Positions 1-64,000 of a stretch of 64,000 nt of DNA are shown here, in pieces; the stretch's first letter is position 1; each line of letters starts with the position of its first letter. The translations under genes and the position numbers were made by a program. This stretch comes from Eledone cirrhosa. Its lineage: Eukaryota. The stretch lies in the NCBI GenBank assembly GCA_964016885.1, contig OZ024760.1:15252001-15316000 (forward strand). The letters are read 5' to 3'. The notes beneath the pieces were generated by a model. It made no database searches and was not told the DNA's origin. It saw only the letters and a list, made by a program, of their open reading frames with translations.

Positions 1-830
1 CATTCTGAGTTCAAATCCCGCCGAGGTTAACATTGCCTTTCATCCTTACAGAGTAGATAAAATAAAGTACCAGTAATGCACTGGGTAATTGCTGGCCTTG
101 TGCCAAAAGTAGAAACAATTATTATAAATAACAAAAGTAAAGAAATAAAGAAATCAATATTTATTAGAATGCTGTTGAAGTGTGTTTACATTTTTTGGGA
201 CACCCTGTATATATATATATATATGTTATATGTAAACATATATATATATTTATATACATGTGTGTGTGTATATATGTGTATATATATATATGTGTATATA
301 TATATATATATATGTATGTATGTGTGTATATATATATGTATGTATGTGTGTATATATGTATGTATGTGTGTGTGTATATATGTATGTATGTGTGTATATA
401 TATATGTATGTATGTGTGTATATATATATGTATGTATGTGTGTATATATGTATGTATGTATGTGTGTATATATAAATGTATGTATGTATGTATATATATA
501 TGTATCTATGTGTGTATATATGTATGTATGTGTGTATATATATATGTATGTATGTGTGTATATATGTATGTATGTATGTGTGTATATATAAATGTATGTA
601 TGTATGTATATATATATGTATGTATGTGTGTATATATATATGTATGTATGTGTGTATATATATATGTATGTATGTGTGTATATATAAATGTATGTATGTA
701 TGTATATATATATGTATGTATGTGTGTATATATAAATGTATGTATGTATGTATATATATATGTATGTATGTGTGTATATATATATGTATGTATGTGTGTA
801 TATATATATGTATGTATGTGTGTATATATA

Positions 831-877
<47 letters not shown>

Positions 878-2340
878 ACTAGAGGCATGTCTGTTGTTTA
901 TGTTCTGGTCTCTATGATCAAAGACATGCCAACCATGACCATCCCGCATATTTGTATACCCAGCACTACATTATACAGTGTTACTATTAATGTGTATTGG
1001 CAGAATCGGTAGAGCGTCGGAGAAGATGCTTTGTGGCATAGAGTTACGTCCCTTCACACTCTGAGTTTAAATCCCACCAAGGTTAACTTTGCCTTTCATC
1101 CTTCTGGGGGTCGATAAACTAAAGTACCAGTCACGCACTGGGGTTGATTTAATCAACTTTCCCCTCCCCCAAAATTGGTGGCCTTGTGCCTAAATCAGAA
1201 ACCATTATTATTATTAGAGGATGGCTGACTGGCTGAATTGGTAGAGGTCAAAGCTGCCTTTTATCCTTCAGTGGGCTGATAAAATAAAGTACCAGTAATG
1301 CACTGAAGTCGATTTAATCAACTGTCCCCTCTCCCCTTCAAATTGCTGGCCTTGTGCCAAATGTAGAAAATATTATTTATTTTGTTTATTTATTGAAATT
1401 TACAACTCCCACCTATGTTGGTTTGTCTGGCCTCCTCAGGGGTTTAGTGGGTGTTTCAATGATAAGGGCACCAGTGTTATAATGTTGTTATTGTTATAGC
1501 CCACACCTATGTTGGTTTTGTTGGCCTTACAAGAGGTGTCTTGAGTGTTTTAATTATTGGGGTCACCAGTCATAGCATGTTATTCTCACGGCCCACACCT
1601 ATGTAGGTTTTGCTGGTTCTACAAGGTGTCTTGAGTGATTTAATTATTGGGGTCACCAGTCATAGCATGTTATTAAAATAATAATAAAATAATGAAAATT
1701 ATTGTGTACACTGTTCAGGTGCACTACAACTCATCAAAGGTGCATGTATAGTACATAGAATAATGTACAAATGTCAGGAAAGTGAACAGCGTATGAGTCA
1801 TGATATACACACAGATACATGCGCATGTGTGTAGAGGGAGAATATTAGGTGTAGTGTTGGCAAACACCTATGTAGGATTTGCTGACCCCAAAGGAGGTCT
1901 TTTTTATGTTTTCATGATAGGGCTTCCAGTTTATTATGGTATTGTGGATACAGCTCATGTGGGTGTCACAAGAAAAACACTCGGCCTACACTGTAAAGTG
2001 GTCATGTGGGTGTCACGACAAAAGACACCCAGCGCACACTGTATATGTGGTTGGCATTAGGAGGGGCATCCAGTCATAGAAACCTAGCCAGAACCAGTCC
2101 TATAGGAGTGAAACATGGCCACCTCACCCAACTTGCCTCTAATGGGAGAACTTGTCTAACCCATGCTAGTGTTGAAAATGGTCATTAAACGATGATGATG
2201 ATGATGATGATAATAGGCACAAGAGCAGTATTTTTTTTTTTTGAGGATTGAAAGTCAATTATATCGACCCTGTTACATAACTGGTACTTTATTATATTGA
2301 TCCCTGAGATATGAAAAACAACATTGACTTTGGGCAAGAT

Positions 2341-2567
2341 TTAACCCTTTAGCATTTAAACTGGCCATATCCAGCCAGAATTTTCTCACCTCTTTCTCTT
2401 CAAACCAGCCATAACCAGCATCTCATACTTATTTTAAGGTATTGTTCTCACAATACATAATATCAAAATCTTGTAGATCCGATATTATGTGATATAATAA
2501 TATAAAATAAAGCCTTTACCATGAAAATACAATGTATATATAGAGTAATGTAAATGCTAAAGGGTTA
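2341..2567. mobile_element. piggyBac-type MITE (representative of >12 copies)
   Basis: TTAA-CCCTTTAGCATTTA ... TAAATGCTAAGGG-TTAA. Other copies at ~14097-14322, 27231-27657, 31151-31365, 31760-32185, 34020-34300, 40908-41728, 51809-52013, 55236-55726, 58304-58605 and 60335-60564. Confidence 0.85.
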
Positions 2568-2772
2568 AACTCAATGCTGTGAAACAGGGGGGGGGGGTAG
2601 CTAAAAGATTGCGTGTCTGAAGAACTTGGTGTAATGGACGTGCGAAGCCATTCACTGCTAAACTAAAAATACTTACTCAACCTCACATATTGTGCTTTTG
2701 GTGAAGGTGGGGGAGGGCTTGTGTTTACACCTAAACACTTGTGTGTGTGTTTGTATGTGTTTTGTATGTGGT

Positions 2773-2810
<38 letters not shown>

Positions 2811-2850
2811 AGTGTGCATGTAAATATATGTATGTGCCTGTATACGTGTA

Positions 2851-2883
<33 letters not shown>

Positions 2884-2963
2884 CATCGTCATTACTGTTT
2901 TATGTCCATTTTTCCACACTGGCATGGTATATATATATAAATACATGTATGTGCCTATATATA

Positions 2964-3014
<51 letters not shown>

Positions 3015-3031
3015 GTGTATGTATGTATGTG

Positions 3032-3132
3032 CAGGGTGTCCCCAAAAAATGTATACACACTTTGATTACCTGTACGGGCAATATTTATTAGAATGCTGTT
3101 GAAGTGTATATACATTTTTATGGGACACCCTG
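3032..3132. mobile_element. Tc1/mariner-type MITE (~100 bp)
   Basis: TIRs CAGGGTGTCCC.AAAAATGTATA / TATACATTTTTATGGGACACCCTG followed by TA. A half copy lies at ~160-208. Confidence 0.7.
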
Positions 3133-3286
3133 TATATGTTTGTGCATGTATATCATCATCATATATATATATATTTATTAAAATAACAGATTCTGTTATT
3201 TTAATAAATATTTGCTCTACGGTTCTTATATATTTATCCTTATCGAGCCCTCTTTGGATTTTAGTCTTCAAACTTATTATTATTAC

Positions 3287-3326
<40 letters not shown>

Positions 3327-3383
3327 TTGTGTGCGTTTATATATGTATATATATATGTGTGTGTGTGTGTATATATGTATATA

Positions 3384-3415
<32 letters not shown>

Positions 3416-3549
3416 TATATATATGTATGTGTGTGTGTGTGTGTGTATATGTATATATATATTTGTGTGTGTGTGTGTATATGTATATACATATGTGTAT
3501 ATATATTTATATATATATATATATTTGTATATATATATATTATATATAT

Positions 3550-3580
<31 letters not shown>

Positions 3581-4069
3581 ATACATACATATATTATATA
3601 CATACATATATTATATACATACATATATTATATACATACATACACACGCTGAGAATTTAAGATGTCGCCTACAAGTATTTTAGACATTATTCGAACATGT
3701 TTCTGAATATGTGTATGTATGTGTATGTGTATGTGTCTACATGTGTGTTTGTGTATTTGAGTGTGTCTCTGTGTGTGTGTGTGACTACGTGTGTCCGTGT
3801 GACTGTTTACACAACACACACCTACACACACACACACTATACACTTAGACACATCTATACACTCTCTCACACACTCACATATACACACTTGTAGATCTAC
3901 ACACAAATGCGCACGCCCACATCTGCACACACACGCACACACACACACACGTTTACACACCCCTACATACACTTACATATATACGTATACGCACTCATAC
4001 ACTTACATACACATCTATATACACATACACATCTGTATATACACATATATCTAAACACGGACAGACACG

Positions 4070-4105
<36 letters not shown>

Positions 4106-5290
4106 GTAACATGTGACTACAGGTGGTTGCTATTTTTCAATAACACGTGGATTACGTCATCGCTTTCATTTTACTGGCTTCACTCGTTAAGGCTACCGGC
4201 CATGCTGGGGCATTTGTCTTCATCAATATCCTGTCTAGGAGTGGTTGCCATTATATTTCAGCTCTGATGTACTTATTTTATCGATCGTTGTTTGTCGAAT
4301 GGCTGAGTTACTCTCTCTTTTATCTTTTTTTCTAACACACCTCAAACTGTCGGCATAATAATAATAATAATAATAATAATAAAGATAATAATAATGATTT
4401 CTTTATTGGCCACAAGGGCTGACATCAAGGGACACATTACAGCTGGCACAGGACGGTGCGATGTGGGTTTTGTGCGTGTAAATATTTTTATTATTTATAT
4501 AAGAAAAGAAAAAAAAAGGACATAGAAACATATATATATATATATATGTTTATATATATATATATATATATATATAAACAATAAAAATGAAAATTGAAAC
4601 AATGAAAAATTCCCCAATAGGGGGGGGGGGGGAACCTCCGAGGGTCGAATGCTTTCTTTATTAAGCACAATGGTTGACATAATGTATAACATTAAGGACA
4701 GCACAGGACGGCACAAATGGGCATTCCTGCGTGTACAAAAACAAAAACAAAATTATATGTATAAAAAAAAAGGATTTCATTTATTAGCCAGAAAGGCCGA
4801 CATGTAGGGGGCAATACAAAGGCAGGGGCAGTGAGGCGAGGTTTACAATAAGATTGAGTTCAAATGCACTATAACAAAACCAATTTAACAATGAAAAAAA
4901 TATAAAAAGAAAATATATATAAAAATAATTGTTTCTACTTTTGGCACAAGGCCATCAAATTACCCAGTGCATTACTGGTACTTTATTTTATCGACCCCGT
5001 AAGGATAAAAGGCAAAGTTAACCTCGGATGGATTTGAACTCGGATCATAAAGGGACGTAACTATGCTGGAAAGCATGGCGTCCGACCCTCTACCAATACT
5101 GAAAATAATATATATAAATCAGAATGGATGCAGTAAAAACCTGTTACTCACCCACCAGAGTACTCAATACTTGGGGTAGTAGAGTGGGTAATAGGAAGGA
5201 TACGGGATCCCTGGATCTAACTGTTGAAATAGCATGAGCTCAGCCGTCCGGGTCCCGAATCGATCATATTTTTCTTTTTCTTTTTCTTAT

Positions 5291-5342
5291 AACAGGCTGA
5301 ATGAATTGGGGTCTTGAACCCTACAAAACTTAAGTACCTGTT
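5291..5342 (+). ncRNA. Degenerate hammerhead, CUGAAUGA-core family
   Basis: AACAGG-CUGAAUGA-stem II-(A)AAA-CUUAAG-UA-CCUGUU; perfect 6-bp stem I, G12 mutated to A. Confidence 0.6.
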
Positions 5343-5417
5343 TATGTCGCTGTTGTAATTATATATATTTATATATATATATAAGTATTAATAAAATAGA
5401 TGTTCTTTTGATCAATT

Positions 5418-5474
5418 ACATTTTATTATACATATTTCGGATGTACAACAGTACGTCCTCATCAGACAAAATAT
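5418..5474 (-). ncRNA. Minimal hammerhead, inverted partner of 5571-5627
   Basis: Reverse-complement copy in the left arm of the inverted repeat 5379-5517/5531-5665. Confidence 0.82.
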
Positions 5475-5570
5475 AATGATACATGACATACCCTGAGATG
5501 TTAAATGGTTAAGATTTAATCAAGGTAGTAAAATCTTAACCATTTAACATCTCAGGGTATGTCATGTATC

Positions 5571-5627
5571 ATATTTTGTCTGATGAGGACGTACTGTTGT
5601 ACATCCGAAATATGTATAATAAAATGT
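5571..5627 (+). ncRNA. Minimal type I hammerhead ribozyme (PLE-type)
   Basis: AUAUUUUGU-CUGAUGA-GGACGUAC uguu GUACAUCC-GAAA-U augu A-UA-AUAAAAUGU; 9-bp stem I, AUA cleavage site. Confidence 0.82.
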
Positions 5628-5768
5628 AATTGATCAAAAGAACATCTATTTTATTAATACTTATATATTAATAACTCCTGAAAATTATTTTTACCGTTGA
5701 GTGCTTCCAATCTACTGTAAAACTCATTCTTTGACATAATCATCGAATATTGTTTAACAACATAATAC

Positions 5769-5843
<75 letters not shown>

Positions 5844-5980
5844 CAAAAGGGATATTTAATTTGTTGGTAATTCAACAAATATAAATGTTTATAACTGATT
5901 CAAAGCACTCGACAATTTTTTCTGGAGTATAATATTCAATGATATTAAATAAATGGAAACTATATTTATAAAACCATATT

Positions 5981-6041
5981 TATTCTATTATATATATTTC
6001 AAGGGTACCAAAACTTTGGTACGCACTCATCAGATAAAATA
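5981..6041 (-). ncRNA. Minimal hammerhead in a PLE terminal repeat (family shared with 63390-63840)
   Basis: Minus strand UAUUUUAU-CUGAUGA-...GUACCA aaguuu UGGUAC...-GAAA-UAUAUA-UA-AUAGAAUA. Confidence 0.7.
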
Positions 6042-7124
6042 CAAAGTTTGTTTTATAAATATTGGCATAACCAGGAAGAAGATCTTCACGGTTCAAGTTT
6101 TTCCTGGATATATAAAGTCTGTCTTAAGCCAGAAGGCTCATTTGGCTGGTGCTTATCCCGGTTTTATTGCATAAAGTGACTGAGAGTACAAGACTTTCCT
6201 CTGAACAGGACGCCAGTCCATCGCTGGGTTAAACCCTTAACTATTGCTGGTACTCATTTTCAGCTGAGTATACTGGAGCAATGTGAAATGAAGTGTCTTG
6301 CTCAAGAACACAACACACAACCCAGAAATCAAAACCACGACATTATGATCGTAAGTACAGCACCCTTACCACTAAACCATGTGTCTCCACTCACACACAC
6401 ACACACACATATATGTATATGTGTACATATACATAGGCGCATGGCTTAGTGGTTAGAGCATTGGGCTTGCAATCGAAAGGTTTTGAGTTCAAATCTCGAA
6501 CCGTGTGATGTGTTATTTCCTTGAGCAAGACACTTTATTTCACGTTGCTCCAGTTTACTCAGCTGTAGAAATGAGATGATAGGGACTGGGGTCCCTATCA
6601 TTAAATCACCCAAGACACCTCCAACGAGATATACCTTGGAGGAGGCCAACTAAACCTGCATAGGTGTGAGCTGTCACACACACACACACATAGGTGTGAG
6701 CTGTCACACACACACACATATGCACACATAGTATTGCTAGATGCCAGAATGAGTACTCAATACCATGTAGTAGAGATTAATATATTCTTTATTAAGACGT
6801 CCTATAACCCTGGGGTTTCACCTGTGTCTTCACAGGGATCAAGTCTTAACTGATAATCCTGTGAATAGACAGGTGTACTTCTAGACTAACAGGAATGGTC
6901 TTAATAAAATAGATATATGTATATATGTGTATATATGTGTTGTGTGTGTATGTATGTGTATATACAATTTGTTGTGTATGTGTATATATATTTGTTGTGT
7001 GTGTATGTATGTCTTATATATGTGTGTGTGTGTGTGTCTGTATATGTGTGTATAGGTGTGTGTGTATATATGCGTGGATGTGCATGTTATATGTGTGTGT
7101 GTCTGTGTGTAATGTGTGTGTGTG

Positions 7125-7162
<38 letters not shown>

Positions 7163-7254
7163 ATGTGTCATACATTAGTGACAAGCTAAGCAAATTCAAT
7201 CGAAGGTTAATCAATTAATTTGTAAAGCAGAGCAGAACAGGTATGTACATGAGT

Positions 7255-8817
7255 AGCTATATAGAGAGTTACATACTATAGCTATATAGTATATCTACAT
7301 AGTGTAGTTACATAGTACAGCTACATAGTATAGTTACATAGTATAGCTATATAGTATAGCTACATAGTATAGCTATATTATAGTATAGCTATATAGTGTA
7401 GTTACATAGTATAGCTATATTATAGTATAGCTATATAGTGTAGTTACATAGTATAGCTATATAGTATAGCTATATAGTATAGCTATATAGTATAGCTATA
7501 TAGTGTAGTTACATAGTATAGCTATATAGTATAGCTACATAGTGTAGTTACATAGTATAGCTATATAGTATAGCTACATAGTATAGTTACATAGTATAGA
7601 TACATAGTATAGTTACATAGTATAGATATATAGTATAGCTACATAGTGTAGTTACATAGTATAGCTACATAGTGTAGTTACATAGTATAGCTACATAGTA
7701 TAGTTACATAGTGTAGTTACATAGTATAGCTACATAGTGTAGTTACATAGTATAGTTACATAGTATAGCTACATAGTGTAGTTACATAGTATAGCTACAT
7801 AGTGTAATTACATAGTATAGCTATATAGTATAGTTACATAGTATAGCTATATAGTATAGTTACATAGTATAGCTATATAGTATAGTTACATAGTATAGCT
7901 ATATAGTATAGCTACATAGTATAGTTACATTGTATAGCTACATTGTATAGCTACATTGTATAGCTACATAGTATAGCTACATAGTATAGTTACATAGTCT
8001 AGCTACATAGTGTAGTTACAGAGTATAGCTATATAGTATAGTTACATAGTATAGCTACATAGTGTAGTTACAAACTATAGCTACATAGTATAGCTACAAA
8101 CTATAGCTACATAGTATAACTACATAGTATAGTTACATAGTATAGCTATATAGTATAGCTATATAGAGAGTTATACACTATAGTACAGTTACATAGTATA
8201 ACTATATAGTATAGTTACATAGTATAGCTTTATAGTATAGCTACATAGTGTAGTTACATAGTATAGCTACATAGTGTAGTTACATAGTATAGCTTCATAG
8301 AATAGCTACATAGTATAGCTACATAGTGTAGGTACATAGTATAGCTACATAGTGTAGTTACATAGTATAGCTATATAGTATAGTTACATAGTGTAGTTAC
8401 ATAGTATAGCTATATAGTATAGTTACATAGTGTAGTTACATAGTATAGCTACATAGTGTAGTTAAATAGTATAGCTACATAGTGTAGTTACATAGTATAG
8501 CTATATAGTATAGTTACATAGTGTAGTTACATAGTATAGCTATATAGTATAGTTACATAGTGTAGTTACATAGTGTAGTTACATAGTGTAGTTACATAGT
8601 GTAGTTAGATAGTATAGCTACATAGTGTAGTTACATAGTATAGTTACATAGTATAACTATATAGTATAGTTACATAGTATAGCTACATAGTGTAGTTACA
8701 AAGTATAGCTACATAGTATAGTTACATAGTATAGCTATATAGAGAGTTATATACTATAGTTACATAGTATAGCTATATAGTATAGTTACATAGTATAACT
8801 ATATAGCATAGTTACAT
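7255..8817. repeat. 13-bp minisatellite (GTATAGCTACATA/GTGTAGTTACATA)
   Basis: ~1.56 kb continuous array of 13-bp variants. Confidence 0.95.
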
Positions 8818-8958
8818 TTAATATTCTACCATACTATTTCATTCTAATACCATTATACATTTTAAAGGATTGTAAATAAAACGAGTAAATCAGACAAAGT
8901 TGGAATTCCTTTTATTAATATAATCTTCTATACACAATCATACACACCCGTGTATATT

Positions 8959-9057
<99 letters not shown>

Positions 9058-9399
9058 ATATATATATATAGGCCTATGTATGTTCCCAGTTATAGGTAAC
9101 AGTTTTGCACGTATACAGGTGAAATTGTGTATTGTGACAGTCCTGTATAGGGACACCTGTACAGGATGAAGGTCACAAGCTAGGTGACATTTTTTAAAAA
9201 AATCTGTTCTTTTTAACTCCAAGCAGAAAAATAAATTTAGAAAATTGTATACCTTACATTCGAATACTAGCGACAGAAATGGGTTCCTTGGAAGGATGTT
9301 TGGGGTAACATTACTCAATAGGTGTGTGTAGTTCAGAGATCAGGGGCTTGCTCCATTTAGAGCTGCTACTTTTCTACATCAATAGATAACAGCTCTAGT

Positions 9400-9640
9400 A
9401 CTACAGACATGAGGTTAGAATGTCTAAGGAAAGAATTGCTGGACAGATTTTATAGGCCAAGTCAACTGGCAGGAGACCCTGAGGTAGACCACGAGCAAGA
9501 TGGTTGGATAATGTCCATAAAATTGGTTGGTCTCACTTGGGGATCTATTTGGGTCATTTGGAGATGATAGGATCCTCTGGTAGGCAGGTCTGAAGACTCA
9601 GCACTCATGGCCCTTTCAAGAATAAGTGGGCAAAGAAAAA
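9400..9640 (+). mobile_element. Old RTE-like LINE remnant
   Basis: RMSKERIAGQIL*AKSTGRRP*GRPRARWLDNV. Confidence 0.55.
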
Positions 9641-9654
9641 AGCAGTTGCTGGTC

Positions 9655-10175
9655 AGGAGAGTCATTTTAGCCATGTTGAGCCTGTCTGCCAAGTCACTTG
9701 ATCTGAGACTGCGTGTGTTGAAACAAAAGCAGTTGATCTCCGGGGAAGTCATTTTAGACACAGTTGTACCTGTCTGGCAAGTAACTTAATCTGAGACTGA
9801 GTGTGTTGAAACAGAAGCAGTTGAACTTCGGGGAAGTCATTTTAGCTACAGTTGAACCTGTCTGGCAAGTGACTTGATCTGAGACTCTGTGTGTTGAAAC
9901 TAAGACAATTACATCATGGAATGCCATTTTAGGCATAAGTGACTTGATTTAAAACTGTGTATGTTGAAACTAAAACAATTACATTTTGGAAGAGTCATTT
10001 TAGCCACAGTTATATATGTCTAGCAAGTAACTTGATCTGAAACTGAGTTAAAACTAAAGCAATTACATCACAGAAGAGTCATTTTAGCCACAGTTGTACT
10101 TATCTGGCAAATAACTTGTTCGGAGACTGTGTTGAAATTAAAGCAATTACTGTGTGGAAGAGTCGTTTTAACCAT
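9655..10175. repeat. ~87-bp tandem repeat
   Basis: GTCATTTTAGCC...CTGGCAAGTGACTTGATCTGAGACT...GTTGAAAC recurs ~7 times. Confidence 0.85.
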
Positions 10176-11341
10176 TTAAAAACACTCAAAAGCTGTTAAC
10201 TTTGCTTTATATTTATCATTTATTTCCTGATGTGAACATTTCTATTAGGAACTGTGTCAGTGACCAAGTCACAGACAGAGCAACAGAAATGTTGGCACCA
10301 AGAAATATATTGAAAATACAGTTTTTGTGTGTTTTTAAATGGTTAAATTGATGCAGGTTTTTTGAGAATTTCAAAGACGTACACATATGAATGTATATAA
10401 ATAAAACAATTTTGTAGGGCATGTGGTAGTCCCTAGAGAGGAGAGCCACTACTCAAGGCCTATCAAAGAACTCCTCTTCTATCTTGGATACAGGGATGTA
10501 ACTGTATACTGCAAGACATTTTGTGACTCCTACACGACCACTTTACAGTGTGGGCTGCATACTTTTTGTCATGACTTCTACACGACCACTTTACAGTATA
10601 TAAAATATATTGTTGAATAGAGGCAGGGAATTCTTGGTGGGTCCTTTTCTCCCTTCTCCACCCCACCCCACTTTACATCACTCCACTCCTACCATCAACA
10701 CTATTATGTATGTATTATGTTATCAATTCAATTCCTAGTATTTTCTAATTCCTACCTTTCATCAGTGTCCTTTGCCTACACTCTTATCATATTTTGAAAC
10801 ATATCCGAAATGCCAGCCGCGACTCTGTCCTAAATTAATTTACAATAAACCTTACACTTATAATTGTTTTAGCATTATAAAGGTTTATTTTTTATTTTTT
10901 TCATTTAAAAATTTTTTTTTAAATTTTTATTTAAATTTTTATTTTAATTTTAATTTTTATTTTAATTTTTATTTTAATTTTAATTTTTATTTTAATTTTA
11001 ATTTTTATTTTTATTTTTATTTTAATTTTTATTTTTATTTTCATTTTTTTTTTTCATTTTTTTCTTTATTTTTTAAAGGGGAGGAGGTGATGGCCCCCCC
11101 TCCCCCCTAAAAAAGCATAACTGTGTATTATGAAATGAAAATATATTTATCATTTCATAATACACAGTTATCATCACCGTCATCATAATCATCACCAACA
11201 ACCACCATCATTACCATCATCATCGCCTATTATAAGACTATCATCACCATCATCATCGTCATCACCACCACCATCACCACCATCGTCATTATCATCACCA
11301 CCTATAATAAGACTACTATCATCATCATCATCCTCATCCTT

Positions 11342-11389
11342 CAGTCTGAATGAGTTGGGGTCCAGAACCCAACGAAACTTAAGTACCTG
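11342..11389 (+). ncRNA. Minimal hammerhead, CUGAAUGA-core family
   Basis: CUGAAUGA-GUUGGG guccagaa CCCAAC-GAAA-C uuaa G-UA-CCUG; palindromic stem III, GUA site. Confidence 0.68.
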
Positions 11390-11418
11390 TTTATGTCACT
11401 GTTGTAACTATTCATATA

Positions 11419-11518
<100 letters not shown>

Positions 11519-11889
11519 ATATTTATGGATGTTGACGAACCATAGACAAGATGCTGCTTTCTGGTATGAATGAAAACATTTCAGAACAATTGATCTCCCA
11601 CCTCAAACCCCTGCCTCGGCCCACCCCTTGCCCCTATTTTGTCTTTCATTTGTATTCCATGAATTCTAAATAGAAATTTTAGAACATTTTTCACAGATCC
11701 TAGCATGACGGATGGACAAAAAGGTTGTATAGATAGTTATTATAATCTATTATCGGTATTTCGGTACTATTGTATTTTCTAAAAAAAAGAAAAATCTAGG
11801 TCTTTAGGTTTCATTTCTGCTGCATTCCTGACAATAACATACATCTGTTTGTTTCCCTATTCTTATTTGGCTTTTCAATTAAAGTACAG

Positions 11890-12470
11890 GTATACCTTCC
11901 CTGTAGATGTAACAACCTCAGCCTTCTTTGGAGCAGGTAAGGATGGATGTTTCCACTGCATCGATTGTCTCTTTGTCTCTGGCTCAAAGTGATGAATCCA
12001 ACACTCATCCTAGGTTAGGAAATGTTCAAGGAAACCAACTGGATCAACCTCAAACAATGTCAGATTTTCCCGTGCTGTGATCAGTGTGGTGCACTTTTAA
12101 TCAGGTGTCAGAAGACGTGGCACCCACCGAGCAAAAACCTTCATCATGCCAAGTTCATTGTGCAGAATATTCTCAACTCTCTCATGGGGTATGCTAATAG
12201 CATTGGCTATTTGATATATAGTCAATCATCTATCATCCATCACCATGTGGTGAACACGGTCAATGTTTTCCTCGGTGGTGGCAGTTGCAAGACCTCCAGA
12301 CCTCGGGTCATCTTCAAGACTCTCCTTTCCTTTCCTAAATTCACCTGCCAACTTTTGCACTGTTGATAAAGCTGGAGCATCATCCCCTAATGTAGAACCA
12401 TCTCAGCATTAATGTCTTTGGAGGCTAAACCCTTTTTCTGTAGGTGCTTAATAACATCACGATGCTAAAT
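11890..12470 (-). mobile_element. Mariner transposase remnant
   Basis: Minus strand ...ESLEDDPRSG..ATATTEENIDRVHHMVMDDR*LTI.QIA...ARWVPRLLTPD*K...LT*DECWIHHFEPETKRQSMQWKH. Has the WVPRLL motif and first catalytic-D region, with several stops. Confidence 0.88.
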
Positions 12471-12681
12471 TTGTTTTTACAAGTCTAGTACATTAATTGA
12501 GCTCTTTTTGTCAAACCCTTTTTTATACAAAGCGTGAAACTGATATGACTTTTGTATCTCTGATTTGTCATTTCCCTGAACCAAGAGATATCAACATGAG
12601 TGGACCTGTTATTTTTCTCTAAAAACATTTTTTCCAATCCCACCCCGCCCGTCCCCTCAATCTATCTAATTTCTCATTCTT

Positions 12682-12717
12682 TCTTCTGATGAAGGACTAG
12701 CGTCCGAAACGTTAAGA
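12682..12717 (+). ncRNA. Ultra-minimal hammerhead (GAAACGUU type)
   Basis: UCUU-CUGAUGA(A)-GGAC uagc GUCC-GAAA-CGUU-AAGA. A degenerate copy lies at 47957-47992. Confidence 0.65.
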
Positions 12718-12819
12718 CCCTCTTCCTGCTATATCAAGTGTTAACATAATATATTCCTTCCATATACTGTACCGACTGTGTTGTTATTTCTGTTTACCTT
12801 TTACATACATATATATATG

Positions 12820-12877
<58 letters not shown>

Positions 12878-15615
12878 GTCTCATATGCATATTCCACACA
12901 GAAGGAATTGGTTGACCAAAGGGTATAGAAGAGACTTGTGTAAGATACCACACAGCATGACTGAATCCAGATCCATGTAGTTATGGAGTGAATTCCTTCA
13001 CCACACACACCCTGCCCCAGGGTAGTAGTAGTGGTAGTGGTGATGGTGGTGATGGTGGTGATGGCAACAGTGGTGTTATTGGCCACAGCAGCTCTTGTTG
13101 TTATTCAGAAAGTGTTGTATTCTTTGATATCTTAGATCAAAGTTGTAATCCAACATTGAGGTTTTGGCTGTTTAAGACTTCAGTCTTTCATCTGTGAAGT
13201 TGTTTACCGAAGAATTGCCATCAGGCAGGAATACCAGGTTCTAGGTTTTATATTACGAGGAATTTGCGCTGATGGATGTCATAATATTATGACATATCAC
13301 AAAGAATTTTTTGTTGACCAAGATTTCTTGTATCGTGAAAAATGATTCAACATTTTAATCAATATATTTTGGTAGCACAAGAAAAGTAGTTTGTGTGTGT
13401 GTATGTATGTGTATATATATATATATATATGTATTTATATAAGGACCCCCTAGCCTTTGTCAGGGCATTCTTCTAGGAGAAGGCAACTCAGGAAACTGGG
13501 ATAACTCCGACATAAAACCTGCAACTCAGTAGTTACCAATGATGTTGATCTTTTCTTCTTTTTGGGTTATAGCTACTGTCGCTCAGAGAGTGGGATTGGC
13601 TCAGTGCGCAGTCTTTCCTCACTTTAAAAATATCTTCACGCACAGGCATTGCACGATAGAATTAATTGATACTCATTAAAAATGTTATATCTTGCAATGG
13701 CCATACTCGATAACGAAGGAGCAGCCATCATATATATATAACGAAGGCCACGTGTTGTCCTTTCTCCAACGCAACTCTCTCCCCTCTGAAAACCCCACCG
13801 GTTGATGGATGTGAAATCTGAAATATAGGGACTAATAAATCGCTACCAAAGTAACTCTATCTCTTGTCTTTGAAACACCTTTCTTACATTCTTCAAAACC
13901 CTCTACGCTTCTTTCTACACTCCTTCCAACTCTTCTTACTAATAACTGCATTGTTTCTTTCCACGGACTATGTTGAAAAATAAGCCTTATTTAGTCATTC
14001 CATCAGAGTATCATGGTCGGCCTTTGAACTTTCCAGTCGACCCTCGTAGGTGTTAGTTGTAACAACAAAATGATTGAACTGGGGCCCCTATCATTTTAAT
14101 CTTTTAGGATTTACAGTACTTTATATATACTATTGTATTTTTGTGGTAAAGGCTTTACCTCACAATTATCTCACATAATATCGAATCTATGAAATTTTGA
14201 TATTATTTATTTTGAGAACAATACCTTAACATCAGTATGAGCAGCTGGTTACGGCCGCTTTCAACAGAAAGAGGTGAGAGAACTCTGGCCGGATACGGCT
14301 GGTTTAAATGCTAAAGGGTTAAAACACTCAGGATACCTCCTATCAGATGCAGCTAAATCTGCATAGGCAGAAGCTGTAGATTTTATTTTATATCATTTTA
14401 ACCCTTTAACATTTACATTACTCTATATTTACTATTGTATTTTCATGGTAAAGGCTTTACCTCACATAATTATCTCACATAATTATCTCACATAACATTT
14501 ACATTACTCTATATATACTATTGTATTTTCATGGTAAAGGCTTTACCTCACATAATATCTCACATAATATTTACATTACTCTATATTTACTATTGTATTT
14601 TCATGGTAAAGGCTTTACCTCACATAATATCTCACATAACATTTACATTACTCTATATTTACTATTGTATTTTCATGGTAAAGGCTTTACCTCACATAAT
14701 ATCTCACATAATATTGAATCTCTGAGGTAGGAGGTTGTATTATTGGTATTATCCGTGTGAGGTTATGGGGTTTATTAGAAAAGGAGAAGGGTGAGGAATA
14801 AATTTGGGGACTTTGCAGCAAAAGGTTACTGGGTCATTGTAATTTCTGTTGCAGCAGGATGCATTGGTGGTGGTTCCTGATAGAGGATGCGGAAGTTTTG
14901 GAAGGGTTGATGAATGGACGTGTGTATGCAATTAGGTGTGATGGGTAAGGAATCAGGAGGACAAAGGGTGGCGCTGCCATCATCATCATCACCACCACCA
15001 CCGTCATCATCATCATCTGCTGCTGCAATTATCATCATCACCATTTTTGCCATCACCATCGTCTGCAATTGTCATCATCATCATCATCATCATTTGTATC
15101 ATCACAATGGAATATAGCTAGAGGTTTTGTATAACTATATATATATGTATAGTTATAAAGTGCTTTGCAGCACCGAGTTACGGCCCTTTATGGTCTGAGT
15201 TCAAATCCCGGCGAGGTTAACTTTGCCTTTCATCCTTACGGGAGTCGATAAAATAAAGTACCAGTAATGTACTGGGTCGATTTAATTGACTTTCCCTTCC
15301 CCGCCAACATTGCTGGCCTTGTGCCTAAATCAGAAATTATTATTATTATTAATAATTACACTCACATACATATACACACACATACACCCTTACACTCACA
15401 TACATATACCCTTACACTCACATACATAGACACACACATACACCCTTACACTCACATACATATACCCTTACACTCACATACATAGACACACACATACACC
15501 CTTAGGCACAACATTCCTAGCAACTCCCCCCTCCTCCCACACACAATATACTCCCACTCACAATCTTTACAATGGAACAATGTGGTAGAGCAAAGAAAGA
15601 GAGAGAGAGAGAAGG

Positions 15616-15684
<69 letters not shown>

Positions 15685-16503
15685 ATACATATATATAGAG
15701 AGAGAGAGGCAGAGGGGAAGAAGAGAAGGAAAAGAGAGAGGAAGAAGAGAAGGCAAAGAGAGAGCAAGGAAGAGAGAAGAGGAGAAAAGGGAAAGAGAGA
15801 AGAGGGGAGAGGAAGAACAGAAGGAAGAGAAGAGAGAGAGTGTGTGAGGAAGGAAGAGAGATAGAGAGGGAGGAAGTGAGAAGAGAAGAGATAGAGAAAA
15901 GAAAGAAGAGAAAGAAAGGAAGAGAGAGGAAGGAAGATATATAGAGAGAGGGAGGAAGAGAGATAGAGAGAGGGAGCAAGAGAGAGAGAGAGAGAGAGGA
16001 AGAGAGAAGCAGCAGGTAGTCAATAACACATAAAAGCTACAATAAAACAGTTTTATAGAAGACATAAAGTAAGAAGATATTTTAAAATAGGTTAACTTCA
16101 GTTTTTTATTCAGTATTTTAATCCCTCAAACTTATAAACATATTTACCTTATAGGTATATATATATATATACACACATACATACATATATATATATATAT
16201 ACACACATACATTTATATATATATATACACACATACATTTATATATATATATACACACATACATTTATATATATATATACACACATACATTTATATATAT
16301 ATATACACACATACATTTATATATATATATATACACATACATTTATATATATATATACACACATACATTTATATATATATATATATATACACACACATAT
16401 ATATTTAAGAGTTAAACAAGATTCAATGAATACATCAAAGAATGAGTTTTACCTTGATTAAATCTTAACCATCTACCATGTCAGCGTATGCCATGTATCA
16501 TTT

Positions 16504-16570
16504 TATTTCATCTGATGAGGACGTACTGTTGAACTTAATTCAGTACCTCTGAAATATGTATAATAAAATA
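16504..16570 (+). ncRNA. Minimal hammerhead, same family as 5571-5627
   Basis: CUGAUGA-GGACGUACUG...CAGUACCUCU-GAAA-UAUGUA-UA-AUAAAAUA; flanks homologous to 5530-5660. Confidence 0.65.
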
Positions 16571-16613
16571 TAATTGATCACAAGAATATCTATTTTGTTA
16601 ATATTTGGAATCA

Positions 16614-16673
<60 letters not shown>

Positions 16674-17082
16674 CATGATAATGATATATATGTTTGTGTG
16701 TATATACATATATATATATATCATTGTGTGTGTATATATATATATATATCATGATAATGATATATATGTTTGTGTGTATATACATATATATATATATCAT
16801 TGTGTGTATATATATATATATATCATGATAATGATATATATGTTTGTGTGTATATACATATATATATATATCATTGTGTGTGTATATATATATATATCAT
16901 GATAATGATATATATGTTTGTGTGTATATACATATATATATATATCATTGTGTGTGTATATATATTAATAAAAGGAATTCCAACTTTGTCTGAGTTACTC
17001 GTTTTATTTACAATCCTTTAAAATGTATAACGGTATTAGAATGAAATAGTATGATAGAATATTAAATTCTAAGTGTTGATTG

Positions 17083-17118
17083 AACAAGTACTTTCATGCT
17101 TTTGCAATCTTCAGGTTT
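17083..17118 (-). ncRNA. Minimal hammerhead candidate
   Basis: Minus strand AAC-CUGAAGA-UUGC aaaa GCAU-GAAA-GUAC-UU-GUU, located between the inverted arms ~16960-17030 and 17153-17205. Confidence 0.55.
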
Positions 17119-17241
17119 TTATTGTGTGGTGACAGTCAAGTTTGCAATTTTCATTGTAAATAAAACGAGTAAATCAGACAAAGTTGAAATTCCTTTTATT
17201 AATATAATCTTCTATACACAATCATACACACCCGTGTATAT

Positions 17242-17312
<71 letters not shown>

Positions 17313-17504
17313 ATAGGCTATTATGTATGATCTTGTGCAATGAATACAAAATCTGGTTTCACAAAAGATTTTCTACGCCAGCACTGGTAAACCATTCTCT
17401 AATGGTTTCTTTCCATTATCTTAATCTCAGTCCTGTCCATTCCTGTTCCATTCTGACCATTGTGAAGAATTATTTGTCCTGTCTTTCAGTTTTTGTTACA
17501 TGCT

Positions 17505-18125
17505 GTGGTGGTGGTGGTGGTGGTGGTGGTGGTGATGGTGGTGGTGGTGGTGGTGGTGGTGGTGGTGGTGACTGTGATGGTGGTGGTGGTTTGGTGGTGG
17601 TGGTGGTGGTGGTGGTGGTGGTGGTGGTGGTGGTGGTGGTGGTGACTGTGATGGTGGTGGTGGTTTGGTGGTGGTGGTGGTGGTGGTGGTGGTGACTGTG
17701 ATGGTGGTGGTGGTTTGGTGGTGGTGGTGGTGGTGGTGGTGACTGGTGGTGGTTTGGTGGTGGTGGTGACTGTGATGGTGGTGGTGGTGGTGGTTTGGTG
17801 GTGGTGGTGACTGTGGTGGTGATGGTGGTGGTGGTGGTGGTGGTGGTGGTGGTGACTGTGATGGTGGTGGTGGTTTGGTGGTGGTGGTGACTGTGATGGT
17901 GATGGTGGTGGTAGTGGTGGTGGTGACTGTGGTGGTAGTGGTGGTGGTGGTGGTGGTGGTGGTGGTGGTGGTGGTGGTGGTGTTGGTTTGGTGGTGGTGG
18001 TGACTGTGATGGTGATGGTGATGATGGTGGTAGTGGTGGTGGTGATGGTGGTGGTGGTGGTGGCGATGGTGGTGGTGGCGTAGTGGTGGTGGTGGCGATG
18101 GTGGTGGTGGCGTAGTGGTGGTGGT
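17505..18125. repeat. (GGT)n microsatellite
   Basis: Direct observation; followed by (CAT)n to ~18380. Confidence 0.95.
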
Positions 18126-18286
18126 ATGAGGTTTACCTCTTTCTTTCTGCTAAATATTAAACTGGTCTTACCATCATCATCATAATCATCATCATCATAG
18201 TTGTGGTTGTTGATGTCATTTTCATCATCAGTAGCGCCATCAATGATGCTGTTGTCTTTATCATCATTGTCAGTATCGTTGTTACT

Positions 18287-18317
<31 letters not shown>

Positions 18318-18846
18318 CTGTTATCATCATCATCATCATCACTGTTATCATCATCATCATCATCACTGTTATCATCATCATTTATATCATCTTTTGTCTT
18401 CATTATTAGAATTGGCTAGGAGGGCGTTGGATTGTCAGTATCGGTGGAGGGTCGGACGCCATGCTTTCTAGCATAGAGTTACGGCCCTTGCCATTCTGAG
18501 TTCAAATCCCGCCGAGGTTAACTTTGCCTTTCATCCTTACAGGGTCGATAACGTAAAGTACCAGTAATACACTGGGTGATTGCTGGCCTTGTGCCAAAAG
18601 TAGAAACAATTATTAGAATTGGCTAGGGTGGTGGATTGGCAGAATCGGTAGAGCGTCAGACACCATGTTTTGCAGCATAGAGTTATGGCCCTTTATGGTC
18701 TGAGTACAAATCCTGCCGAGGTTAACTTTGCTTTAAAGTACCAGTAATGCACTGGGATAATTGCTGGCCTTGTGCCAAAGGAAGAAACAATTATTACCAT
18801 CATCATCATCATCATTTACATCATCATCATCACTATCACCATCCTG

Positions 18847-19360
18847 GTATAGTGTACTGTAGTGTGGTGTGGTGTATTGTAGTGTAGTGTACTGTAGTGT
18901 AGTGTAGTGTGGTGTGGTATAGTGTAGTGTGGTGTGGTGTAGTGTACTGTAGTGTGGTGTAGTGTGGTGTAGTGTAGTGTGGTGTAGTGTAGTGTGGTGT
19001 AGTGTACTGTAGTGTGGTGTGGTGTACTGTAGTGTGGTGTAGTGTAGTGTACTGTAGTGTGGTGTAGTGTACTGTACTGTAGTGTGGTGTGGTGTAGTGT
19101 AGTGTAGTGTACTGTAGTGTAGTGTGGTGTGGTATAGTGTAGTGTGGTGTGGTGTAGTGTACTGTAGTGTGGTGTAGTGTGGTGTAGTGTAGTGTGGTGT
19201 AGTGTGGTGTAGTGTAGTGTGGTGTAGTGTGGTGTAGTGTAGTGTGGTGTAGTGTGGTGTAGTGTAGTGTGGTGTAGTGTACTGTAGTGTGGTGTGGTGT
19301 AGTGTACTGTAGTGTGGTGTGGTGTAGTGTAGTGTGGTGTAGTGTAGTGTACTGTAGTGT
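18847..19360. repeat. (GTGTA/GTGTG)n pentanucleotide satellite
   Basis: Direct observation. Confidence 0.95.
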
Positions 19361-19545
19361 ATTATATGTCCATATGTCAATATAAAGTCAACTCAGTCTT
19401 TAATGTTGTTGACAACAATTAAAATACCATTACAGTTTATGAATATCAATGATATTTCTGTACTGTAGGGGGGGGGGACTGAGGGAGGGGGAACTAGTGG
19501 ACAACTGGTTGATGTATGACACATTTAACTGTTGTAATTAACTTG

Positions 19546-19633
<88 letters not shown>

Positions 19634-19642
19634 ACCAGTAAG

Positions 19643-19736
19643 ACCCCGACAGCTGAGCTCAAGCCGTTTCGACGGCTAATTCTGGACTAAATGAACATTT
19701 ATCCTGGTATTTAAATAGCCGATCTTCTCAAGGGGT
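19643..19736 (-). ncRNA. Inverted copy of the U3-A8 hammerhead ribozyme
   Basis: Reverse complement of 22931-23024, inside the left inverted repeat. Confidence 0.85.
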
Positions 19737-20129
19737 AATTCCATATATGGTCAAAGTGATTGTCAAAAATCAGTAGTAATTCTGTGGTTGCAAATTAGTA
19801 GGGGAGATGGTGGCTAAACCTGCCAGTAGGAGAAAGAGGGGAGGGGGTGGAGTAGACCCAATCAAGCGTTGGTAGTGCCAGCTACAGCTGGGCATGAGGT
19901 CAAAGAAGATACAGGGGAGGGGGAGGGGGAGGAAGTCGGAACGGTAGGTAGAACAATGGGGGGTAAAAATAGGAAAGAAAAAATACTGAGAGTGAAGAAA
20001 AGCAAATAAGTGTAAAGAAAAAATTAAATTCTACGACCTAGGTGTCAGGCTATTGTTAGGCGAGAATAAAATAAAGAAAGAAAGAAAGAAGTAAATAAAT
20101 AAATAAATAAATAAATAAGGAAATAAGTA

Positions 20130-21832
20130 AACTCCACCTATAAAAAGGCCAACCACTCTTGCATCGAGGACATAAATCGAGATGGACAACAAATCACCTC
20201 CAGCCTCGGGGTCGCCGACCGCACGGAACCTCTAGACCCACGGACACCATACTTCACACTGAAGGACCATAAATCCGATTTTGACCGTAAACCCTCCATC
20301 AGGCTTATTAACCCAACGAAGTCCGACATAGGGAGAATCAGCAAAAAAATCCTAGACCGCGTGATACCAAAAGTCAAGCAACACACCCGACTTAGCCTAT
20401 GGATCAACACCCAGGAAGTAATCTCCTGGTTCAGCAATATGGAGGATAAACGAGAAACTAAATTCATACAGTTCGACATAGAGAGCTACTATGCTTCAAT
20501 CACCTTACCGCTACTTACTGCCGCCTTGGACTTCGCCGAAACACTCGTGCCCATCACCGACCAGGAAAGAAAAATCATCCTCCACGCCAGGAAGACAGTC
20601 TTACTCTTTGACGACTCTAAATGGATAAAAAGAGCTCCCGACTCACCCTTCGACGTCAGCATGGGCGCCACGGATTCGGCGGAGGTCACTGATCTTATAG
20701 GATTATTCCTAATAGCCAAACTCACTGATATGTTTCCTGCATTCGGTGGTGGATTGTACCGTGATGATGGGCTCCTTACCCTTAAAGGGTACAACCCCAG
20801 TAGTACAGATCGGGTCCGGAAACAATTAATCATTTAAGATTCTTCCGCGACTGGGGATTTAAAATAACCCTACAAACGTCCCTGACCCGAGTAAACTTCC
20901 TGGACGTAACCCTCGACCTCGAAAACGACCTGTACTACCCATACAGGAAACCTAATGACAATCTGCACTACATCCACCGCCGATCAAACCATCCTAGGAA
21001 CATCACAAACAACCTGGTCAAAAACATCTCCCTCCGCATATCCCGTTTGTCAGCTAATGAGCGGATATTCGATGAACATGCGCCTTATTACAACCAGGCC
21101 CTCAAGCGGAGTGGTTTCCGGGAGGAAATATCCTACTGTCCAGATCCCATTAGCGGAACCAGCAGGAGACACCGCCGCTCACGCAATGTAACATGGTTCA
21201 ATCCTCCCCACAACGCAGAGGTGACTACTCCCATCGGGAAACTATTCTTTAGGCTCATTGAAAAACACTTCCCATTACAACACCGCTACCACAACATAAT
21301 TAACAAAAATACCATCAAACTCTCTTACAGCACTACACCAAACTTCGCACAAAACATCGTCTCCTCTAACAACAAAAAACTCAACCCCGATGGCAGAAAT
21401 AACCTAAATAGCAGTGGAGAACCGACCAGGAGGTATAACTGCCCGGATAGATCTATTTGCCCACTCGACAATAGATGCAGAGACCGTAATGTGATCTACC
21501 AGTGCAACGTGAGGACGGATACCTCCAACAAAGCCTATATAGGACTTACCTTCCGAAACCCGGCCCGGCGTCACGCCACTACACTTTCGGGCCACATATG
21601 GGACCTCAAGGACAACAACATCACCTATGATCTCACTTGGAGATTACTGTCCAGAGCCAATTCTTACACGGGAGGACGCCGTCCGTGCAATTTATGCTCG
21701 GAGGAAACTTTACAAATGCTGTTTTCGACGGACCAACTCCTAAACAAGAAAGATGAACTGGTTACTGCATGTAAACATAGATTGCGTAGGACTTACCTCG
21801 CCCTCAAACCCCATAATGACCCGGGGGGGTAG
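20130..21832 (+). pseudogene. PLE RT-GIY-YIG ORF, disrupted
   Basis: No start codon (5'-truncated). Frameshift at ~20832-20836 (KQLI|RFFRDWGFK). Apparent in-frame deletion after YIGLT at 21550/21551. Confidence 0.88.
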
Positions 21833-22930
21833 ACTAGGGCTATAACACCCCAGTTGCCGATTTTGCAATGGGTAACCCCTGCTTGCCAAGGAAGACGTAA
21901 GATCTTCTTTGTATTCTTTTATCGCATCCTTTATTTCCTTCCCCCCTCTCTCCTTTGTCCTTCTACCCCAGCTCTTCTCCTTTGTCGGCGTCTTTTCTCG
22001 CCCACCCGAGGCTGCCCTTTGGCCCCATGTAGCCTTAGTACCCCCACTCCCCCCTCCCCTAGTCTTTGATAGATTTGGCGGACTCCGCCCTTTATAGCAG
22101 TTGGCTTAGACCCCGGATACTTGCCCCCCTTTTCCGACCGCTCCCACTATTCTCTGTGCCCTCTATATTTCTTAGTGGCACTTATGCCTTATTTTTTCGT
22201 TTCAGTATTTCTTGCTTCGCTTTTCTTCTGGGCGGGGTGGATTCTGAACTTATTTCTCCGTATTCTACCTTTATTTCGTACGAACTTTCATGTAGCTTGT
22301 TTTAGATCTTTTAGAGTTAGCATTAGTATATATTTTTCCCGGGACTCAGAATTATTATGTCGTACAAGTTCACTTTGCTGCACTGGGTCGTTGCTGGCCC
22401 GGGATGGAAACCTTTATTGTTTATTTCGTGGTAGTCTCTTTAGTATTTTGGCCCCTTTTGTTGACCAGTCACCGTATCATTTACGTACTTATACCTCTTA
22501 AAAGGGTCCTTGCCTAATTCGTCCCACCTAGTTCTTTTACTTATTTCCTTATTTATTTATTTATTTATTTATTTACTTCTTTCTTTCTTTCTTTATTTTA
22601 TTCTCGCCTAACAATAGCCTGACACCTAGGTCGTAGAATTTAATTTTTTCTTTACACTTATTTGCTTTTCTTCACTCTCAGTATTTTTTCTTTCCTATTT
22701 TTACCCCCCATTGTTCTACCTACCGTTCCGACTTCCTCCCCCTCCCCCTCCCCTGTATCTTCTTTGACCTCATGCCCAGCTGTAGCTGGCACTACCAACG
22801 CTTGATTGGGTCTACTCCACCCCCTCCCCTCTTTCTCCTACTGGCAGGTTTAGCCACCATCTCCCCTACTAATTTGCAACCACAGAATTACTACTGATTT
22901 TTGACAATCACTTTGACCATATATGGAATT

Positions 22931-23024
22931 ACCCCTTGAGAAGATCGGCTATTTAAATACCAGGATAAATGTTCATTTAGTCCAGAATTAGCCGTCGAAA
23001 CGGCTTGAGCTCAGCTGTCGGGGT
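22931..23024 (+). ncRNA. Type I hammerhead ribozyme, U3-A8 core variant
   Basis: Stem I ACCCC/GGGGU; core UUGAGAA; stem II GA(U)CGGCUA/UAGCCGUC; GAAA; stem III CGGCU/AGCUG around loop UGAGCUC; GUC at 23017-23019. Confidence 0.85.
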
Positions 23025-23115
23025 CTTACTGGTTTCTATTACCCACTCTACTACCTCAAGTATTGAGTACTTTGGTGCGTTATGGTCCACCTGGTTCCTT
23101 ACCACATTTCCTTCG

Positions 23116-23176
<61 letters not shown>

Positions 23177-23545
23177 TCTATCTATTAAACACATTATAAT
23201 TAACTTTCTGTTCCCCCTCTCTCTATCTATCTCTCTCTCGATAGACTTCTCTCTCTATATATATATATATCTGTCTCTCTCACTCACATTGACACATTTT
23301 ACTCATAATTAAGTTTCTCTTCTCTCTATGGAGAGATAAAGACATATATACACACACACATATATACATGCACACACACATATATACATGCACACATACA
23401 TACACACATCTATACTCAGACACATGGACATACACACACACACACACACATATACACAAACACACACACATATAGCCGAGCACATGGACATACACACACA
23501 CACACACATATACACAAACACACACATATATAGCCGAGCACATGG

Positions 23546-23601
<56 letters not shown>

Positions 23602-24162
23602 GGTAAAAAAGTGTGAGTTCAGTGTGGGTTGTCATGGTAACTAGTAATACACCACCCACATTTTATACATACACACACACAAACGTGTGTGTATTCGTGT
23701 GTATATATATATATAGTAGGCACCTCTAACAAAAATACACCCCCCCGTCACGCTACCCGCACCCCATCCACACCACCCCCTTCAATGTAATGTTATGTTG
23801 GTACCACAACATCCAGTCCGAAATAAATGAGGTCGTGTAGGTGTCACGACAAAAAAAACACACAAACACACAGTCCACGCTGTAATGTGGCCGTGTTGAA
23901 ACACACACAAAAACAAGATGGCGTAGGACAGAACAAAGGAGAGGCTCAAAAACAAAGAAAAGAATCCCCAGTCAGTGAAGAGGTCACAGAATGTGTGACG
24001 AAAGAACTTTGACAATATATGAACCGTCCGGTTGTGGAGCCAGCCAACCAACCAACCGGAAATTTATAAATTCTTAAATTTATAAATTTAATTTATAATA
24101 AATTGGAGTGAAAGCAACTGGTGCGTGTGTTTCTTATTGGCAACATGACCCTCCCAAAGCAT

Positions 24163-24228
<66 letters not shown>

Positions 24229-24880
24229 ATATATGTGTATATGCACATATATGTGTATATGTATTATGTGTGTGTATGTTTGAGTATGTATGTATGAACC
24301 AAACCATTCCTAGAATATGGGAATGTTCTCTAGAGCTATAGAGCTATCTACCTACCTATTTATCTATCTATATATATATAGATAGATTTGCTCGTGTAAA
24401 TGGGCCTTCTCTGTATACCATCCTGTAGGTAAAGAAGTGAAGGAGAGAGAAGCACCTTCTCCATGTGCTCCCTGGGCAAAGGATTGCACACTTTTTCGGG
24501 GGTGTGTGCAACCCCTATCACGTCCCCTCCCTTTTGAGGTTGTTTTCGATTATTTTCATTTTATACCCTTTTTACTCGATTTTATGCAAACTCCCCCTTT
24601 GTATTTGTCCCTTCTTTTATGCCTTTATGGTAAATAAAGAAATATATTGTTTCTACTTTAGGCACAAGGCCAGCAATTACCCAGTGCATTACTGGTACTT
24701 TATTTTATCGACCCCGTAAGGATGAAAGGCAAAGTCAACCTCGGCAGGATTTGAACTCAGATCGTAAAGGGACGTAACTATGCTGGAAAGCATGGCGTCC
24801 GACCCTCTACCGATACTGCCAATCCACCGCCTTTTAAATAAAGAAATATAGATAGATAGATAGCTAGATAGATAGATAGC

Positions 24881-24914
<34 letters not shown>

Positions 24915-25613
24915 TATTTCTTTATTAGCCACAGGGGCACAAATGAAGGGGACAAATACAAAGATAGATAGAGATCCGCCAACACTACAGCTAACACATA
25001 CAAACATGTACTTCCCTGGCATTTGTGTATTATTCTATGTACTATATTGACGAGTTGTAGTGCACCTGAGCACTTTACACAATAATTTCATTATTCATTA
25101 TTATAGATAGCTCTATTGACAGCTAGAATACAATTTATTAGACCAAGAAATACAGGTGGTCTACTTCTGTTCTCTCTAAATAGGTTAATTGACAAACAAC
25201 TTTAATATTGAAATTTCAATAAGGACACACACATATATATATATAGTGACATATCACATGTGTGTGTGTGTATATATATACATACACACATGTTCATGTA
25301 CATACATGTATAAATATATATGTATGTATGTGTATATATATAAATGTGTGTATTTATATGTATAGAAATATTCAAGCAGGGAAAATCGGATGTAAAATGA
25401 TGATGATGATGATGTATGTGTGTGTGTGTGTATAGAAATGTTATATATGTATATATATATATATATGTGTGTGTATGTGTATATATATATATATGTATGT
25501 GTGTGTGTTTGTATAGAAATGTTATATATGTATATATATATATATATATATATGTGTGTATGTGTGTGTGTATGATGATGTATGTGTGTGTGTGTGTGTA
25601 TGTATAGAAATGT

Positions 25614-25760
<147 letters not shown>

Positions 25761-26102
25761 GTGTGTGTGTGTGCTTGTCTACCCTGCTGATTAATAACTA
25801 TGTTGATGTCCAAACCCTTAAAGGCATATTAAGTATTTAATAATGTTTTTTAAAGAGCTTCCCTCCAACACACACACACACACATGTGCACACACACACA
25901 CACGTGCACACACACACATGTGCACACACACACACACGTGCACACACACACACGTGCACACACACACACGTGCACACCTTAATATTACTTTGTACTCACC
26001 TCCTATGTCTTCCTAGACCCAGTTTTGATGTTTTGTTCGGGGTTTTGTTCTGAAATATTTTCACACTAAGTTAGATAAGAAGTCAGCCTGTGTGTGTGTT
26101 TC

Positions 26103-27230
26103 ACACCACCACCACCACCAACACCACCACCACCAACACCACCACCACCAACACCAATACCAACACCACCACCAACACCACCAACACCACCAACACCAAC
26201 ACCACCACCACCACCAACACCACCACTACCAACACCACCACCACCAACACCACCACCAACACCAATACCAACACCACCACCACCAACACCACCACCAACA
26301 CCAATACCAACACCACCACCAACACCACCACCACCAACACCAATACCATCACCAACAACAACACCACCACTACCAACACCACCACTACCAACACCAATAC
26401 CAACACCACCACCAACACCACCACCACCAACACCAATACCATCACCAACAACAACACCACCACCACCAACACCACCACTACCAACACCACCACTACCATC
26501 ACCAACACCACCAATACCATCACCAACAACAACACCACCACCAACACCACCAACACCACCACTACCATCACCAACACCACCACCACCGACATCACCAACA
26601 CCACCACCACCACCATCAACAACAACAATACCAATACCATCATCATCACCACCAACACCACCACCACCATCAACATTACCACCACCACCACCACTACCAT
26701 CACCACCACCACCACTACAACCAACACCACCACCACCATCAACAACAACAGTACCAACACCATCACCACACCCAACATCACCACCAACACTACTACCACC
26801 ACCACCACCACCACCACCATCAACATTACCACCACCACCACCACTACCATCACCACCACCACCACCACAACCAACACCACCACTACCATCACCAACAACA
26901 CCACCACCACCATCAACAACAACAGTACCAACACCATCATCACCACCAACATCACCACCAACACCACTACCACCACCATCATCACCACCATCAACATTAC
27001 CATCACCACCAACACAACCACTACCAGCACCATCATCAACATTACCGCCACCAGCACAACCAACACCAACACCATCATCAACATTACCACCACCACAACC
27101 AACACCACTACCACCACCACCATCACCAGCAACAACTCTACCAACACCACCACCACCACCAACAACACTAACACTAACACCAACACCACCACCAACATCA
27201 ACAACACTACCACCATCATCACCACCATCT
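26103..27230. repeat. (ACC/AAC)n degenerate trinucleotide array
   Basis: Direct observation; a similar array lies at 30481-30910. Confidence 0.95.
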
Positions 27231-28339
27231 TTAACCCTTTAGCAACCAGTCAGACTTCTCTCACCTCCTGCTGTTCAAACCGGCCGTAACTTGCTACTCA
27301 TACTGATGTTAAGGTATTGTTCTCAAAATAAATCACATCAAAATCTCATAGATTCGATATTATATGAAATAATTATGTGAGGCCTTTACCATGAAAATAC
27401 AATAGTATATCTAGAGTAATGTAAATGCTATGTGAGATAATTAAGTAAAATAAAGCCTTTACCATGAAAATACAATAGTATATATAGAGTAATGTAAATG
27501 CTATGTGAGATAATTAAGTAAAATAAAGCCTTTACCATGAACATACAATAGTATATATAGAGTAATGTAAATATTATGTGAGATATTATGTGAGGTAAAG
27601 ACTTTACTGTGAAAATACAATGTATATATAGAGTAATGTAAATGCTATAGGGTTAAACTAAACAGTTTTGTAACTTAGCACTAAAGGTGGTTTGAGACTG
27701 GTGTCAAAAGGATTAATACTATACTGTCTGTGACAAAGGACATGATAGCTATGTAAACCTAGTGAATGACAAGTCTTATTATTCTGGTGCAAATAATTAG
27801 AACTGTAAAGATATATGAGAACTTTCTAAAGTTCAACCCGTAATATTAGATGGTTCTTGTCTTTATTTAAATGAGGAAATCTTGTTGTAGCTTAGAAACC
27901 AGGTTCTATCTTGGTTTGTTTAGCTTGTGCATTTGTTTTTGTATGTGTTTGTATGTGTGAGTGTGGGTGTATGTTTGAGTATGTGAGTTTGTGTGTATGT
28001 TTGTGTGTGTGTGTTTGAGTGTGTGAGTTTGTTTGTGTGAGTGTGTGCGTCTGTTTGAGTGTGTGCGTTTGTGTGTGTCTGTGTGTATGTTTGTGTTTGA
28101 GTGTGTCTGTGTGAGTGTATGTGTGTGTTTGTGTGTGCGAGTGTATCTGTGTGTTTGTATATGTATGTATGTGTGTTTGTTAGTGTATGTGTGTGCTTGA
28201 GTGCCTGTGTCTGTGTGTTTGAATGTCTTTATAATATATGTATCATCATCATCATTTGATATATAATTTCCATGTTTACATGTGTTACATGGTTTGTCAT
28301 GTTCTGAGGCAAGACTGGTTAGGTCACCAATTCTTGCTT

Positions 28340-28372
<33 letters not shown>

Positions 28373-28561
28373 TATATATACACACACATCATCATCATCA
28401 TCATCATTTTACGTCCGCTTTTCCCTGCTTGCAAGGGTGGGACGGGTCCTGTTCAGCACAACATCTCTCCACTCGCCACAGTCCTTCGTCATCTCCACCG
28501 TCAGCTTCAGCCATCTGAGGTCTGCTCTCACCACAAAATATATATATATATATATATATAC

Positions 28562-28592
<31 letters not shown>

Positions 28593-28599
28593 CACATAC

Positions 28600-28920
28600 A
28601 TATATACTTGGTGGCTGCCAACTCGTTTTCGAGTACGGCCACTACTTTATACCCATGTAGGAGAACCCCTACCGATACGCTGAACGAATGTGACTGTTTT
28701 AGTCCAGCCAGCGACTTGAAAACTCTGGTACAAACACTACACTTGTGACAATTACTGACACATAGTGCTGGGCCCATGGTACCATGTGACGACAAGTGCA
28801 GAGAGATCTCCAGATATAAAGCAATGCCTGTGCCGTGAAGCTTTTATAGTGAGCAAAGGCACTGCACAAAGCCAGTCCCACTCTCTTAACCAAGATGGTA
28901 TTTACCAAAAAGAAGAACAC
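28600..28920 (-). mobile_element. Degenerate RTE LINE 3' end with C2H2-like knuckle
   Basis: CSVCTRVFKSLAGLKQSH, typical of RTE C-termini. Confidence 0.55.
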
Positions 28921-31538
28921 ATATACTTACATATATATATACACACGTACATACATACATCTGCACACACACACACAGACACACACACACACTCACACAC
29001 ACACACACATTCATATAACCATATACAAACATATGTATATGAACACACAGACATACACACATGTACACACATATGCATATACACACACATTCGCACAAGT
29101 AAACATATACAAAGTTTCCTGCTTGACAGTTGACTAATATGTGACTCTACCAAACTACAGGTAGTTAAATACCAATGTAGCCAGCCTGTTGCTTAGAGAT
29201 CAGCAATGTCTGTTTGTCTATAGTTCTCTTGTTAGCTTTAGTATTGTTGTTTAGCCCTAGGTCAGTCCTGATCCAGCAGACCTATATAGTCTCTCTTGTT
29301 AGCTTTAGTATTGTTGTTTAGCCCTAGGTCAGTCCTGATCCAGCAGACCTATAATCAAAGGCCTTTCTAATCATGACTATCCTGTCTCTTTTTTCTCTTT
29401 TTTTTTCTTTTGTTTCCAAACTCACATACAGACACACTGGACCACATGTGTTTCTTGGACTACATTATCTAATGTGACCTTTGGTGGGAGGGAGGCTTCT
29501 AAGACAGTATAAGAACCTTTATGTTATGTTCCAAATATCAGCTAAATAAGGTCAAAGTTAATTAGTTTAAATTTCACAAAATTACTTTCAAAATTATTTG
29601 AAAACTGAAAGCAGTGTCTTTCATTAGAAATCTGGAAACAAAAAAGTTAAAATGTTTATATTTATCTAAAAAACAACCTTCCATCATAGCCCGATAGTGG
29701 GGTTTAGAACCCTCTAAGAAATGGGAAAAGATGAGTGTTGACGTCCCTTAGAACCCGCTAAGAAATGGAAAAAGATGAGTGTTGATGTCCCTTCCATTTC
29801 TTAGAGGGTTCTAAACCCCACTATCAGGCTAAAATTTCTTTAGTCACAAAAATACAGTGAAAGCTTCTATTTCTAATTTCAAACTTGCTCGCTGTTTCAA
29901 AACACAGTCCATCCATCATAATTTCATGTAAGAACTTTTGTTAAGTTGCAAACACCAACTTAATAAGGAGAAAGTTACGTACATTACTAAATCATTCAAA
30001 ATTCTTATTTCCAAAATTATTTGAAAATCAAGGGCGGTGCCCCAGTATGGCCTCAGCCATGTGTCTTTTATTAGAGATATGGTAACGAAATGGAAGGGTT
30101 AACAAAATACTTGAAATTGTGGTCTTAACTCAAGCACACCAGAACCCACTTACTCAACTTGCACTTCTTAAAGAACCCTAGATCCCAAGTTGGGAACTGC
30201 TGCAGGAAGGTGTAATTTGAGTGAGATTTGGTTGCTATTTTTAGTATATTGACTGACCACCTAGAGGCTCCCTGCTGCTGCTGGCATGTCTGTCTGTTCT
30301 TTGTCCTTCAATATTGGAAGAATCTGAAGAGCAGAAACCAATGAAATAAATCAAAAATGTACATTCCAAACAATTAAGCGAGTCTAATTAGTTTCTCTCC
30401 TGACGAGATGTTCTGTTTATTGGACAATGGAGTTTTGATGACTCTTAATGAGTTTAAATCGTATGTCTGTTTGTCTTCTCACCACTGCCACTATTACCAC
30501 CACCACCACCACTATCACCACCACTACCACCACCACCACTAACACCACCACCACTGCCATCACCACTAACACCACCACCAACACCACTAACACCACTACC
30601 ACCACTATCACCACCACTGCCACCACCAACACCACCACCACCACCACCACCACCACCACTAACACCACTATCACCACCACCACCACCACTAACACTACCA
30701 CCACCACTATCACCACCACCACTATCACCACCACCACAATCACCACCACCACTAACACCACCACCACTAACACCACCACCACCACTATCACCACCACCAC
30801 CACCACCACCACTAACACTACCACCACCACTATCACCACCACCACTATCACCACCACCACAATCACCACCACCACTAACACCACCACCACTAACACCACC
30901 ACCACCACCGATACTGACAATATATTGCCCTTTAATAATATAACTTTGTCATTATTAAGCTGCACCATGCTTTGCAGCATAGAGTTATGGCCCTTTACAT
31001 TCTGAGTTCCAATCCCGCCGAGGTTAACTTTGCCTTTCATCCTTACAGGGTCGATTAAATAAAGTACCAGTAATGTACTGGGCTTGATTTAATCGACTTA
31101 ACCTCCTCCCCACAAAATGTTTGGCTTTGTGCCTAAATCAGAAAATATTATTAACCCTCTAGCATTTAAACCGGCCAGATTCAGCAAAAATTCTCTCACC
31201 ACTTTCTGTTCAAACCGGCCGCAACTTGCTACTCATACTGATGTTAAGGTATTATTCTCAAAATAAATAACATCAAAATCTCATAAATTCGATATTATGT
31301 GATGTAAAGCCTTACTGTGAAAATAAAATAGTAAATGTAGCGTAATGTAAATGCTAAAGGGTTAAGCTTCTATTTGGAACATAACATAACAAAAGTTCTT
31401 ACATAGAATTATGATGAAAACTTTTTTTTTAGATAAATATAAACACTTTCCTTCCACCTTCCTCTCTTGATTTCTTCCGCCCAATCTCTGATGATTTTTC
31501 TTCATTTTTTTTTTTTTTCTCTTCCTCCAACCAAACAG

Positions 31539-31671
31539 TATGATGCATCTTATATGTCCGAAACTGGTGAACTATCCACAAAAAGTGGTAAAGTGAAGCG
31601 CAGATTTCGAGAATTCTGTACCCTGCAGCAGAAACTTGAAGAAAACAATGTCTCTAAAAAGTGTCTTAAAG
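31539..31671 (+). CDS. SNX19: Sorting nexin-19-like, first visible coding exon (PX domain start)
   Basis: Polypyrimidine tract + CAG acceptor, then YDASYMSETGELSTKSGKVKRRFREFCTLQQKLEENNVSKKCLK, then G|GTAAGC donor (phase 1). RRF/YxEF is the PX-domain signature. Confidence 0.9.
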
Positions 31672-32982
31672 GTAAGCGCCAATAATTCTTTATTTTATTT
31701 TATTGTATTGTATTTTATTTTATTCATGTTTTTTTTTTTTTGTAAATCAAACAGTTGACTTAACCCTGTAGCATTTAAATCGGCCATATTCGGCCAGAAT
31801 TCTCTCACCTCTTTCTGTTCAAACTAGTCATAACCAGACACTCATACTGATGTTAAGTTATTGTCCTCAAAATAAATAATATCAAAATCTCATAGATTTG
31901 ATATTATGTGAGATAATTATGTAAAATAAAGTGTTTACTGTGGAAATATAATAGTATATATAGAGTAATGTAAATGGTAAAGGGTTAAATCGGCTGAATC
32001 TGGCAAGAATCCTCTCACCTCTTTCAGTTCAAACCGGCTGTAACCAGCCACTCATACTGGTGTTAAGGTATTGTTTGCAAAATAAATAACATCAAAATCT
32101 CATAGATTCAATATTATGTGATATAAAGCCCTTACCACGAAAATACAGTAGTATATAGAGAGTAATGTTAATGCTAAAGGGTTAAGAAGCATTGGAAAAG
32201 TTTGAAATGTGTGGATCCCAACACAAGTAAATATTATAATAGTTGGTCATAATAAATAATAGTTGAGAAAATTAAGTAAAATACTCTAAAGGGTCTTATC
32301 TGCTGCAAGCATTTGGGAAGCAGATCCTCCAACTTCAAGATATCTGTATGTATGTATATGGTTCTGTGTGTATGTATGCCTGTGTGTATGTATGTCTGTT
32401 TGTGTATATCTGTGTAGGTATGCCTGTGTAGGTATGTCTGTGTGTATATATGTATGTATATAAGCATCTATGCCTGTGTGTAGGTATGTCTGTGTCGGTA
32501 TGTCTGTGTGTATATATGCAATCTATGCCTGTGTGTAGTTATGTCATGTATGTATGCCTATGTGTATGAATGCCTGTGTGTAGGTATGTCCATGTATGTA
32601 TACGTGTATGTAGATATGTCCATGTATGTGTATGCCTGTGTGAAGATATATCTATGTATGCATGTGTGTGTTATTTTCCAAAGGCCTCCTTCTCCACACT
32701 GTCCACACCTCTTGCTATATAACATGAAGTGTGTATTGTCTAACTCTATTCCTCAATGGAAGCAATCTTTAATACTAACAAACTGTTTATTTTTCTGTTG
32801 AAGCCATTTCTATTTTCATCCAGCTTATATTTTAATTAACCTACTTTTAATTAATACAAATGATGTTACATATGTCCATACAGACACATATATACATTTA
32901 TATGTGTATATATACATAGCATTAAACTAACATATTCCTTCCATATACTGTACCGATTGTGTTGTTATTTCTGTTTACCTTT

Positions 32983-33019
<37 letters not shown>

Positions 33020-33401
33020 TCATCATCATCATCATCATCAACACCGTTTTACGTCCGTTCTTCCATGCTAGAATGGGTTAGACGGGTTGTCCTGTTGCGG
33101 GCAGTGTCTGGTCGGCTGACCATGCCTTGCTCATACAGCAACTGATTTGGCTTGATTTCTACAGCTGGATGCCCTTCCTAACACCAACCTCATTTACAGT
33201 GAGTGCTGGGTGCTTTTTTTCCGTGGCGCCTACACGTCCACTTTACAGTGGAATGATAGGGACCCCAGTCCTATCATCTCATTTCTACAGCTGAGTAAAC
33301 TGGAGCAATGTGAAATAAAGTGTCTTGCTCAAGGAAACAACACATCACCTGGTCCGAGAATTGAACTCACAACCTTTTGATTGCAAGCCCAATGCTCTAA
33401 C

Positions 33402-33471
<70 letters not shown>

Positions 33472-34558
33472 CAAGTAAGTTTGTTTTGAAACAGCAAGCG
33501 AGTTTTAAAATAGAAATAGAAGCTTTAACTCTCTAAGAAATGGAAAAAGATGAGTATTAACTTGCATGGGACGTCAGTATATATTTATAAATAAATATAT
33601 ATATATATATATCTTACTATACAATGTGCGATATTTAGTTACCCGAATTATCTGTAGGAGTGCTGTTCATACTATATTTACTCCTGTTGAGAAGCCCTGA
33701 GATTCTATGACACAAACTCTGTAGTTTGTCCAGGAGTTTAATAGTTATTGAAATGGTTTGTACATTTTAATTAACTCTTTCCAGTTATTATGTATTTTCC
33801 GTTTTTTTCGTAGATTATATGCATTGCAACATAGTGGTTTTCACACCATTTAGTTTAAAACACACTTCTCTGTGTGTTTATTTAAATATATACAGACCCA
33901 TGCTAGCGTGGATAATGGACGTTAAACGATGATGATGATATATAATTATAATTATTATAATTTAGCCTCGACATAGCTGTATACATACATGTATGTGAAT
34001 TTCGTATATATTGAACAGAAAGATGTGAGAGAATTCTGGCAGGATATGGCCGGTTTAAATGGTAAAAAGTTAACACTTTAACATTTAAACTAGTCATATC
34101 CGGCAAGAATTTTCTCGCCTCTTTCTGTTCAAACCAGCTGTAACTGGTCACACATACTGATGTTAAGGTATTGTTCTCAAAATAAATAATATCAAAATCT
34201 CATAGATTCGATATTATGTGAGATAATTATGGAAGATAAAGCCTTTACCATGAAAATACAATAGTAAATATAGAGTAATGTAAATGGTAACGGGGTTAAT
34301 CATAGCTAAGTCTAAATACAGAGATACATAGAGAGGAAGATAAAGGAATATGTTGCTGGTTCTGTAATAGATATATTTGCAGACTTATAGAGTAGCATTC
34401 ATGACTATCAGCCACTTGTTTTGAATGACAACAAACAATACATTGATCTTATATTTGAGCTGACATCACAATCTCTTGTCACTGTACTTTGACATTATAT
34501 CATACAGAAAGCTTTTTATCATCTCTTCCAAGTAGCTATATATAAATATGTGTGTGTG

Positions 34559-34641
<83 letters not shown>

Positions 34642-34714
34642 ATGTTGTTGTATGTGTGTATATATATGTGTATGTGTACGTGTATGTATGTGTGTGTATG
34701 TGTATGTATGTATT

Positions 34715-34746
<32 letters not shown>

Positions 34747-36080
34747 ATGTGTGTGTATGTATATATGTCTATATATGTGTATGTATATATATATATATAT
34801 ATGTCTGGAGAGGGGGGGGGGGGTTCGAGCGGAAGGTGGTGTGTGTGTGTATGTGTGTAGGTGTGTGTGTATGTGTGTAGGTGTGTGTGTGGATGTGAGA
34901 GTGTGAGAGTTTGGGGGGGGAAGAACAAGGTTCCATGTTGGGGGTAATAGGGAAACCAGTGTGTACATGGGATGGGGTGTAAGTCAGTGTGTGTGTGTGT
35001 GTGTGTGTGTGCGTGTGGATGGAGAGGGGTCAGAGAGATATATATGGAATAGGAAATGAGCCAACACTGCAATCATCATCATCAAGATATATAAACAATC
35101 ATTACACCTATTATAGTCACATCTCAGCCTGCCTCTTGCTTACATTCTAGCTCTCATTATTCTCTCTTCTCTCCATTTTAACCAAAGTTATATATATGTC
35201 TGGAGAGGGGGGGGGGGGGGTCGAGCGGAAGGTGGTGTGTGTGTGTAGGTGTACATACACATACACACACACACATACACACACATATATATAACCTTGG
35301 CAGGATTTCTGAGTTCAAATCCCGCCGAGGTTAACTTTGCCTTTCATCCATACGGGGTCGATAAAATAAAGTACCAGTAATACACTGGAAAATTGCTGGC
35401 CTTGTGCCAAAAGTAGAAACAATTATTCTCTCTTCTCTCCATTTTGTTTCATTTTATTCCTTTTATTGTTGCCTCTCTCATATATCGTCTGTTTGTCTTC
35501 TGACCTTTTCTCATTATTACCAGGCGAGCTATTTCTGTGTACGCTTTAGCAAACATCTATTATTTGAATCCTGAGCATCTGGATTATCCAAACAAGATCT
35601 CAAGGTCAACAACACCCCCCCCCCCTCTCCTCGAGCAACCCCCCAACCCCCCACCTGTGCTACCCTACCTCACTTCACCTCACCTCCAACTTCACCCCAC
35701 CCATACTCCACTGCTACCTCCACCTGTGAATGTTTAAATGAGCCAAACATTTGAGCCAATGTTACTTATGACCAGCCCTGATCTCCTTGTGGTGGTGGTG
35801 GTGGTGGTGGTGGTGGCGGTGGTGGTGGTGGTGGTAGTGATGATGGTGGTGGTGGTGGTGGTGGTGGCGGTGATGGTGTTTGTAAGCTGACCAAGACTAG
35901 CCAACGAAACCTTCCTCCAACTGGCTGACAGTGTTACCCTCCTTCAGTCCAAGCTGGCAGTTTCCAGAACAATCTCTTTTGGGAGGACTGGATAACTGTG
36001 GTTGTGTTTGTCTAAGAGATTGGCTATATATATATGGGCAGAGAGAGAGAGAGAGAAGGTATATATATACATATATATAT

Positions 36081-36119
<39 letters not shown>

Positions 36120-36476
36120 CATAAAGTTGTAGTTCCTGTCTGTTTGTTTGTTCACGGACTCCTCCTATGGTTTTGGAGATAGACCCCCCCCCCCCCATAA
36201 CCATATATATTCTGAAACTACATTGCCCAGGGTACTTGGATAAGTATATTTTATTTTAATCAAAGGGTTCCCTGGGGGGGAGATACAAGCCCCGCTGAAA
36301 ATGTTTTCCCTTTGATTTATATAAAAGATATGATGCCTATTCACAAAAGTTACTATCCGCAGTAAGTAAGGTACTCAATACATAGCAGAGTATAAATATC
36401 TAATATAGAAATGTGGCTTCTACAGGACTTTCCAGATGATTTCCTTCAAATGAAACAGTTCTAGTCCTGTAGAAGC

Positions 36477-36571
<95 letters not shown>

Positions 36572-36864
36572 CACATGGCTGAGTGGTTAGAGCATTGGCC
36601 TTGCAATCGAAAGGTTGTGAGTTCAATTCTCAGACCGGGTGATGTGTTGTTTCCTTGAGCAAGACACTTTATTTCACATTTCTCCAGTTTACTGGGGTCC
36701 CTATCATTCCACTGCAAAGTGGTCGTGGAGGTGCCACGAAAAAGCACCCAGCACCCACTGTAAATGAGGTTGGTGTTAGGAAGGGCATCCAGCTGTAGAC
36801 ATCAAGCCAGAATCAGTTCCTGTCCCACCCTTGCAAGCAGGGAAATAGCGGAGGTAAATTGATG

Positions 36865-36958
<94 letters not shown>

Positions 36959-37195
36959 TAGATAGATAGAGAGAGAATAGGTCAGAGTGATAGCTATATA
37001 GAAAGCAGGCCAGAAAGGAAAATATGGCCTTTCTTCTTTCTCTCTCACCCTCCCTCCCTCTCTCTCCTCTATCTCGCCCCTTCTCTCTCTGAATGTATAT
37101 TTGTATGTGTCTGTGTGTATATATATATATGTGTGTGTGTATGTATATATATGTGTGTGTGTGTGTATATATATGTGTGTGTGTATATATATATA

Positions 37196-37258
<63 letters not shown>

Positions 37259-37982
37259 TTGAATGTGTGTGTGTGTGTGTGTGTGTTTGTGTTTGTTTGT
37301 ATATCTGGCTTTTCCTGACTATATTTAGTTGATCTCTTAGACAAACAGTTGGAGATAAACTGAGACAGGGCTTTGTCTGTCTTTCTAGAACACACCACAC
37401 ACACACTGCACACACATACCACACACACATATACCACACTCACACACACCACTCACACACACATGCCACACACACATACACACACACATATACCACACTC
37501 ACACACACACACACACCACTCACACACATGCCACACTCACACACATACCACACACTCATATACCACACTCACACACACCACTCACACACATACCACACTC
37601 TCACACACACACACACCACACACACACCACACACACCACACATACACACACCACACACACACACACATCACACATACACACATTACACATACACACACAC
37701 CACGCATTCACACACCACACATACACACACACTACACATACACACACACTACACACACCACACATACACACATTACACATACACACACACACCACACATA
37801 CACACACCACACATACACACACCACACATACACATTACACATACACACACACCACACATACACACACCACACATACACATTACACATACACCTGTATTAT
37901 TTTTCCATGTAGATGGCTTGATGACTGCTCTCCCCCCCTCTCTCTCTCTCTCCCTATCTCTCTCTCTCTCTCTCTCCCTCCC

Positions 37983-38069
<87 letters not shown>

Positions 38070-38125
38070 TGGTGGTTGGTTGGGTGAAGATACCAGCCAG
38101 CCACCACCACTAAGGATGAATAAAG

Positions 38126-38160
<35 letters not shown>

Positions 38161-39079
38161 TGTGAGAGAGAGAGAGAGGGGAGGGTCTAAATAGACACAC
38201 AGACAGACAAAGCCAGAGTCTGTCTGTGTGTCTCAACTTATCTTTGGCTAACTTACAAAAATATCCAAATTGTAAAAAGAAAGACACATCTGTCATGTGA
38301 GCCTAGATTTTTTTCTTTTTTTTTTATTGTTTGTGTTTGTTTTCCTTCTTGTTATTGATATTGTTGGCAGCATCGGTAGAGGGTCGGACACCATGCTTTG
38401 CGGCATAGAGTTACGTCCCTTTACGGTCTGAGTTCAAATCTCGCCGCCGAGGTTAGCTTTGCCTTTCATCCTTACGGGGCTCGATAAAATATAGTACCAG
38501 TAATACACTGCAGTAATTGCTGGCCTTGTACCAAAAGTAAAAACAATTTTGCTATTGTTATTATTAGGGCGGCAGTGGATTCTCAGTATCGGTAGAGCGT
38601 CAGACACCATGCTTTGCAGCATAGAGTTATGGCCCTTTGCATTCTGATTTCAAATCGCGCTGAGGTTAACTTTGCCTTTCATCCTTACGGGGGTCGATAA
38701 AATAAAGTACCAGTCACGCACTGGGCTCGATTTAATCGATTTTCCCCTCCCCCAAAATATTGCTGGCCTTGTGGCTGAAGTAGAAATAATTATTACTATT
38801 ATCATCATCATCATTATTAGTATTGGTAGAGGGTCTGACGCCATCCTTTGCAGCATAGAGTCAAGGCCCTTTACATGCTGAGTTCAAATCCCGCCGAGGT
38901 TAACTTTGCCTTTCATCCTTGCAAGGTCGATAAAGTAAAGTACCAGTAATACACTGGGGTAATTGCTGGCCTTGTGCCAAAAGTAGAAACGTTACTATTA
39001 TCACATCATCATCATCATGGAGATTTCCTCCCCCCCCCCTATTGGGGAATTTTTCATTGTTTCAATTTTCATTTTTATT

Positions 39080-39135
<56 letters not shown>

Positions 39136-39684
39136 ATATATATATATATATATGTTTCTATGTCTTTTTTTTCTTTTCTTATATAAATAATAAAAATCTT
39201 TACACGCATAAAACCCACATCGTACCGTCCTGTACCGTCCTGTGCCGGCTGTAATGTCTTCCTTGATGTCAGCCCTTGTGGCCAATAAAGAAATAATCAT
39301 TATTATTATTATTATTATTATTAGTTTACTCAGCTGTAGAAATGAGATGATAGGAACTGGGGTCCCTATCATTCCACTGCAAAGTGGACGTGGAGGTGCC
39401 ACAGCAAAAAAAGCACCCAGCACTCACTGTAAATGAGGTTGGTGTTAGGAAGGGCATCCAGCTGTAGACATCAAGCCAGAATCGGGTTCCCGTCCCACCC
39501 TTGCAAGCAGGGAAATAGCGGAGGTAAAATGAAATGAAATGAAAAAATGATTATCATTATCATGCAAGAGATTCTGCAGGTCATACTGCAATGTTATTGC
39601 TCTGGAAAATTGCCTCATTGTTCTCAACTCTCTCCTTCCTCTTACACCTCCTCTATTGGCCATCTATCTATCTGTCTCTCTGTG

Positions 39685-39751
<67 letters not shown>

Positions 39752-39903
39752 ATATGCATGTCTGTGTGTCCAGCCTATTCTGTTACATTCCTATCAACCG
39801 TATGCCAACCATAAAAAATTTAATTGCTTAAAAGTAACAAAAATATAAAAAATAAAACAACAAAGAAACAATCTAACAAAAAGATTAAAACAACAGCAAC
39901 ACC

Positions 39904-39937
<34 letters not shown>

Positions 39938-41267
39938 GTTCTTTCTAAGATTGGCACAAGGCCAACAATATAACTGGAGGAAAGTGGAAGTTGATTATAT
40001 TGATCCTAGTGCATTACTGGTACTTTATTTTAATGTAAGGATGAAAGGCAAATCTAACCTCGGCAGGATTTGAACTCAGAACGTAAAGGGCCATAACTCT
40101 ATGCTGCAAAGCAAGGTGTCTGACGCTCTACTGCCAAATAATAATAATTGTTTCTACTATAGGCACAAGGCGAACAATTTTAGTGGGGAGGAGAAAGTCA
40201 ATTAAATCGACCCCAGTGTGTGACTGGTACTTTATTTTATCGACCCCGTAAGGATGAAAGGCAAAGTTAACCTCGGCGGGATTAACTTTGCCTTTCATCC
40301 TTACGGGGTCGATAAAATAAAGTACCAGTAATACACTGGGATAATTGCTGGCCTTGTGCCTAACGTAGAAATAATTATTAAGTGGGTTGGCAGTGAAGAG
40401 CATCAGACACCATGCTTTGCTGCATAGAGTTACAGCCCTTTACATTCTGAGTTCAAATCCTGCTAATGTTAGTTTTGCCTTTCATCCTTACGAGGTCGAT
40501 AAAGTGAAGTACCAGTAATGCACTGGGGTCAATTTAATTGACCTTCCCCTTCCGCCAATATTGCTGGCCTTGTGCCAAAAGTAGAAAATAAAATTATGAT
40601 GGAAGGTTTGTATCATAAAACCAGGGGTAATTTCAGGCCTGTATATATAGCTTTGTATCATAGGGGTGGTTCCATGCTGTTTGGTATTCAAAACAGTTAA
40701 TCAAATAACAGTACATTACAAATGTGTATTTTTGGTACCAGTTACGTACTGGGGTTGTTCTTGCACCAATGTTAGATATCATTGGTATTTTAACATGTTT
40801 AGTTACAGTGAAGATTAAATACTTTGTTATTCCACTCTAGCAGATTGTTGACAATGATGTCTGTACTCACCTCTTCTAAACCTCCCCATATTCTCCATGC
40901 TACACTTTTAACCCTTTAGGATTGAAATCAGCCGAATCCGGACACAATTCTCTCCCCTCTTTCTCTTCAAACCTTAATCTTAAATGAACAGCCAGTTACA
41001 GCCAGTTTGAACGAAAAGAGGTGAAAGAATTTTGGCCGGATATGGCCGGTTTAAATGTTAAAGGGTTAACTCTTTAGCATTTAAACCAGCTGTATCTGGC
41101 CAGAACTCTCTCACCTCTTTCTGTTCTAACCAGCTGTAACTGGCCCCTCATACTGATGTTAAGGTATTGTTCTCAAAATAAATAATATCAAAATCTCATA
41201 GATTCAATATAATGTGAGATAATTATGTAAGATAAAGCTTTTACCATGAAAATATAATAGTAAATAT

Positions 41268-41689
41268 CTCAGACTCAGGAGCTCCCGCGTCTTGCGACGC
41301 ATGAGGCAATCATAGTGTTCCACATCGTTCGGTCAGCAACCAGTTGCACAGCGTCCCGCCATTGTCTGTTTGTCGCTCGCAGGTCCCTCTCAACTGTCTG
41401 GCCCCAGTTCATATTGGGTCGCCCTCTCCGTCTGCTTCCCTGCGGGCTCCATTTAAGTACTTGGTTCGCCAGTCTCTCCGGGGGAAGTCTCAAAGCGTGT
41501 TCAAACCAGCCCAGGCATCGCTTGCAAATGGTAGAAGAGACTAGCTGCTGGTTGATGCGGTTCCTGACTTCCTGGTTTGTTACATGGTCACTCCATTTAA
41601 TCCCCAGGATCTTTCGCAGACACCTGGAATCGAATGCGTCCAACTTCTTCTCTTGGCTGGCCTTAAGGTGCCATGTTTCACTTCCGTAC
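41268..41689 (-). mobile_element. RTE LINE 3' fragment nested in a piggyBac MITE
   Basis: YGSETW...LDAFDSRCLRKILGIKW.D.VTN..V...WFEHALRL...GRP; flanked by AATAGTAAATAT / AATAGTATATAT. Confidence 0.85.
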
Positions 41690-41954
41690 AATAGTATATA
41701 TAGAGTAATGTAAATGCTCAAGGGTTAACAGCCAGATGGAGGTGTCGTGGTCCCCTTCCAGGCTAAACTCTCCTCCCACCAACGCCACAATGAATATATA
41801 AATAAATAAACAGCTTGTTTGTTTCTTTGTTGTTGAATTCATGAATATAAGATGATTGCAAATGACATGTACGCATATTAATCATTTTAGCCAGCACAGA
41901 GTGAGGAAATGATTTATGAACACAGATATACAATCTTAATATAAACATCATGTG

Positions 41955-42001
<47 letters not shown>

Positions 42002-42127
42002 GAAGTTATATTTAATTTGTTGGGATACAACAAGCAAATATTGAAGGAACAGAATAGCGGTCGCCATCGGGTCCTCGATTTTCAGCCCCATGGATTTTAT
42101 CTATTACATTCACGTATTATATTTCGA

Positions 42128-42185
42128 ATACCTGATGATATCACCGGATTCATACGGAACCCGGTCATTGAAATGATCATAGTAT
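42128..42185 (+). ncRNA. Minimal hammerhead
   Basis: AUAC-CUGAUGA-..ACCGG...CCGGU..-GAAA-U gauc A-UA-GUAU; palindromic stem III loop. Confidence 0.7.
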
Positions 42186-42572
42186 AATAAACCTTTCAAG
42201 GATTTACACAAATCCAGCCTCCTGTTATTTTATTATAATATTTAACTCCGTAATAGCACCACCAACTAAAAAAACTAAGACGGTTGAACTGCTTTACGTT
42301 GAGTACTCTCTATATTATTGCATTACGATTGACCATACGGAATAGACCAGCTCTATACAGTGGTGAACCTCAAACCTGAATAAATGAGTTTATTTTGATC
42401 ATGCCTTTATTTTTAAATTTTCTCATTCCTTGTATTTTGATCATGCTTTATTTTTATTTATTATATTTTTTGTCTTTATTTGTTAATTTTTCATTCGCAC
42501 CGTTTCCTTTCGCTATATGTCTCTCCACCACTCCCCTACACACCTTTTGAGCTCTGTTCCCACACACTTCTC

Positions 42573-42604
42573 ACCTGAAGAAGGGCTTATGCCCGAAACG
42601 TCGT
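42573..42604 (+). ncRNA. Ultra-minimal hammerhead (short stem I)
   Basis: CUGAAGA(A)-GGGC uuau GCCC-GAAA-CGUC; only ~2 bp of stem I remain. Confidence 0.6.
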
Positions 42605-42690
42605 CCCCCACCTACCCCCCACTCTCCTGAGCGTGAATTTAATAAACATTTATTGTACTGCCTCTCTGTTCTGTCCCTGTTCAATTTTTC

Positions 42691-42738
<48 letters not shown>

Positions 42739-42801
42739 TATCATCATCATCATCGTTTAATGGCTATCTTCCATGGTATATGTTTATGTGTATATATATA
42801 T

Positions 42802-42832
<31 letters not shown>

Positions 42833-43515
42833 CAGGTATATATGTATGTATATATATGTGTTTTTGAGTGTCTCTATATATATGTATATATATATATACA
42901 CACATATACATACATACACACATATATACATACACATATACATACATACACACATATATACATACACACATATACATACATACACACATATACATACACA
43001 CATATACATACATACACACACATATGTTCATCCTCAGACATTAATACATCTCTCCTCCTCTCTCCTCCTCTCTCCTTCCTTTACTAAGTCCAATAACATA
43101 ATGAGGCTGTGTTTATTGTCAACATAAAGAATGGTAGCCTCCCCCCCCCTCCTCCTCCTCCTCTCTCTATCTCGTCTCACCCTCTCCTCCCCCCTCTCTC
43201 ACCCCATCTCTCCTCTCTCTGCTCTCCTTCTTTCCTTCCTCTCTCTTCTCTCTCCTCCCTCTCCACCCCTCTCCTCATCTCCCCCTCTCCATTCCCCATC
43301 CTCTCTCTCTCTCTCCACTCTCTCTCTCTCTGTCTCCACTCTCTCTCTCTCTGTCTCCACTCTCTCTCTCTCTCTGTCTCCACTCTCTCTCTCTCTGTCT
43401 CCACTCTCTCTCTCCACTCTCTCTCTTTCTCTCTCTCCACTCTCTCTCTTTCTCTCTCTCCACTCTCTCTCTTTCTCTCTCTCTCTCTCCTCTCTCTCTC
43501 TCCACTCTCTCTCTT

Positions 43516-43554
<39 letters not shown>

Positions 43555-43911
43555 CACACTCTATCTCTCTATCTCTCTCTATATACCTATATATATATAT
43601 ATATATACATATATATCTATATCTATATATATGTATGTATGTCAGTGTGACTACTGTAAGTATTATAAGGCATGTTTGTATAATGTTTGCCTTCTAAGAC
43701 ATTTATAGACACACACGTACATATATACACATACATACACTCACACATCTCTATATATATATGTGGTGTGTGTGTGTGTGTGTGTGCTTGGTTAACATGT
43801 CTGATTAGAAGATTGGGCTGGAATCGGTTCTATACCATTACCACGGATCCTGAGCCACCCATCTCTAGTTCATATAGTTCATTATGTATATATATACATA
43901 TATATATATAT

Positions 43912-43943
<32 letters not shown>

Positions 43944-44073
43944 GTATACATACATATATATATATACACACATATATGTATATGTATATATATATGTATA
44001 TATATATATGTATATATGTATATGTATGTATGTATATATATATATATGTATATATATGTATATGTATATATGA

Positions 44074-44465
44074 GGCACATGGCTTAGTGGTTAGAGCATT
44101 GGGCTTGCACTCGAAAAGTTGTGAGTTCAATTCTCAGACCGGGTGATGTGTTGTTTCCTTGAGCAAGACACTTTATTTCACATTGCTCCAGTTTACTCAG
44201 CTGTAGAAATGAGATGATAGGGACTGGAGTCCCTATTATTCCATTGCAAAGTGGTCGTGGAGGTGCCACGGCAAAAAAAAGCACCCACAACTCACTGTAA
44301 ATGTGGTTGGTGTTAGGAAGGGCATCCAGTCGTAGAAAACCTGCCAGACAGTCCTATATGAGTGAGACACGGTCACCAGACCAGCCTTGCCTCAAATGGG
44401 ACAACTCTCGTCTAACCCATGCTAGCGTGGAAAATGGACGTTAAACGAAGATGATGATGATGATG
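44074..44465 (+). mobile_element. tRNA-derived SINE family 2 (CORE-like), representative copy
   Basis: GGCACATGGCTTAGTGGTTAGAGC box A, GAGTTCAATTC box B, CCTTGAGCAAGACACTT CORE-like block, (GAT)n tail. Copies at 6436-6600, 33040-33405(-), 36570-36860, 39320-39535, 46064-46400. Confidence 0.8.
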
Positions 44466-44471
44466 ATATAT

Positions 44472-44519
<48 letters not shown>

Positions 44520-44524
44520 TCATC

Positions 44525-45080
44525 ATTTTACGTCCGTTCTTCCATGCTAGCATGGGTTAGACGGGTTGTCCTGTTGTGGGCAGTGTCTGGTCGGCTGACC
44601 ATGCCTTGCTCATACAGGAACTGATCTGGCTTGATTTCTACAGCTGGATGCCGTTCCTAACACCAACCTCATTTACAGTGAGTGCTGGGTGCTTTTTTGC
44701 CGTGGCACCTCCACGACCACCTTGCAGTGGGAGGGTGTGGGGGAATATTGTCTATATGCTTCAGCTTGTACCCATGGGAGGTCGGGTACTCTGTATTACT
44801 GCGTGACGCCAGAGGTTACGGTCGTGTGTCATCGCCTTTGAGAGGTGTAATTGGGTAAGGTCGGCTTTTATCACCTCATCCAAGGTCTTCTTGGGTCTCC
44901 CCACTCCGCGGTTTGCATCGACTTCTAGTGCTCTGCACCTTTTTATGCAGCTGTCATCCTTCATACGCATCACATGTCCATACCAACGCAACCGCCTCTC
45001 CTGCACACAGCATTTGATTCCTTTTATGCTCAGTCTCTCTCTCAATTCATTTATGCTTTGTCGTTCGCGTATATTACTAT
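44525..45080 (-). mobile_element. Shorter copy of the same RTE LINE 3' end
   Basis: [27 protein letters not shown]...GRPKKT; highly similar to 46835-47450. Confidence 0.85.
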
Positions 45081-45109
45081 TACATTATATATATATACAT
45101 ATATATACC

Positions 45110-45146
<37 letters not shown>

Positions 45147-45189
45147 TATATATATACACATATATATATATATATATATAAATGAAAAG

Positions 45190-45221
<32 letters not shown>

Positions 45222-45228
45222 TATATAT

Positions 45229-45329
<101 letters not shown>

Positions 45330-45368
45330 CACACATATATATATATATACACATATATATATATATAT

Positions 45369-45463
<95 letters not shown>

Positions 45464-46546
45464 TCCAACCCTTGTAGCTGTTAAAAGATGCTGCTGCTGA
45501 TGATGTTTTCTCATTGTATCTCATTTCTTTTGATCTACTTAATTTTGCCAGTTGACACCATATGCACTATCTCACTGCACAATAGATTGCATTAGTTGTC
45601 TTGTGCATTGTTGCACTGCACCAGACTGTCTAGGTAGTAGTAGTAGTAGTAGTACTACTACTACTACTACATATACATTTAATATAGTTTTCATAACATG
45701 CAAACAGATGCTTTTATAAAATGTATTTAATTATCATAAGAAAAAAATGGCAGTTAAAGAGAACAGACAGAGTTTTAAATACATACAACATGCGTACAAG
45801 TATTTTGAGACCATCTTCTCTGCTAATGCAGGAGTTGTCCCAGTGGGCCGCACGATAAGACTTTTGTATCGGCCATTGCCTTTCCCTTGGACATCATCGG
45901 TAGCGTGGAGAAGGGAGGCTGGTATGTATGGACTCCTGTTGGTCTTCCACAAACAACCTTGCCCAGACTTCAGCCTCGGAGGGAAACTTTCTAGATGCAA
46001 ATCCCATTGTCATTTGTGACCAAAGGGGGTCTTTGCCTTATATATATATATATATATATTGTGGAGGCACATGGCTTAGTGGTTAGAGCATTGGCCTTGC
46101 AATCGCAAGGTTGTGAGTTCAATTCTCAGCCTGGGTGATGTGTTGTTTCCTTGAGCAAGACACTTTATTTCACATTGCTCCAGTTTACTCAGCTGTAGAA
46201 ATAGGTGATAGGGACTGGGGTCCCTATCGTTCCACTGCAAAGTGGTCGTGGAGGTGCCACGGCAAAAAAGCACCCAGCACTCACTGTAAATGAGGTTGGT
46301 GTTAGGAAGGGCATCCAGCTGTAGAAATCAAGCCAAAATCAGTTCCCGTCCCACCCTTGCAAGCAGGGAAAAGCGGACGTAAAATGAAATGATGATGAAA
46401 TGATATATATATATATTTTTATAATTTTTTTTTATAATTTTTTATAATTCTTCGGCTCTGTTTAATTACATTGAGCTAAATCTTATACTGTCATTTCTAT
46501 AATATGAAGAGTGTGTTTAACTCCAACACACTCTAGTATTTCAATT

Positions 46547-46597
<51 letters not shown>

Positions 46598-46778
46598 GTG
46601 GTTACACAACAGTTAGTTCACCATACCGAGAACAATTGTTTCACCTTAGCAGATCCTCAGAATATATATATATATATATATATGCTCACAATGCCCAGGT
46701 CTCACTCCCATGCAATATTGCTGTTCATATACAGGCATCATACAATCTGCGTTTTATGTATATATATATATATATATA

Positions 46779-46817
<39 letters not shown>

Positions 46818-46834
46818 TCATCATCATCATCATC

Positions 46835-47750
46835 ACCGTTTTACGTCCGTTCTTCCACGCTAGCATGGGTTAGACGGGTTGTCCTGTTGTGGGCAGTGTC
46901 TGGTCGGCTGACCATGCCTTGCTCATACAGGAACTGATCTGGCTTGATTTCTACAGCTGGATGCCCTTCCTAACACCAACCTCATTTACAGTGAGTGCTG
47001 GGTGCTTTTTCGTGGCGCCTACACGTCCACTTTACAGTGTGGGCTGGGTGCTTTTTTGCCGTGGCACCTCCACGACCACCTTGCGGTGGGGGGGGGGGGG
47101 GGGGGGGGGCATATTGTTTATATGCTTCAGCATGTACCCATGGGAGGTCGGGTACCCTGTATTACTGCGTGACGCCAGAAGTCACGGTCGTGTGTCATTG
47201 ACTTTGAGAGGTGTAGTTGGGTAAGGTCGGCTTTTATCACCTCATCCCAAGTCATCTTGGGTCTCCCCACTCCGCGGTTTCCATCAACTTCTAGTGCTCT
47301 GCACCTTTTTATGCAGCTGTCATCCTTCATACGCATCACATGTCCATACCAGCGTAACCGCCTCTCCTGCACGCAGCATTTGATTCCTCTTATGCTCAGT
47401 CTCTCTCTCAATTCATTTATGCTTTGTCGTTCACGTATATTACTGTTACACATCCATCGGAGCATGCAGGCTTCGTTTCTCTCTAATCTACGTAAGTCTT
47501 CCACCTTCAGCGCCCAGGTCTCACTACCATGCAACATCGCTGTTCGGATACACGCATCATACAGTCTGCCTTTCATTCTGAGGGAGAAGCCTTTTGCAGC
47601 TAGCAGTGGTAGTAGTTCCCTAAACTTCTTCCATCCCGTTCTTACCCTAGTTATTGTACTTTCTGAGCACCCACCTCCGTTGCTAATTCGGTCACCTAGG
47701 TAGCAGAAGCTGTCTACTGTTTCTACAGGGCCCTCCCAGAGATTGGTGGT
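46835..47750 (-). mobile_element. RTE-clade LINE 3' fragment
   Basis: VETVDSFCYLGD...GWKKFRELL...KGRLYDACIRTAMLHGSETW...[12 protein letters not shown]...GRPKMTW. Its 3' UTR is shared with SINE family 2. Confidence 0.88.
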
Positions 47751-47779
47751 ACTTGTTTCCTGTGGCTGTTTGCTTGCTG

Positions 47780-47840
<61 letters not shown>

Positions 47841-47867
47841 TATTTACATCATCATCATCATCATCAT

Positions 47868-47910
<43 letters not shown>

Positions 47911-48865
47911 ATGAAATGATGATGAATATATATGTTTTCTTTTATTTATCATTCTCTCTTCTGATGGAGGACTAGTATCCAAAACGTTAAGACTCTTTTC
48001 TTTCTATCTCAAGTGTTAAACTACTATATACAAACAACCTTACCTGGACTTGTACCTTGGAGGGGGAACTTTCTAGGTGCAAATCCCAGGTCATTCGTGA
48101 CTGAAGGGGGTCTTTACCAATATTATTATAATATTTGTTTCTACTGTTGGTACAAGGCCAGAAATTGGCCCATTGCATTACTGGTACTTTGTTTTATTGA
48201 CCCCGTAAGGATGAAAGGCAAAGCCAACCTTAGCGGGATTTGAACAAAGAACATAAAGAACTATAACTCTGTGCTGCAAAGCATGGCATCCGACACTCTA
48301 CCAATACTGCCAATCTACAGCAATCTTTTTAATAATAATTGTTTCTACTTTTGGCACAAGGCCAGCAATTACCCAGTACATTACTGGTACTTTATTTTAT
48401 CGACCCCGTAAGAGAGAACGGCAAAGTTAACCTCGGCGGAATTTGAACTCAGAATGGCAAGGGACGTAACTATGATGCAAAGAATGTTGTCTGATGTTCT
48501 GCCAATACTGACAATCCACCATCCTTTTTAATATCAATAATGATGATAATGAAAATTATTGTGTACAGTGCTCAGGTGCACTACTACTCAACAAAGGTGC
48601 ATGTATAGTACATAGAATATTGTACAAATGTCAGGAAAGTAAACAGTGTATGAGTCATGATATATATGATATATACACCGACATACACACACATGCGTGT
48701 ATGTGTATGGAGGGGGAATATCAGGTGTAGTGTTGGCGAAGGAGGCACTCTTTTTTGTGGGGAATATCTTATCCAAGAAGCAGAAGGAAGGGAAATGACA
48801 TTTCTGCTTTTAAAAAGAAAACAAAGTTTTGCTTATGTGGTTTACTTTTTTCTTTATTTCTTCAG

Positions 48866-48963
48866 ACATCAAGGGACCAAAGCGGTGGCCGCACACAATA
48901 TTTGGTAATTTGGACCAGGAGAATGTGACACAGCGGATGAAATTTCTTGACAATTATTTGAAG
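48866..48963 (+). CDS. SNX19: SNX19-like exon (PX domain)
   Basis: TTCTTCAG acceptor; G+AC=D joins in phase to DIKGPKRWPHTIFGNLDQENVTQRMKFLDNYLK; AAG|GTAAGG donor. Resembles SNX19 xKGPKK..FGNMD...R..LLE.FLK as I recall it. Confidence 0.92.
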
Positions 48964-49181
48964 GTAAGGTCTGAGATACAGATATATATATATATAGTGG
49001 TTCACCACTGGATAGAACTAGTCATTCCGTTTAGCTAATTATGATGTAATAGCAGAAAAGCATTCTACGTTCCGCAACTCATCCAATGTTTATGTTGAAT
49101 CCTTCCTTCTTATATTCCCAAATCTATCTCATTCTTCGTTTCTTCTCATCATTGTTTGTTTCTTCTTTCTATTTCATCCAG

Positions 49182-49307
49182 AACTTAATCAAGAAAGAAA
49201 CCATCAGTAACGGGTCTGAGTTAAGGGAGTTCCTCGCTTACGAGGGAGACGCACACATCGCCTACGTGAGGCGGACACGAGAGATCAGTATGCCACGTAT
49301 TGATAAA
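49182..49307 (+). CDS. SNX19: SNX19-like exon (PX domain end)
   Basis: CAG|NLIKKETISNGSELREFLAYEGDAHIAYVRRTREISMPRIDK|GTAAGT. Matches the SNX19-type EFLA...DA.IA.V....RIDK motif. Confidence 0.92.
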
Positions 49308-49394
49308 GTAAGTCACACACTTCCATCAGACAAATTTCTTTTTCATTTAGTCATAGAACAGCAAGGTATCTTGGGAGCAGATGTGGGCCTCATA

Positions 49395-49995
49395 AGTCAC
49401 AGGAAAAGCAATCTGTCTAGGAGGCCAGTAACTCTAAATATATATAGTTATATTGAGCAGACATGGAGTCTTGTAAACCGTGGGGAAGGCAGCTCGTCTT
49501 GGAGAGTAGCAACTTTGAATAAATATAACTGTACGGAATTGACGGGGACTCTGTTAGCCGTGGGAAAACAGCTCGTCTAAGAGGGCAGTCACTTCAAATA
49601 AATATAACTGTACTGGGTAGACATATAATAAATATAACTGTACGCTTTAAGCCATGGGAAAGGCAACCCACGTAGGAGAGCAGTCACTCCAAATATATAT
49701 AACTGTATACAGTAGACGTGGATTCTATGAGCTGCAGGAAAGGCAACCTGTCTTGGAGAGCAGTTGCTCCAAATATATAGGACTGCATGTGGTAGATGTG
49801 GATTTTGTGGGCTGCAGGAAAGGTAACCCACGTAGGAGAGCAGTCACACCAAATATATATATAGCTGTATACAGTAGACGTGGATTCTGTGAGCTGCAGG
49901 AAAGGCAACTTATCTAGGAGAGCAGTCACTCCAAATATATAGGATTACATGTAGTAGACGTGGGCTCCATAAGTCATAGCAAAGGCAAACTGTGT
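49395..49995. repeat. ~80-bp intronic minisatellite
   Basis: GGAAAGGCAAC...TAGGAGAGCAGTCACTCCAAATATAT...GTAGACGTGG recurs ~7 times. Confidence 0.85.
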
Positions 49996-50330
49996 AGAAC
50001 AGAACTTCTAATTTTAAAAAAAATCATTCTCCGTAATCTTTGAAACGAAATAAAGAATAATTTTAGTAAATCCCTCAAAATTCATTAATTAATTGAAATA
50101 GGATATTTCATTAGAAATATTAAGTTAGTAATGAGATAATTAATAATTTTTGTAATTACCTCCAAATTCATTAAGTCATTGAATCTGTGGATATATGTCA
50201 TTAGAAATACAGTCACGAAAGGATTAATAATGAAATAATTAATAACTTTAGTAAATCTCTTCAATTTCTTCATTAACTAATTGTTCTGTTACAGTGTAGT
50301 TCATTAAATGTACAATAATGAAAGGGGTAG

Positions 50331-50370
<40 letters not shown>

Positions 50371-50662
50371 ATACTACTACTACTACTAATACTAACACTA
50401 CTACCACTACTACCACTAACACTACTACTGCTACTACTACTACTACTACTAACACTACTACTACTACCAACACTAGTACTACTACTGCTTTCCTTTTTCT
50501 TCTTCTTTGCCTCCTCCTCCTCCTCCTCCTCCTCCCAGAGAGGGTCGTTGGGGTTGAGTCGTCAAACACACCTTCCAGCAGGTCCTGTCAGAAGCCACTA
50601 TCCCCAATTGATCCAGTTTCATTCCCAAGCGTTAAACTTAACTTCCATAATTATTCCAGCAG

Positions 50663-50869
50663 GCATTTGTGAAAACGGTATCCGGTGTCCTTGATCGGAT
50701 AGCTACAACAGTTCTTCCAAGGGGTCTGTCACAAGACAAGACTTCCCCATCTGGATTCAACCCTAACCGAAAAGATTCCATGTCTCCCAACAAACCCACA
50801 GAAGAAGAAGTCAAAATTATTGAAGACTCCGATCAAATCCTAGTTGATACAGACATTCCAAATTATGAG
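50663..50869 (+). CDS. SNX19: SNX19-like exon
   Basis: CAGCAG tandem acceptor; AFVKTVSGVLDRIATTVLPRG...DIPNYE; GAG|GTAAGC donor; phase 0/0. Confidence 0.85.
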
Positions 50870-50979
50870 GTAAGCTCTCCTTCCAACACCTCTCCCATTT
50901 CTTCTGCATGTTTGTCTGTATGTCTGCTTGTAACAGTAAGAAGAATTGGTGCTGTTATTGTAGTTGTTGTTGTATTGTT

Positions 50980-51450
50980 TCATTCATAACAGTCAAAAAA
51001 TGGTTCACTGATAATAGCCTCATCTCCTGGGTTCATGAAGTCATTTATACAGCAATATAAAGCACCATAGCCTCCAACAGTGATTAGTATTTCTTTAAAT
51101 GGATCCAATGTATGACCCATTATTGGAGAATATACTTTAGACAATGATTCAACCAATTGAGGATGTCCAAATCCTTGAGCATATTGGTGCAGTAAATGTT
51201 TCTTGGTTTTAGCAGCTTCTACCATAGCATCCATAGTATGTTGTGGAGGTTTAAAGTCTTGAAAACCCTCCCCAAGGTTGACAGCTTTATAGTCTGCAGC
51301 CAATTTGCTCATTTCCACCCAGACATTTTTTTCACAACCATCGTACTTTTTGGCTAACGTTTCCTCTACTGGATGACACCTTGGAGAAGTATCTTCTACT
51401 ATAGCTTCAAGTTGAACAATGCTTTGTGAAGGAATTTTAGTAGTCAGAAA
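50980..51450 (-). pseudogene. KYAT: Kynurenine aminotransferase (KYAT1/KYAT3, class I/II aminotransferase) N-terminal fragment, probably a retrocopy
   Basis: Uninterrupted frame LAKKYDGCEKNVWVEMSKLAADYKAVNLGEGFQDF...HQYAQGFGHPQLV...EILITVGGYGALYCCI...PGDEAIISEPFFDCYE*. It stops abruptly and is followed by a CAA-rich tract. The conserved NLGQGFPD is altered to NLGEGFQD. Confidence 0.8.
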
Positions 51451-51487
51451 CTATGTGGAAGCCCGTTGTATATTTATGTGTGTCATG

Positions 51488-51793
51488 TTTCCGTACCCAC
51501 CCTACTCGCCAGATTTAGCTCCTGCAGACTTCTTCCTTTTCCCGAAGATGAGAATCAAGCTCAAAGGTTGCAATTTAACATTGTTAATGAGATCCAGCAC
51601 AAATTGCAGAAGGTTCCCAACAAGCTTGCAAAAGATGACTTCTGGGCCGTATTCCATGAGTGGCAGAAATGGTGGGGTCAGTGAATTGCTGTGCAAAGGG
51701 ACTATTTCAAAGGAGATGGTGTTTAAAATTATGTAAATAAAGTCCTTTTTCAAATAAAGGGCTAGTCTGGAAACTTTTTGACTTACCCTTGTA
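51488..51793 (+). mobile_element. Mariner 3' remnant with TIR
   Basis: PYSPDLAPADFFLFPKM.IKLKG motif, followed by a TIR-like end GGAAACTTTTTGACTTACCCTTG-TA. Confidence 0.8.
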
Positions 51794-52126
51794 TATTGTT
51801 ATATATAATTAACCCTTTAGTATTTACATTACTCTATATTTACTATTGTATTTTCATGTTAAAGGCTTTATCTTACATAATATCAAATCTATGAGATTTT
51901 GATATTATATATTTTGAGAACATCAGTATAAGTGGTCAGTTATGGCCAGTTTGAACAGAAAGAGGTGAGAGAATTCTGGCTGGATATGGCCAGTTTAAAT
52001 GCTAAAGGGTTAAACTTATGTAAATAAGTCCATTTTTTTAAATAAAGAGCTAGTCCGGAAATGTTTGACTTATCCTCGTATAATTAATTAATTTCTTGTT
52101 TATAACGTATATGTTTTGTTATTCAG

Positions 52127-52550
52127 AGCTGGTTCCGAGTGGTGGAAGCTAATGTCAACAAACACATACAAAGCTTAAAGTGCCGTCATGAGTCATCAAC
52201 AGAAGTGACCAATCAGAGCTCTTCGCCGCACAGCAGTCCAACCTCAACCAATCAGCGCTGTTCTTTGCACACTCCAACTTCGACCAATCAGAGCTGTTCG
52301 TCGGCTAATTTGATGTCAGCTGACCAGAACATTTCCTCAAACAGTCTGCAGACAACCAATGTGAGCTCTTCCTTACACAGCCTGTCTTTGACCAATGACA
52401 GTTGTTCCCTGCCTTGTTCTACTTCGACCAATGAGAACAATCCTTCATCTTTATGCACTCCGCCAAGTACCAAAGCTGCAGAAGATGAGACCGATGTTTT
52501 CCAATCGCAACTTAAAGATCAAGAAAGCGACCTCTTAAACTCAGTCAAAA
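52127..52550 (+). CDS. SNX19: SNX19-like exon (Ser/Thr-rich linker)
   Basis: TTATTCAG acceptor; open frame SWFRVVEANVNKH...LLNSVK; A|GTAAGC donor is phase 1, matching the next exon. Confidence 0.8.
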
Positions 52551-53412
52551 GTAAGCAAGCATTCATGGGTACATATGATTTCTTTTCTTCAGGTGATGTT
52601 AGTGGAAAGAAGCTGCAGTAGAGGAAGACCATGGAAAACCTGGGCAGAGGAGGTTAGTCCTCATCTCAAAATGCTGAACCTCACAAATGAGATGATGAAG
52701 GAATGCTATGAGTAGAGAGAGGTTGTGTTGTAAAGGACCCATCAAACCTATGCGAACATGGAGAAGTAGACATTAAATGATGATGATGATAATGTTTCTC
52801 TGTGAGCAAAGCTGCAGAGAAAGCCACCAGAGTTCTTTGGATAAAAATGAACTACTCTGTGGCTTGTTATATTGATATAACCGACTTTCCCCTCCCCCAA
52901 AATTACTGGCCTTGTGCTTATAGTAAAAACCCACCGAGGTTAACTTTGCTTTTCATCCTTACGGGGTTGATAAAATAAAGTACCAGTAATGTACTGGGTA
53001 ATTGCTGGCCTTGTGCCTAAAAATAGAAACAATTATTATTATTATTATTTGCAGCATCGAGTTATGACCCTTTACGTTCTGAGTTCAAATCCTGCCGAGA
53101 TTAACTTTGCCTTTCATCCTTACGGGGTTAATAAAATAAAGTACCAGTAATGTACTGGGGTAATTGCTGGCCTTGTGCCAAAAGTAGAAACTATTATTAT
53201 TATTATTGAGGGCAGTAACGGTAGACTGTTGGACGCCATACTTTGCAGCATAGAGTTACGGCCCTTTATGATCTGAGTTCAAATCCCACCGAGGTTAACT
53301 TTGCCTTTCATCTTTATGGGGTCAATAAAATAAAGTACCAGTCACGCACTGGGGTCGGTTTAATTGACTTTCCCCACCCCCAAAATTGCTGGCCTTGTGC
53401 CTATATAAGAAA

Positions 53413-53444
<32 letters not shown>

Positions 53445-53451
53445 TGCACAG

Positions 53452-53590
53452 TTGAGATGAAGACCAACCTAGTTTTGACGTCTGCCATTCTGGACCTGGC
53501 AGTGCAGGCCCTACAGGGTTGTGACAGTTGGTTGAACAAGGAAGCTGCTTGTGAAATGTTTGCAATTGTTAGTGGCACTGTTTTGAACAA
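53452..53590 (+). CDS. SNX19: SNX19-like exon (Nexin_C start)
   Basis: GCACAG acceptor; IEMKTNLVLTSAILDLAVQALQGCDSWLNKEAACEMFAIVSGTVLNK; AA|GTAAGT donor (phase 2). Confidence 0.85.
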
Positions 53591-53744
53591 GTAAGTGCTG
53601 ATTAGCAACACAGTTGTTGCCTTCATATTGCTTGGACATTGCCTTTGTTGCTTGTACATTGCCTTTGTTGCTTGTACATTGCCTTTGTTCCACATTGACT
53701 GTTTTAACATATCCCATATGTTACAATTATATTGCACACTCATT

Positions 53745-54205
53745 GCCATAACATTGCTGTCAAGTTGCCATCACATTGCCACCAAATTGCTCTTACATCA
53801 TTGCCACCAAATTGCTCTCACATTGCCACTACATTGCTCTCACATTGCCACTACATTGCTCTCACATTGCCACAACATTGTTGCTACATTGCTCTCACAT
53901 TGCCACCACATTGTTGCTACATTGCTCTCACATTGCCATTACGTTGCTCTCATATTGCCATCACATTGCTCTCATATTGCCATCACATTGCTCTCACATT
54001 GCCACCACATTGTTGCTACATTGCTCTCACATTGCCATCACGTTGCTCTCATATTGCCATCACATTGCTCTCACATTGCCACGACTTTGTTACTACATTA
54101 CTCTAACATTGCCATCACATTGCTCCCACATTGCTCTTATATATCTCTCACATTGCCCACATATTACATCATGCTGCTGTCACATGGTCCACACATTGCC
54201 ACCAC
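53745..54205. repeat. CACATTGC-based short-period satellite
   Basis: Alternating CACATTGCC/CACATTGCTCT units. A TTTTGAGTGAAAC-containing repeat follows at ~54260-54600. Confidence 0.9.
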
Positions 54206-55900
54206 CTCTGTTTCTTTTAATATCACATGTCATCTTCCTACCCTTAACCTGTCCTCCACTCCATTTCAAGTGCAACTATCTTCCTGCTCTCAAAGTGTCC
54301 CTCACTCCATTTCCAGTGAAACTCCCTCACTACTCTCAAACTGTCCCTCATTCCATTTTGAGTGAAACATCCTCACTCATTTTGAGTGAAACTTCTCGTA
54401 CCCTCAAACTGTCCCTCTCTCCTTTACTCCATTTCAAGTGAAACTCTCCCTCTGCCCTCAAACTGAGCTTCACTCAATTTTGAGTGCAATTACCTCCTTA
54501 CATTCAACCTCTTCCTTACTCAATTTTGAGTGAAACTGTCTCCCTATCCTCAAACTGACCCTCACTTCATTTTGAGTGAAACTAACTCTCTCCAGCTCAA
54601 TCTGTCCCCTCTTTCACTTCTCTCTCTCTCCTCCTCTTTCTCCCCCCCTCCTCCTTCTTCCCCCGCCTCCTCCTCACAGGTGCCCTTTTAAGTTCACAAT
54701 ATATATAAAATCAATATTAGTTTATATCATTTGACATTTTGTGTTTCCATGACAACAATGATAATAATGACTATCAGATGATGATGATGATAGTGAGATG
54801 AGATGCTAATGATGGTGATGCTTGTGGTGATGATGATGATGATGATGGTTGTAAGGTGATGGTAATGACAGGGATGTGGTGACAATAGTGTTATGGATGG
54901 TGGTGGTGGTGGTAGTGATGGTAATGATAATAGTGATGATGATGGCTATAGTAGTAGTGGTGATGATGATGATGATGACAGTGATGAATTCCTTGACTTA
55001 ACCCTTTTACCACCAAAACCACCTGAAACTGCCCCTTTGATTTAAAGCATTTATATTTATCTAGAAACCTTCCATTATAATTTTATGGAAGAAATTTCAT
55101 TAAGTTATGCTCCAAACTCCAGATAAATAATGAGAAAATTATATTATTAAATCTCTCCAAATTCTCAATTACTATCAAAATTCTTTTACAACCATAGGCA
55201 GTATCTTTCATTAAAAACTATGGTAACAAAAGGCTTAACCCTTTAGCATTCAAACCAGCCATATCCAGCCAGAACACTCTCACTTCTTTCTGTTCAAACC
55301 GGCTGTAACTGGCTGCTCACACCTACATTAAGGTATTGTTCTCAAAATAAATAACATCAAAATCTCATAGATTCGATTTTATGTGAGGTAAAGCCTTTAC
55401 TGTGAAAATACAATAGTAAATATAGAGTAATGTAAATGCTAAAGGGTTAGTGTTAATATTTATCTAAAAACTTTCCATCCTAATTTCAAATAAAAACCTT
55501 TTTTAACCCAGCATTTACATTACTCTTTATTTACTATTGTATTTTGTGATAAAGGTTTTACCTTACATAATTATCTCACATAATATTGAATCTATGAAAT
55601 TTTGATGTTATTTATTTTAAGAATAACACCTTAACAGCAGTGTTAGCAGCCAATTATGGCCGGTTTGAACAGAAAGAGGTGAGAGGATTCTTGTCAGATA
55701 CAGCTGGTTTAAATGCTAAAATGTTAAGTTATGTTCCAAAGCAACTTAATAATGAGAAAGCTAATTATATTACTAAATCTTTCAAAATTCTTGTTTATTT
55801 TCAAAATGATTTCAAAAATTATTGGCAGTGTCTTTTATCAGAAATATGATAACAAAAAAGCTAACAACAGCACTATCCCGCCTTATGTTTTTCTCTTCAG

Positions 55901-56085
55901 GTGGCTGCACAAGAAACTCAATGAGGTCACTTCACAGTCCCAATGTCGGTACTACCTACAAACACTGCGGGAGAAACTATGGCCTAATTCCAAAGCTGAC
56001 AACACGACGGCGCCTGAGAAAACCTCTGCCGAAATTGAAGCAACCAAAGAAATGGCCAAACAATACATTTTTGATTTGTTTCCAT
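55901..56085 (+). CDS. SNX19: SNX19-like exon (Nexin_C)
   Basis: TTCTCTTCAG acceptor; WLHKKLNEVTSQSQCRYYLQTLREKLWP...EATKEMAKQYIFDLFP; T|GTAAGT donor. Contains the typical YL..LRE.LWP Nexin_C motif. Confidence 0.9.
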
Positions 56086-56129
56086 GTAAGTTGGATTTTT
56101 GTTGTTGTCAACACACACAGTTTGGTAAT

Positions 56130-56285
56130 TCAGTCTGGTAACACAGTCTGGTAGCCCAGTCTGGTAACACAGTCTGGTAGCCCAGTCTGGTAGCCCAGTC
56201 TGCTAACCCAGTCTGGTAACACAGTCTGGTAGCCCAGTCTGGTAGCCCAGTCTGCTAACACAGTCTGGTAACAGAGTCTAGTAGC
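56130..56285. repeat. 13-bp tandem repeat (CAGTCTGGTAACA/GCC)
   Basis: Direct observation. Confidence 0.9.
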
Positions 56286-57645
56286 TCATAAGGGAATGAA
56301 TCAAGCTAGTATTTAAAAGACTTGATTCTGTAGCCATATATTAAAATATATACATATATATATATATATATGTAAAGTAGTAATGTTGGCAATACGACAG
56401 AGAGTGCTCAACCCATACTGTAAAGTGGTCGTGCAGGTGTCATGGCAATAAACACCCAGCACACACTGTAAATGTGGTTGCCGTTAGGAAGGGCATCCAG
56501 CTGTAGAAACCTATCCAAAATCAGTTCTGTGTGTGAAAAGCAAGGTCCTCTGACCTGATACCTCACAAAGGGACTGCCCGTTCTACCCATGGAAAATGGA
56601 CGTTAAACGATGATGATGATGATAGCGGATTGTGTAGTTTTTCCATGGTATGTGTGGTTCAGATCAATGTAAGAAGACTAAGCTATGGGGAGTTGAAAGG
56701 GGGAAGCTAGAAGGTAGTAAAATATAATAAACGAGATGAAACTTGTTTAAGAACAGTATACACTCTGTTCGTTTAGGGGAAGGTAGAGATATAGAAAGAT
56801 GTGTGAGATGTAAAGTTAGTGTTAGTGTTAGTATTATAGTAATTGTTGCTTGAGATACACCAACACAATATAAAATACATATATATATATTGGAAAATGT
56901 GTGAGATCCTTGGTACTGTTAGGTATATTTGAAAAAAGGAAAAGAATGACTTCATTTGTAGTTCTAAACAAATTGATTTAATTTTATAATATTATGAGTT
57001 GGTAGATCTAGTAAGTTCTTTGTTAACTTCGGTGGGAAGATTTTTAAAGATTCCTGGTTAACTTTCCTGGAGAGCTTTCTAGCGTTTGTCGATGGCGAAC
57101 ATATATAATTATTATACATAAGTGAGGGAATGCATTTACCCAAAAAGAAGAACTGGTTTACATGCTTCCCGAAATTCTCCAAAACTACACCTGATGTCCC
57201 CCTTCCATACACATGCACGCATGTGTATATCATGACTCATGCTCTGTTCATTTTCCTGACGTTTGTACATTACCCTATGTTCTATACATACACTTTTGAT
57301 GAGTTGTAGTGCACCTGAGCACTGTACACAATATTTTCATTATTATTATTATATGTTTTGTCTTTTTTCTTTTCTTATATAAATAATAAAAATATTTACA
57401 CGCACAAAACCCACATCGTACCGTCCTGTACTGTCCTGTTCCGTCTGTGATGTTTTTCTTGATGTCAGCCCTTGTGGCCAATAAAGAAATCATTATTATT
57501 ATTATTATTATTATTATCGGATGCAAACGAAGTCACAGGTTTTATATCAGAGTGAACTTCTAGAGAGATGTCTTGATGAAGACTAGGGGTCTCTTGATCC
57601 ACAAAAAAAACCCATATATATATATATATCATCATCACCATCATC

Positions 57646-57700
<55 letters not shown>

Positions 57701-57856
57701 AAAAAGTATGACCCCAACGGCAGAGCTCAAGCCATTTCGACGGCTATTTCTGGACTAAATTAGAATTTTTAGCCTGGCTATTCCCACTCTACTACCCAAA
57801 GTATTGAGTACTCTGGTGCGTTATGGTCCATTTGGTTCCTTACCACAATTCCTTTG

Positions 57857-57931
<75 letters not shown>

Positions 57932-57965
57932 CACACATACATACAAAGTTATATCTCTTTTGCAG

Positions 57966-58053
57966 GTCTTCTTGTGTTGTGTATAGGGGAAGACAATTTA
58001 CAACATGCCATCTCACAACTCATCACAACTATCCAATATCAGAAGCTCAACAG
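57966..58053 (+). CDS. SNX19: SNX19-like exon (Nexin_C)
   Basis: TTTTGCAG acceptor; CLLVLCIGEDNLQHAISQLITTIQYQKLNR; AG|GTTTGA donor; phases 1/2 consistent with neighbours. Confidence 0.85.
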
Positions 58054-58849
58054 GTTTGAATAATTATTATTAATTGGATTGGACGTAATCGATAGAGTGT
58101 CGGACACCATGTTTTGCGACATAGAGTTACGACCCTTTATGTTCTGAGTTCAAATCCCACCGAGGTCAGCTTTACCTTTCATCCATTCAAGGTCGATAAA
58201 ATAATGTACCAGTCATGTATTGGGGTTGATTTAATCATTTTCCCCTCCCCTTCAAATTGCTGGCCTTGTGTGTTAGATGTAGAAACAATTATATTTTGTT
58301 TTATTAACCCTTTAGCATTTAAACCGGCCATACCTGGCCAGAATTCTCTCACCTCTTTCTGTACAAACCAGCCATAACCAGCTGCTCATATTTATGTTAA
58401 GGTATTGTTCTCAAGTAAATAATATCAAAATCTCGTAGATTCAATATTATATGAGATAATTATGTGAAATAAAGCCTTTACCATGAAAATACAATGGTAT
58501 ATATAGAGAGTAATGTAAATGTTATGTGAGAATTATGTGAGGTAAAGTCTTTACCATGAAAATACAATGGTATATATAGAGAGTAATGTAAATGCTAAAG
58601 GGTTAACTCACAAACCATTGGTGAACCCAAGGCTGTGGTAAAGGACCCTTGCCCCAAGATTCAATGTTGTGAGATCAAACCTGGGACCTAATGATTGTGA
58701 ACTCCTTAATCATTCAGCCTCGGTCACACTTTCAGTAATGTAAATGCTAAAGGGTTATTGGGTCATCAAGTGTGAAATTTGTAGAGAAAAAACAAATTTC
58801 TACAAATTTCATACTTGGCGACTCAACAAAATTTCTTTTTTTCTTGTAG

Positions 58850-59027
58850 GCATTTTCTTTTCTGTCTGTTGGACATGATATTCTTGCAGCTGTTTCCTGA
58901 AGTAAACTCCGAGGATTTCCACCAAATGTATGAAACAACAACAACAACAACAGCAAGCAACAGCAGCATAAATGTTGGCAACTCTTTCTCCTCTAACGAT
59001 TTCACATCTTCTTCTTTGAACAGTTGA
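58850..59027 (+). CDS. SNX19: SNX19-like terminal coding exon
   Basis: TTCTTGTAG acceptor; (NR)HFLFCLLDMIFLQLFPEV...SSLNS*. NRH...LLD.....LFPE is the conserved end of Nexin_C. Confidence 0.9.
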
Positions 59028-59313
59028 TGACAACAACAACAACAACAACTACAGCTACTACTACAAATATAATTTATAACACATTCACTTACAGACACAC
59101 ACACACGCACACACACGCACATATATATAGAATATATGCATATGCAGATGTGTAATATGTATGTATGTATGTATGTATGTGTGTGTATATATATATATGT
59201 ATATATGTATAAATATATATGTATGTATGCATAAATATATATATATATAAAAATGTTTGTCTATATATATATATATATGTATATGATGTATGATGTGTGT
59301 GTGTGCATATATG

Positions 59314-59392
<79 letters not shown>

Positions 59393-59559
59393 CTCCTCAT
59401 CTACATTTCATCTGGCAAGAGTGACAAGAAAAGAAGGAGTACAATGATGATGATGATGATGATAATAATAACAATAATAATAAGAAGAAGAATAAAAACA
59501 AGAAGAAGAAGAAGCAGAGACAAAATCTATTCCATCATTTCATTATTTCATCATACAAA

Positions 59560-59755
59560 GGGCGGTGGATTGGCAGTATCGGCAGAGCATCGGACGCAAT
59601 GCTTTGACGCAAAGAGTTACGGCCCTTTATGGTCTGAGTTCAAATCCCGCCGAGGTTAACTTTGCCTTTCATCCATACAGAGGTCGATGAAATAAAGTAC
59701 CAGTAATGCACTGGGATAATTGCTGGCCTTGTGCCAAAAGTAGAAATAATTATTT
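59560..59755 (+). mobile_element. tRNA-derived SINE family 1 (representative; ~25 copies in window)
   Basis: Box A-like TGGCAGTATCGG, box B GAGTTCAAATCCC, central GCCTTTCATCC..GGTCGATAAAATAAAGTACCAG (resembles the Meta-SINE core), (TTA)n tail. Copies e.g. 1-125, 995-1375, 4930-5100(-), 15160-15350, 18425-18795, 24645-24832(-), 30960-31150, 38360-38995, 39950-40590, 48135-48525(-), 52880-53440, 58080-58290, 61825-61980. Confidence 0.85.
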
Positions 59756-60759
59756 CATCATACAAAGACTAAAAACATACACACAAAAAAACAATTTAAA
59801 AAAAAATTAGGAGTTTTCTTCCCCCTGAAGACTTGAAGTATATAAAGATATTTAAGAATATACCAAAATGTTTAAAATACCAAAATATTGCTTTATTATT
59901 TGTTTTTCTTTCGTTTAAAGAAGGAAAAAAAAATGATTGAAATTATGAAAATGATACTTTTCAATGCAACTGGAACCAACACTACCAAAAAACTTAACAC
60001 TGCATATACCCAAGGCACATGCAGCGGTGCTCGGTAGAAATACAGTGAGAGAACATAATGGAAATATAAGTAATGACAATTGTAATGATTATGATGATAG
60101 TACTTTCAATGCAATAGAAACAACACCAAAAACATAATGCTGCACATACCCAAGGCACATAGAGCTGTGCTCAGTAGTCGTGCAGTGATAACATGCAATA
60201 AAAAATAAGTTTAATTATAATAATATTGATAAAAGTAATATTAATAATCAGAAAAAGAATGTATGGATGAAAAATAACAACAACAAACAGTAAGAAATAT
60301 TTCTTATGAATCAAATAGATTTGAAGCTTTTATTTAACCCTTTACCATTTACATTACTCTATATATATACTATTATATTTTCATGATAAAGGCTTTATGT
60401 CACATAATTACCTCACATAATATCAAATCTATGAGATTTTGATGATATTTATTTTGAGAACAATACCTTAACATCAGTATGAGTGGCCAGTTATGGCCGG
60501 TTTGAACAGAAAGAGGTGAGAGAATTCTGGCCGGATATGGCCAGTTTAAATGCTAAAGGGTTAAATATACAATGCAATAGCTACATTGAAATAGGAAGTC
60601 TTTGGACCCTAATTCTAACACCAACAGTACAGTACAGTACATAACCTTATTTTAATTTAACAATGTATTAAATAATACTAATTTCTACTATATTACATAA
60701 TAATAAGAGAAAAAGGAAGCAGAAGAAAGAAAAAAAAACAATCAATGATAATAATAATA

Positions 60760-61240
60760 ATGAAAATTATTGTGTACAATGCTCAGGAGCACTACAACTC
60801 ATCAAAGGTGTATGTATAATACATAGAATAATGTACAAGTGTCATGAAAGTGAACAGTGTATGAGTCATGATATACACACAGATACATTTGTGTGTGTAT
60901 GGAGGGGGAATATCAGGTGTAGTGTCGGCGAATTTCTGGAAACATGGAAGTTTTGAATGATGCAGTGTCCCTACAGCTAACAACTGATGCAGGTAGTTTG
61001 TTTCATGCTTCGGCAACTCTGAACGTGAAAAAATATTTCCGAAAGTTATGGGAGAAATAACGGTGATGGTGACTTTCTTAGATGTGAGTAATCTTGTCAG
61101 TAAACGGCTGTATGGTAGAATTACCTTCAACAAACAACTCTTGTTCCTCCGAATGAGTTTACAGTTCTAAATCTTTGGATATTATACCTCTGAGATCTGT
61201 GTGTATCCCACTTGTCTGAATACATACTACATCAACATAC
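60760..61240 (-). mobile_element. CR1-like LINE 3' end
   Basis: Minus strand NFRKYFFTFRVAEA.NKLPASVVSCRDTASFKTS. The same 3' UTR recurs at 1690-1865, 25020-25100, 48550-48740, 57165-57345 and 62153-62432. Confidence 0.75.
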
Positions 61241-61377
61241 AGAGCAGTACAATACATTACATTACAGTACAATACAATACATTACAGTACAATACAATAC
61301 ATTACAGTAGAGTTGAAGATAGAAGCACTCTTAATCAGCTGAAGCAGCCAACTAGGGGTCTTTGAGCTAGGTTTTAG

Positions 61378-61633
61378 CCTGCAGTTTTTGTAGTGATCCC
61401 CAAACCAGGGCTCATTGAGCTAAGATCAAACTGCAGTTTTAGTAGTGGTTCCCAACCACGGCTCAGTGAGCTAAGATTAAACTGCAGTTTTAGTAGTGGT
61501 TCCCAACCAGGGCTCACTGAGCTAAGATCAAACTGCAGTAGCGGTTCCCAACCAGGGCTCACTGACCTAAGATCAAACTGCAGTTTTAGTAGTGGTTCCC
61601 AACCAGGGCCCAGTGAGCTAAGATCAGACTGCA
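61378..61633. repeat. 51-bp tandem repeat
   Basis: CTGCAGTTTTAGTAGTGGTTCCCAACCAGGGCTCACTGAGCTAAGATCAAA x5, one unit shortened. Confidence 0.9.
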
Positions 61634-61676
<43 letters not shown>

Positions 61677-63007
61677 GAATGTTGAACAATGAAAAAATAA
61701 AATGCGTAATCGATGGTTTCAGAGGGCAAAATAATTTATCAATAGCAGTTATGCAACTAGATAAATCTTTTGCCCTTTGAAACCATTGTAAAACAATGAA
61801 GTAGTTAACTGCTATTATTATCACACTGGTATCGCTGTAGAATCGGTAGAGTGTCGGACAACACACCCTTTACGTTCTGAGGTTAACTTTGCCTTTCATC
61901 CTTACGGGGTAGATAAAATAAAGTACCAGTAATGTACTGGCGTAGTAGCTGGTCTTGTGCCAAAAGTAGAAACAATTATTATCACTGTATATCTAGAAGG
62001 GGAGTAATTGTAGCAGCTATATGTAGGAATATTCAGTTAACCCTTTCAATATTGTGTTTCTAATAAAATACACTTTATTTTAATTAATTAATGAAGAATT
62101 TTGAGGCGTTTACTAATTATTTCATTACTAAGATAGTAACTTAATAATAATAATGAAATATTGTGTACAGTGCTCAGGTGCACTACAACTCATCAAAAAG
62201 TGTATGTACAGTACATAGGGTAATGTACAAACGTCAGGAAAATGAACAGTGCATGAGTCATGATATACACATGTGTGCATGTGAATGGAAGGGGTACATC
62301 AGGTGTAGTTTTGGCGAATTACGGGAAGCATGAGGGTTTTAAAGGATGCAGTGTCTCGGCAGCTAACAACTGACGCAAGCAGTTTGTTCCATGCTTCAGC
62401 AACTCTGAGCATGAAAAAATGTTTCCGAAAGTTTTTAATGTAAGGTTCTTATATAAAATTATGTTGATTTAAATGGGAAACCTTTAAAATGGGTAGTTTT
62501 ATTTCATAGAACCAGAGCTGGGTTTAGCCAGGCTGGTAACTAAAGGGTTAAATAAAAGGAATCCTCAGTGATGAAAAGTTAGGAAACCACCAGAACTATA
62601 CTTAAGCTTGCTATGGCGAACATTGACAGGGGAGATAAACGTTGAAATACATTGTTAATCCAGACATCTTACATTTGTGTAATGGTGGCAGCCATTATAG
62701 AACTGTGGTTTTTTCCAGTATATATTGAAGAAAATGGATGTAAAATGACTACAGCAGCTGTTTGAAATTCTTCAAATATTCTACACCTATTCTAATCTAT
62801 TCTTTGGTGATCAAAATGGAAGAAGTATGTAATATAATTGTATCCAGATATGCTGGAGTGGGAGAGAATTAGCTGGAAAGGAAGGTGTATAGACATCAAT
62901 GCAAACTGGGTTTTTTTTCCTCTATAGGTATTTTATTTTTTAAATTTGAAAAGAAGCTCTTGTGTTAATACGTTGAACTGATTTACAACACATGTACACA
63001 CACACAC

Positions 63008-63067
<60 letters not shown>

Positions 63068-63335
63068 TAGAATAACAGATTAAAATTTAAGAAAAGAATC
63101 GCTGCTTTCACCCTTAACGGGATCTTCTGAAATGTATGTGTATGTGTGTGTATACACATGTATATATGTGTATATACATATATATATATTTGTGTGTGTA
63201 TATGTATATACATATGTGTGTGTATATGTATATATATATATATAGTGTGTATGCACACACAGGCATGTTCACGCACCAGGTGCACATTGGGACCAATAAT
63301 TGCACAAAATAACACAGCATGAACAAACATCTGCA

Positions 63336-63395
<60 letters not shown>

Positions 63396-63526
63396 GAGGT
63401 TATATTTAATTTGTTGGGATTCAACAAGCTTAAACAATTTTATAACTGATATAAAGCACTCAACAGTGTAGTGGTGTAAATACACAATATATTAATAAAT
63501 GGAAACTATATTTATAAAACCATATT

Positions 63527-63592
63527 TATTTTATTATACATATTTCAAGGGCCACCAAGACAAATTATGGTGCGCTTTCATCAGATAAAATA
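63527..63592 (-). ncRNA. Minimal hammerhead
   Basis: Minus strand UAUUUUAU-CUGAUGA-AAGCGCACCA...UGGUGGCCCUU-GAAA-UAUGUA-UA-AUAAAAUA. Confidence 0.72.
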
Positions 63593-63688
63593 CAGATTTG
63601 TTTTATAAATAAATATTGACATAACCAGAAAAAAAGACAACCTTAACGGTTGGAGCTTCCTGCTCCAACCATTCAGGTTGTCTAAACG

Positions 63689-63719
<31 letters not shown>

Positions 63720-63730
63720 AAACAAATCTG

Positions 63731-63796
63731 TATTTTATCTGATGAAAGCGCACCATAATTTGCCTTGGTGGTCCTTGAAAAATGTATAATAAAATA
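63731..63796 (+). ncRNA. Minimal hammerhead, inverted partner of 63527-63592
   Basis: Same motif on the + strand, in the right arm of the inverted repeat 63488-63604/63719-63838. Confidence 0.68.
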
Positions 63797-63838
63797 AATA
63801 TGGTTTTATAAATATAGTTTCCATTTATTAATATATTG

Positions 63839-63869
<31 letters not shown>

Positions 63870-64000
63870 GCACATATATATATATATACACACACACATA
63901 TATATATATACACACACACACACATATAATTATATATAGACAAACACATGCACATACATATACATAAATATATATAGACACACATGCACATACATATACA

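What the first reader, a model, noticed from the sequence alone, without database searches (positions are those of the whole stretch)
22931..23024. Penelope-like element encodes a full-size hammerhead with a covariant U3-A8 core that CUGAnGA searches would miss
Seen: stem I ACCCC/GGGGU, a 7-nt core UUGAGAA, stem II extended by an inner hairpin (GGA-UAAAUG uu CAUUUA-G-UCC), GAAA, a stem III of 5 bp plus the A-U pair closing a palindromic GAGCUC loop, and GUC. Established: positions 3 and 8 form a tertiary Watson-Crick pair in the hammerhead core, so C3G8 to U3A8 is a compensatory change. PLE hammerheads are usually minimal with a vestigial stem III. Inference: this is a monomer-competent ribozyme of unusual architecture that processes this family's RNA, predicted to cut after C23019. 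Partial homologues at 5213-5256 and 57710-57770(-) keep the GAAA-stem III half, with the 57710 copy's changes mostly preserving pairing.
Basis: partly seen in the sequence, partly recalled or inferred. Interest (0 to 1): 0.8.

Follow-up and report, generated by a model that had tools for sequence, protein, structure and literature searches.

The report
Hammerhead ribozyme with wobbling core pair
A jumping gene in this animal genome carries a predicted self-cutting RNA whose core variant is already known, but earlier members of its family had the supposedly essential core base pair mismatched and still left well over a thousand copies, so the RNA likely cuts slowly or only with help.

Summary
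U3-A8 is not new. It is published for Penelope hammerheads (PMC4209133), and this scan met it on other DNA. New here is the family history. One pattern finds 5762 U3-A8, 1771 C3·A8, 80 U3·G8 and 38 C3-G8 matches in the genome. ORF trees form one ladder, C-G, U·G, U-A, U·G, U-A, C·A, U-A, and the protein stayed under purifying selection during the C·A stage. So the pair is not strictly compensatory here. Copies end 20 or 100 nt past the predicted cut, and 73 of 90 long copies run across it, so the templates were uncut or re-ligated. Across subfamilies stem III keeps 5 bp and a palindrome, so dimers remain possible. A rival hairpin lies within 0.4 kcal/mol of the hammerhead fold. Best reading: a slow or assisted ribozyme. 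Cleavage is untested. New variant of a known kind.

The parts
19628..20131 (-). Inverted 5' copy of the pLTR (matches 22536-23039), starting in a (TA)n tract
   Evidence: 504 bp, 100% identical; arrangement described for PLE insertions (PMC8557442 Fig. 2 legend)
19643..19736 (-). Second, identical hammerhead motif inside the inverted pLTR
   Evidence: descriptor hit 19644-19731
20128..21832 (+). 5'-truncated, broken RT plus C-terminal GIY-YIG ORF of a Hydra-type Penelope-like element; 5-nt insertion near 20832, 42-nt deletion near 21550, first Cys of the CxCX5C linker lost
   Evidence: 98.4% to an unbroken 717-aa genomic copy at L031
21833..22930 (+). Long pyrimidine-rich non-coding region (3' UTR / pLTR)
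22931..23024 (+). Type I hammerhead motif: stem I 22931-35/23020-24; U3 22936, N7 22940, A8 22941, A9 22942; G10.1-C11.1 22943/22996; G12 A13 A14 22997-99; A15.1-U16.1 23000/23018; C17 23019
22952..22988 (+). Distal stem II extension (internal loop plus inner hairpin); length roughly kept, sequence poorly kept
   Evidence: 19 of 37 positions shared with subfamily C, about the 52% of four-fold sites
23007..23012 (+). Six-base palindrome in loop III, a predicted dimerisation site
   Evidence: 6 of 6 kept between youngest and oldest groups while 2 of 3 flanking loop bases differ; self-duplex -26.3 versus hairpin -4.9 kcal/mol
22990..23005 (+). Rival hairpin that pairs the 3' strand of stem II with the 5' strand of stem III and would hide GAAA
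   Evidence: probability 0.24 and within 0.4 kcal/mol in this copy; above 0.6 in 5 of 6 C·A copies; no covariation above shuffles
23025..23119 (+). Sequence after the ribozyme with two preferred insertion ends, 23039 (+20 from the cut) and 23119 (+100; the one-sided tail), followed by (TA)n
   Evidence: ORF-selected copies: 17 end at +100, 1 at +96, 11 at +20, 2 run on, none at the cut, of 31
57696..57881 (.). Short stub of older subfamily B: inverted 3' half of the hammerhead (57696-57782, minus strand) joined to the forward tail (57778-57881); no 5' core
5150..5256 (.). Decayed stub of older subfamily C: inverted tail piece (5150-5197) plus 3' half of the hammerhead (5213-5256, plus strand); no 5' core

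Best explanation
This is a type I hammerhead motif in the pseudo-LTR of a Hydra-type Penelope-like retrotransposon, predicted to cut after C23019 but likely slowly or only when helped by the element's protein or by a second copy. Shown: intact copies lie in 3531-bp tandem units, so one motif sits about 190 nt before the ORF and the next after it; inserted copies end 20 or 100 nt downstream of the cut site; most long copies run across it. Inferred: reverse transcription starts at those downstream sites, so the template's downstream hammerhead must be uncut or re-ligated into a circle, and a fast cutter would destroy its own template. Inferred: occasional cutting at the upstream copy frees element RNA from read-through or tandem transcripts. 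Such selection would keep the catalytic nucleotides and let the 3-8 pair drift among pyrimidine-purine states (C-G, U·G, U-A, C·A) that weaken cutting without abolishing the fold. U3-A8 in this copy is the present state of that drift.
For: Fold and chance control. Alignment of 35 copies: 82.8% of cells paired, 0 of 500 shuffles as high; one stem II pair reads G-C 16, G-U 10, A-U 8. Twelve core positions are identical between the youngest subfamily and subfamily C, against 52% identity at four-fold sites (0.52^12 is about 4e-4, my arithmetic), while N7 takes all four bases. State counts for 3-8, ladder tree, AU tests, dN/dS 0.07-0.08 within the C·A stage. All six changes at 3 and 8 are transitions, against 48% transitions at four-fold sites (p 0.013). 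Ends of copies. In a Poseidon PLE the hammerhead cut only with protein, catalytic mutants did not affect insertion in vitro, and RT started at two internal sites matching the tail (PMC11167929). Metazoan PLE hammerheads showed low activity in vitro (PMC4209133).
Against: No cleavage was measured. No RNA evidence: the only RNA run held one contig over 22606-22739, not over the ribozyme. In one deep mutational scan every change at 3-8 other than the G3-C8 swap gave low activity (PMC9901934), so C·A and perhaps U-A could be dead rather than slow. Subfamilies B, E, C·A, C1 and D were found with patterns that fix most core letters, so their core invariance is partly built in. The 5' flank (15 of 17) is conserved too, so conservation could reflect protein binding. 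A trace of in vivo cutting is weak: 6 of 28 nearby 5' ends fall at -6..+2 (fixed-window p 0.001, window chosen after looking; any-window p 0.09), and as many fall at -38..-44.
Confidence: 0.55

Rival explanations
1. An efficient monomeric ribozyme that routinely processes the element's RNA, for example into unit-length RNA that is circularised and copied by rolling reverse transcription.
For: The hammerhead fold is the minimum-energy structure in this copy up to a 240-nt context. U3-A8 ribozymes are reported as active in vitro (PMC3088659). Tandem arrays of up to five units and copies that span the cut site fit a circular template. The youngest subfamily regained U3 and the 10.2-11.2 pair.
Against: Ancestors with C·A left at least 1771 matches, and the rival fold dominates in 5 of 6 of those copies. 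In longer contexts the hammerhead fold falls to about 0.14-0.35 or is lost. No loop I/loop II contact was identified. U-A was not rescued in one mutational scan.
Confidence: 0.2
2. A catalytically silent or dispensable fold, kept as a binding and positioning signal for the element's protein next to the two reverse-transcription start sites; cleavage no longer matters.
For: About 43% of the trunk length that can be assigned to a state lies in non-Watson-Crick states (0.070 of 0.164, my sums), near what free transitions would give. Positions 3 and 8 changed three times each over about 1.8 substitutions per four-fold site. Hammerhead mutants did not affect insertion in vitro. Naiad elements spread without canonical hammerheads.
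Against: G5, A6, A9, G12, A13, A14, the A15.1-U16.1 pair and the GUC triplet are the positions kept and N7 is the one that varies freely, which is the catalytic pattern. No transversion was fixed at 3 or 8.
Confidence: 0.2
3. An obligate dimer ribozyme: two copies swap stem III strands through the palindrome, as with minimal PLE hammerheads, so cutting needs tandem transcripts.
For: The palindrome is kept in all groups; strand-swapped duplex -26.3 kcal/mol; dimer mode described for PLE hammerheads.
Against: Five stem III pairs are kept in 29-33 of 35 copies each, enough for a monomer hairpin. Any hairpin can form a strand-swapped duplex, so the energy alone says little. The palindrome was part of most search patterns.
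Confidence: 0.05

Closest known systems
U3-A8 minimal hammerheads of Schistosoma mansoni Cercyon PLEs (Cervera and de la Pena 2014, PMC4209133)
   Same: Type I hammerhead in the pLTR of a PLE, U3-A8 core missed by the CUGAnGA descriptor, long helix II, G10.1-C11.1, palindromic helix III region.
   Different: Those lack helix III and have an extra base after A9. This one has 5-6 bp of stem III with a 7-9 nt loop and a 54-nt stem II domain. Mismatch states at 3-8 are not described in the text I read.
Hydra clade of C-terminal EN+ PLEs, e.g. Hydra-1_Obim and Hydra-2_Amil (Craig et al. 2021, PMC8557442)
   Same: RWR for RWK, DKT, CxCX5C linker, CxxC and CxH around the EN end, (TA)n targets, inverted 5' copy, one-sided tail, hammerhead near the 3' end.
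   Different: All 26 Hydra rows of File S2 have C3-G8 cores, 3-4 bp palindromic stems III with loops of 0-3 nt, and short stems II. The unit here is 3531 bp against generally under 3 kb.
PAc Poseidon element of Anolis (Frangieh et al. 2024, PMC11167929)
   Same: Hammerhead upstream of two preferred ends that define the tail; unprocessed RNA as the likely template.
   Different: Other PLE clade, canonical C3-G8 minimal hammerhead overlapping the ORF start; there G8C and C3G single mutants abolished cutting.
Natural core-variant hammerheads (Perreault et al. 2011, PMC3088659)
   Same: Natural C3-G8 to U3-A8 covariation.
   Different: No amplified C3·A8 or U3·G8 lineage is described in section 8, which I read.

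Membership tests
Type I hammerhead ribozyme | Three helices around the core, stem I open | tested here: met
   Minimum-energy fold; pair counts above shuffles and slid controls
Type I hammerhead ribozyme | U4 G5 A6, A9, G12 A13 A14, G10.1-C11.1, A15.1-U16.1, NUH cleavage triplet | tested here: met
   Present in this copy; 12 of 12 shared with subfamilies C and D; partly fixed by search patterns outside groups A and C
Type I hammerhead ribozyme | Watson-Crick pair between positions 3 and 8 | tested here: inconclusive
   Met in this copy (U-A); not met in ancestral subfamilies: U-A 16, U·G 7, C-G 6, C·A 6 of 35 chosen rows; genome counts
Type I hammerhead ribozyme | Tertiary contact between stems I and II | not tested
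   None recognised by eye; distal stem II is poorly conserved
Type I hammerhead ribozyme | Site-specific self-cleavage | not testable with these tools
   No raw RNA reads available; weak, non-significant cluster of 5' ends at the site
Rfam hammerhead families | Score at the gathering threshold | tested here: not met
   No hammerhead family at E<=10 in 22700-23110
Minimal PLE hammerhead (min-HHR) | Helix III absent or 1-2 bp | tested here: not met
   Five pairs kept in 29-33 of 35 copies each
Minimal PLE hammerhead (min-HHR) | [quoted passage not shown] | tested here: not met
   A9 is followed directly by G10.1; the bulge lies after 10.2
Hydra clade PLE | Single ORF, RT with C-terminal GIY-YIG; RWK, DKT, CxCX5C, CxxC and CxH motifs | tested here: met
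   Read by eye in P0003 against section 11 of PMC8557442; RWR in place of RWK; Pfam finds nothing; Atlas neighbours carry HTH_animal, GIY-YIG, RVT_1 (a lead only)
Hydra clade PLE | CCHH motif of the endonuclease absent | tested here: met
   One Cys, no CxxC, between the GIY and YIG equivalents; the position of the motif is recalled, from no call
Hydra clade PLE | Insertion into (TA)n | tested here: met
   Both flanks in the window and many loci
Hydra clade PLE | Placement in the Hydra clade on an RT tree | not tested
   No tree with the published proteins was built; filed as Hydra-type, probable member

The most novel reading that the evidence does not exclude
A natural hammerhead whose 3-8 pair is a tunable brake: an autonomous retrotransposon lineage passed through C-G, U·G, U-A, U·G, U-A, C·A and U-A, and the C·A form still cuts, either with help from the element's protein or through a shifted register (C3 pairing with G7, which every sampled C3·A8 subfamily kept), because too fast a cut would sever the template upstream of the reverse-transcription start sites.
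Probability: 0.2. Interest if true: 0.75.

Novelty: new variant of a known kind. Interest (0 to 1): 0.45.

Why it matters
What hammerheads do for Penelope-like elements is an open question (PMC8557442, PMC11167929, PMC7761336). This genome holds an ordered natural series of one ribozyme scaffold with all four pyrimidine-purine states at a core pair usually treated as essential, each tied to a subfamily with a selected ORF. Six short transcripts would show whether the element prospered with a dead ribozyme (cutting dispensable in vivo) or whether mismatch cores can cut (core rules looser than mutagenesis suggests). Search descriptors that allow only C3-G8 and U3-A8 would miss about a quarter of the matches here (1851 of 7651). 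The U3-A8 core alone is ordinary.

Tried and rejected
Rfam scans: no hammerhead match in the region; the 150 best rows of the whole-window scan were microsatellite-driven miRNA hits, two tRNA hits and a snoRNA hit, and 60 lower rows were not shown. Pfam: nothing for P0001, P0002, P0003. Folding z-scores do not separate the motif from shuffles. RNA support: one RNA run with share 0.20, whose single contig does not cover the ribozyme; runs X6 and X7 had small shares and were not used. I first read the C3-G8 rows as direct covariation. Rejected: by eye 12 of 38 sit on young or middle scaffolds and look like private single changes (in L395 the partner copy has U3), 6-7 are the old group D, the rest are chance hits before truncated copies. 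Returns to U-A were considered as proof of compensatory selection. Rejected: any second transition from U·G or C·A restores a Watson-Crick pair. The cluster of 5' ends at the cut site does not survive an any-window control; the first attempt stopped at polymorphisms and was discarded. The rival hairpin has no covariation support. The tail shows no unusually stable fold. Rows dropped: duplicates L130, L236, L266; L198 (chimeric projection) and L158 (private change); those two and 12 subfamily-C rows. Przybilski and Hammann 2007, which measured 3-8 exchanges, is not held, so I know it only through PMC3088659; Lunse et al. 2017 was seen only as a reference. Literature searches with no report of mismatch states or of this family. 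File 1 of the PMC4209133 supplement could not be searched; bioRxiv supplements are closed; subscription papers are not covered.

Full report
Observation. The motif is present as described. The minimum-energy fold of 22931-23024 is the hammerhead three-way junction. A relaxed descriptor finds two hits in the window and none in 150 shuffles. The second hit is an identical copy on the minus strand at 19643-19736, inside a 504-bp inverted pLTR. Rfam does not recognise the motif, and its folding energy is ordinary.

Element. The motif follows a broken, 5'-truncated RT and endonuclease ORF, and the insertion sits in (TA)n on both sides. The family is young: the 40 best genomic matches of the region differ by at most about one base in 311. 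Unbroken copies occur in 3531-bp tandem units with a 717-aa ORF starting about 190 nt after the cut site. The protein shows RWR, DKT, CxCX5C, CxxC and CxH, the marks given for the Hydra clade (PMC8557442 section 11); no tree with the published proteins was built. The host is probably an octopus, on likeness to Hydra-1_Obim and earlier scan notes on other genomes; this was not tested.

What is known. U3-A8 is reported for Schistosoma PLE hammerheads, about 1,300 hits (PMC4209133, parts 1-3 of 4 read; supplement file 2 searched), and as a natural variant elsewhere (PMC3088659, passages and section 8). Fungal and protist PLE hammerheads with large helix III are also described, and a fungal one cut as a monomer. 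All 26 Hydra rows in File S2 of PMC8557442 have C3-G8 and short stems, so the 54-nt stem II domain and the 5-6 bp stem III with a palindromic loop are a variant for this clade. Earlier notes of this scan describe U3-A8 Penelope hammerheads in this and other genomes; my look-ups for a C3·A8 lineage returned nothing.

Family comparison. One pattern with positions 3 and 8 varied gave 5762 U3-A8, 1771 C3·A8, 80 U3·G8 and 38 C3-G8 matches, with reversed-pattern controls at 0. These are matches, not insertions, since many insertions carry two copies, and old copies are under-counted. Contigs of run X2 show C at 22936 in about a quarter of the depth (this run may be the source sample). C·A copies are attached to near-complete ORFs. 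About 26 of the 80 U·G rows, counted by eye, form one subfamily (E), and a second U·G group (C1) has its own upstream sequence.

History. Trees of the last 854 ORF columns, which exclude the ribozyme, form one ladder (52 rows, 42 rows): D (C-G in L160, U·G in L229), C1 (U·G), C (U-A), E (U·G), B (U-A), C·A, A (U-A, this copy's group). End branches shorten towards A, as expected for successive waves. AU tests reject a C·A clade (p 1.7e-112), a clade of A plus B (p 3.7e-37) and a clade of all A8-bearing rows (p 2.8e-93); these groups were named after a first tree had been seen. The order of C1 and C rests on a node with 86/99 support; the root is my choice of group D; only two D rows have both ORF and ribozyme. 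Differences shared within groups give dN/dS of 0.06-0.13 at every step tested from C to A, and 0.07-0.08 within the C·A stage, so the source elements of that stage encoded a working protein. Positions 3 and 8 changed three times each, all by transition (p 0.013 against four-fold sites). Trunk length that can be assigned is 0.094 in U-A, 0.056 in C·A and 0.014 in U·G (my sums). Twelve other core positions are the same in A, C and D, against 52% and 43% identity at four-fold sites. Only A and C were collected through the ORF or UTR (and A was then read from an anchor in the 3' half of the motif), so a subfamily with a changed core could have been missed. The C·A stage alone is too short to show whether the rest of the core was under selection then.

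Structure across the family. On 35 chosen copies 82.8% of cells pair, above all 500 shuffles and all slid controls; related sequences inflate this. One stem II pair covaries G-C, G-U, A-U. The loop III palindrome is kept while its flanks change, though it was part of most patterns. A rival hairpin at 22990-23005 would hide GAAA; it is within 0.4 kcal/mol in this copy and dominates in 5 of 6 C·A copies and in one young U-A copy. It has no covariation support. In longer contexts the hammerhead fold loses out.

Mechanism. Among 31 ribozyme copies in ORF-selected loci, 17 end at +100, 1 at +96, 11 at +20, 2 run on, and none ends at the cut. This matches the two internal RT start sites and the tail shown for another PLE (PMC11167929, passages). 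Of 90 loci holding the 5' UTR, 73 continue upstream across the cut site (39 to the edge of the locus; some are units of one array), 6 stop at -6 to +2 and 11 stop at +18 to +87. A linear RNA cut at its downstream hammerhead lacks those start sites, so the templates were uncut or re-ligated (inference). The cluster at the cut is not significant after an any-window control (p 0.09). In the Poseidon element the hammerhead needed protein to cut and its mutants did not affect insertion in vitro. In a mutational scan of another hammerhead only the G3-C8 swap rescued this pair (PMC9901934, passages). I therefore favour a slow or assisted ribozyme (0.55) over an efficient monomer (0.2), a dead fold used as a protein landmark (0.2) or an obligate dimer (0.05). 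No cleavage or expression was shown here.

Verdict. The headline U3-A8 core is known. The larger architecture is a modest variant. The ordered series of mismatch states in an autonomous lineage is the part I did not find in print (searches; open-access library only, and the paper that measured 3-8 exchanges was not available). It makes the role of PLE hammerheads directly testable. Novelty: new variant of a known kind. Interest 0.45.

Noticed in passing
L326 (G000:C2:356030060-356031880): Seven tandem 299-bp units made of this element's pLTR and ORF start. The hammerhead keeps its core but lacks about 20 nt of the distal stem II. It looks like a young non-LTR retrozyme derived from this PLE, as proposed in preprint 10.64898/2026.07.22.740005 (part 1 of 5 read), and is a natural deletion test of the extension.
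   Followed up: partly
window 22920-22930 with 23025-23039: Stem I may extend through an internal loop (GGAA with UUCC in most copies). The window copy has T at 23035 where 28 of the 29 other top-scoring loci have C, which would weaken it.
   Followed up: no
C3·A8 matches nearly all have G7, whereas U3-A8 matches have G, A, U or C at position 7. One origin explains it, but so would a shifted register with C3 pairing to G7.
   Followed up: partly
loci L296-L385: Six 5' ends cluster 38-44 nt upstream of the cut site, in the 3' strand of the inner stem II hairpin; possibly a template-switch hotspot.
   Followed up: no
G000:C440:38330-118050: Four near-identical old copies with U3·G8 at about 26-kb spacing, probably a large tandem duplication.
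   Followed up: no
window 5476-5572: A 97-bp near-perfect inverted repeat, MITE-like; the Rfam MIR9408 hit is below gathering.
   Followed up: no
window 6439-6507: tRNA-like match above the Rfam gathering score (36.3 against 29 bits); tRNA or SINE head.
   Followed up: no
window 50980-51450 (-): Uninterrupted 156-aa frame resembling a class I/II aminotransferase of the kynurenine aminotransferase type (likeness recalled, from no search); possibly a retrocopy.
   Followed up: no
window 47127-47843 (-): Frame resembling the C-terminal end of an RTE-type LINE protein (likeness recalled, from no search).
   Followed up: no
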